From contig CAVZZO010000003.1 in NCBI GenBank assembly GCA_963779755.1, forward strand, positions 320,001-384,000: a stretch of DNA of 64,000 nucleotides, in the 5' to 3' direction. The position numbers were made by a program, and so were the translations under genes. The DNA comes from an uncultured Gemmatimonadales bacterium. GTDB lineage: Bacteria > Gemmatimonadota > Gemmatimonadetes > Gemmatimonadales > GWC2-71-9. Under the pieces are notes generated by a model. The model had not been told where the DNA came from. It searched no databases and saw only the letters and a program-made list of their open reading frames with translations. Shown piece after piece: positions 1 through 64,000 of the stretch (positions are counted from its first letter, which is position 1; each line of letters starts with the position of its first letter).

Positions 1-82
1 CCAGCGCGGAGCGCATGCTGAAGATCACGTGGGCGATGATCTGGCTGCGCAGCTCGTTAAGCCGCTCCCGGTTGGACGCCAT
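1..82 (-). CDS. 5' fragment of a gene running off the window, possibly ABC/MacB-type permease
   Basis: ATG at 82 just downstream of the RND adaptor stop; product guessed from context only. Confidence 0.35.
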   Translation of the reverse strand, partial: MASNRERLNELRSQIIAHVIFSMRSAL

Positions 83-91
83 CGCCCGGAC

Positions 92-1468
92 TCAGTTCCG
101 CGGCTGGGTGCCCGGGTTCTCCGCGGTATCGCCGCCCGCCACCGGGGCGCTGTCGCCGACCGCCTTCCCGGCCGGGGGCTCTCCGGCCTGGGACCCCGGT
201 AGCCGCTCGATTTCCATATGGTCGTGGTCGGCGGGTGCGGTGAGCAGCACGCGATCGTCCACCTTCAGGCCTTTGGCAATGACGACCTCGTCGTCGTTCA
301 TGGCGCCGGTGACCACCTCCTGCTTCACCACGTGCCCGCCGGACATCCGGTAGACATAGGGAATGCCCTGGTCGCTGTTCACCGCCTCGAGGGGCACGAA
401 GAGGACGCTGTCCGTGCTGAAGGTCTGGATGGCGTTGCCGGTAGTCATGCCCGGCCGCAACGTCGTATCCGGCTGCGCGACGTTGATCTTGACTTCGAAA
501 ACCTTGGCGTCGGCATTGGGGCGCTGCTCGCCCACATTGGCCACGCTGGTCACGGTCCCGCTCAGGTGCTTGGTGGGATCGGCATCCAGGGTGATCACGA
601 CCGGCTGCCCCGCCTTGATGTGGCGGATGTCGATCTCGTTGACGTAGGTCACCGATTCCATCTTGCTCAGGTCGGGGAGGGTGGCGACCCCGGGATCCCA
701 GGAGGTGACCTGCGAGCCGGTGGTTCGTTTGCGGCCGTTCCATTCTTTCACGTAGATGACCATTCCGGAGGACGGCGCCCGGATAGTGAACCCGGCCATG
801 ACGTCCTGCACCACCTTCAGCAGGTTCTGCTGCCGGGCAAGATCGGCACCGACCTCGCGCATCTTGGCCTTGGCCTGCTCCACCTTGGTGTCGTAATCGG
901 ACTTGGCCTGTGCCAGCGCACGGGTGGCCTTCTCGTAGTCGATTTCCGCCTGGCGCTTGACGGTGGGAGCCTCATAGACCGCCTGCTCCTTGGCCAACCG
1001 CTTTTCTTCGAGGCCCAGGTCCATGGAGCGGATGTTCTCCCGGGCCGTGGAGAGATTGAGGGTCGAATCGAGCATCGCCTGCTCATACTGCGCCTGCGCC
1101 TTCTGCAGGGCGAGCGTCACCTCGTTCATCTTGCTGGCCAGCGTCGAGCGATCCAGCTCGGCGACGACGTCGCCCTGCTTGACCAGGCTCCCCTCGGGCA
1201 CGATCGACTGGATCTTCATCTGGTAGGCACCCGCCTGCTGCGCGTTGGCCGGCGCCGTGATCTCGACAAACTCCTGGGCCTGCAGCTCCCCGGAAGAGTT
1301 GATGGTGACGGTGAATTTTCCCCGCTTCACCGGCGCCACCAGGGCGGCATCGCCCGCGTCGGCCCGGTGGGCGGCAAACCAGAGTGCGGGCACCCCGATC
1401 ACGGCCGCCAGCAGGAAGAGACGGCCGCCACGGGTGCGCGGCAGGCGCAGATAGGATGTGGCTGTCAT
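92..1468 (-). CDS. Efflux RND transporter periplasmic adaptor (HlyD/MacA-like)
   Basis: N-terminal anchor, lipoyl-like VPEGSLVKQGDVVAELD, coiled coil, IRAPSSGMV, LRPGMT. Confidence 0.88.
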   Translation of the reverse strand: MTATSYLRLPRTRGGRLFLLAAVIGVPALWFAAHRADAGDAALVAPVKRGKFTVTINSSGELQAQEFVEITAPANAQQAGAYQMKIQSIVPEGSLVKQGDVVAELDRSTLASKMNEVTLALQKAQAQYEQAMLDSTLNLSTARENIRSMDLGLEEKRLAKEQAVYEAPTVKRQAEIDYEKATRALAQAKSDYDTKVEQAKAKMREVGADLARQQNLLKVVQDVMAGFTIRAPSSGMVIYVKEWNGRKRTTGSQVTSWDPGVATLPDLSKMESVTYVNEIDIRHIKAGQPVVITLDADPTKHLSGTVTSVANVGEQRPNADAKVFEVKINVAQPDTTLRPGMTTGNAIQTFSTDSVLFVPLEAVNSDQGIPYVYRMSGGHVVKQEVVTGAMNDDEVVIAKGLKVDDRVLLTAPADHDHMEIERLPGSQAGEPPAGKAVGDSAPVAGGDTAENPGTQPRN

Positions 1469-1828
1469 GTCGATTTCCCCGGAAAAATGCCGGCCCGGCC
1501 CGGCCGGCTATCCCTTTGATGCCGCACCGCGGCGAAGGGTTGCATCGGGCCGTCACGGCCCCTGTGGGATAAGCTACGCCTGGTCAGGGAAGCGCAAGGG
1601 GGGAACCGGCCGAGAGTTGCGGATTGGGGGCCGCCCGGCTGCCACGGCCGGCGGTGTTCCACCGCGCATCTCCCCCCACCGAACCAAGCTGGGAGCGGCG
1701 ACTTGCGGACTCGTGGGCCGCAGATTACGGAAGCATGACAGCCGGGTGACATTCCCGCACCGGCAATTCCGCAGTCGTGTCTTCGCCCGCAGCCGGCGGA
1801 GACACGACCGAAGGAGTACCGGCCTGCT

Positions 1829-2044
1829 TCAGGCGGAGGCCGGAGGCTGTTTCCGCGTCGAGATGCGAAACAGGGTGTAAAGAGGACACCAACCGATCAG
1901 GCTGGTCACGAAGAAGGCGACTGCCACGACAGCCAGAATGATGGCCACGACGCCGCTCAGCCTGCCGCTGTACCAGAGCCAGGCAATGGCGGCGACGATG
2001 AGCAGTCGGATGAACCGGTCGGCGTTGCCCATATTTCTGGTCAT
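1829..2044 (-). CDS. DUF2892/YgaP-like small membrane protein
   Basis: MTRNMGNADRFIR...GWCPLYTLFRIST signature. Confidence 0.85.
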   Translation of the reverse strand: MTRNMGNADRFIRLLIVAAIAWLWYSGRLSGVVAIILAVVAVAFFVTSLIGWCPLYTLFRISTRKQPPASA

Positions 2045-2073
2045 GAGATCCTCTCGATCGGGGCCAGGCCCCG

Positions 2074-2715
2074 CTAGTGGTTGTACCGCCAACCGCAGAC
2101 TCCGGCCACGTAGAGCGCGCGGATGTCCTGCAGCAGCTCGGGCGCCACGGTGAAGGAATCCGGGCCGATCCGCCCGCGCAGACTGCGCACCGCCGCCAGG
2201 CGCCGGAACTGGCCGGGGCTCAGCGAGATCAGATAGACCCACAGGTCGTTCGGCGCCAGCGGGCGGTACGGCGAGAGTCGGGCGGCGCCCAGATTCAGCG
2301 TGGTGCCGTCGAGCTCCAGCACGACCGCCCGCTGATCCAGCGGCAGCGAATCGCGGCGCCCCACTTCGAGTTGCAGGATCAGGCCCGGCGCCGGCGTGGG
2401 CGGCGGCCCGGCGAACTGCATCCGTGCGGCCACCGACCGCACACCCGGTCGCTCCGATTTCGGCAGGCCACGATACAGCCCTGCGCTGGTACGGCCGAGG
2501 TCGGTCCGGAAGCTCCCGCTGATATGGCCCGCCATACGCTCGCCATGCGTCCCGATGGCGCTGTCGGAGGCGGGGCAGGCCCGGGCGAAGATCGGCCGCG
2601 CGAGGAGGCCGGAGTCCTGGGCCGCCAGTGGCCGGAACCACCCGGCCGCGAGCAGCAACAGGACCGACACACTCCGCGGCGGCCGGAGGCGAATTCGATA
2701 TCCAGGCGTCATCAT
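2074..2715 (-). CDS. Hypothetical exported protein
   Basis: Signal-peptide-like LLLLAAGWFRPLAAQ; co-oriented with neighbours. Confidence 0.55.
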   Translation of the reverse strand: MMTPGYRIRLRPPRSVSVLLLLAAGWFRPLAAQDSGLLARPIFARACPASDSAIGTHGERMAGHISGSFRTDLGRTSAGLYRGLPKSERPGVRSVAARMQFAGPPPTPAPGLILQLEVGRRDSLPLDQRAVVLELDGTTLNLGAARLSPYRPLAPNDLWVYLISLSPGQFRRLAAVRSLRGRIGPDSFTVAPELLQDIRALYVAGVCGWRYNH

Positions 2716-2778
2716 GTCTTTCGAAGATCGGGAGGAATCGATGAAGACAGCATGAAAGCCGGGGGAACCCCGGCGCCC

Positions 2779-3336
2779 TCAGCCCCCCGGCGAGGCGTCG
2801 ACGGGGCCGCCCCAGCGGACCCGGTAGAGACAGCGGGTGGCACCCTCCAGCTGGAAATGCCGGTCGAATACCAGGCCGCACTTGCGCAGCACGTGCTGCG
2901 AACCATGGTTGTCCTGGTTGGTCACGGCGACCACGGTCTCGCACCCGAGTATTCCACGGGCATGCTCCAGACACGCGGTGGCCGTCTCGGTGGCATAGCC
3001 CCTGCCCCACCAGGGCTGGTAGAACGCGTAGCCGACCTCGATCTCGTCCCTGCCCTCGACATCGAGGTGCCGCAGCAGGGCCCGCCCGATCGGCTCGGCA
3101 CCGCCGCGCTCGTAGACGATCCAGAGGCCGAAGTTGTACTGCACCCAGTGCCGCAGGTTGCGCTCGAGATACTGGGCGGTCTCCCCCTCGTCGCGCAGTC
3201 CGCCCAGGTGTGCCATCACCGCTTCATCGCGGTGCATGCGCAGGAGCTCGGCAGCATCGGCCTCCCGGAGACGCCGGGCCACCAGACGCGCGGTGGTGAA
3301 AGCGTCGGGCCAGCCATCGCGAGATGACAGGATCAT
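2779..3336 (-). CDS. GNAT N-acetyltransferase (RimJ/RimL family)
   Basis: TARLVARR, EIEVGY, WGRGYATE, NHGSQHVLRKCG. Confidence 0.9.
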   Translation of the reverse strand: MILSSRDGWPDAFTTARLVARRLREADAAELLRMHRDEAVMAHLGGLRDEGETAQYLERNLRHWVQYNFGLWIVYERGGAEPIGRALLRHLDVEGRDEIEVGYAFYQPWWGRGYATETATACLEHARGILGCETVVAVTNQDNHGSQHVLRKCGLVFDRHFQLEGATRCLYRVRWGGPVDASPGG

Positions 3337-3435
3337 GTTTCTCTCAGGAGGTCGCAGGTCCGGAGCAGGGCGCTGCCGGGAGCAGAGCGGGGGGATGCTG
3401 AATGGCAGGGGCAGATGGCCGCGCAGAGTGCGCCC

Positions 3436-3795
3436 TCATTCCTTCTTTCGGCTCCTGCGGGGCCGTTTCCGCCGGGCCTCGGCGACCGCGATGGCCTTGT
3501 GCATCCACCTCTCCAGCGCCGCGGTGTCCTCCAGCAGGTCACCCGGAATCTCGTAGTACTGCATCACCTCGCCCTCCGGGCCGCCGGGACGGAACGGTCC
3601 CAACCCGAGCTCCAGGTAGTCGCCGCGATTGGAATCGTCCACCTTGAAGTAGACGATATCGTCGTCCATGAGCGCGAAGAACAACTCGCCCGCGTAGATC
3701 CCGACCCCGCCGAACATGTTGCGGGCACGGATATCCGATCGGACCCGGCCAAGCTGGTCGAGCGCAAAGGCGCGGAAGCCGGGGCTGACCGGCAT
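3436..3795 (-). CDS. TfoX/Sxy N-terminal domain protein
   Basis: RNMFGGVGIY...FALMDDDIVYFKVD motif; start set at MPVSPG. Confidence 0.88.
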   Translation of the reverse strand: MPVSPGFRAFALDQLGRVRSDIRARNMFGGVGIYAGELFFALMDDDIVYFKVDDSNRGDYLELGLGPFRPGGPEGEVMQYYEIPGDLLEDTAALERWMHKAIAVAEARRKRPRRSRKKE

Positions 3796-3982
3796 CAGGA
3801 CCCCGGATTCAAACGCAGGTCGGCGGGCTGGGACAGCATGCCGGCATGGCCGGCATGGATGTCCGTGATCCAGTCCTGCCCGCACCGCGGCCGGAGATGA
3901 TAGTCCGCCGGCGGCGCGCACTCCGGGACGGCGCCGCGCGAATACATCGCGGCCGCCACCGGGGAGTCGTGCCGCGCGAGCG

Positions 3983-4264
3983 TCACGGAGCGGCGTGGGC
4001 CGAGTCGGACGCCGGCCAGGGCCAGCCGGCCCGGGTACGGATCTCCATGCATCGGTCGCGGCCGCTGGGGACGGTGCTGTCGGCCCGGGCGGTATCGGCG
4101 GCGGTGCGGGCGGACTGGTAGAGCTCGGCGCACTGCCGGGAGGCTCGGCTGGTATAGAGATGGGTCATCACCCAGCCAGCCGCCACGAGAAAGATGGCCG
4201 CGGCCAGCAGTACCACCAGGCGCGGCGGCCGGGAGCCCGGCCCCCGCTCAGGAGGGGCGGTCAT
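3983..4264 (-). CDS. Hypothetical small membrane-anchored protein
   Basis: One hydrophobic segment; co-oriented. Confidence 0.4.
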   Translation of the reverse strand: MTAPPERGPGSRPPRLVVLLAAAIFLVAAGWVMTHLYTSRASRQCAELYQSARTAADTARADSTVPSGRDRCMEIRTRAGWPWPASDSAHAAP

Positions 4265-4674
4265 GGCCGCACCGCCGCGTGAGCGGCATCAAGGGGTTGT
4301 CTACCGCTGTTCCTGTGCCCATGCCGCGTACCCCACCACCAGAGGCCCGAAGGTCCCCAGCAGCAGACCGGAATAGAACAGGGCTTCGCCATAGTCATAC
4401 GCCTCGATGTGGAAGCTCAGGGCGAGCAGGCCCACACCCGCGAGTAGAAAGCCAGCGAGACCAGGATGACCCCGCAGATCCGTCGCCGGACGCGGCGCTC
4501 TTCCTGTCGGGTCCACTCAGCGTGCCGTCGCTCCTGCGCCAGCCGCTCGTCGGAGAGGGTGAGGAGATTCGCCATGGCTGCAGCGCCGGACGGTCTCCCG
4601 GCGTCTTCTCAATTTCCTGCCCGGCGGCCGGAACTGCAAGCCTGGGGGAGATAGCGCCGGAGCGCCGGGCGGCG

Positions 4675-5328
4675 TCAACGCGGGCCGGCGACGCCCTTCA
4701 GTGCCGCGCGGTGACTGGCCAGGGCTTCGTCATAGGAGGCGGCGGCAAACCCCAGATCGCGCAGAAGGCCATCCTGCAGCCGGTAGATCCACCCGTGCAC
4801 CGCGAGGGGCTGGCCTCGCGCCCAGGCGTCCTGGACCACCGTTGTCCGGCAGACATGCACCGCCTGCTCCAGCACGTTGAGGGCGCAGAGCAGGTCGATG
4901 CGCGCCGCGTCGTCGGCGCAGCCGCCCAGCAGGCCCGCATGCCGCTCGGCCACATCCTGCACATGCCGGAGCCAGTTGTCGATCAGTCCGAGCGGCTGGG
5001 CGCGCCAGGCCGCCTGGACGCCGCCGCAGCCGTAATGACCGCAGACAATGATGTGCTCGACCTTGAGAACCTCGACCGCATACTGCACCACCGAAAGGCA
5101 GTTGAGATCGGTGTGCACCACCACGTTCGCCACATTACGATGGACGAACATCTCCCCCGGGTCCAGCCCGGTGATCTCATTGGCGGGGACCCGGCTGTCG
5201 GCGCAGCCGATCCAGAGGTAGCGGGGATTCTGCTGATGGGCCAGCCGGTCAAAGAACCGCGGGTTCCGTGCGGTCATGCCACGGGCCCAGGCCTGGTTCC
5301 TGGCGAGCAGGTTTGCGAGGGGGTCCAT
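4675..5328 (-). CDS. can: Beta-class carbonic anhydrase
   Basis: WIGCADSRVP, FVHRNVAN, CGHYGCGG zinc motifs. Confidence 0.95.
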   Translation of the reverse strand: MDPLANLLARNQAWARGMTARNPRFFDRLAHQQNPRYLWIGCADSRVPANEITGLDPGEMFVHRNVANVVVHTDLNCLSVVQYAVEVLKVEHIIVCGHYGCGGVQAAWRAQPLGLIDNWLRHVQDVAERHAGLLGGCADDAARIDLLCALNVLEQAVHVCRTTVVQDAWARGQPLAVHGWIYRLQDGLLRDLGFAAASYDEALASHRAALKGVAGPR

Positions 5329-5888
5329 GGCGGTGGAAGATACTCAAGCCGCGCCCGGGGACAGGCCGGTCCATCTCAAGTGCTTGCCCTGCAATGGGAT
5401 GCCATCGCCGGCCGGCAGCGTCAGGAGCGTCGCCCGCAGCCGGGAAACGGGGGGACGTATGGTCCGTGTTGTCCCGGAGAGGAGTCGCGCTCATCGCTGG
5501 CCGCCACCCTGCCGCGAGGATGCCGGCAGACAACCCTGCATCTCACTTGACGTGGCGGCGGCCGCTCAACACCTTAAAGCGGCTGCAGGCGCGCAGAGTT
5601 GGAGCGTTTCCGTGCCTCCCCCCTCTGGCGTCCGCGTTACCTGATCCGTAGACTAACCCCCGCCCCAGGACATGTCCCCCTGCCCTGGCGCAATCGATGT
5701 GCTGCCAAGGTGATAACACAGGGCAACATGCGGGATCTTCGATCTCCTGCAGGGTCCAGTTGTCCGTCCTCTTACCGCGCTCCAGGCGCGGCGTCGGGCC
5801 GTCGGCCCGGCGCCTTGGTGTTTTCCACCGCTCCGGACGCTCTCCGACGGGGCTTTTCCAGTAGCTCACATCTGAAAGGACGTAGCAC

Positions 5889-8849
5889 ATGAAATGGCTA
5901 CGCTACGGAACCGGCGTGGTCCTGGCAGCACTCTGGATTACGCCGCTCGGCGCCCAGGAGCCCACAGGCACCATCCGCGGGCAGGTGACTGACGCCACCT
6001 CGCAAAAGCCGCTGCAGGGCGTGACCATCAGCATCGGCGGTCATGTCGCGCAGAGCGGGACCGATGGTCGCTATTCCATCGGCGGTATCGCGGCCGGTAC
6101 CGATACCCTCCATGCGCGGATGATCGGCTATGATGCGATCGGGCGTGCAGTGACCGTGCGGGCGGGCGAAACGATCGACGTCGCTCTCGCCATGAGCGCG
6201 CATGCGCTGAACCTGGCGGAGATCGTGGCCGTCGGCTACGGCGAGCAACAGGCGGGTAACATCACGGGCGCCGTCTCCCAACTCAACTCGGACGAGTTCA
6301 ACACCGGGCGGGTCGTAACCCCCTCCGAGCTGATTCAGAACAAGGTGGCCGGCGTTCAGGTGGTCGAGAGCAACGAGCCCGGCGGGACCACGCAGATCCG
6401 GATCCGCGGCAACACTTCCACCACGGCGAGCAACAACCCGCTGATCGTGGTTGACGGCATGCCGCTGGCATCCGGGACGAACATCGGACGTGACCCTCTC
6501 AATTTCATCAACTCCGAGGATATCGCGAGCATCACCGTGCTGCGCGACGCCTCGGCTGCCTCGATCTACGGGACCAATTCGGCCAACGGCGTGATCCTGA
6601 TCACCACCAAGAAGGGCCAGGGCGCACCGAGCATCGAGTACAGCGGCAGCGTGTCGGCCTCCACGGTGAACGGCCTGCCCTCGATGCTGAACAACGCCCA
6701 GTTCCGGACCGCGGTGGAGCAGTACGCGCCCCAGAACGTGAACCAGCTGGGCAATTCCGCCACCTACTGGTTCAACCAGGTGGACCGCACGGCGATCGGA
6801 CAGGAGCAGAACGTGGCCATTTCCGGGGCGGGCGAAAGCAACAACTACCGGATCTCGGCCAACTACCTGGACCAGCAGGGCGTGATGAAGGGGACGGAAA
6901 CCCAGCGCATGTCACTGGGGGTCAACTACAACCAGCTGCTCTTCAAGGACAAACTGAACCTCCGGCTGAGCCTGCGCGGATCGCGGGCCGTGGAGCACTT
7001 CACGCCCGGCGGCGTGATTTCGAACGCGGCCCAGATGGGCCCGACCCAGCCAATTTACGACAGCACCAGCGCGACGGGTTTCTTCAATTGGACCGGCGGC
7101 ATCCAGTCGGCCGATAATCCGGTCGAAATCCTGGACCTGTCGAAGAACCAGGGCAACACCCTGCGCAGCGTGGGGAACGTCCAGGCCAGCTATCAGCTGC
7201 CGCGCATCAGCGGTCTCTCGGCGAACGTCAACCTCGGCTACGACGTGAGCAAAGCCAGCCAGGTCAGCTTCAGTCCGAGCGTGCTGCACGCGCAGATCAA
7301 GAACGGGAACTACGGCAACTACTTCCGGCAGGATCCCTACCAGCTCAACAGCACCATCGAGCCGTACCTGGATTATCTGGTTCCCCGCCAGCTGGGGCCG
7401 GGGAACCTGGAGCTGACGGCAGGGTATTCCTACACGAAGTTGCACTCCGAGTTTCCGCAGACCTCGGTCGACAGTTTGAGCACCAACCAGCTGGGCATCA
7501 ACGGAATTCCGGCGGCCAAGACCGTCAACAGCCGGCAATACGTGGCCGAGAGCAAGCTCATCTCGTTCTTCGGTCGAGCGAACTACAATATCAAGGACCG
7601 CTACATCCTTAACATGAGCCTCCGGCGCGACGGCTCGTCGCGGTTCGGCCCCGGCAACCAGTGGGGCACGTTCCCCTCGGTGGCCGCCGCGTGGCGTATC
7701 TCGGAGGAATCGTTCATTCCACGCTCCTGGAACCTCTCGGATCTCAAGCTGCGGGCCTCCTGGGCGGAGACTGGGAACCAGAGCTTCGGTGATTATCTCT
7801 GGTCCACCGCCTACACCGTGAGCGACGCCGAGGCGCAGTACTGGATGGGCGCCGACGGGTTCGTAACCACGATCCGTCCCAGCGCGGTGGATACCAACGT
7901 CAAGTGGGAGCAGACCCGCTCGGTCGACGTGGGTCTTGATTTCGGGTTTGCCAACCAGCGGTTCACCGGCTCGATAGACTGGTACGACAAGAAGACCAGC
8001 GACCTGATCTTCTCTGTCCCGGCGGCTGCCGGAACCGTCCCGGGCGACTTCATCACCACCAACCTGGGAAGCATGCGCAACCGGGGCATCGAGTTCAGCC
8101 TGAGTGCCAACGTGTTGCGCGGCGGGTCGACCGGACGGGGACTCCGCTGGACGACCGATTTCACCGCTTCCCACCTCAGCAATGAGCTGCTGACCATCAC
8201 GCCGTACGGCGGCGGGGGCCAGCAGATCCTGGTGGGCGGCATCGCCGGCGGCGTGGGCCAGACCATCCAGGTCTATACTCCGGGCGTGCCGGTCAATTCG
8301 TTCTTCGTGTACAAGCAGAAGTACGATGCCGCCGGCAAGCCGATCCAGGGCGAGTATGAGGACCTGAACGGCGACGGGATCATCAATCAGCTCGATCTCC
8401 GGCCGTTCCATGATCCGGCCCCACACTGGATGTTCGGCCACTCCTCCTACCTGAATTACAGGAATTTCGACCTGAGCTTCACCCTGCGGGCATACCTGGG
8501 CAACTACGTCTACAACAACGTCGCGTCCAACCTGGGTAGCTATTCCGAGGTCACCCGCGGCTCACCCTATAACTTGCACTCCTCCGTGCTGGAGACCGGG
8601 TTCACCACGCCGCAGTACTTCTCGGATTACTACGTGGAGAAGGCGTCGTTCCTCCGCATGGATAACCTGACGCTCGGGTATTCCTTCAACCTCCGGGGAC
8701 AGGCCGCGCGACTGTACGGAACCGTGCAGGACGTCTTCACGATCACCGGTTACAGCGGCGTGGATCCTACCGCCGGCATCAACGGCATTGACAACAACCT
8801 CTATCCCCGCTCCCGCATCTTCACCGGCGGCATGAGCATCCGGTTCTGA
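5889..8849 (+). CDS. SusC/RagA family TonB-dependent receptor
   Basis: Carboxypeptidase-regulatory-like N-domain, plug LRDASAASIYG..NGVILITTKKG, RRDGSSRFG, C-terminal Phe. Confidence 0.95.
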   Translation: MKWLRYGTGVVLAALWITPLGAQEPTGTIRGQVTDATSQKPLQGVTISIGGHVAQSGTDGRYSIGGIAAGTDTLHARMIGYDAIGRAVTVRAGETIDVALAMSAHALNLAEIVAVGYGEQQAGNITGAVSQLNSDEFNTGRVVTPSELIQNKVAGVQVVESNEPGGTTQIRIRGNTSTTASNNPLIVVDGMPLASGTNIGRDPLNFINSEDIASITVLRDASAASIYGTNSANGVILITTKKGQGAPSIEYSGSVSASTVNGLPSMLNNAQFRTAVEQYAPQNVNQLGNSATYWFNQVDRTAIGQEQNVAISGAGESNNYRISANYLDQQGVMKGTETQRMSLGVNYNQLLFKDKLNLRLSLRGSRAVEHFTPGGVISNAAQMGPTQPIYDSTSATGFFNWTGGIQSADNPVEILDLSKNQGNTLRSVGNVQASYQLPRISGLSANVNLGYDVSKASQVSFSPSVLHAQIKNGNYGNYFRQDPYQLNSTIEPYLDYLVPRQLGPGNLELTAGYSYTKLHSEFPQTSVDSLSTNQLGINGIPAAKTVNSRQYVAESKLISFFGRANYNIKDRYILNMSLRRDGSSRFGPGNQWGTFPSVAAAWRISEESFIPRSWNLSDLKLRASWAETGNQSFGDYLWSTAYTVSDAEAQYWMGADGFVTTIRPSAVDTNVKWEQTRSVDVGLDFGFANQRFTGSIDWYDKKTSDLIFSVPAAAGTVPGDFITTNLGSMRNRGIEFSLSANVLRGGSTGRGLRWTTDFTASHLSNELLTITPYGGGGQQILVGGIAGGVGQTIQVYTPGVPVNSFFVYKQKYDAAGKPIQGEYEDLNGDGIINQLDLRPFHDPAPHWMFGHSSYLNYRNFDLSFTLRAYLGNYVYNNVASNLGSYSEVTRGSPYNLHSSVLETGFTTPQYFSDYYVEKASFLRMDNLTLGYSFNLRGQAARLYGTVQDVFTITGYSGVDPTAGINGIDNNLYPRSRIFTGGMSIRF

Positions 8850-8884
8850 ACGGGAAACCCGATCCTATGATAAGGGACAGAATC

Positions 8885-10450
8885 ATGACTCGCAGATTCC
8901 GCAGCCTTCTCCTCGGTGCCGCCGCCGCGCTGAGTCTGGGCCTGGGTGCCTGCACCGACCCGACCACCAGCCCGCTGAGCACCATCGGCGAGGGAGTGAC
9001 CTTCAACGACCCGAGCTCGTATCTGGCGTTCCTGGCCAAGATCTACGCCGGGCTTTCGACCAGCGGCCAGCAGGGGCCGGCGGGCGACGGGGACATTTCC
9101 ACCATCAACGACGAGGGCTTCTCGCAGTACATGCGGCTCTACTGGGAGCACCAGGAGCTGCCGACGGACGAGGCCGTGCTCGCCTGGAACGACGGTTCGG
9201 TCCAGGACTTCAATAGCATGGTGTGGGGATCGGCCAACGATTTCCTCTCCGCCATGTTCGCCCGGATTTATCTCCAAGTCACGTGGAGCAACCTCTTCCT
9301 GGCCGAAACCACGGATGAGAAGCTCGCGGAACGGGGCGTCAGTAACGCGCTGAAGACCAAGATCACGCAGTACCGCGCCGAAGCCCGTTTCCTCCGAGCG
9401 TTGAGTTACTGGCACGGACTGGACCTGTTCGGCTCGATTCCGATCGTGACGGCGAACAACCCCACCCCACCGCAGCAGAACACCCGGCAGGAGGTCTACG
9501 ATTTCGTGGTGAGCGAGTTGAATGATATCAAGCCGGACCTGCCCTCAGCGGGCCCCGGCACCTACGGCCGCGCCACCAAGGAAGCCGCCGACATGCTGCT
9601 GGCCAACATCTACCTCAACGCCGAAGTGTACACCGGCACGCCCCACTATGCCGAGGCGCTGGCGGCGGCGCAGGCGGTGATCGCCGGCCCGTTCTCGCTG
9701 GATCCATCCTATGCCCATCTGTTCCAGGCGGATAACAATACCTCGCCGGAAATCATCTTCCCGGTCGTTCAGGACGGGATTCACAGCCAGAGTTACGGCG
9801 GAACGACGTTCCTGATCCATGCCGCCTGCGGTGGGGATATGGATCCGAGTGTGTATGGGGTGGACGGCTGCTGGTGGGGGCTGCGACTGAAGCCCGAGGC
9901 GTACAACATGGTTTCGACGGACCCTCGACACAGCGGATACCTGTTCAGCACGAACCAGACGGTGGGGATCTCCTCCCTGACCAATTTCAACGACGGGATC
10001 GCCGCGCCCAAGTTCACCAACAAGACTTCGACCGGCGGTACGGGCTCGAACATCGCGTTCCCGGACACCGATTTCCCGATGTTCCGGCTGGGAGAGGCGT
10101 ACCTGATCTATGCCGAGGCCGCCGTTCGCACCAACAGCAATCTGCCGCAGGCGCTCGCCTATGTGAACGCCCTGCGCGAACGCGCCTATGGAAACACCAG
10201 CGGTGATATCACCGCGCCCGAGCTCACCTTGCAGTTCCTGCTGGACGAGCGCATGCGAGAGCTCCTCTGGGAAGCCCACCGGCGCACCGACCTGATCCGC
10301 TTCGGCGTGTTCACGGGCGGCACGTACCTCTGGGCCTGGAAGGGCAACGTCGAGGCGGGCCAGGCAACCGATGCCCACCTGGACCTGTATCCGATTCCGG
10401 CCAAGCAGCTTTCGGCCAACCCCAACCTCACGCAGAACCCCGGATACTGA
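8885..10450 (+). CDS. SusD/RagB family glycan-binding lipoprotein
   Basis: Lipobox LGAC, AEARFLRALSYW, ERMRELLWEAHRRTDLIRFG, LTQNPGY end; alternative start 8867. Confidence 0.95.
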   Translation: MTRRFRSLLLGAAAALSLGLGACTDPTTSPLSTIGEGVTFNDPSSYLAFLAKIYAGLSTSGQQGPAGDGDISTINDEGFSQYMRLYWEHQELPTDEAVLAWNDGSVQDFNSMVWGSANDFLSAMFARIYLQVTWSNLFLAETTDEKLAERGVSNALKTKITQYRAEARFLRALSYWHGLDLFGSIPIVTANNPTPPQQNTRQEVYDFVVSELNDIKPDLPSAGPGTYGRATKEAADMLLANIYLNAEVYTGTPHYAEALAAAQAVIAGPFSLDPSYAHLFQADNNTSPEIIFPVVQDGIHSQSYGGTTFLIHAACGGDMDPSVYGVDGCWWGLRLKPEAYNMVSTDPRHSGYLFSTNQTVGISSLTNFNDGIAAPKFTNKTSTGGTGSNIAFPDTDFPMFRLGEAYLIYAEAAVRTNSNLPQALAYVNALRERAYGNTSGDITAPELTLQFLLDERMRELLWEAHRRTDLIRFGVFTGGTYLWAWKGNVEAGQATDAHLDLYPIPAKQLSANPNLTQNPGY

Positions 10451-10597
10451 TCCGGGGTCGCTGCGTGCACCAACCCTCCGCAGCTCCGCCGCCAGACCGG
10501 CGGCGGGGCTGTGGCCCGTGCCTGAATCTGCTACCTATAACATGAGGCGTCCTCTCCCGCTGGCCGCGGGCGGCGTACTCCTGTTCGGCGAGCATTG

Positions 10598-10760
10598 CTA
10601 CCGGCATGCCCCCCAGTACGTACTGCGACCGCCTTTCGGGGGGGGATCCAAGGCGCAAGGTGTGCCGGCCGGAGCATCACGGTCGCCGCGGACGGCACGG
10701 TCCAGGTCGCCCTGCCGCCCATGACGGCACTGGTGATCGATGCCGCGACCGGGCTCCGAA
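10598..10760 (+). pseudogene. Remnant of an alpha-amylase C-terminal beta domain
   Basis: GMPPSTYCDRLSGG in one frame continues as GRSITVAADGTVQVALPPMTALVID in another; no catalytic domain upstream. Confidence 0.55.
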
Positions 10761-10809
10761 ATTGTTTCGCTGTCAGCTGCCTCCAGGCTGCCTCCGGTCG
10801 TTCATGGAG

Positions 10810-10985
10810 AATCCACAGATTACACAGATTGTCACAGATTCTGCTCTGATAGAACCGTGGTTCCAGCCGGGTTCTCCGGCTACGGGATGAAAACGCAATC
10901 AACGTTTGAGTGGTCAGGGCAAGGCTCCGTGGAGCTGCGCAAGTGAAGGAGATAAATCTGTGTCAATCTGTGTAATCTGTGGATT
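10810..10985. repeat. 31-bp inverted repeat pair with internal CACAGATT periodicity
   Basis: 10810-10840 AATCCACAGATTACACAGATTGTCACAGATT matches the reverse complement of 10955-10985 at 30/31. Confidence 0.85.
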
Positions 10986-11065
10986 CCCAACCGGACCGAA
11001 GCCCGTCGGACACCGCGAGGGTCCGCCGTAAGGAACCGGCGTTTCTAGCTGAGGAGACTTCTTTG

Positions 11066-12424
11066 ATGCGATATGCTCGCTGGTGCCTCCAGGCCGCCCT
11101 GGCACTGGGCACTCTGCTCGCCGCGCCTGCCCTGCGGGCGCAGCAGGCCTCGGCCGACACCTCGTGGGTCGCCCGCAGCGCGCTCTACGAGGTGTTTACC
11201 CAGGACTTCTCGGCGCGGGGCACGCTGCAGGGCGTCACCGACGGCCTGGACCGCATCCAGGCCTCGGGCGCCAACGTGATCTGGCTCATGCCGGTGCAGC
11301 CGGTGGGCATTCTGAAGCACAAAGGTACCCTGGGCTCTCGCTACGCCATCAGGGACTACATGGCGATCGATTCCACCTATGGGACCGCGGCGGACTTCCG
11401 GGCCCTGGTGGACGCGGCGCACGAGCGGGGCATGAAGGTCATCCTCGACTGGGTGCCGGACCACACCGCCCCGGATCATCCCTGGGTGCGGCAACACCCT
11501 GACTGGTACATCCACGACGCGCAGGGGAACCCGGCCGTTCCCCGCGACCCGGGTGGCAAGCCGACCGACTGGACCGACGTGGTCCAGCTCGACTACCAGA
11601 GCCCGGAGCTGCGGCAGGTGATGATCAATGCCATGCGGGACTGGCTCACGCACTTCGACCTGGACGGCTTCCGGATGGACGTGGCCGGGTTCATTCCGGG
11701 CGATTTCTGGCGCCAGGCGATCCCGGCGCTCCGGGCGTCGGTCTCCCGGCGCATCCTGCTGCTGGCGGAGGCGGGCGAGCCTGAGCTCACGAGCGACGGG
11801 TTCGACCTCATCTACGCCTGGGACAGCTATGCCCGCCTCAAGGCCGTCTGGCGCGGGGCCCCGGCCGCGAGCTTCCTGCCCCCGGAGATCGCCGACCTCC
11901 GGGCCCTGCCACCCACTGGCGCGCGGATGCGGTTCACCACCAACCACGACGAAACGGCATGGGACGCTCCGCCGGTGAAGCTCTTTGGTGGACCCGACGG
12001 GGCCCGGGCCGCTTTTGTCGCGATGGCGCTGCTGCCGGGGCGCCCCCTGCTCTACAACGGGCAGGAGGTGGAAAGCCCACAGCAACTCGGCATCTTCGAG
12101 AAAGAGGCGATCGCCTGGAACCAGCCGGACGCAGACGTGGCCCGCGCCTTCTACGCCCGGGTCGTGCGGCTGGATACGAGCGACCCGTCCCTGCTGCGCC
12201 GGGACCTGGAGCAGGTGACCACCACCGATCCGGCGGATCTGATCGCTTACCGCCGGGGCGACCTTCTGATCGTGGTCAATACGCGAGATCATCCGCTCCA
12301 GCTGACGATCCCGGGACTCGAGCTCCGCGGAACCCGCAATCTGCTCACCGATGAGATCATGCCGGGCGGCCCCATCACCCTGCGGGCCTACGGCGCCCTG
12401 CTGCTCCGGGCGCCGGCTCCATGA
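11066..12424 (+). CDS. GH13 alpha-amylase family glycosidase
   Basis: DWVPDH, DGFRMDVA, LAE, NHD conserved regions; signal peptide; GAGGAG RBS. Confidence 0.92.
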   Translation: MRYARWCLQAALALGTLLAAPALRAQQASADTSWVARSALYEVFTQDFSARGTLQGVTDGLDRIQASGANVIWLMPVQPVGILKHKGTLGSRYAIRDYMAIDSTYGTAADFRALVDAAHERGMKVILDWVPDHTAPDHPWVRQHPDWYIHDAQGNPAVPRDPGGKPTDWTDVVQLDYQSPELRQVMINAMRDWLTHFDLDGFRMDVAGFIPGDFWRQAIPALRASVSRRILLLAEAGEPELTSDGFDLIYAWDSYARLKAVWRGAPAASFLPPEIADLRALPPTGARMRFTTNHDETAWDAPPVKLFGGPDGARAAFVAMALLPGRPLLYNGQEVESPQQLGIFEKEAIAWNQPDADVARAFYARVVRLDTSDPSLLRRDLEQVTTTDPADLIAYRRGDLLIVVNTRDHPLQLTIPGLELRGTRNLLTDEIMPGGPITLRAYGALLLRAPAP

Positions 12425-14895
12425 CCCCCCGGGCCACGGTTCCGTTGCTGCTCCTGCTGCTGGCCCTCTCCGCCCTGCCCGCACCGGCGGCGGCGCAGCG
12501 GCAGCGGTTTTCCATGGATCCGGGCTGGCGTTTCACCCGGGGCGATCCCGCCGGTGCCGAGCAGCCCGATTTCGACGATAACCAGTGGCGGCGGCTGGAC
12601 CTGCCGCACGACTGGAGCATCGAGGGGGTGCCCGACTCTCTGGCAGCGGGCGGCGGCCGGGTGGGCTATTTCCCCACCGGGATCGGCTGGTACCGGAAAT
12701 CCTTCCGGCTGCCGGCCGGAGCCAGCGGCCACGAGGTGCGGCTGGAGTTCGACGGCGTCTACATGAACAGCGACGTCTGGATCAATGGGGTGCACCTGGG
12801 CCGGCGGCCCTACGGCTACAGCAGCTTCGCTTATGATATCACCCGCCACCTGGTCCCGGGTATCAATGTGGTGGCGGTGCGGGTGGACAACTCCCACCAG
12901 CCCAACTCCCGCTGGTACACCGGCAGCGGGATCTACCGCCATACCTGGCTCACCGTCCTGGCGCCGCTGCATGTGGCGCACTGGGGCAGCGTCATCACCA
13001 CCCCGCGGGCCGACAGCGCGGGCGCCCGCGTTCTGGTCCGCACCCGCATCCGGAACCGCACCGGCGCCGTACGGCGTGGCGTGCTGCGGTCGCTGGTGCT
13101 GGACAGCGCGGGGACGATCCTCGCACGAGCAGAGGCGCCGTTTACGGCGCGCGCGGGCGACAGCGCGGCGGTGGAGCAGAATCTGGAGGTCGCGCGGCCC
13201 AGTCTCTGGTCGGTGGAATCGCCCGCGCTCTACACCCTGCGGCAGGAGGTGCTGGCCGGGGGGAAGACGGTGGACACCGCCGCCACTCCGTTCGGAATCC
13301 GGAGCATCGCCTGGGATGCCGACCGCGGCTTCCTGCTCAATGGCCGGCGGGTGAAGCTGCGCGGCGTCAACCTGCACCACGATGCCGGCGGACTCGGCGC
13401 GGCGGTGCCGGAACGGGTGTGGGAAACCCGGCTCAGCACCCTCAAGGCAATGGGCGCCAACGCCATCCGGACCTCGCACAACCCGCCCGCCCCCGAGTTC
13501 CTGGCTCTGTGCGACCGGCTCGGCTTCCTGGTCATGGCCGAGGCGTTCGACGAATGGACCATGGGCAAGGTACCGGGCGGCTATCACAACTACTTCGACG
13601 AGTGGTCGGAGCGCGACGTGGTGGATTTCATCCACCGCGACCACAACCATCCGTCCATCGTCCTCTGGAGTGCCGGCAACGAGATCGGCGAACAGAGCGC
13701 CCCGGACGGCGCCGCCGTGCTCCGCCGGCTGGTGTCGATCTTCCACCGGGAGGACCCGACCAGGCCGGTTACCACCGGCAACGATCAGATCGCCGCCGAC
13801 GGCCACGCGGCCACCCTGGAGTTTCTCAACAGTGAAGACATCGTCGGCTATAACTACGTGGACCGCTGGCACGAACGGCGGGAGTTGTTCGCCGAGGAGG
13901 ACCGGCACGACCATCCCGACTGGAAGATGGTGGGGACGGAGAGCGGCAACATCTTCCAGAGCTTCGACGACAGCTATTCCCTGGGCGACGATTCCGCCGT
14001 GGTGCACGCCAACTATACCAGCGGCATGATCCAGGCGGAGCGGCTGTGGAAGTGGGTCGAGACGCATGACTACTTTGCCGGCGACTTCATGTGGACCGGC
14101 ATTGACTATCTGGGTGAGGCGACCTGGCCCTTCAAGGGTTTCCCCTCCGGCGATCTGGACATCACCGGCCGTCCCAAGGACGGCTACTATCTCTACCAGA
14201 GCCTCTGGACCGGCCGTCCCGTGCTGCACCTCCAGCCCCACTGGACCTGGCCCGGACGCGAGGGGCAGACCATACCCGTCCTGGCCTACACCAACTGCAA
14301 CACGGTGGAGTTGTTCCTGAACGGCCGCTCCCTGGGCGAGAAGCGGCTGGAATTCCCCGCTCAGGGAACCTCCGGAGGCTGGAACAGCTATGCCCAGCCG
14401 GTGGTGCACAGCACCACAGACGATCTCCACCTGAGTTGGGACGTGCCCTATGAACCCGGAACGCTGAAGGCGGTCGGACGGCGGCGGGACGGCACGGTGG
14501 CCTGTCTCGACTCGGCGCGGACCGCGGGCGAGCCGGCCGCCATCCGCCTCAGTCCGGACCGCGACACCATCACCACTGCACCCGGGGATGTCCTCGAGTT
14601 GCGGTTTGCCATCGTGGACCGCGGGGGCACCGTGGTCCCCGGCGCCGCCCCGATGGTCCACGTCGCTGCCCGGGGCGGGACCCTGCTGGCGATGGATAAC
14701 GCCGATCTCCGGGATCACGAGCCGTACCAGACCGACAGCCGCCGGGCCTATCAAGGGCGCGGCATCGCCTATTTGCGCGCTGGCGCTCGCGGCGTGCTGA
14801 GGGTGCGGGTATCGTCCGAGGGATTGGCACCGGTGGAGGTGGAGATTCGCGTCGTTCCCGGGATGGTGCCGGAAACCGTGCCTCCCGCCCACTGA
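12421..14895 (+). CDS. GH2 beta-galactosidase-like glycoside hydrolase
   Basis: LPHDWSIE, FDGVYMN, SRWYTGSGIYR, IRTSHNPP, NHPSIVLWSAGNE. Confidence 0.93.
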   Translation: MTPRATVPLLLLLLALSALPAPAAAQRQRFSMDPGWRFTRGDPAGAEQPDFDDNQWRRLDLPHDWSIEGVPDSLAAGGGRVGYFPTGIGWYRKSFRLPAGASGHEVRLEFDGVYMNSDVWINGVHLGRRPYGYSSFAYDITRHLVPGINVVAVRVDNSHQPNSRWYTGSGIYRHTWLTVLAPLHVAHWGSVITTPRADSAGARVLVRTRIRNRTGAVRRGVLRSLVLDSAGTILARAEAPFTARAGDSAAVEQNLEVARPSLWSVESPALYTLRQEVLAGGKTVDTAATPFGIRSIAWDADRGFLLNGRRVKLRGVNLHHDAGGLGAAVPERVWETRLSTLKAMGANAIRTSHNPPAPEFLALCDRLGFLVMAEAFDEWTMGKVPGGYHNYFDEWSERDVVDFIHRDHNHPSIVLWSAGNEIGEQSAPDGAAVLRRLVSIFHREDPTRPVTTGNDQIAADGHAATLEFLNSEDIVGYNYVDRWHERRELFAEEDRHDHPDWKMVGTESGNIFQSFDDSYSLGDDSAVVHANYTSGMIQAERLWKWVETHDYFAGDFMWTGIDYLGEATWPFKGFPSGDLDITGRPKDGYYLYQSLWTGRPVLHLQPHWTWPGREGQTIPVLAYTNCNTVELFLNGRSLGEKRLEFPAQGTSGGWNSYAQPVVHSTTDDLHLSWDVPYEPGTLKAVGRRRDGTVACLDSARTAGEPAAIRLSPDRDTITTAPGDVLELRFAIVDRGGTVVPGAAPMVHVAARGGTLLAMDNADLRDHEPYQTDSRRAYQGRGIAYLRAGARGVLRVRVSSEGLAPVEVEIRVVPGMVPETVPPAH

Positions 14896-14908
14896 AGAAG
14901 GACGAGCT

Positions 14909-17557
14909 ATGCGACCGCGCCCCCTTGCCGCCCTGCTGTTCCTGGGCCTGGCCGGTCCCGGCCATCGCGACGCCCCGGCCCTGCCGGAGGGGCCCGATCC
15001 CGGGGTCGCTGCCACCCGCGCCGTGTATCTCGACTCTCACGGCGTGATCCGCTGGAAGGATTCGCGCCGGGAGGTGGCGCTGTTCGGCGCGAATTACGTT
15101 CTCACCACCGCCAGCGATTACCGGGCCGCCGGCTATCTGCACGCCGACCGGAAGCGGATGATCGACGAGGACATGGCCCAGTTCGCGCGGATGGGCTGGG
15201 ACGGCATGCGGCTCACCTTCTGGGGAGACTGGGAGGCCTCGGACTCCGCCGGGAATCTCCTCGCCAACGATCACCTGGACCTGCTGGATTATCTCATCGC
15301 CCGGGCCCGCGAGCGCGGGATCTACATGCTGTTCAGCCCGATTCAGCTCTACAGCGCGAACTGGCCCGACGCCATGCAAGACACCACCGACCCCGGGTTC
15401 GGCCGCCGCTATGGCCGGGACGTGATGGGCACCGACCCGGCCGCCATCGCCACCCAGGCCATCTACCTGCGGCAGATCCTGGACCATGTGAATCCCTACA
15501 CCGGCGTGGCCCTGAAAGACGAGCCGGCCATTCTGTTCATCGAGCTGGTGAACGAGCCGGTGCACCACCCGGCGGATACCGCGGGCTCCATCCGCTACAT
15601 CAACACCCTGGTGGACGCGGTGCGCAGCACCGGCTGCCGCAAGCTCATCTTCTACAACGTGAGCCAGGATTTCCGGATCGGCGAGGCAATCCGGCGCTCG
15701 AAGGCCCAGGGGGTCACCTTCGGCTGGTACCCTACCGGTCTCAATTCGGGCCATGAGCTTCAAGGCAACTACCTGCGCGGGGTGGATGCCTATCCCGACA
15801 TGCTGCGACCCGAACTGGCCCGGCTGCCCCGCATCGTGTACGAATTCGACACGCCCGATCTGCGCAGCGGGACCATGTATCCCGCCATGGCCCGAACCTA
15901 CCGCTCCGTCGGGGCGCAGTTCGCCGCCATGTTCGCCTATGACATGCTGGAAACCGCCTCGCGGAATCTGGGCTGGCAGACCCATTACCTCAATCTGGTC
16001 TACACCCCGCGCAAGGCGATGAGCGCCGTCATCGCGGCCGAGGCCATGCGTCGCCTGCCCCGGATGAAGTCGTACGGGACGTATCCGGAAAACACCCGGT
16101 TCGGCGATTTCCATGTTTCGGCGGATTCGAACCTGGGCGAGTTGGTGTCGCGCGATGCCTTCCTCTATGCCGGTTCGACCGGCTCCGTCCCGCCCGATCC
16201 GGGGGCCCTGCGACGACTCGCCGGATACGGCTCCTCACCCGTCGTCCAGTATCCCGGACTGGGGACCTACTTCCTGGACAAGATGCGCCCCGGGCTCTGG
16301 CGGCTGGAGGTGTATGCTGACGCCGTGCCGGTGGCCGACCCCTTCGAGCCGCCGCGGGCGGACAAGCTGGTGACCCGCGCGATCAGCCGCGCCTGGCCCA
16401 TGACGGTGCACCTGCCGGATCTGGGCGATTCCTTCACCGTCCAGCCCTTGGCGGCCGGGAATCCGCAGACCGAGCGGGCCCGGGACGGCCGCTTCCGGGT
16501 GACTCCCGGGGTATACGTCCTGAGCGCCGCCGGCCCGGTGGACCGCGGCATCCTGCCGCGCACACTGGGCGCGATCGGGTTCGCCGAGTATCACGCGCCG
16601 CCGCCGGATACCCTCCCACCAGTAGTACGGTCGCTCGCCGCTCCGTCGTATCTGGCCGGCCACGATGCCCACTTCGCGGCAGAGGTGGTGGACCGCACCA
16701 ATGCCGATTCGGTCAAGCTCTTCCTCCGGCGCACCGCCGCGGACTTCTATCACGGCTACCGGATGGAGCGGGCCGGCGCCTACCGCTATGGCGTATCCGT
16801 TCCCGCCGCATCGCTCCAGCCGGGACCGTACGAGTTCGTGATCACCCTCTACCGGGGCGACTCGGCCGCCACCTTCCCCGGCGGCGCCCGACAGCAGCCC
16901 TGGGACTGGAATTACGACAACCGCGCCTCATGGAAGGTCAGCATTATCGCCCCCGGGACACCGCTGGCGCTTTTCCAGCCGGGCAGCGATGCGAACTGGC
17001 TGGCCTTCAGCCGCATCGGCGACGCCGGGCGGCGGGGCCTGTATCGGCTGATCCTCTCGCCCCGGACCGGCCAGCCCCTCTTCCAGTTCAGCCTCCCAGT
17101 GGCTCCGAGCGGCTGGACGCCGCCGGATTACACCGCCTCCCTGATGATCGCGGATCGGGTTCGGGCCCGGGGCGGGGAGATGCGCATGGCCGACAGCGTA
17201 CACCTGCGGCTCCGGGGGATGGGGCCGCATCAAGTGCTGTATCTGACGTTGATGGAGGACGACGGCACCAGTTGGACCGAGGCGTTACCGCTGGACTCGG
17301 CATGGAGTGAGCCGAGCCTGCCGCTCACGGCCTTCCAACCCGGCCGCGGGGTCCTGCTGCCCGAGGGGTTTCCCGGGGAATGGAATTACTGGGTGAAGCC
17401 GGCTCAGGGCCGGGGCGGGCCGGGCGACCACCCCCGGCTCGACCACCTGGAACGGTTGCAGTTGTCACTCCGGCCCGAGCCGGGGGACATCCCCCGGCCC
17501 GGAGCCTATGGCGTCCTGGTGGAATGGGTGCATCTCGACTTCAGCACGGCGCCCTGA
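14909..17557 (+). CDS. Clan GH-A (GH5-like) secreted glycoside hydrolase with long C-terminal extension
   Basis: HVNPYTGVALKDEPAILFIELVNEP acid/base motif; VYEFD putative nucleophile. Confidence 0.7.
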   Translation: MRPRPLAALLFLGLAGPGHRDAPALPEGPDPGVAATRAVYLDSHGVIRWKDSRREVALFGANYVLTTASDYRAAGYLHADRKRMIDEDMAQFARMGWDGMRLTFWGDWEASDSAGNLLANDHLDLLDYLIARARERGIYMLFSPIQLYSANWPDAMQDTTDPGFGRRYGRDVMGTDPAAIATQAIYLRQILDHVNPYTGVALKDEPAILFIELVNEPVHHPADTAGSIRYINTLVDAVRSTGCRKLIFYNVSQDFRIGEAIRRSKAQGVTFGWYPTGLNSGHELQGNYLRGVDAYPDMLRPELARLPRIVYEFDTPDLRSGTMYPAMARTYRSVGAQFAAMFAYDMLETASRNLGWQTHYLNLVYTPRKAMSAVIAAEAMRRLPRMKSYGTYPENTRFGDFHVSADSNLGELVSRDAFLYAGSTGSVPPDPGALRRLAGYGSSPVVQYPGLGTYFLDKMRPGLWRLEVYADAVPVADPFEPPRADKLVTRAISRAWPMTVHLPDLGDSFTVQPLAAGNPQTERARDGRFRVTPGVYVLSAAGPVDRGILPRTLGAIGFAEYHAPPPDTLPPVVRSLAAPSYLAGHDAHFAAEVVDRTNADSVKLFLRRTAADFYHGYRMERAGAYRYGVSVPAASLQPGPYEFVITLYRGDSAATFPGGARQQPWDWNYDNRASWKVSIIAPGTPLALFQPGSDANWLAFSRIGDAGRRGLYRLILSPRTGQPLFQFSLPVAPSGWTPPDYTASLMIADRVRARGGEMRMADSVHLRLRGMGPHQVLYLTLMEDDGTSWTEALPLDSAWSEPSLPLTAFQPGRGVLLPEGFPGEWNYWVKPAQGRGGPGDHPRLDHLERLQLSLRPEPGDIPRPGAYGVLVEWVHLDFSTAP

Positions 17558-17569
17558 CCCGCCGGGAGA

Positions 17570-17947
17570 TCAGGGGCGAAGTGTCGCCGTGCTGTTGAAC
17601 AGCTGCGCGGTAACCATGAAGTCCACTACGGTACCGGGGGCGAGCAGAAGCGGCCCGGACTCGAAGGGGCGGCGGTGGACTTCGTTGGGCTGCGCCCGCA
17701 GATAGAGCGAGCCGTTCCCGATCATTCCCTGTGGAATAGTGAACTGGGCCTGCAGCCCGGGATTCACCATGCCCAGGCGGTGGGTGGTTCCACCCCCGAT
17801 GACATAGATCTCGACCGGCAGGGCGTTGTGGTTGGCAACCACGACCGTCACCGGATCGCCGGGAGCCGGTTGTTCCGCCTGCTTGTTATGAGCGCAGGCC
17901 GCCGTGAGCAGTAGCCCGCATGCCAGCACCACCCAGCCTCTCATCAT
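17570..17947 (-). CDS. Hypothetical lipoprotein
   Basis: Lipobox LTAAC; GGAGG RBS. Confidence 0.7.
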   Translation of the reverse strand: MMRGWVVLACGLLLTAACAHNKQAEQPAPGDPVTVVVANHNALPVEIYVIGGGTTHRLGMVNPGLQAQFTIPQGMIGNGSLYLRAQPNEVHRRPFESGPLLLAPGTVVDFMVTAQLFNSTATLRP

Positions 17948-18024
17948 GTAGACCTCCTGTGGTCGGCGGCAGCTACCGCCGAGCGCTGATCGGGCGGTTG
18001 TCCGGAGACCGCCGCCCGGCCCGC

Positions 18025-18246
18025 CTACTCGGGATCGCCGCGGCTTCCGGCTCCGGCGCCGCCGCGAAGCGCGAGGGCCAGCATCAGCGCGCCGAACACC
18101 AGGAGCGCCAGACCCCACCAGAGGTTCACGTTGATCCCCAGCGAGCGCTGGTAGATCGCGCGATTCGACAGCAGCCCGAACACTACGAGCATGCCGCCGA
18201 CGATGCTGAACATGAGCCCTATGGGCAACCGCAGATCGAGCCTCAT
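18025..18246 (-). CDS. Small membrane protein associated with sodium:solute symporter
   Basis: MRLDLRLPIGLMF...GINVNLWWG, two TM segments, directly after the SSS gene. Confidence 0.8.
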   Translation of the reverse strand: MRLDLRLPIGLMFSIVGGMLVVFGLLSNRAIYQRSLGINVNLWWGLALLVFGALMLALALRGGAGAGSRGDPE

Positions 18247-18254
18247 CGGAGCCT

Positions 18255-19964
18255 CTACCGGAAGATAATGTTGAGCACCAGCGTGAGGGCCAGGACCACC
18301 ACCCCCAGGGTGGCCGGGCGCTTCCACCATACCAGGTCCCTGTTGGTCAGGCGAGGCGTCAAGGCATAGACCAGGCCGTGCAGTTCCTCGTCCGTCCGAT
18401 CCTGCCGGGTAGCCAGCGAAATGAGGATGGTCGTGCTGAAGCAGACGGTCCAGGCGATGATGGCGGTCCAGAAGTTCTGCGCCATCTCGCTGGGATAGGT
18501 ATGCAGGTTGGCCCCGAGGAAGGCGCCGTTGAGGCCGGCGCTGGCGTCCTGCGGCAGAGTGAGCCCATGGTGCACCGCGGCCGCGAGCGTCCCTAGCAGC
18601 AGGCCGAAGAAGGCGCCGTGGCCGGTCGAGCGGCGCCAGAACATGCCCAGCAGGAAAGTGGCGAAGAGCGGGGCATTCACGAAGGCAAACACCAGTTGCA
18701 GCATGTCCATGATGTTGTTGAACCGCGTCGTGGCATAGGCCGCCGCCACGCTGAGCAGGATTCCGGCCACCGTGGCCGTATGCCCCATGCGTAGATAGTG
18801 GCTGTCGGTCTGTCCCGGACGGATGTACGACTGGTAGATGTCGTAGGTCCACACGGTATTGAACGCGGTGACGTTCCCCGCCATGCCCGACATGAACGAC
18901 GCCATCAGCGCCGTAAGCCCCAGTCCCAGGAGTCCCGTCGGCAGGTAGTGGGCCAGCAGCATGGGCATGGCCAGGTTGTAGTTGGGCACCCCATTGGCCC
19001 CGACCGGCAGGAGGCCGCCGTGGCCCGCCTGCAACGCGATGGCGATCATCCCCGGCACAATCACCAGAAAGGGAAAGAGCATCTTGGGGACGGCGGCAAG
19101 GAGCGGGGTCCGGCGGGCGGCGGTCATGGACTCGGCGGCCATGGCGCGCTGGATCACGAGGAAGTCGGTGCACCAGTAGCCGAACGACAGCACGAAGCCC
19201 AGTCCCATCACCATGCCGAACCACTCGACGCCCATGGGATTCGCCGCGGCCGACCCCAGGTGGCTCCAGGAGGCGGACCAGGCATCGGGGGCATATCCCG
19301 CACCGGTGGCCACCGGCGCCAGCCGGGCGGTGAGCCCACTCCAGCCACCCACGTCCTTGAGCCCGAGAAGCACCAGGGGGAGAAAGCCCAGCACGATCAG
19401 GAAGAACTGCAGCACCTCGTTGTAGATCGCGGAGGTGAGGCCGCCCAGGAAGATGTACGCCAGGACGATGACCGCCGAGAGGAGCACGCTGGTGTGGAAG
19501 TTCCAGCCCAGGATGAGCTCGAGCAGCTTGGCCAGCGCGTACATCGAGATGCCGGAAGAGAAGACCGTCATCACCGCGAAAGTGATGGCGTTGAATGCCC
19601 GGGTCTTTTCGTCGAAGCGCAGCCGGAGGTACTCGGGCACCGATCGCGCCCGGGAACCGTAGTAGAACGGCATCATGAAGATGCCCACGAATACCATGGC
19701 CGGGATGGCGCCCACCCAGTAGAAATGGCTGGTCATCATCCCGTACTTGGCGCCTGAGGCCGCCATGCCGATCACTTCCTGGGCACCCAGGTTGGCCGAG
19801 AGGAAGGCGAGCCCGGCGATCCAGGTCGGGATCCGGCGGCCGGACAGAAAGAAGTCGTCGCTGCTCTTCACCTGCCGGCGCAACACCCAGCCGATGCCCA
19901 GCACAAAGGCGAAGTAAACGATCAGGATGGCGTAGTCGATCGAGCCCAGCTGGATCTGGTGCAC
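18255..19964 (-). CDS. Sodium:solute symporter (SSS) family sugar transporter
   Basis: DFFLSGR, SANLGA, PEYLRLRFD, YWCTDFLVIQRAMAA; many TM helices. Confidence 0.93.
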   Translation of the reverse strand: MHQIQLGSIDYAILIVYFAFVLGIGWVLRRQVKSSDDFFLSGRRIPTWIAGLAFLSANLGAQEVIGMAASGAKYGMMTSHFYWVGAIPAMVFVGIFMMPFYYGSRARSVPEYLRLRFDEKTRAFNAITFAVMTVFSSGISMYALAKLLELILGWNFHTSVLLSAVIVLAYIFLGGLTSAIYNEVLQFFLIVLGFLPLVLLGLKDVGGWSGLTARLAPVATGAGYAPDAWSASWSHLGSAAANPMGVEWFGMVMGLGFVLSFGYWCTDFLVIQRAMAAESMTAARRTPLLAAVPKMLFPFLVIVPGMIAIALQAGHGGLLPVGANGVPNYNLAMPMLLAHYLPTGLLGLGLTALMASFMSGMAGNVTAFNTVWTYDIYQSYIRPGQTDSHYLRMGHTATVAGILLSVAAAYATTRFNNIMDMLQLVFAFVNAPLFATFLLGMFWRRSTGHGAFFGLLLGTLAAAVHHGLTLPQDASAGLNGAFLGANLHTYPSEMAQNFWTAIIAWTVCFSTTILISLATRQDRTDEELHGLVYALTPRLTNRDLVWWKRPATLGVVVLALTLVLNIIFR

Positions 19965-20298
19965 GGCCGGTCTTCCGATAGAATGTTCTCTGACGGGGAA
20001 ATTGCCCAGACAAGTTCGGTCGCGCGGGGCCGCGGCGCAAGACGCCAGACCGGTTCCTCAATGGAACCACAATGAACCCGCAGAGTACGCGGATTTTCGC
20101 AGATACTTCGGTTGGGCTCGCCCTCGTGGCTGGACCATCACACCATGCTGAAATCTTTGGCAACAGCACCGGCGTCGTCTGCAAGCCTGCGGTTTCATCA
20201 GTCGGAAGCCCGCCGCCTAGCGCGACGGCGTCAGATGCCCTAAGTTATTGCAGGGCAGCAACCTCGCCCTGCTCACACCATCCCAAGAGAAACGCTCC

Positions 20299-22338
20299 AT
20301 GCGCCGATTTTCCGGCCTCCTGGTGCCCTGCCTCGCGCTGACGGCCGCCGCTGCGCTTCCAGCCGCCGCCCAGGTCCGCGTCCAGAGCCCTGACGGCCGC
20401 AACGTGGTCGCGGTGGCCGTGCATGACGGCCACCTTACCTGGAGTCTGGATCGGGACGGCCGACCCCTCGTGCTCCCCTCGCTGCTGGGCTTCGCTTTCC
20501 GGGGCGCTCCCGCCCTGCGCGACAGCCTGCGGATCACCGATTCGACCAGACAGTCCCACGACGAATGGTGGACCCAGCCCTGGGGCGAGGTCGCCCGGGT
20601 GCACGACCACCACAACGAGCTCGCCGTCGGCGTGGAAGAAACCACCGCCCCCTACCGCCGCTTTACCCTGCGGGTCCGGGCCTTCGACGACGGGATCGGC
20701 TTTCGCTACGAGTTCCCCGCCCAGCCCGGACTCGGCGCCTTCGAAATCAGCGACGAGCTGACCGAATTCGCCCTGGCCGACAACGCGCGGGCCTGGTGGA
20801 TCCCCTCGAATTACGCGCGGAAAGACCGCTCCGAGATGCTGTTCTCCTCCGGGCCGGTGAGCGTGCTTGACAGCGTGCAGACCCCGCTCACCATGCAGAC
20901 CGAAGGCGGGAAGACCTACCTGGTAATTCACGAGGCGAACCTGGAGAACTACGCCCGGATGTTTCTCGCCGGGACACGCGATGAAAGCCGAACCCTCCAC
21001 GCCGCGCTCGCCCCGATGGCGGACGGTGTCAAGGTGCGCGGCCACACGCCCTTCGTGACACCCTGGCGGACGGTGCAGGTGGCGGACAAGGCGACCCAGT
21101 TGGCCCCCTCGGTGCTGGGGCTCAATCTCAACCCGCCCAGCCGCATCGCCAACACCGACTGGATCCACCCCATGAAGTATGTCGGTATCTGGTGGGGGAT
21201 GCACCTCGGCATCATGACCTGGAGCGAGGGGCCGAAACACGGGGCAACCACGGAGCGGGCGAAGCAGTACATCGATTTCGCGGCCCGGAACGGAATCGGC
21301 GGCGTGCTGGTTGAGGGATGGAACGTCGGCTGGGACGGTGACTGGATCGCCAACCGCAACGCCTTTTCCTTCACGAAATCCTATCCCGACTACGATCTCG
21401 ACTCGGTCGCGGCCTACGCACAGCGCAAGGGCGTGCGGCTCATCGTTCACAACGAGACCTCGGGCGGCATCGCGAACTACGAGCGCCAGCTGGACAGCGC
21501 CTACACGCTCTACCGTTCGCTGGGGCTCGACGCGATCAAGAGCGGCTACGTCACCGACCTGACCAGCGCGGGCGACTCGCACTATTCGCAGGTCATGGTG
21601 AACCACTACCGGAAGGTGATCGAGACGGCCGCCCGCTATCACATCATGCTGGATGTGCACGAACCGATGCACGATACCGGCGAGCGCCGCACCTGGCCCA
21701 ACATGATGAGCCGGGAGGGCGCCCGGGGACAGGAGTACAACGCCTGGAGCGGCGACGGAGGAAACCCGCCGGAGCACGAGACCATCCTCTTCTTCACCCG
21801 GCTGCTGGACGGGCCCATGGACTACACCCCCGGCATCTTCGATATCCTGGAGAAGAGCGGCGGCCACGCCCGGAAGCCGTGGGAGTCGCGGGTCCGCACC
21901 ACCCTGGCCAAGCAGCTCGCGCTCTACGTCGTCATCTACTCCCCGCTCCAGATGGCGGCGGACCTGCCGGAGAATTACGAGGGGCAACCGGCCTTCCAGT
22001 TCATCAGGGATGTGGCGGTGGACTGGGACACCACCCGGGTGATCGACGGGCGGATCGGGGATTATGTGATTGTGGCGCGGCGGGTTCGCGGGAAACAGAC
22101 CTGGTTCCTGGGCGCCATCACCGACGAGCAGGGCCGCACGTTTGACGTCCCCCTCGACTTCCTGACCCCGGGCCGGAGATACATCGCCGAGATCTACGCC
22201 GACGGCCCCAAGGCCGACTGGCTCGCCCATCCCCTGCCCATCACCATCACCCGCCGGACCGTCACGTCTGCCAGCCGGCTGCACATGGTTCTGGCGCCGG
22301 GCGGAGGCCAGGCGATCCGGATCCGGCCGGCGCCGTAG
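20299..22338 (+). CDS. GH97 alpha-glucosidase (SusB-like)
   Basis: KYVGIWWGMH, YIDFAA, LVEGWNVGW, REGARGQEYNAW, GPMDYTPGIF. Confidence 0.95.
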   Translation: MRRFSGLLVPCLALTAAAALPAAAQVRVQSPDGRNVVAVAVHDGHLTWSLDRDGRPLVLPSLLGFAFRGAPALRDSLRITDSTRQSHDEWWTQPWGEVARVHDHHNELAVGVEETTAPYRRFTLRVRAFDDGIGFRYEFPAQPGLGAFEISDELTEFALADNARAWWIPSNYARKDRSEMLFSSGPVSVLDSVQTPLTMQTEGGKTYLVIHEANLENYARMFLAGTRDESRTLHAALAPMADGVKVRGHTPFVTPWRTVQVADKATQLAPSVLGLNLNPPSRIANTDWIHPMKYVGIWWGMHLGIMTWSEGPKHGATTERAKQYIDFAARNGIGGVLVEGWNVGWDGDWIANRNAFSFTKSYPDYDLDSVAAYAQRKGVRLIVHNETSGGIANYERQLDSAYTLYRSLGLDAIKSGYVTDLTSAGDSHYSQVMVNHYRKVIETAARYHIMLDVHEPMHDTGERRTWPNMMSREGARGQEYNAWSGDGGNPPEHETILFFTRLLDGPMDYTPGIFDILEKSGGHARKPWESRVRTTLAKQLALYVVIYSPLQMAADLPENYEGQPAFQFIRDVAVDWDTTRVIDGRIGDYVIVARRVRGKQTWFLGAITDEQGRTFDVPLDFLTPGRRYIAEIYADGPKADWLAHPLPITITRRTVTSASRLHMVLAPGGGQAIRIRPAP

Positions 22339-22363
22339 GGGCGACGCATGCGTCGCCCCTACG
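22334..22363. repeat. REP-like perfect palindrome
   Basis: CGTAGGGGCGACGCATGCGTCGCCCCTACG, GTAG-initiated, overlaps the GH97 stop. Confidence 0.75.
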
Positions 22364-22398
22364 GGCGCCGGCCATCCCCTTACTCGAGACCGAAATCC

Positions 22399-23946
22399 AT
22401 GGCAACACGCGCGGCCCAATCCACAATCACCACCCGGCCGAAGCCCCGGCTCTCGTTCTGGGAGATCTGGAACATGAGCTTCGGGTTTCTGGGCATCCAG
22501 TTCGGGTTTGCCCTGCAGAATGCCAACGTGAGCCGGATCTTCGAAACACTGGGCGCGCGGGTGGAGAACATTCCCATCCTGTGGATCGCCGCCCCGGTCA
22601 CCGGCTTGCTGGTCCAGCCGGTGGTCGGCTACTTCAGCGACCGTACCTGGAGCCGGCTGGGCCGGCGGCGTCCCTATTTCCTGGTGGGCGCGCTGCTCGC
22701 CTCCCTGGCGCTGATCGCCATTCCCAACTCCTCCGCGCTGTGGGTGGCTGCCGGGATCTTCTGGATCATGGACGCCTCCATCAACATTTCGATGGAGCCG
22801 TTCCGCGCCTTCGTGGGCGACAATCTCCCCGCGGCGCAGCGCACTACCGGATTCGCCGCGCAGAGCTTCTTCATCGGTACCGGCGCGGTTGTCGCTTCCC
22901 TGCTCCCCTGGGTGCTCACCAACTGGTTCCACGTGAGCAACCAGGCACCGCAACATCAGATTCCCGATTCCGTCCGCTGGTCGTTCTACCTGGGGGCGGG
23001 GGCATTCTTCGGGGCGGTGCTGTGGACGGTACTCCGCTCCCGCGAGTATTCCGCCGAGGAACGGGCGTCCTTCGAGGAAGACCAGGCGAGGGAGAGCACG
23101 GTAGGGGAGCGCCGGACCGACCGGGAGTTTGCCCGCAACGGGAGCCGCCAGATCCGCCTCGGCGCCGCGTTGATCGCTGCCGGCGGCCTGCTCAGCTGGT
23201 GGCTCGTTTCCCGGGCCGTGTACCAGGTGCTGATCCTGTCGGGCGGCCTGGGTCTGGTGGGAGTGCTGCTCTGCGTAAGCGGTGCCATGCAGCGCGGAGG
23301 CAAGTACGACAACGGCTTCATCACGATTCTGAACGATTTACAGGACATGCCGCGCACCATGCGCCAGCTCGCCTGGGTGCAGTTCTTCTCCTGGTTCGCC
23401 CTTTTCGCGCTCTGGATCTATACCACCGCGGCGGTCACCAGCCACCTGTACCACACGACCGATACGTCGAGCGCACTGTACAACCAGGGCGCCAACTGGG
23501 TGGGGGTGGGGTTCGCCGTCTACAACGGCGTCGCCGCCATCGTGGCCTTCGGGCTCCCGCTCCTTGCGGCGAGAACCAGCCGGCGAATGACCCACGCCAT
23601 CTGCCTCCTCCTTGGAGCGGCGGGCGTCATCTCGATCGTCGTGATCGCCGACCCGCGCATGCTGCTGGGCTCGATGGTGGGCATCGGCATCGCCTGGGCC
23701 AGCATTCTTTCGATGCCCTACGCGATTCTCTGCGGCGCCCTCCCCCCCTCGAAGATGGGCTACTACATGGGGGTCTTCAATTTCTTCATCGTCATTCCCC
23801 AGATCGTCGCAGCATCGCTGCTGGGCTTCCTGGTGGGGCACTTCTTCGGAGGCGAGGCAATCTACGCCCTGGTTATCGGCGGCGGGTCCCTGGCCCTGGC
23901 CGCCGCGCTGACCCTCGGGGTGGACGACCGGGACGAGACCCGCTGA
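22399..23946 (+). CDS. MFS maltose/alpha-glucoside transporter
   Basis: LSFWEIWNMSFGFLGIQFGFALQ, GRRRPYFL, MGYYMGVFNFFIVIPQ. Confidence 0.92.
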   Translation: MATRAAQSTITTRPKPRLSFWEIWNMSFGFLGIQFGFALQNANVSRIFETLGARVENIPILWIAAPVTGLLVQPVVGYFSDRTWSRLGRRRPYFLVGALLASLALIAIPNSSALWVAAGIFWIMDASINISMEPFRAFVGDNLPAAQRTTGFAAQSFFIGTGAVVASLLPWVLTNWFHVSNQAPQHQIPDSVRWSFYLGAGAFFGAVLWTVLRSREYSAEERASFEEDQARESTVGERRTDREFARNGSRQIRLGAALIAAGGLLSWWLVSRAVYQVLILSGGLGLVGVLLCVSGAMQRGGKYDNGFITILNDLQDMPRTMRQLAWVQFFSWFALFALWIYTTAAVTSHLYHTTDTSSALYNQGANWVGVGFAVYNGVAAIVAFGLPLLAARTSRRMTHAICLLLGAAGVISIVVIADPRMLLGSMVGIGIAWASILSMPYAILCGALPPSKMGYYMGVFNFFIVIPQIVAASLLGFLVGHFFGGEAIYALVIGGGSLALAAALTLGVDDRDETR

Positions 23947-25631
23947 TGCGATTCCCCCGGCCCGGTGCCCTGCTCTGCTTCCTCGGCGCCGGCCTGGCTG
24001 CCTGCGCCGGCACATCCTCCACCCCGGCGCCGGCGCGCCCGCCAATCGTCGCGGCACAGCAACAGGTAGCGGATTTCTGGAACGGCGCCACCATCTATTT
24101 CCTCCTGCTTGACCGCTTCGCCGACGGCGACAGTGCCAACGATCATGCCCTGGGGCGGCGACACGACGGCGCCGTGCTGCGCAACTTCGAGGGCGGCGAT
24201 CTCGCCGGTGTGCGCGCGAAGATCGAACAAGGCTGGTTCGACAGCCTGGGCGTGACGGCGATCTGGATGACGCCGTTCGTCGAGCAGATCCACGGCAGCG
24301 TGGACGAGGGCACCGGCAAGACCTACGGCTATCACGGTTACTGGACTCGCGACTGGACCGCGGTGGATCCGGCCTTCGGCACGGAACAGGAGCTGCGCGC
24401 GCTGGTAGCCGCGGCCCACCGCCACGGGATCCGGGTGCTGATGGATGCCGTGGTGAACCATACCGGTCCGGTAACGCCGGAGGACCCGGCCTGGCCCGAC
24501 GACTGGGTCCGGATGACCCCGCTCTGCAACTACAGGAATTACGCAACCACCGTCACCTGCGCCCTGGTGAGGACCCTGCCGGACGTGCGCACCGAGCGTG
24601 ATGCCCCGGTGGACCTCCCTCCCGCCCTGGTCGAGAAGTGGCGAAAGCAAGGCCGCCTGGACCAGGAGCGGGCTTCGCTGGACAGCTTTTTCCAGCGCAC
24701 CGGTTACCCCCGGGCGCCGCGCTACTACATCATCAAGTGGCTCACGGACTGGGTGCGGAGGTGCGGCATCGACGGCTACCGGGTGGATACCGCCAAGCAC
24801 TTCGAGGCCACGGTCAGCGCCGACCTCAGGCGCCAGGCCGAGGCGGCCTACGCAGACTGGAAGCGGAGCCACCCGGGCGAGGTGCCGGACAGCCTGCCTT
24901 TCTACCTGGTGGGCGAGGTCTACGGCTGGGCACCGGAGCAGGGCCGGTCCTACAATTACGGCGACCGGTCGGTGGACTTCCTCAACTTCGGCTACGACGG
25001 GCTCATCAATTTCGCCTTCAAGAGCGACGCCGCGTGGCCGGTGGACAGCCTCTTCACCGCCTACGGCGCCATGTTGCACGGCCCGCTCGCGGGCAAGACG
25101 TTCCTCAACTATCTCAGTTCGCACGACGACGGCGCCCCCTACGACCGGGATCGCGCGCATCCCTTCGACGCGGGCACCCGGCTCCTGCTGACCCCCGGGA
25201 CGGCGCAGATCTACTACGGCGACGAGCTGGCCCGGCCGCTTCAGGTTCCGGGGGCCGAGACCGATGCCAACCTCCGCGCCATGATGAACTGGAGCGATCT
25301 TCGCCCCGGCGATCGCACCGCCATGATCCTGGAACACTGGCGCAAGCTGGGCCGCTTCCGCCGAGCCCATCCGGCGGTAGGGGCAGGCGAGCACCGGACC
25401 CTGCAGGAGCGTCCGTTCGTCTTCAGTCGGATCCTGGACGAGGGTGCACTGCACGACCGCGTACTCGTCGCCCTGGACCAGCCTGCCGGGCCGAAGGACA
25501 TCCCGGCCTTCGGCGTGTTCCCCGACGGTACCGTGCTGACGGACGGATATTCCGGCGTGACGGCCACCGTGCGCGACGGCCGGATCCGGCTCAGCAGTCC
25601 CTTCGGCATCGTACTGCTGGGGGAACGGTAA
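23946..25631 (+). CDS. GH13 alpha-amylase, lipoprotein
   Basis: TGATG coupling to MFS gene; lipobox LAAC; YHGYW, DAVVNH, DGYRVDTAKH, GEVY, SHDD. Confidence 0.92.
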   Translation: MRFPRPGALLCFLGAGLAACAGTSSTPAPARPPIVAAQQQVADFWNGATIYFLLLDRFADGDSANDHALGRRHDGAVLRNFEGGDLAGVRAKIEQGWFDSLGVTAIWMTPFVEQIHGSVDEGTGKTYGYHGYWTRDWTAVDPAFGTEQELRALVAAAHRHGIRVLMDAVVNHTGPVTPEDPAWPDDWVRMTPLCNYRNYATTVTCALVRTLPDVRTERDAPVDLPPALVEKWRKQGRLDQERASLDSFFQRTGYPRAPRYYIIKWLTDWVRRCGIDGYRVDTAKHFEATVSADLRRQAEAAYADWKRSHPGEVPDSLPFYLVGEVYGWAPEQGRSYNYGDRSVDFLNFGYDGLINFAFKSDAAWPVDSLFTAYGAMLHGPLAGKTFLNYLSSHDDGAPYDRDRAHPFDAGTRLLLTPGTAQIYYGDELARPLQVPGAETDANLRAMMNWSDLRPGDRTAMILEHWRKLGRFRRAHPAVGAGEHRTLQERPFVFSRILDEGALHDRVLVALDQPAGPKDIPAFGVFPDGTVLTDGYSGVTATVRDGRIRLSSPFGIVLLGER

Positions 25632-25699
25632 GAGGGATCAGGAAGCAGGGACCAGGGAGCGGCGAAACGGCCAAGGCACCCTGGAAACGTGCGGTGCGG

Positions 25700-27574
25700 T
25701 TATGGCTGGCGGAGCCACACCTCCGCCGACCGGGCCGGCAGCGTGACCTGAAGGTCCCCTGCCCCGGGGCTCGCACTCGAATCGGGCCACTCCCGCCGGT
25801 ATCGCCCCTGCACGCCCAGATCCACCCGCTGCGGACGGGTTGAGACGTTGAACGCGACGATGGCGGATTGATTCGCCAGGCTCCGCGCATACGCGAGAAT
25901 CCCCCGCGCGTCATCCCGCACCAGCCACCTGGTCCCGCCATCCACGAACAGCCGCAGGTGTGCCTTCCGGAGCGCGATCAGGCTCTGATAGACGCGGAAG
26001 AGGGCCGTGTCGGGGGCCACCGTGCTGCGGGGCCGCGACCGGCCGAACGGGCCGGCCACCTCGTCATCGTAGTGCAGGTCTCCCCAGACCACCGGTTTTC
26101 GGTTGTCGGGATCGTCGGCGCCCCACATGCCCGCCTCGTCGCCGTTCCAGATCTCCGGGGCGCCGATCCAGGTGAACTGCTGCGCCAGGATCATCGCCTC
26201 GGTTCGCCGGGTGGCGGTGCCCGGCCGGTCGATCCGGTAGGTGGAGTCCTCGCGCGGATTCGCATGATACTTGTACCGCACCGGATTGAAGACGGAGGTC
26301 GCGAAGCGGGGCGTATCGTGGCTCGCCGTCAGGTTCATCATCGCCTGCTGCTCGTCGCACGGGATGCCCAGTCCCAGCGAGTCCAGCGCCGCGGCGTAGG
26401 CGGAGGCAGTGAGTTGGGGCGGCGCCCCCGCGAAGAAGCTCCGGGTGGGCGCGTACCACTGGTAGTGCATCACCGCGTCGAACACGTCGCCCTGGAGCCA
26501 GGGGGCCGGGTCCCACATCCGGTCGGGCCAGGAGTCCCACCAGACCTCGCCCACGAGATACGCCCCCGGGTTCACGCCGCGTACGAAGCGGCGGTAATCG
26601 CGCCAGAAGCCGAGGGGGACCACATCGGCCACGTCGAGGCGGAAGCCGTCCACGCCATCCGAGGGATCGCCGTCGCCGTTCGGGTCCAGCCAGCGCCGGG
26701 TCACCGCGAAAACCAGCTGCTTCACCGGCGGCACCAGATCTCCCGGGATCGGGCCGCGTGTTTCTCCCTCGGGACGGCCCACCTTCTTCCATTCGGGCAG
26801 CGACTGCGCGCCGGCCCAGCCGCGATAGGCGAACTCGCTGGTATCGGGCGTGGCCGGGTCGTCGAACCGCTGGATCTCGTACCAGCCGGCGTAGGGCGAG
26901 GCCTGCTGCCGCTTCAGGATATCCTGCCAGGCCCAGAAGCTGGTCCCGGTGTGATTCCAGGAGTAGTCCATGATGATGCGCATGCCACGCCGGTGGACCT
27001 CGCGCACCAGGGCCAGGAAGAGGCTGTCGGCGGCGGTCCAGCGCCAGGTGCCGGGGTCGGCGGGGTTCTCCGCCGCCATCCGCGCTTCATCCCCCCGCGG
27101 ATCCGGTCCGAAGTTGCGGTCGATATGCCGGTAGTTGCGGGCGTCGTACTTGTGGAGCGACGGAGCGTCGTTCACCGGATTCAGGAAGAGTGCCGTTACG
27201 CCCAGCCGCTGGAGGTAATCCAGTTCGTCCAGCACCCCCTGGAGGTCGCCGCCGTAGCGGCGGAACTGCACCGTGGCGTAGAAGTCCTTCCCGGTCGCTT
27301 TCGCCCAGGGTTCTTCCTGATACCAGTCGTGGGACCATGGTGTCACCCGCCAGCCGGCCGGCACCCTCCGGGGGCTGAAACCCTGGATATCGTGCGGCGT
27401 CGGATCGTTCGCGGTATCGCCGTTGCGGAATCGCTCGACGAAGATCTGGTACCAGATCGCATCCTTGGACCAGGTGGGCACCGCCATGGAGGGAGCAACC
27501 GCGGGATGCCGCGCGGGGGGACCGTCCCACCATCCGGCCAGCGCCGTCGCGACGATCAGGAGGAGCCGGTTCAT
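25700..27574 (-). CDS. GH13 neopullulanase/cyclomaltodextrinase-like glycosidase
   Basis: WYQIFVERFRNGD, GGDLQG, HKYD, DGFRLDVA, GEVW, SHDTPR. Confidence 0.92.
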   Translation of the reverse strand: MNRLLLIVATALAGWWDGPPARHPAVAPSMAVPTWSKDAIWYQIFVERFRNGDTANDPTPHDIQGFSPRRVPAGWRVTPWSHDWYQEEPWAKATGKDFYATVQFRRYGGDLQGVLDELDYLQRLGVTALFLNPVNDAPSLHKYDARNYRHIDRNFGPDPRGDEARMAAENPADPGTWRWTAADSLFLALVREVHRRGMRIIMDYSWNHTGTSFWAWQDILKRQQASPYAGWYEIQRFDDPATPDTSEFAYRGWAGAQSLPEWKKVGRPEGETRGPIPGDLVPPVKQLVFAVTRRWLDPNGDGDPSDGVDGFRLDVADVVPLGFWRDYRRFVRGVNPGAYLVGEVWWDSWPDRMWDPAPWLQGDVFDAVMHYQWYAPTRSFFAGAPPQLTASAYAAALDSLGLGIPCDEQQAMMNLTASHDTPRFATSVFNPVRYKYHANPREDSTYRIDRPGTATRRTEAMILAQQFTWIGAPEIWNGDEAGMWGADDPDNRKPVVWGDLHYDDEVAGPFGRSRPRSTVAPDTALFRVYQSLIALRKAHLRLFVDGGTRWLVRDDARGILAYARSLANQSAIVAFNVSTRPQRVDLGVQGRYRREWPDSSASPGAGDLQVTLPARSAEVWLRQP

Positions 27575-28878
27575 TGCCGGGGCCGGCCGAAGATGAACGT
27601 GAGCGGGTCCTCCAGCCTGGCCCGCCAGGAGGCCTCGTTGTGGGTGGCGCCTTCATACCGCTTGATCACGAAGTCGCGGCCCTCGACCTTGCCCTGCGCC
27701 AGCAGCCAGCGGCGGACGGCCTCATGCGTGGGCCCGTAGGCGGCGTCCAGCCCTTCGCTGCCGTAGTCGAAGCGGTAGCGGGCGTGGGACGGCGCTTTCA
27801 TGCCGCCCTCGATATCACGGATCACATAGGGCACCGTGTCGGAGGACGCGGCGGCGCTGTCGCCCTGCATGATCTGCCCCGCCACCGCCGGCGACAGGGG
27901 AAAGTGGGTGGACTCGCAGCCGCAGGCGCCGAAGACCTCCGGGTGATGCGTCACCAGGTAGAAAGAGAGCAGCCCGCCCATCGAGCTCCCCATGGTCGCG
28001 GTGTTTGCCGGGCCGGTACGCGCGCGGAACTCGTGATTCACCCGCGGCATCAACTCCTCGATGAGAAACCGGGCGTACTGCGGCGCATCCTGCCAGGGGG
28101 AATACTCTTCGAATCGCTTCTCGGTGCTCCAGGCCCCGACCACGATGATCGGCGGGATGACGCCCTTCCGCACCAGCCGCATCACCGCCTCGTCGACGCC
28201 CCAGTCCGTTCCGGTATTCGCGATGCGCGGATCAAACAGGTTCTGGCCGTCGTGCATGTAGAGCACGGGATAGCGCCGGGTCGTGTCCTGGTCGTAGCCC
28301 GGCGGCAGCCAGATCTCCACGTTCCGGGTGGGACCGAGAAACGCCGACTTGACGTCGGTCCAGTAGACCAGCCGGCCCTCCACGCCGGATCCCTCCGGGT
28401 GGGCCACCGCGTCCCGGATCCGCGCCGCGGTGGCCTGCCGCTCGGCCGCCGCCTGTTCCGGCGTCTTGAACCTCGGGAGCTCGTGGCTGACCGTGGTGTC
28501 GTGGGTCAGGACCAGCCGGTAGTTCGGCGGGGCCTGGCCGGCGGCGGTGAGCGCCTCGGTGTCCCAGGAGCCGAGCGTGAACTTGTATTCCAGGACGGTG
28601 CCGGAGTCGGCGCTGAGCTCGATGCTCCGCTCCGGGCCCCTGCCGGTGAGGGCGCGCGCGGCCGGGTTCCACGGGCCCAGCTCGGGAAGACTGCCGGTGA
28701 GATAGACTGTGCCGGTGCCCTCGGGTACCCGCACCCGGATCGTCGCCCGGCAGCAGGTTCGAGGTAGCGTATGCGCCCCGTCTCCGCAGGCCATCGCCGG
28801 GTGGGCGAGCAGAACGACACCCAGGAGTGCCACTGCGCCTGAAGCGGCCCCTCGGGACCTGTCGGAGCGGATGCTCAT
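27571..28878 (-). CDS. CBM20-like domain plus alpha/beta-hydrolase esterase
   Basis: GSLPELGPWNP, EYKFTLGSW; YPVLYMHDGQNLFD, GSSMGG, HNEASW. Confidence 0.85.
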   Translation of the reverse strand: MSIRSDRSRGAASGAVALLGVVLLAHPAMACGDGAHTLPRTCCRATIRVRVPEGTGTVYLTGSLPELGPWNPAARALTGRGPERSIELSADSGTVLEYKFTLGSWDTEALTAAGQAPPNYRLVLTHDTTVSHELPRFKTPEQAAAERQATAARIRDAVAHPEGSGVEGRLVYWTDVKSAFLGPTRNVEIWLPPGYDQDTTRRYPVLYMHDGQNLFDPRIANTGTDWGVDEAVMRLVRKGVIPPIIVVGAWSTEKRFEEYSPWQDAPQYARFLIEELMPRVNHEFRARTGPANTATMGSSMGGLLSFYLVTHHPEVFGACGCESTHFPLSPAVAGQIMQGDSAAASSDTVPYVIRDIEGGMKAPSHARYRFDYGSEGLDAAYGPTHEAVRRWLLAQGKVEGRDFVIKRYEGATHNEASWRARLEDPLTFIFGRPRQ

Positions 28879-28991
28879 ATGCTGGCGGATGTTGGCTCTT
28901 GGATCAGGTGAATGTTCCCTCCCCTGCGCACTTGTGCGGACTGTGGGTACCGGCCCGCGCTGTGGTGGTGATGGTCCGGCGCGCGATGGGG

Positions 28992-29273
28992 CCGATATTC
29001 CCCTGCAGGGGGCGGAGGCCTCATACCCGGACCACCTCTCGGGCCTTGCCCCGTGCGATCGCGCACTCCGGTACCGGGCTGCGCGTTTCTGGCGATGATC
29101 GGGTCAGGTGTGTGCCCGATATTCCCCCAATAGGGGGCGGAGGCCTCATACCCGGGACCACCTCTCGGGCCTTGCCCCGTGCGATCGCGCACTCCGGTAC
29201 CGGGCTGCGCGTTTCTGGCGATGATCGGGTCAGGTGTGTGCCCGATATTCCCCCAATAGGCGGCGGAGGCCTC
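28992..29273. repeat. Direct tandem repeat, unit about 125 bp, about 2.2 copies
   Basis: CCGATATTCCC at 28992, 29116 and 29242 with near-identical intervening sequence. Confidence 0.9.
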
Positions 29274-29304
29274 GGAGCCTCCTGCTGCGGCCGGCCACCG
29301 CGGC

Positions 29305-30495
29305 TCAGTCGCTGGTCATGATGAATAGCGGCGCCTTGTCGAAATCGTAGATCGGGCGCAGACGTTCGGTCTGGTAGTACTTCGGCACGTTGACCACCTT
29401 CTTCTCGGCCGTAACGTTCTGGATGGGGACGCTGTCGTAGAAGCCGCGGTGCACGCTGACCAGCCGCCCATACTGCTTCTTCAGGATGAGATCGAGCGCC
29501 AGGTTGCCAAACGCCATCGGCACGATGGAATCGAGCGCATCGGGATCGCCGGAGCGAACGAGATAGCCGAGGCGCTGATTAACGACGTCGATCCGGCGGC
29601 CGTTGTTGTAGCGGGGTGAGGCGTCCGCCAGCGCGCCGGCAACCTTGTCACCGATGCCGCCCAGCTTGCGATGGCCGAACATGTCCGTATCCTCACCCTC
29701 GAAGCTCATGCCGTCGTGCCCCGTCAGGCGGGCTCCTTCCGAGACCAGCACCACGGCGTAGCGGCTGGGATGGCGGTTGCGGTCGAAGGTGAGGAGCTCC
29801 GCGAGCTGGTCCACGTCCACCGGGTGTTCGGGGATGACGCACCGGTCGGCGGCGCCGGCCATGGTGGGCAGGAGCGCGGTGAACCCGGCATACCGGCCGA
29901 AGACCTCGATGACCAGAAAGCGTTCGTGGGACCCCGCCGAGGTGCGCAGCCGGTGCGTCAGTTCGATAGTACGAGTGACGCAGGTGCTGAACCCGATGCA
30001 ATAGTCGGTGCCGTAGACGTCGTTGTCCATGGTCTTGGGGATCCCCACCACGTGCACGCCTTCGTCGTGCAGCCGCTTCGCATAGCTCAGCGTGTCGTCC
30101 CCGCCGATGGGGATCAACGCGTCCACCCCGATGTGCTCCAGGTTGGCGAGCACAGTCCTGGTGATGTCGTTGACATCCTGGTCATGGCCGCGCAGATGTT
30201 CCGGCACCCGGCTGCGCGGCAGGTGGCTGGGCCGGGTTCGGGAGGTGTGCAGGAACGTGCCGCCGGTCCGCCCCGCGCGATTGACGATCGCCTCGGAGAG
30301 CAGCTGGATATTGGCGCTGTTGTCGACGGCGTGATCGGGCACGTAGTCGACCAGGCCGGCCCAGCCCCGCCGGATGCCGATCACCCGATAACCCTCGCGC
30401 AGCGCCCGGATGGTAATGGCCCGGATGGCAGGATTGAGGCCGGGGACGTCGCCCCCGCCGGTCAGAATCGCGATAGTCCCGTGGTAATTCGGCAT
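29305..30495 (-). CDS. pfkA: 6-phosphofructokinase family (ATP or PPi dependent)
   Basis: ILTGGGDVPGLN, GGTFLHTSR, IGGDDT, PKTMDND, EVFGR. Confidence 0.88.
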   Translation of the reverse strand: MPNYHGTIAILTGGGDVPGLNPAIRAITIRALREGYRVIGIRRGWAGLVDYVPDHAVDNSANIQLLSEAIVNRAGRTGGTFLHTSRTRPSHLPRSRVPEHLRGHDQDVNDITRTVLANLEHIGVDALIPIGGDDTLSYAKRLHDEGVHVVGIPKTMDNDVYGTDYCIGFSTCVTRTIELTHRLRTSAGSHERFLVIEVFGRYAGFTALLPTMAGAADRCVIPEHPVDVDQLAELLTFDRNRHPSRYAVVLVSEGARLTGHDGMSFEGEDTDMFGHRKLGGIGDKVAGALADASPRYNNGRRIDVVNQRLGYLVRSGDPDALDSIVPMAFGNLALDLILKKQYGRLVSVHRGFYDSVPIQNVTAEKKVVNVPKYYQTERLRPIYDFDKAPLFIMTSD

Positions 30496-30579
30496 GCCCT
30501 CAATTCCAGTCAGGTCCACTGGATACTATACCGGGAACGCCGTTCCCGACCAGCCGATTTCCTTGCGTCTGCCGGGCGC

Positions 30580-31173
30580 TCAGCGCGTGGAGCAGGCCAT
30601 CCGCGCCGAGCGGGAGATCAGGAGATCGACCGTCAGCCGGGACGGCGCCGCCCTCACCGATCGCAGAGTGATGTCCTGCGGGGCCGGACAGCCGAAGCCG
30701 CGCAGCCGCGGGCCGGGCAGGGTGCTGTCGCGCGCCGCGAGGGCGAGCCGCCCGGCCAGATCCCACGGATTCTGCCGGATGGCGTCGCGCACCGAGGTGG
30801 CGAGACGCCCCACGATGGTGGAGCAGACCGGATTAGGGGCGGCCAGATTGACATCCGTCAGGCCAAGATAGTTGCCGATCAGGATGGGACGCCCGCTGAT
30901 CTGGACGTCGCAGGCCATCATTCCCAGCCGCGCAGTGCCGAAAAACGTCACCTGGCTGCTGGAGATGCCGACATCATTCACCTGCAGTTCGCCCCAGCGC
31001 AGGCCGGCGCCATCGGCCAGGGCCTCCCGGGCCAGCTCCACACCGTCCGATGGAACCAGAGTGATGCTTGCCTGACGCGGAGACTTTCCGGACTGGGCGA
31101 GCGCGGCAGAGGCAGGGATAGCGGCGAAAATCGCACCGAGCAACACGGCTCGGCAGAACACGTGCGTAAACAT
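30580..31173 (-). CDS. Hypothetical exported protein
   Basis: Signal-peptide-like AVLLGAIFAAIPASAALA. Confidence 0.5.
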   Translation of the reverse strand: MFTHVFCRAVLLGAIFAAIPASAALAQSGKSPRQASITLVPSDGVELAREALADGAGLRWGELQVNDVGISSSQVTFFGTARLGMMACDVQISGRPILIGNYLGLTDVNLAAPNPVCSTIVGRLATSVRDAIRQNPWDLAGRLALAARDSTLPGPRLRGFGCPAPQDITLRSVRAAPSRLTVDLLISRSARMACSTR

Positions 31174-31237
31174 CGCCGAAAGATGAGCCCGGACCGCTTC
31201 CCGCGCCAGAGAAGCGGAGGCACCCGACGCCCCGCCC

Positions 31238-31284
31238 TTGACGGGTCCCGTCCCGGGCCCTAGCTTGTGCTGAAAATTCAGCAC
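31238..31284 (+). promoter_or_regulatory. Sigma70-like promoter followed by palindromic operator, probably for the BlaI-like repressor
   Basis: TTGACG-N17-TAGCTT then GTGCTGAAAATTCAGCAC at 31267-31284. Confidence 0.7.
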
Positions 31285-31297
31285 CCGGGAGACCTCG

Positions 31298-31684
31298 ATG
31301 GCTCAGGTCAAATCCGCCCTCAGCCGGCGGGAGCGCGAAGTGATGGACGTGCTGTATCGCTGGGGGGAGTGCACCGTGGCAGAGGTCATGGAGGCGCTGC
31401 CCAATCCTCCCACCTACTCCGCCGTCCGGTCCATCCTGCGGGTCCTGACCCGCAAGGGACACGTCGTCTACCGGGAAGACGGACCCCGCTATGTCTATGC
31501 GCCGGCGGTGGAGCGCGACCGCGCCCGCACCGCCGCCATTGATCACCTGGTGAACACGTTCTTCGAGGGATCGGCCGAAGGAGCGCTGGCCGCCTTGCTG
31601 CGGCGGTCGGATCTCGAGCTCAGCGAAGAACAGGTCCGCCGCCTGGCGCAGAGCATTCGCCGGGCCCGCGAGGAAGGACGCTGA
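31298..31684 (+). CDS. BlaI/MecI/CopY family transcriptional repressor
   Basis: LSRREREVMDVLY, YSAVRSILRVLTRKG, LVNTFFEGS. Confidence 0.93.
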   Translation: MAQVKSALSRREREVMDVLYRWGECTVAEVMEALPNPPTYSAVRSILRVLTRKGHVVYREDGPRYVYAPAVERDRARTAAIDHLVNTFFEGSAEGALAALLRRSDLELSEEQVRRLAQSIRRAREEGR

Positions 31685-31686
31685 CC

Positions 31687-33648
31687 ATGCACGACCTGGC
31701 CCCCCTCTGGACCGTGAGCATGCTGCTCAAGATCACCGCCGCGCTGCTGACGGCGTGGCTCGTCACTCTGGGTCTCCGGCGTTCCTCCGCCGCCCTCCGG
31801 CACCTGGTCTGGAGCGCCGCCCTGCTGGCGGTGCTCGCCCTGCCGCTTCTGTCCGCCCTGCCCTGGCGGCTGCCCGTCATCCTGCCGCAGCAGGCAGCCA
31901 TCGAGCATGCCGGCTCGGGCGCCGGCGACTCGCCGGCCGGTACCGGCATGGCAGCGCCCGAATCGGCTCCGCAGGAAAGGACGGATGGTGCAGCGCCGGC
32001 CATCTCGCAGCCGATCAGCACCACACCTGCCCGGGGTCGGCCCTCCTGGCCCGTCCTTCTGGTCGCCATCTGGGCAGCCGGCGCGCTCATTCTGCTGGGC
32101 CGTCTGGGCGTAGGCGGCTTGGTGGTGGCCCGGCTGGCGCGCCGGGCCACCCCGCTGGATGTGCCGGAATGGACTCGTCCACTGGTGGAGGGAGCCGACC
32201 GGCTGGGGCTGCCTCGGCTTCCCGCGCTCCTGATGAGCCATCGGCTCCCGATGCCGTTCGCCTGCGGGCTGTTCCGTCCCACCATCATCCTGCCTGCCGG
32301 CGCCGACGAATGGGACGACCGGCGGCGCCGCGCGGTGCTCTGTCATGAGCTGGCCCACCTCCGCCGGCTCGACCTGCCGGTGAGTCTGCTGGGCCAGATC
32401 GCCTGCGCCGTGCATTGGTTCAATCCGCTGGTGTGGATGGCCGTGCGCCGGATGCGTATCGAGAGCGAGCGGGCCTGCGACGACCTGGTGCTGGGTGCCG
32501 GCACCCGGCCCTCGGAGTATGCCGACCATCTGCTGCAGATCGTCTGCCGTTCCGCCCGTACCCGGCCCCCCGCCGTGGTTCTGCCCATGGCCCAGCGCCG
32601 GGAATTCGAGGGACGTATGCTCGCCATTCTGGAGCGCGATGCGCGCCGCGAGCCGCTCACCCGGCGGCGCGCGGCCGGTCTCGCCGCGCTGACACTGGTC
32701 CTGGTGCTGCCGCTGGCCGCGCTGGCCCCCGCGACGGGATCCTCCGCCGCGAAGCTGCCGGAGCCGGCGTCCCGGAACACTTCAGAGACGGCGGAACCCC
32801 TCCCCACGACCACCAACCGGGAGGTGCGGGTGGACTCGTCCACCTCTACCCCCAGCCATCGGGAGCAGGAGACCCGGACGGTGACCTCCAACTCAGCCGC
32901 GCCGGCACCAACGCCCGCTCCCGCGCCTCAGCCCTGGGACGGGAAGATTCGCAACCTGGCCGCCGCCGCAGCCGACACGAACGATCCACGGGTGGTAACG
33001 GGGCTGCTCCACGCGCTGGAAGATTCCGTACCCGCGGTCCGCGCCAATGCGGCCTTTGCCCTGGGGGAACTCGCGATCCGGTCCGCCGCGGGCCCCATGG
33101 CAGCCCGCCTCCAGCGGGAATCGAACAGCCAGGTCCGCGACCGGATCATCTGGGCCCTGGGCCAGTTGGAAAGCCGCGACGCCGTGCCCGCGCTGCAGCA
33201 AGTCATTCAGCGGGATTCCAGCGAAGAGCTTCGCAGCAAAGCCGTGTGGGCCCTGGGGCAGATTCAAGATCCCGCGGCCCTCCCCGCCCTGATCACCGCC
33301 CTGGGCGATCGCTCGCCGGAGGTGCGCGGGAAGGCAGCCTGGGCGCTGGGCCAGCTGGAGCCTCGAACCGCCCCGAAGGAGCTGATCGCCGCGTTGCGGG
33401 ATGGCTCCGCCGAGGTGCGGCGGCAGGCCGCGTGGGCGCTGGGCCAGATCGAGGACACCGCGGCGGTCGCCGGACTCATGACCACGCTGGGCGACAGCGT
33501 GACCAAAGTCCGGCGCACGGCGCTCTGGGCACTGGGCCAGATGGAGAGCCCAGTCACCCAGCCGGCCCTGCTCCGGGCACTCAACGATCCGGACCCTGAA
33601 ATCCGCGCGGCCGCAGCCCACGCTCTGGGTAACACCGGCGGCAACTGA
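31687..33648 (+). CDS. M56 (BlaR1-like) metallopeptidase with C-terminal HEAT repeats
   Basis: HELAH zinc motif, HWFNPLVW, ERACDD; repeated WALGQ units. Confidence 0.92.
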   Translation: MHDLAPLWTVSMLLKITAALLTAWLVTLGLRRSSAALRHLVWSAALLAVLALPLLSALPWRLPVILPQQAAIEHAGSGAGDSPAGTGMAAPESAPQERTDGAAPAISQPISTTPARGRPSWPVLLVAIWAAGALILLGRLGVGGLVVARLARRATPLDVPEWTRPLVEGADRLGLPRLPALLMSHRLPMPFACGLFRPTIILPAGADEWDDRRRRAVLCHELAHLRRLDLPVSLLGQIACAVHWFNPLVWMAVRRMRIESERACDDLVLGAGTRPSEYADHLLQIVCRSARTRPPAVVLPMAQRREFEGRMLAILERDARREPLTRRRAAGLAALTLVLVLPLAALAPATGSSAAKLPEPASRNTSETAEPLPTTTNREVRVDSSTSTPSHREQETRTVTSNSAAPAPTPAPAPQPWDGKIRNLAAAAADTNDPRVVTGLLHALEDSVPAVRANAAFALGELAIRSAAGPMAARLQRESNSQVRDRIIWALGQLESRDAVPALQQVIQRDSSEELRSKAVWALGQIQDPAALPALITALGDRSPEVRGKAAWALGQLEPRTAPKELIAALRDGSAEVRRQAAWALGQIEDTAAVAGLMTTLGDSVTKVRRTALWALGQMESPVTQPALLRALNDPDPEIRAAAAHALGNTGGN

Positions 33649-33701
33649 CGGCTGAGAAACGGGACAACCCGTTCCTCACAGAGTATTCCCGTATTCCGTG
33701 A

Positions 33702-33717
33702 TGCTGAAATTTCAGCA
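33702..33717. promoter_or_regulatory. Second copy of the palindromic operator
   Basis: TGCTGAAATTTCAGCA just upstream of the GAGGAG RBS of the HEAT gene. Confidence 0.7.
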
Positions 33718-33729
33718 CCATCAGAGGAG

Positions 33730-35298
33730 ATGCTCATAATGCTCACCGCATCCAACAACTTCTTCGCGCTCACCGCAGGGCTGGCCCTCATGTGCAGCCT
33801 GCGGTCCGGCGGCACGGCAGATCAGGCTACCGTGCGCGCTCCCCGGAGCGACGAGGCGGAGCTGGCGCGTACCGTCCTGGCCGCCTCGCGCGGAGCTCCT
33901 CCCCTGCTCTGCGCGCTGGCCACTCGTGCGGTGGAGTCCCGCTACGGCCGCTGGAGCGGGTTCCCCCCGCCCGCCGGCGGCTCCGATACCCTCCCTGCGG
34001 TACGCTGGGCGCTGAGCGACGATCCGGGCGCCGCTGCCCTACCGGTCCTGGTGGCGGCCCTGAATGACGAGGATCCCTGCGCCCGCGGCCTAGCCGCGCG
34101 GCTGATCTCCCGGTCGGAGGATCCCGCGGCCGCGGCCGGCATGCTGCGGGCGCTCTCCTCCTCCACGCCGGGAACCCGGGTCGCGGGAGCCGTGGCGCTG
34201 GGAATGGCGGAGGTCCCCGGTGCGTTGCAGCCGCTCCTCAACCGGCTGGGCGACGGCGACGCCGCCGTGCGCGCCACCGCCGCCTGGGCGTTGGGAAACT
34301 ACGATTCCCTCCGTGCCGGACCGGCGCTGCGGATGCTTCTCCGGGATCCTGTCCCGATGGTGCGAGGCGCCGGGGCTCGCGCGCTGGGACGGCTGGAGGA
34401 CACCACGGCGGTCGAGGCGCTGGCGCGGCTGCTGCGCTCGGACTCGGATGAGCGCGTGCGTATCGCCGCCGCGGAGGCTCTGGGGCAGATCGAATCGCGC
34501 GCCGCGGTGGGGGCGCTGACGGACGCCCTCGCCGACCGGAGTGCGGATGTTCGCCGCACCTCCGCCTGGGCTCTGGGGCAGATCGAATCGCCCGATGGGG
34601 TGCCGGGACTGATCCACGCCCTGGACGATGCCGATCACGAGGTGCGCGAGACGGCGATCTGGGCGCTGGGCCAGATCGAAGACAAGACGGCGGTGCCGGC
34701 CCTCTCACAGCGGCTGCAGCGCGACAATTCGCCGACGGCGCGCAAGCAGGCGGCCTGGGCCCTGGGCCAGATCGAAGATCGGTCGGCGGCCGGCGCGCTG
34801 GGCCACGCGCTGCAGACCGACACCAATGCCGAGGTTCGCAAGACCGCCGCGTGGGCTCTGGGACAGATCGAAAGCAGAGATGCCGTTCCCGCGCTCTCCG
34901 CCGCCCTGCGAGACAGTTCGGCGCAGGTGCGGGCGACCTCCGCCTGGGCCCTGGGGCAGATCGAGCCGGATCACGCCCCCGACGGGCTGGTTCCCGCCTT
35001 GAAGGATGGCTCGGCCGATGTGCGCAAGAACGTCGCGTGGGCCCTCGGCCAGATCGAGGACCGCGGCACCATCCCCGCGCTCCGGGATGCGCTGAAAGAC
35101 TCCGATGGCGAGGTTCGCCGCACCGCGCTGTGGGCGCTCTCTCAGATGGACGACGACTCCGCACGGGAGATATTCGTCGACCAGCTCAAGAGCGATGACC
35201 CGCAAATCCGCGCGGCCGCTGCCCGGGCGCTGGGCCACGGCAGCGCCGGCCCGCGTCCCCGGCCGCATCCCCGGCCCCAGCCGCGTCCCTTCCCATGA
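33730..35298 (+). CDS. HEAT/PBS-lyase repeat protein
   Basis: More than ten tandem VRxxAAWALGQIE repeats. Confidence 0.88.
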   Translation: MLIMLTASNNFFALTAGLALMCSLRSGGTADQATVRAPRSDEAELARTVLAASRGAPPLLCALATRAVESRYGRWSGFPPPAGGSDTLPAVRWALSDDPGAAALPVLVAALNDEDPCARGLAARLISRSEDPAAAAGMLRALSSSTPGTRVAGAVALGMAEVPGALQPLLNRLGDGDAAVRATAAWALGNYDSLRAGPALRMLLRDPVPMVRGAGARALGRLEDTTAVEALARLLRSDSDERVRIAAAEALGQIESRAAVGALTDALADRSADVRRTSAWALGQIESPDGVPGLIHALDDADHEVRETAIWALGQIEDKTAVPALSQRLQRDNSPTARKQAAWALGQIEDRSAAGALGHALQTDTNAEVRKTAAWALGQIESRDAVPALSAALRDSSAQVRATSAWALGQIEPDHAPDGLVPALKDGSADVRKNVAWALGQIEDRGTIPALRDALKDSDGEVRRTALWALSQMDDDSAREIFVDQLKSDDPQIRAAAARALGHGSAGPRPRPHPRPQPRPFP

Positions 35299-36032
35299 TC
35301 AGGGGCGCCTCAGGCCTCCGATGGCGAAGGGCGGCCCTGCTGGGCCTGCTGCTGCCCGCGCCCACCGCCGCCCAGCAGCCCCGGCTCCATTGTGGGCCCT
35401 GGGCGGTGGCCGGCGGCACTCACGACGGCACCCAGCGCTGGCGGCCGGCAGGGAGCGCCGTCAGGCCCCTGATCCTGCTGGTGACAAACGGTAACGGAGA
35501 AGCCGCCGACACCCTGTTCGCACGCTACCTGGCGAGCCAGGGATACGATGTACTCCGGGCGGGAGGCAGCCCGTCGCGCCTGAGCTCCCTGCTTCAACGC
35601 CTGGCGACACCGGGACAGTCGGCCGCCGGTGTGGCGGTGCTGGGATCAGGGAGCGGTGCCCAGGTGGCGGGTGTGATCGCGCGCCGAGTCGCGGCCGTGC
35701 GGGCGCTGGTGGAGATCGAACCCGCTGCCGGAAGCCCGCCGCTGCCGCCGAGGATCTCGCTGCTCCGCTTTCGGCGCCCCGGCTCGTCGCAAACGGTGAC
35801 GCCTCCCGGGACGGAACGCCTCGTCGTCGTCACCCCGTCGAACGGCCGTCCCCATCATGCCGGCGTGACGCACGCATTCCTGGATCGCGTTCTGCGCGGG
35901 CTGGGCGAGCCCCTGCCGGTGCTGGCCCAGCGGCTTCAGCGCGCCGGCCTCCAAGCCGGCGCTTCGGATGCCGTCCGCCGCGAGCCGGCCCCACAGACAC
36001 GGAGGGTGCTGCGAACGGCCGCACGGCAGTAG
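35295..36032 (+). CDS. Hypothetical exported protein, possibly degenerate alpha/beta hydrolase
   Basis: ATGA overlap; LASQGYDV and VAVLGSGSGA motifs. Confidence 0.5.
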   Translation: MIRGASGLRWRRAALLGLLLPAPTAAQQPRLHCGPWAVAGGTHDGTQRWRPAGSAVRPLILLVTNGNGEAADTLFARYLASQGYDVLRAGGSPSRLSSLLQRLATPGQSAAGVAVLGSGSGAQVAGVIARRVAAVRALVEIEPAAGSPPLPPRISLLRFRRPGSSQTVTPPGTERLVVVTPSNGRPHHAGVTHAFLDRVLRGLGEPLPVLAQRLQRAGLQAGASDAVRREPAPQTRRVLRTAARQ

Positions 36033-36099
36033 ACTTCCCGGCACAGGCCGAGCCTCACCCCGCCGTTAACACGGCCGCGTCCCCGGCGTCACCTGAGCC

Positions 36100-36990
36100 A
36101 TGCGACCTTCAACAATCGCCCTCCTTTTCCTGATCGCAGCCGTAACGCCTGCCGGAGCCCAGCAACTCCCGCTGGGCGACGGCCACGTCTCCGACCATCC
36201 TGAAACCGGTTACGTATATGCGTGCCAGAGCAGCTTCCGGGTTGGCGGGGCCCGTCACGATGGACCCTGGATTCAGGATGCCCGCTGGGATCCCGCGGCG
36301 AAGCCGCACGTGAGCGGGCGGGTCATGTGGCCGCAGGCCAGCTTTGTGATGTCGTCTTCCCACGGCGACGCTCTGCTGATGGTTGAGGGCAACGGGCTGC
36401 CGGTGAATCAGCCGACGGGCACGTTCCCGATTTCCCCGAGTGACCCTGTCTACCGCTACGATACCAATCCCAACACAATTGCCGGGCAACACCTCGACTT
36501 CAGCATTCCCGCGGCGCCGGAACGGGCCGACCGGCCGAGTTGCCTCCCCATGGGCATGATCGGGTTCACCACCACCGGGGTCGCCATCTACAACGCCCTG
36601 GACGACGCCGGGCGCGATGCGGCCGCCCACGAAATCCAGGACCTGTGCGACGGCCATCCCCAGGCCCGGGGACAATACCATTACCACAGCAGCTCCCCTT
36701 GCCTCCCCGGGGCCGGAAGCGATTCCGTGGTGGGCTGGGCGCTGGACGGCTATCCCATCCTGGGGATGCGCGACGCCCGCGGGACTCTGCTGACCAATGC
36801 CCGCCTCGACGCGTGCCACGGCCGCGCCGAGTCGCTCACGGTGGATGGCCGGACCTACGACTACGCCTACCGCCTCACCCGGGAGTATCCTTATATGCTG
36901 GGGTGTTACCGGGGAACCGTGCCTTCGACTACTCTCCGGGCCATTCGCCGGGGGCTGGGTCCGCCGCGCCGCGGCGCGGGACACCCGTGA
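36100..36990 (+). CDS. YHYH domain protein
   Basis: DLCDGH, GQYHYH, GWALDGYPI, LDACHG. Confidence 0.88.
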   Translation: MRPSTIALLFLIAAVTPAGAQQLPLGDGHVSDHPETGYVYACQSSFRVGGARHDGPWIQDARWDPAAKPHVSGRVMWPQASFVMSSSHGDALLMVEGNGLPVNQPTGTFPISPSDPVYRYDTNPNTIAGQHLDFSIPAAPERADRPSCLPMGMIGFTTTGVAIYNALDDAGRDAAAHEIQDLCDGHPQARGQYHYHSSSPCLPGAGSDSVVGWALDGYPILGMRDARGTLLTNARLDACHGRAESLTVDGRTYDYAYRLTREYPYMLGCYRGTVPSTTLRAIRRGLGPPRRGAGHP

Positions 36991-37037
36991 GAACGCTGCC
37001 CTGAGACCCCGACGTCGGCGGCAGAGCAATGCGACAC

Positions 37038-38546
37038 TTATCCTCGGCGGGTGCCGCCCAGAATGCCGCCCAGGATGCCGCGCATGATCTGGCGGCCGAC
37101 CTGGCTGCCGACGGTGCGCGCAGCCTGCTTGGCCATGGCCTCCACCATGCCCTGGCGGCGGCCGGTGCCCCAGAGAAGACTGTTGAGGCCGCCGCCCTGG
37201 TGTGGCTGGGATTTCCCCGCTTCCCCCCTGGGTCCCTGAGGGGCCGGGGCGGGAGCGGGCGCCCCTTCCGCGGCCGCCGCCCGGCGGCTCAGGATTTCAT
37301 AGGCCGATTCGCGGTTAACCGCGGTGTCGTACTTCCCTCCCACCGGGCTGCGTGAGCGTATGGCGGCACGTTCTTCGGTCGTGATCGACCCCATGCGGCA
37401 GCGCGGCGGACACATCAGGGTACGCTCGACCGGGAGTGGTATCCCCTTCTCCTGCAGGGTGGATACGAGGGCCTCCCCCACCCCGAGTTCCGCGATGACC
37501 CTGGCGACGTCGACCCCCGGATTGGCGGCGAAGGTCTCTGCGGCAGTACGGACCGCTTTCTGGTCTCGCGGGGTATAGGCCCGCAGGGCATGCTGGATCC
37601 GGTTGCCGAGCTGTCCCAGGATCTCGTTCGGTACGTCGTCCGGGAACTGGGAACAGAAATACACCCCTACGCCCTTGGAGCGGATGATGCGCACTACCTG
37701 CTCCACCCGCTGGCGCAGGGCGGGGGGCGCATCATCGAAGAGGAGATGTGCCTCATCGAAGATGAATATCATCTTCGGCCGTTCCAGGTCCCCGACTTCC
37801 GGGAGGTTCTCGAACAGCTCGGAGAGCAGCCACAGGAGAAAGCTGGAGTAGAGGTGCGGCTGGAGAACAAGCTGGTCGGCCGCGAGAATGCTGATGACGC
37901 CGCGGCCCGAGAGATCGGTGCGCATCAGGTCGGCCAGGTCCAGCGCCGGCTCGCCGAAGATGCCTTCCCCACCCTCCCGATCGAGGCCCAGCAGGGCGCG
38001 CTGGATGGCCCCGACGGACGCGGTGCTGACCAGGCCATAGCGGGTGCTGATCTCCTGTCGGTGCTCGGCCACGAAGCCCAGCAGGGCGCGGAGGTCGTCG
38101 AGATCGAGGAGCAGCAGACCCTGGTCGTCCGCCAGCTTGAAGCCGATCTCCAGCACGCCCTCCTGGGTGCCGTTGAGCTCGAGGATCCGGCTCAGCAGGG
38201 CCGGCCCCATTTCGCTCACCGTGGTTCGGACCGGGTGCCCCAGTTTGCCGAACAGGTCCCAGAAGAGGACGGGACTTCCTTCCGGGGCATACCCCTCAAT
38301 ACCAATCTGCTGCACCCGCTGCTGGATCTTCTCGTTGGCGGCCCCGGGCATGGCCAGTCCCGCGACATCGCCTTTCACGTCGGCCATGAAGACCGGAACC
38401 CCGAGCCGCGACAAGCCCTCGGCCAACAACAGCAGCGAGACGGTCTTGCCCGTTCCGGTGGCACCGGCCACCAGGCCGTGCCGGTTGGCATACCGGGCCA
38501 GCAGGTAGACCTGGTGTTCACCGTTGCCGAGGAGGATCTCGTTCAC
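37038..38546 (-). CDS. HerA-like ATPase (DUF853/YjgR family)
   Basis: ANRHGLVAGATGTGKT, FDEAHLLF, IRSKGVG, LGNRIQHALRA. Confidence 0.92.
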   Translation of the reverse strand: MNEILLGNGEHQVYLLARYANRHGLVAGATGTGKTVSLLLLAEGLSRLGVPVFMADVKGDVAGLAMPGAANEKIQQRVQQIGIEGYAPEGSPVLFWDLFGKLGHPVRTTVSEMGPALLSRILELNGTQEGVLEIGFKLADDQGLLLLDLDDLRALLGFVAEHRQEISTRYGLVSTASVGAIQRALLGLDREGGEGIFGEPALDLADLMRTDLSGRGVISILAADQLVLQPHLYSSFLLWLLSELFENLPEVGDLERPKMIFIFDEAHLLFDDAPPALRQRVEQVVRIIRSKGVGVYFCSQFPDDVPNEILGQLGNRIQHALRAYTPRDQKAVRTAAETFAANPGVDVARVIAELGVGEALVSTLQEKGIPLPVERTLMCPPRCRMGSITTEERAAIRSRSPVGGKYDTAVNRESAYEILSRRAAAAEGAPAPAPAPQGPRGEAGKSQPHQGGGLNSLLWGTGRRQGMVEAMAKQAARTVGSQVGRQIMRGILGGILGGTRRG

Positions 38547-38712
38547 AGCGGAACCTCTGCTTCAGGAGGTGATGGCCGAGCAGATCGCGGCAACCGGGTT
38601 TCCAGTTTCGGAGGACTGACCGCTGCCGGCGGACCGGAGGAGCCGGTGCGGTAGGATATGAGTATGGGCCCGGCAGGTCCAGTAGCTCGCGCCGGCGTTG
38701 GCCTGCTCCCCG

Positions 38713-39219
38713 TCAGCGGTCGGGGGGAGCTTCGGGCCAGACCGCATCCGGGCTCGCGGGCGGCGGTTGATTGGCGGACACGTTGTCGGCCCGGATCTCT
38801 GACATGAGGAAGTCTTCCGGCGCCACCGGCGAGCCGCACAACCGCCGCAGCATGGCCAGCTGGCCGACATGCGTCATGGCGTCGGCGAAAGGCCCCTGCA
38901 GCAGTTGTTCCTCCGTGGTGTCATGCAGCCGCCCCCCGCCGGCCAGCCGGCCCGAGAGATCGTCCAGCATCTGGTGGAATCGCGCGACCTCGGCATCCAG
39001 GTCCCGGAGCGGCTCCGGACGATACCGGCCGCCGGTGAAGCGGGTGAGGGCGTAACCCAGGACGCTAGTCATGTGCCTAACCAACTCCGACGGCGTGCGG
39101 ACCTGATGTCCTGCCGTGAAATCACCGAAGCCTACGGGAGCCCCGCGCAGGGCTTTCTGGGTCCGGTAGGCAAGCGCCGCCAGGAAGTGGCGCAGCATCT
39201 CGCGCCGGGCATCGGGCAT
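38713..39219 (-). CDS. DinB-like protein
   Basis: LRHFLAALAYR, LVRHM, DAMTHVGQLAMLRR. Confidence 0.75.
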   Translation of the reverse strand: MPDARREMLRHFLAALAYRTQKALRGAPVGFGDFTAGHQVRTPSELVRHMTSVLGYALTRFTGGRYRPEPLRDLDAEVARFHQMLDDLSGRLAGGGRLHDTTEEQLLQGPFADAMTHVGQLAMLRRLCGSPVAPEDFLMSEIRADNVSANQPPPASPDAVWPEAPPDR

Positions 39220-39309
39220 GGTCGGTCTCCGATTGACGGCGGCCCCCGGGCAGCACCATTCGCTGCGGTCCCGCCGGGCCAATGGACAGCCGAGTTGGTA
39301 GCGCCGGGT

Positions 39310-39630
39310 TCAGTGCCGGGCTGCAGTCCGCCGCGCCTGCGCGGCCGCCCGTCGGCCCGCCGCCAGTGCCGACAACACCACCGTGCTCAACACCAGTGCC
39401 AGGCCGCCCAGGATAAAGACAAAGAGCAGCAGCATCCAGGCCGCCGACCAGTCGAGACTGCCCGCGAAGGTGGGCAACGCCGCCGTGACAATCAGCATTC
39501 CGGCGGCAACCGCGCGGATCACGTGCCATATCCGAGGAGCGCGGGCCTTTACTCTACCCGCAGCCACGGCATCATACACTCCGAGGGCGGCCAGCGCGGC
39601 CACGACCAGAATGGAAAACCAGGTGACCAT
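39310..39630 (-). CDS. Hypothetical membrane protein
   Basis: Three TM segments; GGAGG RBS. Confidence 0.6.
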   Translation of the reverse strand: MVTWFSILVVAALAALGVYDAVAAGRVKARAPRIWHVIRAVAAGMLIVTAALPTFAGSLDWSAAWMLLLFVFILGGLALVLSTVVLSALAAGRRAAAQARRTAARH

Positions 39631-39821
39631 AGATATCTCCTCCGCGTGTGTTCCGGGGGGAGGGCCCGGCGTCCCCCCCAGTCAACCTTGGGAGCTGGCG
39701 CTGCGCTTGCCTCCGATCCGCTGCGCCGTATCACCCGCGGTGCGGCGAGCGCCACCGGGCGCGAGCCGCTTCCGCCCTCCACGCCGTCGGCGGCAGGGTC
39801 CCGGTAGATGGCGGGTCGCGA

Positions 39822-40163
39822 TCAGCCCCAGAAGATGCCCGTCGGGTCACGCTCCACCTCACGAAACAGAATTCCGAACGACCCGGCAACCGGCAGCGGC
39901 TCGTATGAATGCCATTTGAGATCGCTCCGCTGGCAGTACAGCTGCCATAGCTCGCGCGTGGCATTGTATCGGAACTTGGCCACCGCGTGCTCCAGCCACT
40001 CGCTCGGATCATTCCAGGCCGGTCTCACCTCGAACAGCACGACATCGCTCCCGGAAATTCGAAACCCATGGCGCAACTGATGCCGCACGCGCTGGGGGAC
40101 TCGGTCGCAGAACGCCGCAAGCTCCCGCTCGATCCGCTTGCGATCCAGATCGCGAATGGCCAT
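39822..40163 (-). CDS. DUF3024-like protein
   Basis: VAKFRY, WQLYCQRSDLKWHSY, DPTGIFWG terminus. Confidence 0.8.
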   Translation of the reverse strand: MAIRDLDRKRIERELAAFCDRVPQRVRHQLRHGFRISGSDVVLFEVRPAWNDPSEWLEHAVAKFRYNATRELWQLYCQRSDLKWHSYEPLPVAGSFGILFREVERDPTGIFWG

Positions 40164-40403
40164 GTAATCTCCGTGTGTGACAGGGGAGGCCAGGCGCCTC
40201 GCGAACGATCGGCGCTTCAGCGGCCCGGGGCCGCCTAGGCCCCCCGACGCCGTGGCCGGCGACGAGGAGAACTGCTGCACCAGCCCGGGCAGTGCAACCT
40301 TCCCAGGACTGGTCGCCGGCGGCCGCGGCGACGCGCCGAGGTCGACTCAGCGCCGTCCTGTGCGGGGGCGACGCCGGCACTGAACCGTTAGAGGCGCTCC
40401 CAC

Positions 40404-41093
40404 TCAGCCCTTGTCGCTACCGATGACTCGATAGATCCCGGCTCCGAGCACACCGCCAATGACCGGAGCCACCCAGAACAGCCACAGCTGCGAAATCGCC
40501 CAACCGCCGGCGAACACCGCCACGCCGGTGCTGCGCGCGGGGTTCACGGAAGTGTTGGTAACCGGGATGCTGATCAAGTGGATCAGGGTAAGGCACAACC
40601 CGATTGCGATCGGCGCGAAACCCTGTGGCGCCCGTTTGTCGGTAGCGCCAAGAATGACGAAGAGAAACATCATCGTCATGACCACCTCTGTTATCAGGGC
40701 GGCCAGCAGGCTGTACCCGCCTGGCGAATGGGCGCCGTACCCGTTCGACGCGAAGCCTGCAGATAGATCGAAACCTGCCTTACCGCTGGCGATGAGATAC
40801 AGAACACCACCCGCCGCGATGCCACCCGCGACCTGTGCAACGATGTAGGGTAGCAACTCCGTCGCCGGGAACCTACCACCGGCCCAGAGACCTACCGACA
40901 CCGCCGGGTTGAGGTGGCAGCCGGAGATGTGCCCGATGGCGAAGGCCATGGTGAGCAGGGTCAGGCCGAATGCCAGTGCGACGCCCAGCAGGCCGATGCC
41001 GACATTAGGGAACGCGGCGGCCAGAATGGCACTGCCGCACCCGCCAAGCACCAGCCAGAACGTTCCGATCAACTCCGCGCCATACCGTTTCAT
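40404..41093 (-). CDS. aqpZ: Aquaporin Z
   Basis: [11 protein letters not shown] and VNPARS motifs; [13 protein letters not shown]. Confidence 0.96.
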
Positions 41094-41609
41094 ACGCTAC
41101 TCCATTCTCATAGGAGGAGCAGGCAATCGAGCCTTTCGGCTCAGGGGACGCTTCGATCGGACTTCCCGACAGATCTCAGGTCGCGGCGCCGCCGTCACAC
41201 TCCGGGAGGACCATGAAAGACTCGCACCGCCGCCCGATCATCAGGTACCAACTGGCAGGCGCGGCAACGGACCTGAACGGCCACCATCCGTCCCACAAGA
41301 TTGGGCCGCGGCCGGGACTTGGCAACGGAGGGGCCGGCGAGCCGTCCCAAGCACTGGTGGGTCAGCCGGCGCTCGATGCCCGGAATGCGCGATGCACGCC
41401 GTCGGCGTCAGCTCCCACCATCGCTGACACGGTCAACCCCGTCGCCAGCCGCAACAGTCCGTGGAGCAGGGCCAGCAGCACAGCCAGCAGCAATGCGCCA
41501 CGAACCCGGTTGCCCACCCCCCATTGGTGACCTGTGCGGGCCACCTGCGCGGTTTCGCCAGGTTCGGCCGACTTGAACATGATGGTCGTGCTGATTCCGA
41601 TTGTCCGGG

Positions 41610-41996
41610 TTATTGGCCGGCAGGCGGTTGCCACAATTCTACCTTGTTTCCTTCTGGATCGATGACCCAGGCAAACGTCCCGTACTCGGACTCGTCGACC
41701 TTCTCGAGGACGTTGCAGCCTTCTTCGCGTAAGACTCTGACCAGAGCGTAGAGATCCTCTACCCGGTAGTTGACCATGAAGGTTGAGTTGCTGGGCGCAA
41801 ACTGGTCACCTTGTGCCGAACCAATAGACCACACGGTAGTTCCGGTAACCGGCTTACCTTCACCGTCGGTCCAGGTGAAAACCGTGCCGCCCCATTCCTG
41901 GACATCGATTCCCAGGTGCCGCTTGTACCACGCCTGGAGTGCCGGAGCGTCTTTGGCTTTGAAGAAGATGCCGCCAATGCCAGTGACCCGCTTCAT
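41610..41996 (-). CDS. VOC/glyoxalase family protein
   Basis: MKRVTGIGGIFFK...DPEGNKVELW. Confidence 0.9.
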   Translation of the reverse strand: MKRVTGIGGIFFKAKDAPALQAWYKRHLGIDVQEWGGTVFTWTDGEGKPVTGTTVWSIGSAQGDQFAPSNSTFMVNYRVEDLYALVRVLREEGCNVLEKVDESEYGTFAWVIDPEGNKVELWQPPAGQ

Positions 41997-42043
41997 AGAG
42001 CCTCGGAGGTCGGGTGGTGGTGAGGGAGAGTGTATCGTCTGCC

Positions 42044-42183
42044 GCTGACGAAGTGCGCGAGTGCTGCGGCGCCCTGCCGACTTGCGTCAAGAACCTACGC
42101 TGCCGCAGCACGGCGGCTAGATCGCCGGGCCCTACTCCAATGGGTCGCAGCACCGGCCTGGAGAACGGTGCGCTTGATAGGCG
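42044..42183 (-). repeat. attC site, degenerate
   Basis: CTGACGAAGTGCGCG...GCGCTTGATAG, both cores mutated. Confidence 0.75.
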
Positions 42184-42249
42184 ACGCAGAAGACCTCCTG
42201 CCAAGTCGACATGGGCGCCCGTGACGCGGCAGTTGGCCTCAGAACGTAG

Positions 42250-42690
42250 CTGCGGCCGTTGGGTGCCAGAGAACTTCCCACAAGTGGCCATCTGGATCCC
42301 GACAATTGCCCGAGTAGATGCCCCACGGGCGCTTGCGGGGCGGCTCAGTACGGCTCGCGCCTGCCGCGACTGCACGCTCCAGCAGGGCGTCCACCTCTGC
42401 AGCGCTCTCCGCAAGGTACCCGAGACTGAACCCGTGGGGGCGATTCGGCGATGCCAGTGTCCTTCACCAGCTCGCGGCGTGGATACAACGCTAACATGAG
42501 ACCACCCTGCATCTGAATCCTCGACGTCCAGCACCTTGCGAATCTCGACCTCCGCCTCGCCGTTGGAGGAGAGCTTCGGCGCGCGCTTCACCGACTCGAT
42601 CGCTTCTTCCAGCGACTTCACCTGAATGATCGAGCAACGAGCTCCGCACCCTGACCCTGGAAACGATCCGTCCTCGTGCACCGTAGGGGG
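42250..42690 (-). pseudogene. Fragments of a VOC protein and a YCII-like protein
   Basis: EVDALLERAVAAGA...RDPDGHLWEVLWHP and IIQVKSLEEAIE...EVEIR C-terminal pieces without proper starts. Confidence 0.55.
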
Positions 42691-42710
42691 GTCCGCAAAG
42701 GAGTGTCCCG

Positions 42711-43112
42711 ATGCGTATCACACTGCGACATGCTCGTCTGGCCGCCACCTGGGTGCTCGGCCTGTATCTGGGCTGGATCTACGTACACCAGGGTTGGATC
42801 AAATTCGATCCCAATGGATTCTGGACAACAGCGTTCGCTCGCTGGAACTATCCCGACTGGCTGCGCCTCCTGGTTGGCAGCATCGAGGTTGGCGGGGGAC
42901 TGTGTCTGATCGTCCCGTGGCTGGCGAGCTACGGAGCCATTGGCCTCCTGGCGGTCATGGGTGCTGCTTGGATCACTCGAGCGCAAGGTGCACACTGGGT
43001 TGACGTTGCGTGGATCACGGCCTACATGATCGGCCTTGCGTGGATCGCGGTGCAGTGGCGGGACTGGCGGCTTCGCCTGACGCCTCTCGGAAAGCGTGTC
43101 GCCGCTGGCTAA
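42711..43112 (+). CDS. DoxX family membrane protein, antisense to the array
   Basis: FARWNYPDWLRLLVGSIEVGGG; stop TAA lies in the attC core. Confidence 0.8.
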   Translation: MRITLRHARLAATWVLGLYLGWIYVHQGWIKFDPNGFWTTAFARWNYPDWLRLLVGSIEVGGGLCLIVPWLASYGAIGLLAVMGAAWITRAQGAHWVDVAWITAYMIGLAWIAVQWRDWRLRLTPLGKRVAAG

Positions 43113-43262
43113 CGAAGTGCGCGAGAGCAGCGGTGCGATGTCCTGCGCCCTTCACAAGCCTGTGCTTCCAGAGCGAGACAGCTAGACCGCGGGGACATGC
43201 GTCGGTGGCCCATGCCGCCGGCCCGAGGGCCACGGCCTAGCAGCTCGACACGTGAGCTAGGG
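43107..43262 (-). repeat. attC site, degenerate
   Basis: GGCTAACGAAGTGCGCG start; far end eroded. Confidence 0.75.
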
Positions 43263-44072
43263 GCCACTTTGCTTTGCCGCTCGTGCTGTCCAAGCCCTCG
43301 CTGTCAGGACTATGGAGCCGTCCTCGTTGCGGGGCAACGTTGCTGCCAGCCGTCTCGCGAGGTCTTGCTGTTTCTGGGCGGCGAGTGAAGACAAATAACC
43401 CGGAGCCGGACCAGGCCCGCCAACGAAGGGGGTCCAGTAGTCAGCAAAGTCCTCGAAGCGCGTTGTAACCTCAAGCGCCTCCACCCCAACATGAGAGAAG
43501 CCCGCCTCCCGGAAAGCAGCTTCCAACGCGGAGCGGGAGCAGATCGGGAAGCGCTCCCCCTCATCGTGCTGACGAGCAGTAGGGTCAAGCTCGACTGCGG
43601 CGTCCCAGAACCGGCGGAGGAACTCCATCCCTCCGGCATAGTCCCAGACGCACGCGGCCACCAGGCCGTCTTCGGCTGCCAGTGACCTCATCTCTCGAAG
43701 GGCCGCCGTTGGATCCGGGAGGAAGTTCAAGACGAGAGAGGAAGCCACGACGTCGTAGCCAGCCGCTCTGGTCGGTAATTTGGCCGCAGTGGCAGTAAGG
43801 AACTGAACCCTTTGATCTGGAAGCGCGGCGCGAGCATGCTCGATAAACTGGTCGGACGCGTCCGTCGCCACCACGGAACCGGGGCGCCCCATCTCGAGTA
43901 TCGCCGAGGTCAGAGCCCCCGTGCCGCAGCCGACTTCGAGCCAATGGCGGCTCGGAGGCACGCCCAGCCACACCACGAAGGCGCGGGCCAACTCCCGACT
44001 CCACCGTCCCATGAAACGCTCATACGCACTCGCACTTTCCCAGACATCCCTGGGAGAATCGTGAGGCATCAT
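43257..44072 (-). CDS. Class I SAM-dependent methyltransferase
   Basis: LEVGCGTGAL, YERFMGRWS, VWDYAGGM. Confidence 0.9.
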   Translation of the reverse strand: MMPHDSPRDVWESASAYERFMGRWSRELARAFVVWLGVPPSRHWLEVGCGTGALTSAILEMGRPGSVVATDASDQFIEHARAALPDQRVQFLTATAAKLPTRAAGYDVVASSLVLNFLPDPTAALREMRSLAAEDGLVAACVWDYAGGMEFLRRFWDAAVELDPTARQHDEGERFPICSRSALEAAFREAGFSHVGVEALEVTTRFEDFADYWTPFVGGPGPAPGYLSSLAAQKQQDLARRLAATLPRNEDGSIVLTARAWTARAAKQSGP

Positions 44073-44086
44073 GGTTTGTTGTAGCC

Positions 44087-44140
44087 GCCTAACGAAGTGC
44101 GCGTGAGCTGCGGCGCCGCAGAACGACGCGCTTGTTAGCC
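44087..44140 (-). repeat. Minimal 54-bp attC site
   Basis: GCCTAACGAAGTGCGCGTGAGCTGCGGCGCCGCAGAACGACGCGCTTGTTAGCC: both arms kept, central region absent. Confidence 0.85.
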
Positions 44141-44375
44141 CGCACCGCGAACTGCTTACCACGGCTGCACGACCGAGCGACCGCGGACCTGGAGAGGGAA
44201 TGGCTATCCTCTCGGCTCATACCGCATCGCTACCGCCCCTGAGCAGTACTCCACCCGGCCTACGAGCCTCAAATCGATAACCTCCGACAGCCCCGCAAAC
44301 AAAGTCGGACCATGGCCCACGAGCCGTGAGTGCAACACGAACTTCGTTTATCCGCACCGCTAGTCCGACATCTTG

Positions 44376-44762
44376 TCAGCGAGCTTGCTTGGGCTGGAAC
44401 AATTCAACCGGATTCCCGGCTGGGTCTTCTATCAGGACTTGATCCCCGCCGATCCCCCTGATGCGATCGCTCCGAAACCGCACCCCCGCGGCGCGCAAGC
44501 GCGTGATCTCCGCCGCTAGGTCCTCGACGACCAGCTGAAAGCGGTTCCAGCCTCCCGGCTCTGGACGCCGGCCATCGGCCAAGACCTGACCACCTCCACC
44601 CGCACTATTCGGGGCGCTGAGGAGCAGTCGGAAACCCTCTCGGGAGAGCATTGCGAATGGAGGAGCGGGATGCATGTCAAGCTGGAATCCAAGCTGCTGG
44701 GTGTAAAAGACGATGGCCTCGTCGACATCCTCCACTATGTATCGTACGGTGATATCAGACAT
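44376..44762 (-). CDS. VOC/glyoxalase family protein
   Basis: VRYIVEDVDEAIVFYT, PGGWNRF, DPAGNPVELF. Confidence 0.9.
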   Translation of the reverse strand: MSDITVRYIVEDVDEAIVFYTQQLGFQLDMHPAPPFAMLSREGFRLLLSAPNSAGGGGQVLADGRRPEPGGWNRFQLVVEDLAAEITRLRAAGVRFRSDRIRGIGGDQVLIEDPAGNPVELFQPKQAR

Positions 44763-44789
44763 CGGTTCTTCCAGGACCCGGGTAGTGCG

Positions 44790-44929
44790 GTTTGATGAGG
44801 TGCGTAACAGCGGCGGCGCGATGCCGCGCTCCTCCATCAAACCTACACTTCCGCAGCCCGGCGGCTAGGTGCCCGGGAAATGGACAAAGAGGCCGCGCGA
44901 CCGGCCCGCAGAACGACGCGCTTAGCCAG
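44790..44929 (-). repeat. attC site, degenerate
   Basis: Body conserved (CAGCGGCGGCGCGATGCC...CAGAACGACGCGCTT), cores mutated. Confidence 0.72.
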
Positions 44930-44933
44930 CAGC

Positions 44934-45455
44934 CTATTGACTAGGGACCAGAGACACTGGCGCCCATCGATGCTGGCGCGAACCTAGCAAGCCACCGATC
45001 AGAGCACCGACACCTACGAAAGTGGTTGCGCCGACGACCCACCGGCCATCCCTCTGGACCGGAGAATCCGGGTCATTGAATGCAATTGAACCGAGAACCA
45101 AGACCCCAGCCGCAATTCCGCCGCCGAGCAGTGCCCCTTTCCACGTTCCAGAGCCGCCGCTCACTGCGAGTTGCCGTAGCTTCTCAACCGAGGCCACTCG
45201 AATACTACCGGAATCGGGCCATGGACACTGCGGCTCCCGATACGGGCAGTAAGTCAGCGCAGTGTCACCAGCATTAAGGGGTATCACGAGACGTCCGATC
45301 ACCACGTCGGCATCAGGCGCTCGGAATCTGACCAGGCTGCCAGAAGGAAGGGGAAGGCGCTGAGGAGTCTGGGCGGCCACTATGCTGACGCAGGACAATG
45401 AGATCAAGCCCACTATGCAGGAACGCACCGAAGCCTCCGGAAAAGCCCTGGCCAA
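44934..45455 (-). CDS. Hypothetical exported protein with C-terminal glycine-rich hydrophobic hairpin
   Basis: KGALLGGGIAAG...GALIGGLLG; similar to 57600-58100. Confidence 0.6.
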   Translation of the reverse strand: MARAFPEASVRSCIVGLISLSCVSIVAAQTPQRLPLPSGSLVRFRAPDADVVIGRLVIPLNAGDTALTYCPYREPQCPWPDSGSIRVASVEKLRQLAVSGGSGTWKGALLGGGIAAGVLVLGSIAFNDPDSPVQRDGRWVVGATTFVGVGALIGGLLGSRQHRWAPVSLVPSQ

Positions 45456-45495
45456 ATCTGATTCCGGCCCATCCCCTGAGCGTGACCTCGCTGCG

Positions 45496-45634
45496 GGCTA
45501 ACGAAGTGCGTGTCAGCGGCGGCGCGATGCCCCGCCCTTTCACAATCCTACGCCTCCACAGCGCGACGCTGGATCCACGGGAGATGCCGCGCGCGGCCCC
45601 GGCACCGGCCTGCAGAACGACGCGCATGTTAGGC
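45496..45634 (-). repeat. attC site
   Basis: GGCTAAC...GCGCATGTTAGGC. Confidence 0.9.
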
Positions 45635-45642
45635 GGCGGCGT

Positions 45643-46014
45643 TCATCGAGTGAGGTTGGCAATGTTCTTCAGTACCGCGCCCCACGCGACCCCGAGCAAG
45701 CCGGCTAACATCAGGGCATACAGTTCAAGCATAAGCGCCCAGCGGCCCACTTGACGCGTCTTCCAGGAATACCATGAAATGGCAAATGGAAGGAGCAGGT
45801 ACAGGAAGAACCCCGCATCCATTGCCCTGGTCAGGCCATGTCGCCGAACATTAGGTGCTAGCCACGTTACCACGGCGAGAGGCGGCACTATGGCAAGGAT
45901 GAGCCACATTCCTTGCGACGGCGGAACCCCCAGGAGGGAATAGAGCATGCCGAACAGCAGACACGAGCCGGTGATGATGTACAGCTTGTACCGGGGTGTC
46001 TCGACCTCGTCCAT
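45643..46014 (-). CDS. Hypothetical membrane protein
   Basis: Four TM segments; GGAGG RBS; fills the cassette. Confidence 0.7.
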   Translation of the reverse strand: MDEVETPRYKLYIITGSCLLFGMLYSLLGVPPSQGMWLILAIVPPLAVVTWLAPNVRRHGLTRAMDAGFFLYLLLPFAISWYSWKTRQVGRWALMLELYALMLAGLLGVAWGAVLKNIANLTR

Positions 46015-46036
46015 TGCTCCTCCGTTCAGGCCGTCC

Positions 46037-46170
46037 GCCTAACGAAGTGCGCGTGTGCTGCGGCGCGAACCCAACTTCCTTCACAAACTTACGGTTCCGC
46101 AGCGCGGCCGCTAGATGCCGGGGAGAGGCACTACGCGGCCGCACCGCCGGCCCTGTCAGCTCGACGCGCT
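46037..46170 (-). repeat. attC site interrupted by IS110-family element (remainder at 48787-48796)
   Basis: Ends at CGACGCGCT; missing AGTTAAGC found after the element. Confidence 0.88.
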
Positions 46171-46171
46171 C

Positions 46172-46708
46172 ATGTACGCGGATCCTTTCGGGTTGAGAGG
46201 CTGTCCAGATGTTACGGGAACTGACCCGAATAGTCTAGACGATTGTCCGGAGCGATCCCCAGGTTACTATGCTGCTCGCATTGCCAAGGGTGAAGGTAGC
46301 AGGGTGTTGAATACGGCTTTGGGAGTACTCGCCACGATGGGTCAGGTGCTGGCGGAGCATACGACGGGGAGTGTCACAGTCGGTGAAGAAAGTATCGAGA
46401 CGGATGCCTATGGACTCACGGGTGGACTGGAAAATGGCAATACCAGAGTAGTGCAACGAGTCGGACTTCCCCAGATAGGAGGAAGCCTCGGATTCACTGT
46501 TGGGAATCCGGGTACTGGCGCCGTTGATTTTGGATGGAGCAAGCATCTCGGCATCACGATTCATACCGTGCCCAGTCCTGAAGGCGGCGGAATCTCTGGA
46601 ATCACCTTCAATCTCGGAATCGGCACACCGACCCTTATCGGCATCCAGGACCGGACAGTCGTGTCGCAACCGATTCCCAAATGCCTCGTCTCATGTGCAC
46701 ATGAGTAG
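46172..46708 (+). CDS. Orphan Rhs C-terminal toxin-like tip, type A
   Basis: Starts MYADPFGL (Rhs DPxGL boundary motif), then a unique 170 aa; visibly lower GC. Confidence 0.7.
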   Translation: MYADPFGLRGCPDVTGTDPNSLDDCPERSPGYYAARIAKGEGSRVLNTALGVLATMGQVLAEHTTGSVTVGEESIETDAYGLTGGLENGNTRVVQRVGLPQIGGSLGFTVGNPGTGAVDFGWSKHLGITIHTVPSPEGGGISGITFNLGIGTPTLIGIQDRTVVSQPIPKCLVSCAHE

Positions 46709-46937
46709 TCTACTTGGGTGGTTTCTGGTTGCCGGGGGAATTTTCTACATCGGCGCTGCTGCGTTCGACTGGATTGGGCGAGCAGCAAGTGTGCCCATCG
46801 TGAAGTGGCTTATCCTGCCGCTCCGCATAGGTGAAATACGCTGGGTTGGTGGTGGCAATCGACGATTTGCCGCTACCCTCGGCATCTTTCTTCTAGTCAT
46901 CGGCTTGCTACTCGTCTTGTTCGGTCCTGAACGATAG
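46701..46937 (+). CDS. Putative immunity protein, two TM segments
   Basis: Overlaps tip stop (ATGAGTAG); 78 aa hydrophobic; function inferred from position. Confidence 0.6.
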   Translation: MSSLLGWFLVAGGIFYIGAAAFDWIGRAASVPIVKWLILPLRIGEIRWVGGGNRRFAATLGIFLLVIGLLLVLFGPER

Positions 46938-46946
46938 GCTGCCGAA

Positions 46947-47435
46947 GGAGCCGGCCTCGTCTAGCCTGGGGCGCTCGCAGTGCCTCCGGGTTGTCGGGCC
47001 TGAGCTCCGAGGGGTCGGGTCTAGTTAGGAGCCTCGCGGGCTGCCGCGCGTGGCGGACCTCGGCCGGCGGAAAAGGAAAGTGGTGGGGGCCCCACGAGTT
47101 CAGCGGAACCCATCGGCTCCAGACCTGCCGCGAGCCGGCTCCCTCGTCGGGCGTCATGCGCCCACGGGAGCAGACGGGGTCACCCCACCGGCTCCAAGGT
47201 GCTACCCGGTCCTTCGATTGTCAAAGAGCGCCGCGTTCCGCGTGCCGGCGGGATCCTGGCACCACCCTCATAGGTCGTTGAGGCTCGGGGCCTCCCACAT
47301 CTTCATGGATGCTCTCCGATCCGCGGCCGGGCGGCCAGCAACACTCTGTGCGCGGAGCTCACCGAAGACGCCGGCGGCTCAAGGCAAATAGTGGGCGGCC
47401 CGGCCGCGCACGCGCGGCTCCCCACCGATCTCCGG
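46947..47435 (-). ncRNA. Putative bridge/seek RNA region with one donor and two target loops
   Basis: Non-coding, conserved in three copies, downstream of the recombinase; guide segments match the end junction and attC. Confidence 0.8.
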
Positions 47436-48704
47436 CTATTCGCTCACCACCGGCTCTGCCCGATGCCGCTGCGCCTCCCAGCGCTCCCGCTCGAACGGCT
47501 GGCCCGAGTGGAGTACGGCCAGGAGGAGCGGCACCAGCTTGCGCGCCACCGCACAGACCGCCTTGGTCCGGAGCCCGCCATTGCGGGCCAGCAGGGCCTG
47601 ATAGTACGCGCGGTAGAGCCCCCGGGGCTGGCACCAGCGGCCGCCCAGGAGGAACAGCTGGCGGCGGAGCAGCGGCCGGCCCCGTTTGGACTGTTTGCGC
47701 CGCCCCTGCACGCTGCCGCTGGAACGCTCGACCAGATTCATGCCTGCGAGTTTCAGCACCTGGCGGGGATGAGTGAAGCGCTCCGGAGTGCCCAGCTCGG
47801 CCACAATCGTAGCCGCACAGGTGGCACTCACCTCGGGAATGGTGGTCAGCGCCTTGGCGGCGGGACACTGCTCCACCAAGGCGGCGATCTGCTGGTTCAA
47901 CACCGCGAGCTGCTCCCGCAGGAGGTCCCAGCGGGCCAGGAGCTGCTGGATCTCCAACCGCCGCTCGGGAGCGGCGTCGGCCAGGGCGACACTGGTGCGG
48001 GCGGACTCGCGCAGGACGTGGAGCCGCTCCGGGCCCACGTGGCCCCGCGAGACGGACCGCGCCAGGCGCGTCACCGCGGCCGGGGCGGCCGCCAGGAAGT
48101 CCTGCGGCAGCGGCCAACGCGCCAGCAGGGCGCGCGGGGTGGGCTTGCGCACCTGCGAGAAGTGCGTCAGGAACTCGGGCCAGGCCAGGTCGAGCAGGCT
48201 CTGGAGACGGTTCTTGAACCGGGTTTCCTCGACGGTTAACCGGTGCCGGTGGGTGGTGAGCAGCCGCAGCTCGAGATACGGGGGCTGCAGCGCCGGATAT
48301 CCCACGAAGATCCCCAGGCTCACCAGCTTGCAGATCTCGGCGGCATCCTTCGCGTCCGTCTTGTTGGGGCTGTTATCCTCCAGTTCCTTGGCCCGCTTGG
48401 TGTGGGCCGGCAGGATATTGACCAGCGCATAGCCGCGCGCCCGCAGGCACTCGGCAAACGTGAAGCCGTGATGGCCGGCGAACTCCAGCCCCACCAGCAT
48501 CTGTCCGGGCCGGATGCCGGGAAACCAGGCCGTCAACTGCGCCGCGGCGGCCTCGAAGCCCGCGCGGCTCACCGGCACCCGGACCGGCTTCGTGCGGCGC
48601 CCATCGGGGCCCTGAGCAACCAGCACGTGGACCCGCTTCGCGGTATCCACGCCTACGTGAACGGGGAACGTGCGGGTATAGGCAGACTTTTCGTCGGGGG
48701 TCAT
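47436..48704 (-). CDS. IS110 family DEDD recombinase/transposase
   Basis: VGVDTAK, GLEFAG, KTDAKDA and C-terminal RSSGS; alternative start 48731. Confidence 0.95.
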   Translation of the reverse strand: MTPDEKSAYTRTFPVHVGVDTAKRVHVLVAQGPDGRRTKPVRVPVSRAGFEAAAAQLTAWFPGIRPGQMLVGLEFAGHHGFTFAECLRARGYALVNILPAHTKRAKELEDNSPNKTDAKDAAEICKLVSLGIFVGYPALQPPYLELRLLTTHRHRLTVEETRFKNRLQSLLDLAWPEFLTHFSQVRKPTPRALLARWPLPQDFLAAAPAAVTRLARSVSRGHVGPERLHVLRESARTSVALADAAPERRLEIQQLLARWDLLREQLAVLNQQIAALVEQCPAAKALTTIPEVSATCAATIVAELGTPERFTHPRQVLKLAGMNLVERSSGSVQGRRKQSKRGRPLLRRQLFLLGGRWCQPRGLYRAYYQALLARNGGLRTKAVCAVARKLVPLLLAVLHSGQPFERERWEAQRHRAEPVVSE

Positions 48705-48796
48705 GGCGCGGCTCCGGGTGGAGGGAATCACAGGAGTCGCGGAAGGAGCTACGGGCCGCGCAGCGGCGTCAAGCGGGTATAGATGTCTAGTTAAGC

Positions 48797-49277
48797 GACT
48801 ATGCTCGGGTTGCGTACTTCACGGGGAGGTCAAGACTCCGCTCTCTTCTGCGGGGAGGCTCGACTCGAGGCCGGGGTGCTCCTGCGGCGACTCCGGCGGG
48901 GCGAGAAGCTCGGGCTCCCGCACTCCCGACCGATACCGGGACTCGGCCGGCGGTGTCAAGAGTTGCGGATTCCCGACCAAGGACGCCACCTGGCGGATCA
49001 TCTATCGGCTCGATCGAGACGCAATCGTGATTGTGGAGGTCTTTGCGAAGAGCCAAGCGACTCCACAACAGGTCCTGGCCACGTGCGCGCGGCGGCCGAA
49101 CCACTAGGATGCGGTGAGCCGCGGGGAGGATTGATCATGAACAAACGGAAGCAGAAGCGGCTGGAAGCTGCCGGCTGGCGGGTGGGAACGACCACCGACT
49201 TCCTCGACCTCTCCCCTGAGGAGGCCGCCTTGGTGGAGCTGCGCCTGAAGCTGAGCGCGGCCCTCCGTCGAATCTGA
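48797..49277 (+). pseudogene. Decayed RelE/Gp49-like toxin plus truncated HTH antitoxin
   Basis: LHGEVKTP, ARLEAGVLLRRL..LGLPHSRP, WRIIYRLDRDAIVIVEVFAK in shifting frames; antitoxin MNKRKQKRLEAAGW stops before the HTH. Confidence 0.8.
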
Positions 49278-49287
49278 GTGGGTTGCT

Positions 49288-49427
49288 GGCTAACGAAGTG
49301 CGCGTGTGCTGCGGCGCGAACCTTCAGGTCTTCACAAACCTACGCGTCCTTATCCGTGCCACTAGGAGCCCGAGAGACTAGAGGAGACCGGCGCGACCGG
49401 CCCCGCAGAACGAAGCGCTAGTGAGGT
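49288..49427 (-). repeat. attC site with one core mismatch
   Basis: GGCTAAC...GCGCTAGTGAGGT. Confidence 0.85.
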
Positions 49428-49446
49428 GGCCCACTGCGGCCGCTCA

Positions 49447-49629
49447 CTACACTTCGTACGAGATCGGAAGGGCATGCAAGCACTCGGGGCAGAAATAGAT
49501 GCGGCGGGCGACGACAACCGAGCGGGCGCGCTTGTAGAAGATTCTGTCGAGCGAGGCATCACACGAGGGACATAGCGGGACCAGATCGCCCCTCTCCTCA
49601 TACGTGATTTTGGAATAGCGCTCCATCAT
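49447..49629 (-). CDS. Small zinc-ribbon protein
   Basis: CPSC...CPEC, 60 aa. Confidence 0.6.
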   Translation of the reverse strand: MMERYSKITYEERGDLVPLCPSCDASLDRIFYKRARSVVVARRIYFCPECLHALPISYEV

Positions 49630-49736
49630 GCCGCCCCCATCGTTAGAGCATGAAGTCAAGGAAGCCGAGGGATGGAACCGGGGCTCGAGCCCGACAAAGC
49701 AGGATGCCCTCCCTCCGGGGTGAGCCATTCCGCGCC

Positions 49737-49875
49737 ACCTAACGAAGTGCACGTGTGCTGCCGCGCGAGCCTTCAGGTCTTCACAAACCTACGCGTCCTT
49801 AGCCGCACCGCCAGGGCCGGAGCGTGCGCCCGCGGCCCTCGCGACCGGCCCGCCTGCTGCAAACACTGGTTAGAC
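49737..49875 (-). repeat. attC site
   Basis: ACCTAAC...CACTGGTTAGAC. Confidence 0.9.
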
Positions 49876-49889
49876 CGCAGCGTCCGCCA

Positions 49890-49918
49890 TTGACAGATAG
49901 ACGCCAGCGGCGTATATT
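49890..49918 (+). promoter_or_regulatory. Sigma70 promoter of TA cassette with palindromic operator in the spacer
   Basis: TTGACA-N17-TATATT; ACGCC-AGC-GGCGT. Confidence 0.8.
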
Positions 49919-49923
49919 GACGC

Positions 49924-50235
49924 ACGGAACTGATCGAAACAGCGGTCTTTACCAAACAAGCGACCGCCGAATGGTCGGCGGAGGCGTACCGGGCTTTCCA
50001 GCTCTACCTGGTGCTCAACCCGGAGGCCGGGGCCGTCATTCCCGGCGCCGGCGGTCTACGAAAGGTCCGCTGGCGACTGCCAGGCCGGGGCAAGCGCGGT
50101 GGTGCCCGGGTGATCTACTACTACAAGAATGCCGCGGGCCGGATCTACCTCTTGTTCCTGTATCCGAAGCACGTGCGGAGTGATCTGAGCCCCGGGGAGC
50201 TGCGGACGCTCCGGGCTCTCGTGGAGTCGGAGTGA
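49924..50235 (+). CDS. RelE/HigB-family toxin with ACG at the expected start
   Basis: ELIETAVF...NPEAGAVIPGAGGLRKVRW..GKRGGARVIYY. Confidence 0.8.
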   Translation, partial: TELIETAVFTKQATAEWSAEAYRAFQLYLVLNPEAGAVIPGAGGLRKVRWRLPGRGKRGGARVIYYYKNAAGRIYLLFLYPKHVRSDLSPGELRTLRALVESE

Positions 50236-50256
50236 TTCATTGACCGAGAGGATGAC

Positions 50257-50602
50257 CATGCGCAAGGACCTGTTCGACCAACTGCTGGCCAGCATCACGC
50301 AGATGAAGGAGATCGAGGCGGGCCGCCGGAAGCCCTCCCGGGTAACCCGCGGGGAGGACTTGCTGGCCAGCGAGCCCCCCGACGTCGCGGCCCTCCGTGC
50401 CCACTTTGGCTTGAGCCAGAGCAAGTTCGCGGCGCTACTTGGCATCAGCGTGGATACTCTGCAGAACTGGGAGCAGCATCGCCGCACGCCCGAGGGGCCT
50501 GCTCGGGTGCTTCTTCGTGTCGCCGCGACTCATCCGGAGGCGCTGCTTTCGATCTCCCAGAACCCCGCCCCCCGCCGTCGCGCCCGCAAAATAGCCGTCT
50601 AG
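50257..50602 (+). CDS. HTH (HigA-like) antitoxin
   Basis: GLSQSKFAALLGISVDTLQNWEQHRRTPEGPA; start approximate. Confidence 0.85.
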
Positions 50603-50637
50603 CCGCCTCGACCGACGCCACGGAGCGAGGTGCTGCG

Positions 50638-50779
50638 GTCTAACGAAGTGCGCGTGTGTTGCAGCGCGATCCCCACCTCCTTCACAAACCTACGTTTCCG
50701 CAGCGCGGCCGCTAGATCGACGGGAAATGCACCAACCGCCGGCAGCCCCCGGCCTGCAGAACGATGCTGCTTGTTAGGA
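50638..50779 (-). repeat. attC site
   Basis: GTCTAAC...GCTTGTTAGGA. Confidence 0.9.
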
Positions 50780-50806
50780 GGCGCCCGGCGTATTACATTG
50801 CATGAC

Positions 50807-51028
50807 ATGAAAAGCTCAGCCCTGACCATCCGCCTCGATCCCGAATTGGAGCGAGAGCTCGCCCGGGTGGCGAAACGCTCCGGCCGTTCCCGCAGCCAGG
50901 TCGTCCGCGACGCCTTACGCCGTCAACTGGCGATCGCTCAATTCCAGGATCTCCGCCGCCGGATCATGCCGCTCGCTGAGGCTGCCGGCTACCTGACCGA
51001 TGAGGATGTCTTTCGCGACGTCTCGTGA
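50807..51028 (+). CDS. CopG/ribbon-helix-helix antitoxin
   Basis: LTIRLDPEL...SRSQVVRDALRR. Confidence 0.85.
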   Translation: MKSSALTIRLDPELERELARVAKRSGRSRSQVVRDALRRQLAIAQFQDLRRRIMPLAEAAGYLTDEDVFRDVS

Positions 51029-51426
51029 GAGTCTTCTTCGATACCAATGTGCTGGTGAGCGCATTGGCTACTCGGGGGCTATGCGCTGACCTCTTCCAAG
51101 CTACTCTGGCGGACCATGATCTTCTCATTGGCGAAACGGTCATCGCCGAACTCACGGACGTTCTCAAACGTAAATTCCACGCCAGTGCCGCGAACCTCGC
51201 TGAAATCGAAGCGCTCCTGCGTCGGCATGGCGAAGTCATTCACAGTGAGCGGCTACTGCAGGTGAGGATCCGTGATCCCAAAGATCGAGCGATTCTCGCG
51301 GAAGCCGTTGCTGGTCGGGCAGATATCCTGGTCACAGGGGACCGTGACCTTCTCTCCATCACCGCCCGCGCGCCGATACCAATTCGCTCGCCCAGGGAGT
51401 TTTGGGAGGCCCTCCGGTCGAAATAG
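51025..51426 (+). CDS. PIN-domain toxin
   Basis: FFDTNVLVSA, RDPKD, LVTGDRDLL; GTGA overlap. Confidence 0.9.
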   Translation: MRVFFDTNVLVSALATRGLCADLFQATLADHDLLIGETVIAELTDVLKRKFHASAANLAEIEALLRRHGEVIHSERLLQVRIRDPKDRAILAEAVAGRADILVTGDRDLLSITARAPIPIRSPREFWEALRSK

Positions 51427-51443
51427 CTCCGATACTTAGCGCC

Positions 51444-51583
51444 TCCTAACGAACTGCGCGTGTGCTGCAGCGCGATCCCGACTTCCTTCACAAACCTACG
51501 TTTCCGCAGCGCCGCCGCTAGATGCCCGGGACATGCTCCGATGCCGGCAGCACCGGCCCGCCCATTGGAAACGCTAGTTAAAC
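51444..51583 (-). repeat. attC site
   Basis: TCCTAAC...GAAACGCTAGTTAAAC. Confidence 0.9.
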
Positions 51584-51967
51584 CGCCATCGGGCGGATGC
51601 TCGCCCGCACCCACTCCAAAAGCTGCTCCCGGCTCAGGCGGCCAGCCGCAACTCCCAGAATGACCTCTTCCGCCTTGTCCACCGAAGAAACCAGCTCCTG
51701 GCCATTGAGAACCAAGAAGACTTCCATAGCTGCGTGGCCGATCCGCTTGTTCCCGTCCACAAAGGGATGATTCTGGATCAGGCTAAACGCCAGGGCGGTC
51801 GCCTTGGCCGCGAGGTCCGGGTACAGGTCCTCTCCACCAAAGGTCATCCGTGGCTGGGCGAGCGCGGCCTCAAGCGCCCCGAGGTCCCGGATGCCAGAAG
51901 CGCCGCCGCTCTGATGGAGCAGACGGCGCTGAAGCTCAATCGCTTCGCCGAGTGTGAGGTACCGCAC
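51578..51967 (-). CDS. doc: Doc/Fic family toxin
   Basis: HPFVDGNKRIG; stop within attC core. Confidence 0.92.
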   Translation of the reverse strand: MRYLTLGEAIELQRRLLHQSGGASGIRDLGALEAALAQPRMTFGGEDLYPDLAAKATALAFSLIQNHPFVDGNKRIGHAAMEVFLVLNGQELVSSVDKAEEVILGVAAGRLSREQLLEWVRASIRPMAV

Positions 51968-51968
51968 C

Positions 51969-52163
51969 CTAGGCGAGCCGGCGATACAGTTCGCTGTTCT
52001 TGCTCAGAACACGACGCGCAGCTTCCTCGAAGTCCTTCTCGGGGTTCGCGATGAAGTCACGCACCGCCGCCGCGGCCAGATCCGCCGGGGGAACGCGCAA
52101 CTCCGCGGCGGCCTCCCGGAGGCGCCGCTCGGCATCGTCAGGCAGTTGGATCGAAAGGGTCAT
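51969..52163 (-). CDS. Antitoxin partner of Doc
   Basis: 64 aa ending KNSELYRRLA, directly upstream of doc. Confidence 0.82.
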   Translation of the reverse strand: MTLSIQLPDDAERRLREAAAELRVPPADLAAAAVRDFIANPEKDFEEAARRVLSKNSELYRRLA

Positions 52164-52216
52164 AGAGCCTCCGCTCCAATTCTAGCCCATCCGGACGCTC
52201 CGGGCCAGTTCTGGCG

Positions 52217-52357
52217 GTTTAACGAAGTGCGCGTGTGCTGCGGCGCGATGCCCAGCACCCTCACAAACCTACGTTTCCACCGCGCGACCGCGAGACCACT
52301 GGGAAATGCCCCAAGCGGCCGCAGCGCCGGCCCGCCTGCTGCAAACACTTGTTAGAG
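52217..52357 (-). repeat. attC site
   Basis: GTTTAAC...CACTTGTTAGAG. Confidence 0.9.
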
Positions 52358-52427
52358 GGCTTTGCCTTGCTCGTACAACGATATAGCGATAGATTACGCA
52401 GTCGTTGTACAGGCCTAGGAGGACAGA

Positions 52428-52634
52428 GTGTCTATCGTCAAAGTGTCGCCCAAGTACCAGGTGGTCATCCCGCAAAAGATCCGGGAAGCCCTCGGGATTG
52501 CTCCGGGCCAGAAGGTCCAGGCTATCCAGTACGGCGACCGGATCGAGTTCATCCCCGTGAAGCGGTTGCGGCAAATGCGTGGCTTTCTTGGGGGCATCGA
52601 CACTGAGGTGCCCCGCGAAGCGGACCGGGTGTGA
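52428..52634 (+). CDS. AbrB/MazE/SpoVT family antitoxin
   Basis: VSPKYQVVIPQKIREALGIAPG. Confidence 0.9.
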   Translation: MSIVKVSPKYQVVIPQKIREALGIAPGQKVQAIQYGDRIEFIPVKRLRQMRGFLGGIDTEVPREADRV

Positions 52635-53005
52635 ACGTCGTCGACTCGTCGGCCTGGCTCGAGTACTTCGCCGATGGCCCGAACGCAGCTTTCTTCGCTC
52701 CAGCCATTGAGCAGACGGCCAAGCTTCTCATCCCCACCGTGTGCCTCTATGAAGTCTTCAAACGGGTTCTCCTGCAGCGGGGGGAGGGCCCTGCCCTCCA
52801 AGCCATTGCCCTCATGCAGCAAGGTACCCTGGTGGACTTGGACGGCCCGATTGCCCTCACGGCGGCCCGCCTCAGCTCCGATCTCAAGCTGCCGATGGCT
52901 GACAGCATTGTTCTCGCAAGCGCTCGGCACCATGCAGCAACGGTCTGGACGCAGGATGTGGATTTTGAGAGCCTCCCCGACGGTCGATTTGCCCGGAAGA
53001 AGTAG
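52631..53005 (+). CDS. vapC: VapC PIN-domain toxin
   Basis: VVDSSAWLEYF, LPMADS, WTQDVDF. Confidence 0.9.
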   Translation: MNVVDSSAWLEYFADGPNAAFFAPAIEQTAKLLIPTVCLYEVFKRVLLQRGEGPALQAIALMQQGTLVDLDGPIALTAARLSSDLKLPMADSIVLASARHHAATVWTQDVDFESLPDGRFARKK

Positions 53006-53015
53006 GGGCAAAGCT

Positions 53016-53156
53016 GGCTAACGAAGTGCGTTTCAGCGGCGGCGCGATGCTCCGCGCCTCTCACAATCCTACGCTTCCACAGCGCGACCGCTAGATCCCC
53101 GGGGATGCGCCAGCGGCCTGCAGCCTCGGCGCGCCCGCTGGAAACGCTAGTTAGGC
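53016..53156 (-). repeat. attC site
   Basis: GGCTAAC...GAAACGCTAGTTAGGC. Confidence 0.9.
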
Positions 53157-53157
53157 C

Positions 53158-53451
53158 TCATTCCCGACGCAGCCAACGGCGGGGGTGCCGGCGCCCATGG
53201 ATGATCCCGAGGACAGAGATCACCGACGGAAATACCCGGTAGTAGACCGCATAGGGGAACCGATGCAAAAGGGCCCGCCGAACGTTCGGGCGGACCTCGG
53301 GGAAGGCTTCAGGATGCTGACGAATGGCAAGGAACTCGTCGTCCAGGGCTTCGACGAACTGTCGCGCCCGCTCTAGTGACTTACTGGCATACCAGATAGT
53401 GGCCTCGGCGAGCTCGGTGCTGGCCTGTGACCGAAGCCTAAGAGGGAGCAC
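53158..53451 (-). CDS. ParE/RelE family toxin
   Basis: RRALLHRFPYAVYY, HGRRHPRRW. Confidence 0.88.
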   Translation of the reverse strand: MLPLRLRSQASTELAEATIWYASKSLERARQFVEALDDEFLAIRQHPEAFPEVRPNVRRALLHRFPYAVYYRVFPSVISVLGIIHGRRHPRRWLRRE

Positions 53452-53669
53452 TACTTGAGGTGACGCTTAAGGTCCGCCTTGACCGCGTCCCAATCGCGCC
53501 CACCCTCGGGGTCCTTCTCGGCCTGCCCCGACCGACGGTCCAGCTCGGCGGCGAGTTCCGGGGACATCGGGGCCGCCTCCTCGGCCTCGAGACTGTCCCA
53601 GATAGCCTCAAGGAGGTCGAGGCGCTCCTGAGGAGTCAGCCGGGAGATATCGACTTTGGGGTGTGCCAT
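53451..53669 (-). CDS. Addiction-module antitoxin
   Basis: LTPQERLDLLEAIWDSL...ELDRR...WDAVK. Confidence 0.88.
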   Translation of the reverse strand: MAHPKVDISRLTPQERLDLLEAIWDSLEAEEAAPMSPELAAELDRRSGQAEKDPEGGRDWDAVKADLKRHLK

Positions 53670-53718
53670 GCTTCAATCTCGGTCCGGGGCCCCAGGTAGG
53701 CAAGATCAGGGCAATGAG

Positions 53719-53859
53719 GCCTAACGAAGTGCGTGTAAGCGGCGGCGCGATGCCCCGCCCTCTCACAATCCTACGCTTCCACAGCGCGACCGCTAAATGC
53801 CCGGGAGATGCAACGACTCGCCGCAGCTCCGGCCCGCTCGCTGGAAACGCTAGTTAAGC
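53719..53859 (-). repeat. attC site
   Basis: GCCTAAC...GAAACGCTAGTTAAGC. Confidence 0.9.
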
Positions 53860-53860
53860 G

Positions 53861-54047
53861 TCAGGGCGCGGGGATCTCAAGATCCCGGCAGATCTTGCGC
53901 GCCAGATGCTCATTTAGCTCGCGATGCCGAGGCACCGTCGTGGCCTTGCGGGCCGTCCGGTTGACATAAACCGAATGGGCGCCACCCTCCCGAAAGGAGT
54001 TGGCACCCATTGTCCTCAAGGTGCTTGATCAGATCGCGACGCTTCAC
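53861..54047 (-). pseudogene. hicA: HicA toxin with +1 frameshift
   Basis: MKRRDLIKHLEDNGCQLL then REGGAHSVY...VPRHREL in another frame; span is 187 nt. Confidence 0.78.
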
Positions 54048-54265
54048 GCCGAGATACGCAGAGGCTCGCGGATTACCGCCTGGCCGGCGAGGGACTCCTC
54101 AGCGAGGGTGCGGTTGGCCTCCAGGACAAGGTGAATTGCCTCCTGGAGATTCTGCCGGGCCTCGTCGAGGGTTGCACCCTGGGTATTCGCGCCCGGCAGC
54201 TCCTCTACGAAACCGATATACCCCTCGGGAACCTCTTGGAAAACGGCCGTAAGCTGGAGCTGCAT
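54044..54265 (-). CDS. hicB: HicB family antitoxin
   Basis: ELPGANTQGATLDEARQNLQEA; AGGAG RBS. Confidence 0.9.
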   Translation of the reverse strand: MQLQLTAVFQEVPEGYIGFVEELPGANTQGATLDEARQNLQEAIHLVLEANRTLAEESLAGQAVIREPLRISA

Positions 54266-54313
54266 GGGGGCTCCTCCTTGGAGCCTGAAATATAGCGGCG
54301 ACCGGTCCCTGAC

Positions 54314-54446
54314 GCTTAACGAAGTGCGCGTGTGCTGCGGCGCGAACCCGCGCTCCTTCACAAACCTACGTTTCCACAGCGCGACAGCTAGATCCCCGGG
54401 AGATGCGCCGCCAGCCCGCGCGACCGGCCCGTCAGAACGACGCGCT
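54314..54446 (-). repeat. attC site interrupted by IS110-family element (remainder at 57039-57048)
   Basis: Ends CAGAACGACGCGCT; AGTTAGGC resumes after the element. Confidence 0.9.
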
Positions 54447-54447
54447 C

Positions 54448-54903
54448 ATGTACGCGGATCCTTTCGGGCTGCTTGCCCAGGATTGTTGTATCGAAACGGG
54501 GGATTGGCGAAAGGATAACCTGCTTCACCCTGCTGTCTACAGCGGCAAGAGAGACAACCCGATGCTGGGAGTAGCTGTGGGTCTCCTGGCCGTTGCAGGT
54601 GGGGCCGAACTGGCTGCTCCCAGGTTATTTGCCGCGGCCACCGCTGCTCTTCCTAAGGTACCGTTTGAGAAATTCCAGGACTGGGGACGAAATGTTGTCC
54701 AATGGGGCCGTGGGGCAGCGGGGGCAATTCAGCGGGTTTCTGAAGTGACGGCCGAGCAGGCCTCTAAATTGGATCCACAGAAAGTGAAGATGGCTCGCGA
54801 CTTCTACCAGAAAGCTGTTGATGCTGGCCGAGGGGGAGCCGCCGCACCCGAACGAGTAAAGCTGATGGAACGCATTTTAGACCTGCAGCAGAGAACCCAT
54901 TAG
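54448..54903 (+). CDS. Orphan Rhs C-terminal toxin-like tip, type B
   Basis: MYADPFGL start, hydrophobic linker, C-domain WGRGAAGAIQR..FYQ..RVKLMERI reminiscent of DUF4951 (from memory, unverified). Confidence 0.72.
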   Translation: MYADPFGLLAQDCCIETGDWRKDNLLHPAVYSGKRDNPMLGVAVGLLAVAGGAELAAPRLFAAATAALPKVPFEKFQDWGRNVVQWGRGAAGAIQRVSEVTAEQASKLDPQKVKMARDFYQKAVDAGRGGAAAPERVKLMERILDLQQRTH

Positions 54904-54949
54904 TGGCTCGGTCCGGTCTATTCGAGCATTGCAACACGGAGGAAGAGCC

Positions 54950-55198
54950 ATGCTGGAAGCAGCGGTCACACTTCGGCTTACGAATAGATGCGAAACTGCG
55001 CGGAAGCTCGTGATTGAGCCATGGACCACCGAGTTTCGACTGCAACCTGGGCACACTTACGACTTGGTGATATCAGGGGACCTTGGCCTCCCCTTAGAGG
55101 TTGAGTTCGAGGACGACGAACTAACCGTATACACTTTCGATTCCGCCAATGCCTCCTTCAAGATTTCCGAAGGCGGGGCTGAACTTAAACCACTGTAG
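54950..55198 (+). CDS. Putative immunity protein
   Basis: GGAGG RBS, 82 aa acidic protein with IEPW motif, directly after the tip. Confidence 0.65.
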   Translation: MLEAAVTLRLTNRCETARKLVIEPWTTEFRLQPGHTYDLVISGDLGLPLEVEFEDDELTVYTFDSANASFKISEGGAELKPL

Positions 55199-55687
55199 GA
55201 GCCCGGCCCTGTCTAGCCTGGGGCGCTCGGGGCGCCTCCGGGTTGTCGGGCCTGAACTCCGAGGGGTCGGGTCTAGTTAGGAGCCTCGCGGGCTGCCGCG
55301 CGTGGCGGACCTCGGCCGGCGGAAAAGGAAAGTGGTGGGGGCCCCACGAGTTCAGCGGAACCCATCGGCTCCAGACCTGCCGCGAGCCGGCTCCCTCGTC
55401 GGGCGTCATGCGCCCACGGGAGCAGACGGGGTCACCCCACCGGCTCCAAGGTGCTACCCGGTCCTTCGATTGTCAAAGAGCGCCGCGTTCCGCGTGCCGG
55501 CGGGATCCTGGCACCACCCTCATAGGTCGTTGAGGCTCGGGGCCTCCCACATCTTCATGGATGCTCTCCGATCCGCGGCCGGGCGGCCAGCCATACTCTG
55601 TGCGCGGAACTCACCGAAGACGCCGGCGGCTCAAGGCAAATAGAGGGCGGCCCGGCCGCGCACGCGCGGCTCCCCCCCGGTCTCCGA
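55198..55687 (-). ncRNA. Putative bridge/seek RNA region, copy 2
   Basis: Near-identical to 46947-47435; guide segments unchanged. Confidence 0.8.
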
Positions 55688-56956
55688 CTATTCGATCACC
55701 ACCGGCTCTGCGTGATGCCGCTGGGTCTCCCAGCGCTCCCGGTCGAACGGCTGGCCCGACTGGAGCACGGCCAGGAGGAGCGGCACCAGCTTGCGGGCCA
55801 CCGCGCAGACCGCCTTGGTCCGGAGCCCCCCGTTACGGGCGAGCAGGGCCTGATAGTACGCGCGGTAGAGCCCCCGGGGCTGGCACCAGCGGCCGCCCAG
55901 GAGGAACAGCTGGCGGCGGAGCAGCGGCCGGCCCCGTTTGGACTGTTTGCGCCGCCCCTGCACGCTGCCGCTGGAACGCTCGACCAGATTCATGCCTGCG
56001 AGTTTCAGCACCTGGCGGGGATGAGTGAAGCGCTCCGGAGTGCCCAGCTCGGCCACAATCGTAGCCGCACAGGTGGCACTCACCTCGGGAATGGTGGTCA
56101 GCGCCTTGGCGGCGGGACACTGCTCCACCAAGGCGGCGATCTGCTGGTTCAACACCGCGAGCTGCTCCCGCAGGAGGTCCCAGCGGGCCAGGAGCTGCTG
56201 GATCTCCAACCGCCGCTCGGGAGCGGCGTCGGCCAGGGCGACACTGGTGCGGGCGGACTCGCGCAGGACGTGGAGCCGCTCCGGGCCCACGTGGCCCCGC
56301 GAGACGGACCGCGCCAGGCGCGTCACCGCGGCCGGGGCGGCCGCCAGGAAGTCCTGCGGCAGCGGCCAACGCGCCAGCAGGGCGCGCGGGGTGGGCTTGC
56401 GCACCTGCGAGAAGTGCGTCAGGAACTCGGGCCAGGCCAGGTCGAGCAGGCTCTGGAGACGGTTCTTGAACCGGGTTTCCTCGACGGTTAACCGGTGCCG
56501 GTGGGTGGTGAGCAGCCGCAGCTCGAGATACGGGGGCTGCAGCGCCGGATACCCCACGAAGATCCCCAGGCTCACCAGCTTGCAGATCTCGGCGGCATCC
56601 TTCGCGTCCGTCTTGTTGGGGCTGTTATCCTCCAGTTCCTTGGCCCGCTTGGTGTGGGCCGGCAGGATATTGACCAGCGCATAGCCGCGCGCCCGCAGGC
56701 ACTCGGCAAACGTGAAGCCGTGATGGCCGGCGAACTCCAGCCCCACCAGCATCTGTCCGGGCCGGACGCCGGGAAACCAGGCCGTCAACTGCGCCGCGGC
56801 GGCCTCGAAGCCTGCGCGGCTCACCGGCACTCGGACCGGCTTCGTCCGCCGGCCATCGGGGCCCTGGGCGACCAGGACGTGAACGCGCTTGGCGGTGTCC
56901 ACACCCACGTGGACGGGAAACCAGCGGGCGTAGGCGGACTTCTCATCGGGGGTCAT
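55688..56956 (-). CDS. IS110 family DEDD recombinase/transposase
   Basis: Near-identical to copy 1; intact; alternative start 56983. Confidence 0.95.
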   Translation of the reverse strand: MTPDEKSAYARWFPVHVGVDTAKRVHVLVAQGPDGRRTKPVRVPVSRAGFEAAAAQLTAWFPGVRPGQMLVGLEFAGHHGFTFAECLRARGYALVNILPAHTKRAKELEDNSPNKTDAKDAAEICKLVSLGIFVGYPALQPPYLELRLLTTHRHRLTVEETRFKNRLQSLLDLAWPEFLTHFSQVRKPTPRALLARWPLPQDFLAAAPAAVTRLARSVSRGHVGPERLHVLRESARTSVALADAAPERRLEIQQLLARWDLLREQLAVLNQQIAALVEQCPAAKALTTIPEVSATCAATIVAELGTPERFTHPRQVLKLAGMNLVERSSGSVQGRRKQSKRGRPLLRRQLFLLGGRWCQPRGLYRAYYQALLARNGGLRTKAVCAVARKLVPLLLAVLQSGQPFDRERWETQRHHAEPVVIE

Positions 56957-57065
56957 AGCGCGGCTCCGGGTGGAAGGAATCACAGGAGTCGCGGAAGGAG
57001 CTACGGGCCGCGCCGCGGCGTCAAGCGGGTATAGATGTCTAGTTAGGCTTCACTGCGCATTCAAC

Positions 57066-57446
57066 TTATCCGAAGCGTTCTCTGAAGCCTTCCTGTGCCT
57101 CGCTGATAATAGGCAAGAGCTCGTGCTCGGCGACTTGAACAGTTTCGATACCAAGCCGCTCCGCCTCACTGGCTACGGACTGAGCTACCAGATCCTTCGG
57201 AAGAAGCAGGGTCTTTGGCCAGCGCCTCTTATGATCATGCGCCTCCTTCAGCAGACGCTTTGCCTCGAGCTGACTGGGCTCCGCCTGATCTACTGGAACG
57301 GGCGCGGAGCTGAGAATGAAGCAGCTCGCCGCGTCCATCAGTGCAAGAAAATGGAAATCCCCGTCCTGCTCTGTGCGGATGGGCTCCTTGTTCAGTTTGA
57401 ACCAGATCCAGGCTTGGTTGATTTCGAACTGATTTGGGTGGAGCAC
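57066..57446 (-). CDS. Hypothetical cassette protein
   Basis: GTG start after AGAGG; fills the cassette. Confidence 0.7.
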   Translation of the reverse strand: MLHPNQFEINQAWIWFKLNKEPIRTEQDGDFHFLALMDAASCFILSSAPVPVDQAEPSQLEAKRLLKEAHDHKRRWPKTLLLPKDLVAQSVASEAERLGIETVQVAEHELLPIISEAQEGFRERFG

Positions 57447-57464
57447 TGGTGAACCTCTGGTGAA

Positions 57465-57605
57465 GCCTAACGAAGTGCGTTTCAGCGGCGGCGCGATGCC
57501 CCGCTCCTCCACAATCCTACGCTTCCACAGCGCGACCGCTAGATCCGGGGGCAATGCACCAACAGGCAGCAGCACCGGCCCGCCCGCTGGAAACGCTAGT
57601 TAGGG
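57465..57605 (-). repeat. attC site
   Basis: GCCTAAC...GAAACGCTAGTTAGGG. Confidence 0.9.
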
Positions 57606-58100
57606 TCGCAGGCGCTCGACACCCAAGTGAACCGGTTTCCACGAGTCGAAACCGGTACCGATCAGCGCGCCGAGAGCACCCCACGTCAGGCCAGTACCGA
57701 TTATGGCTCCGGCTTCCCCCTGACCTGCAGGTCGCTGCTCCGCTGTGCCGACCACATAGACCAAGGCCAGGCCGGCGCCCACGAGCGCACCGATCACCGC
57801 TCCTCGCCGTGCTTGGTTGCCTTGGCGTACTTCGACGAGGCTCAACCCGGCCGCGGGCCGGCGAATGGTGTCCGCGGCCCCCCTCGCAGTGCACGCGGGA
57901 CTCGGGTAGCTGCAATACACGATAGTATCCGTCTGGGCACCGAGTGGCGACAGCAAACGCCCACGCGCTGGAGGAGCGAGGGACCACGTCAGACGCACCA
58001 CACTCCCAACGGGGAGAACGGCTAGGGAGTCCCTCTTCTGGGCACCGGCAATCGCTGGCCACAGAAGGAGCAGGGCGACTGCAAAGAAGGCATGCCGCAT
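57600..58100 (-). CDS. Hypothetical exported protein with C-terminal glycine-rich hydrophobic hairpin
   Basis: Signal peptide; RGAVIGALVGAG...GALGALIG; stop in attC core. Confidence 0.65.
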   Translation of the reverse strand: MRHAFFAVALLLLWPAIAGAQKRDSLAVLPVGSVVRLTWSLAPPARGRLLSPLGAQTDTIVYCSYPSPACTARGAADTIRRPAAGLSLVEVRQGNQARRGAVIGALVGAGLALVYVVGTAEQRPAGQGEAGAIIGTGLTWGALGALIGTGFDSWKPVHLGVERLRP

Positions 58101-58178
58101 GTGCCGGGCCCGTGGAAGGAGACCTTCTGCCACTACTTGTTCTCCGTCCTCCAGCCGTGACCTAGTCGACTTGCTGCG

Positions 58179-58318
58179 CCCTAACGAAGTGCGTTTCAGC
58201 GGCGGCGCGATGCCCCGCTCCCTCACAATCCTACGCTTCCACAGCGCGGCCGCTAGATGTTTGGAGTTGCGCCAGGCGGCAGCAGCCCCGGCCCGTCCGC
58301 TGGAAACGCTAGTTACGC
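58179..58318 (-). repeat. attC site
   Basis: CCCTAAC...GAAACGCTAGTTACGC. Confidence 0.9.
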
Positions 58319-58324
58319 AGCAGC

Positions 58325-58537
58325 CTAAAGGTCGTTCGGAGTGAGCCCGGTATGCTTCGAGATTCGGGCGAGCATTCTGGGACCGATCTCCTCTTGGTCA
58401 TGGAAGGCAAAGACGAAGTCAGGCCAGCCTGCCCGACTCAACGTCCGGTGGGAGCCGGATTCGCGCTTGACAGACCAGCCGATCCGGAGAAGAGCCGCCA
58501 AGACCCGTCGGGCCTTGGCAGCTCCCCAGCTACTCAT
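58325..58537 (-). CDS. hicA: HicA family toxin
   Basis: LLRIGWSVKRESGSH, FAFHDQEEIG. Confidence 0.88.
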   Translation of the reverse strand: MSSWGAAKARRVLAALLRIGWSVKRESGSHRTLSRAGWPDFVFAFHDQEEIGPRMLARISKHTGLTPNDL

Positions 58538-58740
58538 GCGGCCTGAAAGCTAAGGTTCAGGAGTTCGGGGACAGCCTCGCCATGCTCCAAGCGTTCGGCC
58601 AAGGAACGCAAGGCCAGGGCTTGGACCCTCGCCACGGCGTCAGGCCGCGTGACCCCGTAGGCCATCACGCCCGGGAGGTCCTGGACCTCCGCAAGCCAAC
58701 GGCCATCAGTCTCCTGTTCGACCTCGATACGGAGAATCAC
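58534..58740 (-). CDS. hicB: HicB family antitoxin
   Basis: EQETDGRWLAEVQDLPGVMAYG. Confidence 0.88.
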   Translation of the reverse strand: MILRIEVEQETDGRWLAEVQDLPGVMAYGVTRPDAVARVQALALRSLAERLEHGEAVPELLNLSFQAA

Positions 58741-58797
58741 GGCGTTCCTCCAAGGCTAGTTTGCTTGGCCCAAATCTAACTGGGAAGCGGCCTTGCT

Positions 58798-58937
58798 GCG
58801 TAACGAAGTGCGCGTGTGCTGCAGCGCGATCCCGACTTCCTTCACAAACCTACGTTTCCGCAGCGCGGCCGCTAGATCCCTCGGAGATGCCCCACCCGGC
58901 GGCAGCACCGGCCTGCAGAACGACGCGCTTGTTACAC
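58798..58937 (-). repeat. attC site
   Basis: GCGTAAC...GACGCGCTTGTTACAC. Confidence 0.9.
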
Positions 58938-58943
58938 AGCACC

Positions 58944-59213
58944 CTAGAGGTCTTGGATCAGCCGCTCGTACTCGTCGTGGGAGCCAATCCAAAACCAAAG
59001 AATGAGCTCGCCCTCGCGCACGCCAAGAGCGCGATACCCCAGACTGACCCGGGCGGAGTAGATCGGCTGTGTGGCGTGGACTGGCTTGAAATGCAGGCTT
59101 GGGTGCTGCGGGTCGTCACGGAATTGCTGATAGGCCTTGCGGGCTCGCTCCTGCACATGGACCGGTAAGGCCCCGAACGCCTTCCGGAACCGGGCCGTGG
59201 TCCTGGAGATCAA
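58944..59213 (-). CDS. RelE/ParE-fold toxin
   Basis: TTG start overlapping the upstream stop; HPSLHFK, YSARVSLGYRALG, WFWIGSHDEY. Confidence 0.85.
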   Translation of the reverse strand: MISRTTARFRKAFGALPVHVQERARKAYQQFRDDPQHPSLHFKPVHATQPIYSARVSLGYRALGVREGELILWFWIGSHDEYERLIQDL

Positions 59214-59428
59214 AGCCGGTCGGGATCTAGAGCCTCTGATCGGCCGGCCCGATGCTCCTCCAGGGCCTCCTGGGCCAGCCTCTGCAGCTGATCTCCAGAG
59301 GCACCCAAGAGGGCTTCCCACCGCGCATCGGCGGCCAATTCTTCCAGGATCGCGGCGGCAAGCTCGTCCTGGTCCTTGGGGGGGAGCCGGGAGGCCACTT
59401 CAAAGGCCTTCTTCAGGTTACGGGTCAT
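59210..59428 (-). CDS. Putative antitoxin
   Basis: 72 aa acidic protein coupled to the toxin. Confidence 0.8.
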   Translation of the reverse strand: MTRNLKKAFEVASRLPPKDQDELAAAILEELAADARWEALLGASGDQLQRLAQEALEEHRAGRSEALDPDRL

Positions 59429-59478
59429 GCTGGATGATATGGCAAAGGAGAGCGGCGCGCTAGCCGCGCCTCAGTGCT

Positions 59479-59618
59479 GTGTAACGAAGTGCGCGTGTGC
59501 TGCAGCGCGGTCCTTCAGGATTTCACAAACCTACGCTTCCACAGCCGCGCCGCCAGGAGGCCGGAGTGTGGGCCAGGGGCCTGCGCGACTGGCCTGCAGA
59601 ACGACGCGCTTGTTATAT
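59479..59618 (-). repeat. attC site
   Basis: GTGTAAC...GACGCGCTTGTTATAT. Confidence 0.9.
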
Positions 59619-59818
59619 GGCGAAACGCTCTCGGCCTCAACCGGAACCGGGGCCAAATGCCTGGGCCGCCTCACGGAGACCGGGGCGCCGGCACCTGTTG
59701 GAACTTCTGCCGCGCTTTGATGCATGGCGGCCCGAACAGCGCCCTCAAGGAACTTGGGCGGCCACCACCAGATGCTGTTGTACATCAAAAGAGAACGAGC
59801 AGTCCAGCCCGTTCGACC

Positions 59819-59958
59819 ATATAACGAAGTGCGCGTGTGCTGCAGCGCGATCCCTCAGGTTCTCACAAACCTACGCTTCCACAGCCGCGGCGCCAGGAGG
59901 CCCGGGCGAGGGCCGGCGGTCCGCGCGACCGGCCTGCAGAACGACGCGCTTGTTAGGT
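59819..59958 (-). repeat. attC site
   Basis: ATATAAC...GACGCGCTTGTTAGGT. Confidence 0.9.
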
Positions 59959-60357
59959 TGCTGCAGGATGCCCGCTGCGCCGGCGCCATTCAAAGACGAC
60001 GACCAGGGCGAGAACGAGCAGAATGGGAGCCGTCAGTACCCCTGGGGTATAGCCTCCTTGCTGCCAGGACCACAACGGATGACCGACGCCGTTGATGACT
60101 TCGATGGTCACCCAGAACGTGACAATCGCTCCCGTCCCACGCCAGCCGCGCCTCACGGGCCAGATAAAGCACCAAACCCCAAAAGCAACGAGGGCGACAT
60201 TGAGGACCGCAAACCCGACCTGCCGGTTGCTCGACACTAAGCCGGTGAGAATGCGGGCTGGCGGGAAGGAGTCGTAGAGCTTGCCCAGATATTCCTCGAC
60301 CGAGTGCGCTGCCTGGCCAAGTACCAGTGCTCCAAACGCCAAGTGAAAGCGAGACAT
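59953..60357 (-). CDS. HXXEE domain membrane protein
   Basis: AHSVEE, INGVGH, YTPGVLTA; stop in attC core. Confidence 0.85.
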   Translation of the reverse strand: MSRFHLAFGALVLGQAAHSVEEYLGKLYDSFPPARILTGLVSSNRQVGFAVLNVALVAFGVWCFIWPVRRGWRGTGAIVTFWVTIEVINGVGHPLWSWQQGGYTPGVLTAPILLVLALVVVFEWRRRSGHPAAT

Positions 60358-60368
60358 GCTTGGCAGCA

Positions 60369-60508
60369 ACCTAACGAAGTGCGCGTGTGCTGCAGCGCGG
60401 TCCTTCAGGTTCTCACAAACCTACGTTTCCTTAGCCGCGCCGCCAGGAGGCTCGGCCGATGCCAGGCAGCCAGCGCGACCGGCCTGCAGAACGACGCGCT
60501 TGTTAGCA
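60369..60508 (-). repeat. attC site
   Basis: ACCTAAC...GACGCGCTTGTTAGCA. Confidence 0.9.
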
Positions 60509-60790
60509 ACCAGCTGCGCACGGCGGCCTAGGCTAGCCCGGAGCCCGCGCCCCGAAGCCCTGGCCGCCCGCTGGGAACGGTGCGGCGCGGGGACGGCCCG
60601 GTGGCGTGGAACTCTCACGGCACCTGCCCTGCCCCGACCGCGCCGGGCTCCAGAAGCCCTGGGCGGCGGATTCGTTTGAGCCTTTCTGCACGGAGGCGGG
60701 GCCGCCCGCAAGGAGTTGCTCTCGGGTTCCTGAGCTCCGCGGCCCTCATGGGGCCCACCAAAGAGACCCGCTGCGGTGCCTCGCTTGTGT

Positions 60791-60921
60791 TGCTAACGAA
60801 GTGCGCGTGTGCTGCAGCGCGATCCCTCAGGATTTCACAAACTTACGCTTCCACAGCCGCGCCGCCAGGAGGCCGGAGCATGGGCCCGCGGCCCGCGCGA
60901 CGGCCTGCAGAACGACGCGCT
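60791..60921 (-). repeat. attC site interrupted by IS110-family element (remainder at 63505-63514)
   Basis: Ends CAGAACGACGCGCT; TGTTAGAC resumes after the element. Confidence 0.9.
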
Positions 60922-60922
60922 C

Positions 60923-61377
60923 ATGTACGCGGATCCTTTCGGGCTGCCTGCCCAGGATTGTTGTATCGAAACGGGGGATTGGCGAAAGGATAACCTGCTT
61001 CACCCTGCTGTCTACAGCGGCAAGAGAGACAACCCGATGCTGGGAGTAGCTGTGGGTCTCCTGGCCGTTGCAGGTGGGGCCGAACTGGCTGCTCCCAGGT
61101 TATTTGCCGCGGCCACCGCTGCTCTTCCTAAGGTACCGTTTGAGAAATTCCAGGACTGGGGACGAAATGTTGTCCAATGGGGCCGTGGGGCAGCGGGGGC
61201 AATTCAGCGGGTTTCTGAAGTGACGGCGAGCAGGCCTCTAAATTGGATCCACAGAAAGTGAAGATGGCTCGCGACTTCTACCAGAAAGCTGTTGATGCTG
61301 GCCGAGGGGGAGCCGCCGCACCCGAACGAGTAAAGCTGATGGAACGCATTTTAGACCTGCAGCAGAGAACCCATTAG
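60923..61377 (+). pseudogene. Rhs tip type B with 1-bp deletion near 61227 (possible sequencing error)
   Basis: GTGACGGCGAGC versus GTGACGGCCGAGC in copy 2. Confidence 0.65.
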
Positions 61378-61423
61378 TGGCTCGGTCCGGTCTATTCGAG
61401 CATTGCAACACGGAGGAAGAGCC

Positions 61424-61672
61424 ATGCTGGAAGCAGCGGTCACACTTCGGCTTACGAATAGATGCGAAACTGCGCGGAAGCTCGTGATTGAGCCATGGAC
61501 CACCGAGTTTCGACTGCAACCTGGGCACACTTACGACTTGGTGATATCAGGGGACCTTGGCCTCCCCTTAGAGGTTGAGTTCGAGGACGACGAACTAACC
61601 GTATACACTTTCGATTCCGCCAATGCCTCCTTCAAGATTTCCGAAGGCGGGGCTGAACTTAAACCACTGTAG
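61424..61672 (+). CDS. Putative immunity protein, identical to copy 2
   Basis: Same translation as 54950-55198. Confidence 0.65.
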   Translation: MLEAAVTLRLTNRCETARKLVIEPWTTEFRLQPGHTYDLVISGDLGLPLEVEFEDDELTVYTFDSANASFKISEGGAELKPL

Positions 61673-62156
61673 GAGCCCGGCCCTGTCTAGCCGGGGCGCT
61701 CGGGGCGCCTCCGGGTTGTCGGGCCTGAACTCCGAGGGGTTGGGTCTAGTTAGGAGCCTCGCGGGCTGCCGCGCGTGGCGGACCTCGGCCGGCGGAAAAG
61801 GAAAGTGGTGGGGGCCCCACGAGTTCAGCGGAACCCATCGGCTCCAGACCTGCCGCGAGCCGGCTCCCTCGTCGGGCGTATGCGCCCACGGGAGCAGACG
61901 GGGTCACCCCACCGGCTCCAAGGTGCTACCGGTCCTTCGATTGTCAAAGAGCGCCGCGTTCCGCGTGCCGGCGGGATCCTGGCACCACCCTCATAGGTCG
62001 TTGAGGCTCGGGGCCTCCCACATCTTCATGGATGCTCTCCGATCGCGGCCGGGCGGCCAGCAACACTCTGTGCGCGGAGCTCACCGAAGACGCCGGCGGC
62101 TCAAGGCAAATAGAGGGCGGCCTGGCCGCGCACGCGCGGCTCCCACCGATCTCCGG
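61672..62156 (-). ncRNA. Putative bridge/seek RNA region, copy 3
   Basis: Near-identical to the other copies with a few single-base deletions. Confidence 0.75.
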
Positions 62157-63422
62157 CTATTCGCTCACCACCGGCTCTGCGTGATGCCGCTGCGCCTCCC
62201 AGCGCTCCCGCTCGAACGGCTGGCCCGAGTGGAGTACGGCCAGGAGGAGCGGCACCAGCTTGCGCGCCACCGCACAGACCGCCTTGGTCCGGAGCCCGCC
62301 ATTGCGGGCCAGCAGGGCCTGATAGTACGCGCGGTAGAGCCCCCGGGGCTGGCACCAGCGGCCGCCCAGGAGGAACAGCTGGCGGCGGAGCAGCGGCAGG
62401 CCCCGTTTGGACTGTTTGCGCCGCCCCTGCACGCTGCCGCTGGAACGCTCGACCAGATTCATGCCTGCGAGTTTCAGCACCTGGCGGGGATGAGTGAAGC
62501 GCTCCGGAGTGCCCAGCTCGGCCACAATCGTAGCCGCACAGGTGGCACTCACCTCGGGAATGGTGGTCAGCGCCTTGGCGGCGGGACACTGCTCCACCAA
62601 GGCGGCGATCTGCTGGTTCAACACCGCGAGCTGCTCCCGCAGGAGGTCCCAGCGGGCCAGGAGCTGCTGGATCTCCAACCGCCGCTCGGGAGCGGCGTCG
62701 GCCAGGGCGACACTGGTGCGGGCGGACTCGCGCAGGACGTGGAGCCGCTCCGGGCCCACGTGGCCCCGCGAGACGGACCGCGCCAGGCGCGTCACCGCGG
62801 CCGGGGCGGCTGCCAGGAAGTCCTGCGGCAGCGGCCAACGCGCCAGCAGGGCGCGCGGGGTGGGCTTGCGCACCTGCGAGAAGTGCGTCAGGAACTCGGG
62901 CCAGGCCAGGTCGAGCAGGCTCTGGAGACGGTTCTTGAACCGGGTTTCCTCGACGGTTAACCGGTGCGGTGGGTGGTGAGCAGCCGCAGCTCGAGATACG
63001 GGGGCTGCAGCGCCGGATATCCCACGAAGATCCCCAGGCTCACCAGCTTGCAGATCTCGGCGGCATCCTTCGCGTTCGTCTTGTTGGGGCTGTTATCCTC
63101 CAGTTCCTTGGCCCGCTTGGTGTGGGCCGGCAGGATATTGACCAGCGCATAGCCGCGCGCCGCAGGCACTCGGCAAACGTGAAGCCGTGATGGCCGGCGA
63201 ACTCCAGCCCCACCAGCATCTGTCCGGGCCGGACGCCGGGAAACCAGGCCGTCAACTGCGCCGCGGCGGCCTCGAAGCCTGCGCGGCTCACCGGCACTCG
63301 GACCGGCTTCGTCGCCGGCCATCGGGGCCCTGGGCGACCAGGACGTGAACGCGCTTGGCGGTGTCCACACCCACGTGGACGGGAAACCAGCGGGCGTAGG
63401 CGGACTTCTCATCGGGGGTCAT
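62157..63422 (-). pseudogene. IS110 recombinase with several 1-bp deletions (possible sequencing errors)
   Basis: Single C missing near 62967, 63160 and 63313 relative to copy 2. Confidence 0.8.
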
Positions 63423-63508
63423 AGCGCGGCTCCGGGTGGAAGGAATCACAGGAGTCGCGGAAGGAGCTACGGGCCGCGCCGCGGCGTCAAGCGGGTATAG
63501 ATGTCTTG

Positions 63509-63934
63509 TTAGACAGTGCCCCGTACCTCCTGAACGCGTCCACCTACGACCGGGTCATATGGAGAAGGACACGGACATCTTGAGCCGGGCGGGCACGTGT
63601 TGCGTGTTAGCATCGCCGGTTGAAACCGGCAAGTCCTGATAGATGCAGCAGCTGCAGCCCCGAACCTGGCATCGGAAGCACTCAGAACCCGCACTGACGC
63701 GCTGTCCACGGACCCGCTTGAATCGACAATGAAGGCCAAGGAGACGGTCCCAGATACTCGGGCAACTCGTAAGGAAGGTGGATAGACGGGCTCTACGCAG
63801 CTGATGTAACGCGGGAGGCTATCGAGAGTTGAACCATCTAGGGCGGTGGCCGGCTGGTGCTTGCCAGCCCCAGGGATCCCGTTGGTAGCACAGGCTGCGA
63901 GGAGTAAGAACGCCACAGCTGTACTTCCTCTCAT
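63509..63934 (-). CDS. TonB C-terminal domain lipoprotein
   Basis: Lipobox LAAC; PVYPPSLR..SGTVSLAFIVDSSGSV..RFQPA; C-terminus may be frameshifted. Confidence 0.75.
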   Translation of the reverse strand: MRGSTAVAFLLLAACATNGIPGAGKHQPATALDGSTLDSLPRYISCVEPVYPPSLRVARVSGTVSLAFIVDSSGSVDSASVRVLSASDARFGAAAAASIRTCRFQPAMLTRNTCPPGSRCPCPSPYDPVVGGRVQEVRGTV

Positions 63935-63960
63935 GCGTCTGCTCCTAGTGGCGTGGCACT

Positions 63961-64000
63961 GGCTAACGAAGTGTGCGTCAGCGGCGGCGCGATGCCCCGC
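63961..64000 (-). repeat. attC site, truncated by window end
   Basis: GGCTAACGAAGTGTGCGTCAGCGGCGGCGCGATGCCCCGC. Confidence 0.85.

Follow-up and report, generated by a model that had tools for sequence, protein, structure and literature searches.

Why does a mobile element that sits in an integron cassette array carry the C-terminal tip of an Rhs toxin, and does its guide RNA address Rhs genes as well as attC sites? This question is raised by a 64-kb stretch of DNA (hereafter the window; G000:C3:320001–384000, where coordinates prefixed C1 or C3 refer to contigs of the same genome), which has a G+C content of 68% and has its named protein relatives in Gemmatimonadales. We subjected the element, its RNA, and its relatives to a comparative sequence analysis, which makes it very probable that this IS110-family bridge recombinase element is an RNA-guided delivery vehicle for Rhs toxin tips.

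The element, its cargo, and its recombinase

An attC cassette array (42046–64000, with 20 attC copies in repeat family D6) is host to three copies of the element, and integron integrases above cut-off are found at C3:405150, 21 kb past the end of the window, and at C1:690828, beside both arrays. Several cassette ORFs in window positions 42000–64000 and the integrase at C3:405150 all lie on the minus strand, a co-oriented integron layout. Rfam gives 0 matches within the 64-kb window, and tandem 93- to 96-nt repeats (≈31 codons) at 33228–35150 probably belong to a gene for a helical-repeat protein.

The element spans 46171–48786 (2,616 bp) and is bounded by two CT cores inside one attC: the left half of the site (...ACGCG) is followed by CT at the cargo-side junction (46169–46170, plus strand), and the transposase-side end TATAGATGT with its CT core precedes the remainder of the attC (AGTTAAG) at 48778–48788 (plus strand). 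CT flanks both ends in four copies, representing a 2-nt core insertion with no further target duplication. Copy 2 (54445–57040), in another attC, is 97% identical outside the cargo and harbors a DUF4951 tip with a different partner ORF; copy 3 (60920–63506), again in another attC, has the cargo of copy 2 and shows frameshifts in the recombinase and tip that reflect either decay or sequencing error. The genome contains four full copies in total (three in the window and one on C1) and one solo end, every one of them in an attC, and none of the four copies lies inside an Rhs gene. The solo end is a transposase-side end of 155 nt at G000:C1:673507–673661. The copies are 96 to 97% identical yet carry two different tips, and the two cargoes share nothing beyond their first 22 to 23 nt, after which they diverge. 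The element end at 46171–46192 (plus strand), common to all four full copies, doubles as the Rhs core codons M-Y-A-D-P-F-G, and its in-frame reading as M-Y-A-D-P-F-G-L is real. At the other end, the transposase-side sequence (48766–48786, plus strand) is kept as TCAAGCGGG-ATAGA in many relatives. We speculate that this end could be an outward promoter that keeps the immunity gene of a displaced tip on.

Cargo 1 is an Rhs C-terminal tip of 179 codons counted from the core (46169–46708, plus strand), starting L-M-Y-A-D-P-F-G-L and matching no Pfam or NCBIfam entry. As a tip module should, it opens with D-P-x-G, the motif that closes the core, and is found after Rhs cores, relatives P0123 and P0128 having the same tip directly behind an Rhs core motif; by homology, tip 1 is assigned to the Rhs tips. 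Rhs tips act as toxins and have an immunity gene next to them; here, a hydrophobic ORF of 78 aa that overlaps the tip stop codon (46701–46937, plus strand; only DUF4395, below cut-off) is by position a putative immunity gene. Tips in this family range from 113 to 187 aa, and 54 of them fall into 39 clusters of mostly unannotated tip and partner pairs; matches above cut-off to toxin- or cell-wall-lysis-linked families (lysozyme, M23, and PT-TG) were obtained for 3 of 53 relatives' tips. For tip 1, the ESM Atlas returned unnamed clusters only (scores ≤0.90, low recognition), and the AlphaFold model (pLDDT 53) is too poor for a fold search; longer proteins containing either tip 1 or tip 2 were searched for without a match, a result of little evidential weight. 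Since few tips match a family and neither of two T6SS markers, VipB and a VgrG-type domain, was detected in this genome (97% complete), delivery and toxicity of the tip remain putative.

The recombinase (47436–48701, minus strand; 421 aa from ATG) matches PF01548 and PF02371, as well as the NF033542 profile at 195 bits (cut-off 140), and residues D19, E73, D116, D119, and S328 are invariant in 59 relatives. A DEDD RuvC-like domain and a C-terminal Tnp domain with a predicted catalytic serine place the protein in the IS110 family, and the element has the broad traits of the RNA-guided transposases of that family, i.e., the domains, a 2-nt core, and a co-varying guide RNA. An alignment search of viral contigs and a single-protein locus search of genome contigs gave no matches, and plasmid relatives of the recombinase reach at best 33% identity among the 15 matches listed.

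The guide RNA region

Downstream of the recombinase gene lies a non-coding region of ≈490 nt (46947–47435) with one donor and two target loops, and the three guide–stem–guide units described in the first-pass annotation are present on the minus strand where it had placed them. The donor loop (47267–47302, minus strand) consists of a left guide AGATGT (47302–47297), a stem GAGGC/CCCGA/GCCTC, and a right guide with core, ATGAG (47271–47267). It matches the element junction at 11 of 11 positions, a score that 0 of 300 dinucleotide shuffles of the 496-nt RNA, our chance test for loop matches, reach. Target loop 1 (attC; 47005–47068, minus strand), with ACGCGC at 47051–47046, a right guide with core CCTAACTAG at 47029–47021, and a handshake AC at 47020–47019, matches the site of copy 1 at 14 of 16 positions (reached by 1 of 500 shuffles) and that of copy 2 at 15 of 16 positions (reached by 0 of 500). 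Target loop 2, the third loop of the region (Rhs; 46945–47008, minus strand), has a left guide GACAACCCG (46995–46987), a right guide with core CCAGGCTAG (46969–46961), and a handshake AC (46960–46959). As had been claimed, it is laid out like the attC loop, with a left-to-right guide distance of 17 nt in both, and the AC that follows each right guide complements the donor GT as handshake guides do. The inner stem of this third loop is a perfect GGCGC/GCGCC in copies 2 and 3 and has one mismatch in copy 1.

The 496-nt RNA as a whole folds no better than shuffles (z = −1.42), so folding stability provides no evidence. Target-loop helices are paired in 83% of cells, versus 27 to 41% when slid, with 33 double changes in a 32-row alignment whose rows were picked by a pattern requiring the inner hairpin, a selection that favors pairing. 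Between the donor and target loops runs an invariant CGGCGCT(C/G)TTTGACAA motif (47218–47233, minus strand; 59 relatives), in which TTTGACAA was the search anchor, TTGACA is found in 59 of 59, and the preceding CGGCGCT in 58 to 59 of 59. This motif is possibly a −35 box or a structural element, and the invariant TTGACA may mark a separate transcript for the target loops. A variant of the main reading, compatible with it and in our estimate tenable though somewhat short of probable, would have donor and target loops as separate RNAs, made from an internal promoter or by processing, with each target loop loading its own recombinase dimer. It would accommodate the ≈200 nt that separate donor and target loops, the CAGCTT-like hexamer found 17 nt after TTGACA in most relatives, and the form of the target loops as self-contained hairpin units repeated one to three times; moreover, the main species of CazIS110-1 is a target-loop-only RNA in the covered part of that account (10.1101/2025.10.25.684509), and long and short RNAs are reported for IS1111 elements in that of another (PMC11187229). 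On the other hand, no promoter is called at the motif in this copy, and TTGACA could be part of a structural RNA.

Insertion sites and guides across relatives

The relatives comprise 16 genome loci, 78 loci from metagenomes (of 147 confirmed stretches, the best 80 were taken), and further loci that two genome searches yielded in 4 of 301 and in 11 of 401 genomes; counts of ends use loci L001–L117 after duplicate removal, with cargo-side ends being those at which a tip start was found, and loci that lack a tip or stop short of one do not enter that count. The 58 distinct cargo-side ends comprise 27 in Rhs genes, 14 nested behind another element's end, 12 in attC or attC-like sites, and 5 others. 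All 27 Rhs cases are in-frame fusions at [N/D]-P, with at least 1,000 open codons upstream in seven and 300 to 999 in six, and the rest are short at a contig edge (seven) or short orphans (seven). The 12 attC or attC-like ends resolve into six attC, five AAACGCC-CT-AAC sites, and one that is unclear. Among the 68 distinct transposase-side ends, 47 are followed by displaced tips in register (pattern x-x-x-x-D-P/A-F/Y/W; motif background 1.1e-4 per base), eight by attC, five by the AAC-type site, and eight by other DNA. All four long fused ORFs tested (1,507–1,750 aa) pass TIGR03696 and TIGR01643 across the junction, and the same Rhs junction recurs in 4 of 10 further loci, one being a repeat of L024. 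The first-pass annotation had inferred that a single recombinase is programmed for two targets, attC and the Rhs core, and replaces the toxin tip in frame, and had called for a search for fused Rhs genes with a displaced old tip; relatives bear out the inference and supply such genes (27 of 58 and 47 of 68 ends). In genome G286, one copy lies in an attC and a 90%-identical copy in an Rhs motif with a displaced tip, each matching its own loop, and the left flank of the Rhs copy matches the Rhs left guide over 8 nt. Likewise, L066 and L074 are 95% identical and share the same tip, the former at an AAC-type site and the latter in an Rhs gene.

The recurrent non-Rhs target AAACGCC-CT-AAC (L041, L050, L057, L066, and L072) is found after a ≈24-nt direct repeat and has matching loops in 11 loop sets; candidates for it are an attC, an attI, or a transposon end. 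Inspection failed to establish these sites as attC, so they were counted apart. Ends followed by CACGTT (L037 and L061) were considered as circle junctions and rejected, since the downstream tips differ from the element's own cargo and are thus stacked tips; a circle joint was not found in three soil DNA contig sets of low depth. One clade has a tRNA-like gene directly after the target loops, in the place of the tip (L102:2165–2249, L103:1879–1964, and L106:1920–2005), which ARAGORN calls in three of five loci with differing anticodons; similar stretches occur in L104 and L107.

The guides vary with the sequences that flank them. In 32 of 33 elements, the left guide of the donor loop is identical to the element end (AGATGT in 18, AGAGGT in 13, and AGGTGT in 1), and the element ends CAT/CAC track the donor right guides ATG/GTG. 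For the target loops, 35 elements with both ends were available, of which 26 were retained after nested elements, those followed by their own end, and three same-genome copies were dropped. An element's own target loop scores 12.27 of 15 against its own flanks and 11.11 when permuted (reached in 0 of 20,000 permutations; n = 26), and Rhs insertions alone give 12.69 versus 11.40 (p = 0.0001; n = 13), p-values that are overstated because the relatives are kin. Shuffled RNA scores 9.8 in the same test, and for some Rhs insertions the scan turned up no good own loop (L024 ranks 21, L026 15, and L081 9 of 26). Resolved by position in the 13 Rhs insertions, the match is 77 to 92% at +1, +2, +3, and +5, 69% at +4, and 8% at +6 and +7, and falls at third codon positions (54% and 62% at −4 and −1). 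The W in the N-P-L-A-W decoded from the third loop by the first-pass annotation is not sustained: the right guide extends over ≈5 nt, and W corresponds to scaffold because +6 and +7 so rarely match the flank. Nor is the CT core assumed for the Rhs target seen among 24 Rhs junctions, which have GT (18), GC (3), AT (2), or AC (1) and in no case CT; because Rhs targets keep their own core, mostly GT, the product reads N-P-V-M-Y, not N-P-L-M-Y. The donor side keeps CT in 18 of 19 Rhs insertions with both ends, and the Rhs side keeps the target core.

A covariance model found 145 target-loop units. Of the loop sets, 65 are distinct; two or three target loops occur in 46 of them and an Rhs-type loop in 57, where it is paired with an attC loop in 7 and with an AAC-type-site loop in 11. 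The model was seeded with Rhs-type loops and leans toward them, and the loop numbers are lower bounds because in copies 1 and 2 it failed to pick up the attC loop of the window itself. The coding pattern proposed for the third loop is thus kept in homologs in its N/D-P part and lost in its W part. Extra right-guide halves without a left guide of their own are found before or after a full loop in L024, L029, L083, L084, L087, and L091, and could represent permuted loops or else alternative right guides that use a common left guide. Finally, ≥12 of 14 positions are matched at 91 genome sites, and a guide of 11 nt that tolerates wobble cannot alone explain specificity.

The same genome encodes a sister recombinase (40% identical) at C3:1486105, as part of an element (G000:C3:1486035–1488857) with a GT core that lies in an orphan Rhs motif and has its own tip, a partner ORF, and an N-N-P target loop; its site is at one edge of an Rhs region of 60 kb in which 13 core matches occur. 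The sister family forms a separate clade (SH-aLRT 100) in a quick tree that took in the first family and its sister only, with no IS1111 reference sequences. Tips displaced by the sister family begin CAC, CAT, or CGC in 11 of 11 cases, which is how the ends of the first family begin, and among 36 tips displaced by the first family and by its relatives with a GT core, only 4 do so; four of seven sister-family cargo ends begin AGCC, which is what the third loop reads. Alternating element stacks are seen in L042 and G286. These patterns indicate that the sister family lands in front of the first family's tips, so that elements stack alternately.

Whether the third loop still serves the element in the window bears on an alternative that we regard as unlikely, namely that this loop is a relic here, in a lineage that moves only between attC sites and carries its tip passively. 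This genome has 11 [N/D]-P-x5-DP[F/Y]G sites, and a perfect target is not among them: the third loop matches them at 3 to 10 of 11 positions and the four long Rhs frames at 8, 3, 5, and 8 of 11. This fits a relic, as do the attC location of four of four full copies and the solo end and the mismatched inner stem of copy 1. However, the guides are intact in copies 1 and 2 and in the C1 copy, two sites match at 10 of 11 positions (both orphan fragments, one of them created by the sister element), and two different tips have been acquired by copies that are nearly identical.

Far less probable is that tips reach Rhs genes by host homologous recombination via short D-P-F-G homology, as in the circle model of Jackson et al. 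2009, with the insertion sequence hitch-hiking. Circles and homologous recombination are invoked by that published model, as given in the covered part of PMC2935791, and the exchange of cargo inside the element (54 tips, 39 clusters) is unexplained; yet every junction falls at a single base position, 47 of 68 ends have the displaced tip starting immediately behind the donor core, only ≈22 nt of core-like sequence are carried, and the guides co-vary with the flanks.

The caution in the first-pass annotation that the third loop also folds on the plus strand was justified (−42.7 versus −29.2 kcal/mol on the minus strand), and a strand test of G-U asymmetry gives 27 versus 23 cells; the minus-strand reading, which we favor, draws on co-orientation with the recombinase and on the guide geometry of IS621. 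The least credible explanation, that this loop is a plus-strand hairpin ending the cargo transcript with an N-P reading by chance, is very improbable: the plus fold is 13.5 kcal/mol more stable and comes right after the partner ORF stop, but it has no T tract and no terminator-like site is called there, the 57 of 65 loop sets that hold such a loop have it at varied array positions, the Rhs left guides differ from one another in ways that stay synonymous for D/N-P, and the right guides follow their flanks.

Mechanism, known systems, and implications

What can be read from the sequences themselves is where the element begins and ends, which cargo it has, that it has a single donor loop and more than one target loop, and that in relatives Rhs genes are fused in frame to the tip, with the old tip behind the transposase. 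In the RNA-guided delivery that we propose by analogy with IS621 and CazIS110-1, the element would be copied out as a circle joining AGATGT-CT-CATGT; the donor loop would grip this junction, and a target loop would grip either attC or the [N/D]-P codons of Rhs. Top strands would then be cut 3′ of the 2-nt core and exchanged, with the AC handshake pairing with the donor GT helping, and by analogy with the same two systems the top strand would be the one that is kept. IS621 cleavage occurs 3′ of the core (PMC11208158) and top-strand-only insertion has been described (10.1101/2025.10.25.684509), in the parts of these sources covered; that the Rhs side retains the target core and the donor side CT is as expected from such cleavage with top-strand retention. 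Because the element end spells x-(Y/F)-x-D-P-F-G-L, an Rhs insertion would rebuild the motif and give a new tip and its partner gene in one step, and an attC insertion would park a silent tip in the cassette array. Tips would stack because insertion rewrites the bases to the right of the core, so that the same family seldom targets them and the sister family does. Analogous systems are the ground on which we predict the circle, RNA binding, and catalysis.

The element resembles IS621, as described in parts of two reports (PMC11208160 and PMC11208158; PDB 8WT6), in its DEDD plus serine recombinase and CT donor core, in a left guide identical and a right guide complementary to the top strand, and in target-loop handshake pairing to donor positions 6–7; the two recombinases are distant, however (E = 1.4e-20; 328 aa in IS621 versus 421 aa here). 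IS621, in these parts, has one target and one donor loop, RNA upstream of the gene, and no cargo, whereas the present element has its RNA downstream, two to three target loops with different addresses across the family (46 of 65 loop sets), tolerance of non-CT target cores, and an element end that is coding sequence. With RNA downstream and two target loops, it is not of the IS621 type (IS110 group). A downstream non-coding region and a fixed insertion position near one attC end are shared with the IS1111-attC group, i.e., ISKpn4 and ISPst6 with seekRNA, as covered in part of PMC11187229. The long non-coding region downstream of tnp that marks the IS1111 group is present (≈490 nt), 11- to 13-bp sub-terminal inverted repeats were not found (best 7 of 12 identities, longest run 3), and a second programmed target and the tip and partner cargo distinguish the element from the IS1111-attC group. 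Earlier work on that group is said to include Tetu and Holmes 2008 and Post and Hall 2009.

In Rhs C-terminal displacement as portrayed in the covered part of Jackson et al. 2009 (PMC2935791), a new tip likewise appears at the core end, the old tip is shunted downstream, and a circle is proposed. Their model rests on homologous recombination between long, near-identical core fragments, and the word "transposase" is absent from the text; the present element, in contrast, has a dedicated RNA-guided recombinase, a core-coding end of ≈22 nt, and a single-base junction. Cargo-expanded IS110 elements (10.64898/2026.08.14.744561) also have passenger genes and tolerant guide matching, but the portion covered describes mostly plasmid DNA and resistance genes gained by progressive addition, whereas the cargo here has a set type and size and continues the reading frame of the target gene. 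The terms Rhs, toxin, attC, and integron occur 0 times in that preprint's main text, as covered, and Rhs 0 times in the covered text of PMC13604230 and of three 2026 preprints on IS110 or non-coding mining. The literature covered, which includes PMC11208160, PMC11208158, PMC11187229, PMC13604230, PMC13183296, PMC2935791, 10.64898/2026.10.21.760802, 10.64898/2026.07.13.738213, 10.64898/2026.09.15.751765, and 10.64898/2026.08.14.744561, in part and with supplements and subscription journals outside its scope, holds no account of IS110 targeting of Rhs genes or of natural multi-target bridge RNAs. Bridge-RNA cluster tables of 2026 preprints could hold the present family unremarked. On strong genomic evidence, then, the element is a real member of the IS110 family, and its several target loops, its coding end, and the precise Rhs tip replacement read from its relatives are new relative to this literature.

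Taken more broadly, we consider it likely that an IS110 family widespread in Gemmatimonadota acts as a programmable protein-domain exchanger, in which target-loop arrays with Rhs codon variants and storage sites, a coding end, and two alternating sister families with complementary guides amount to RNA-guided Rhs displacement by a natural multiplexed bridge RNA. Displacement of Rhs tips has been attributed since 2009 to a homologous-recombination circle, a proposal that left the origin of the circle open (PMC2935791, in the part covered); with an enzyme that can be named, a guide that can be read, and a junction that is exact, this family makes the question testable with plasmids. Its cargoes, most of them without annotation, make up a catalogue of tip–partner pairs (54 tips in 39 clusters). 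Furthermore, the family shows that bridge RNAs in nature are able to carry several addresses and to produce in-frame protein fusions where the codon motif is degenerate and the core mismatched, which bears on multiplexing and core tolerance in bridge recombinase tools.
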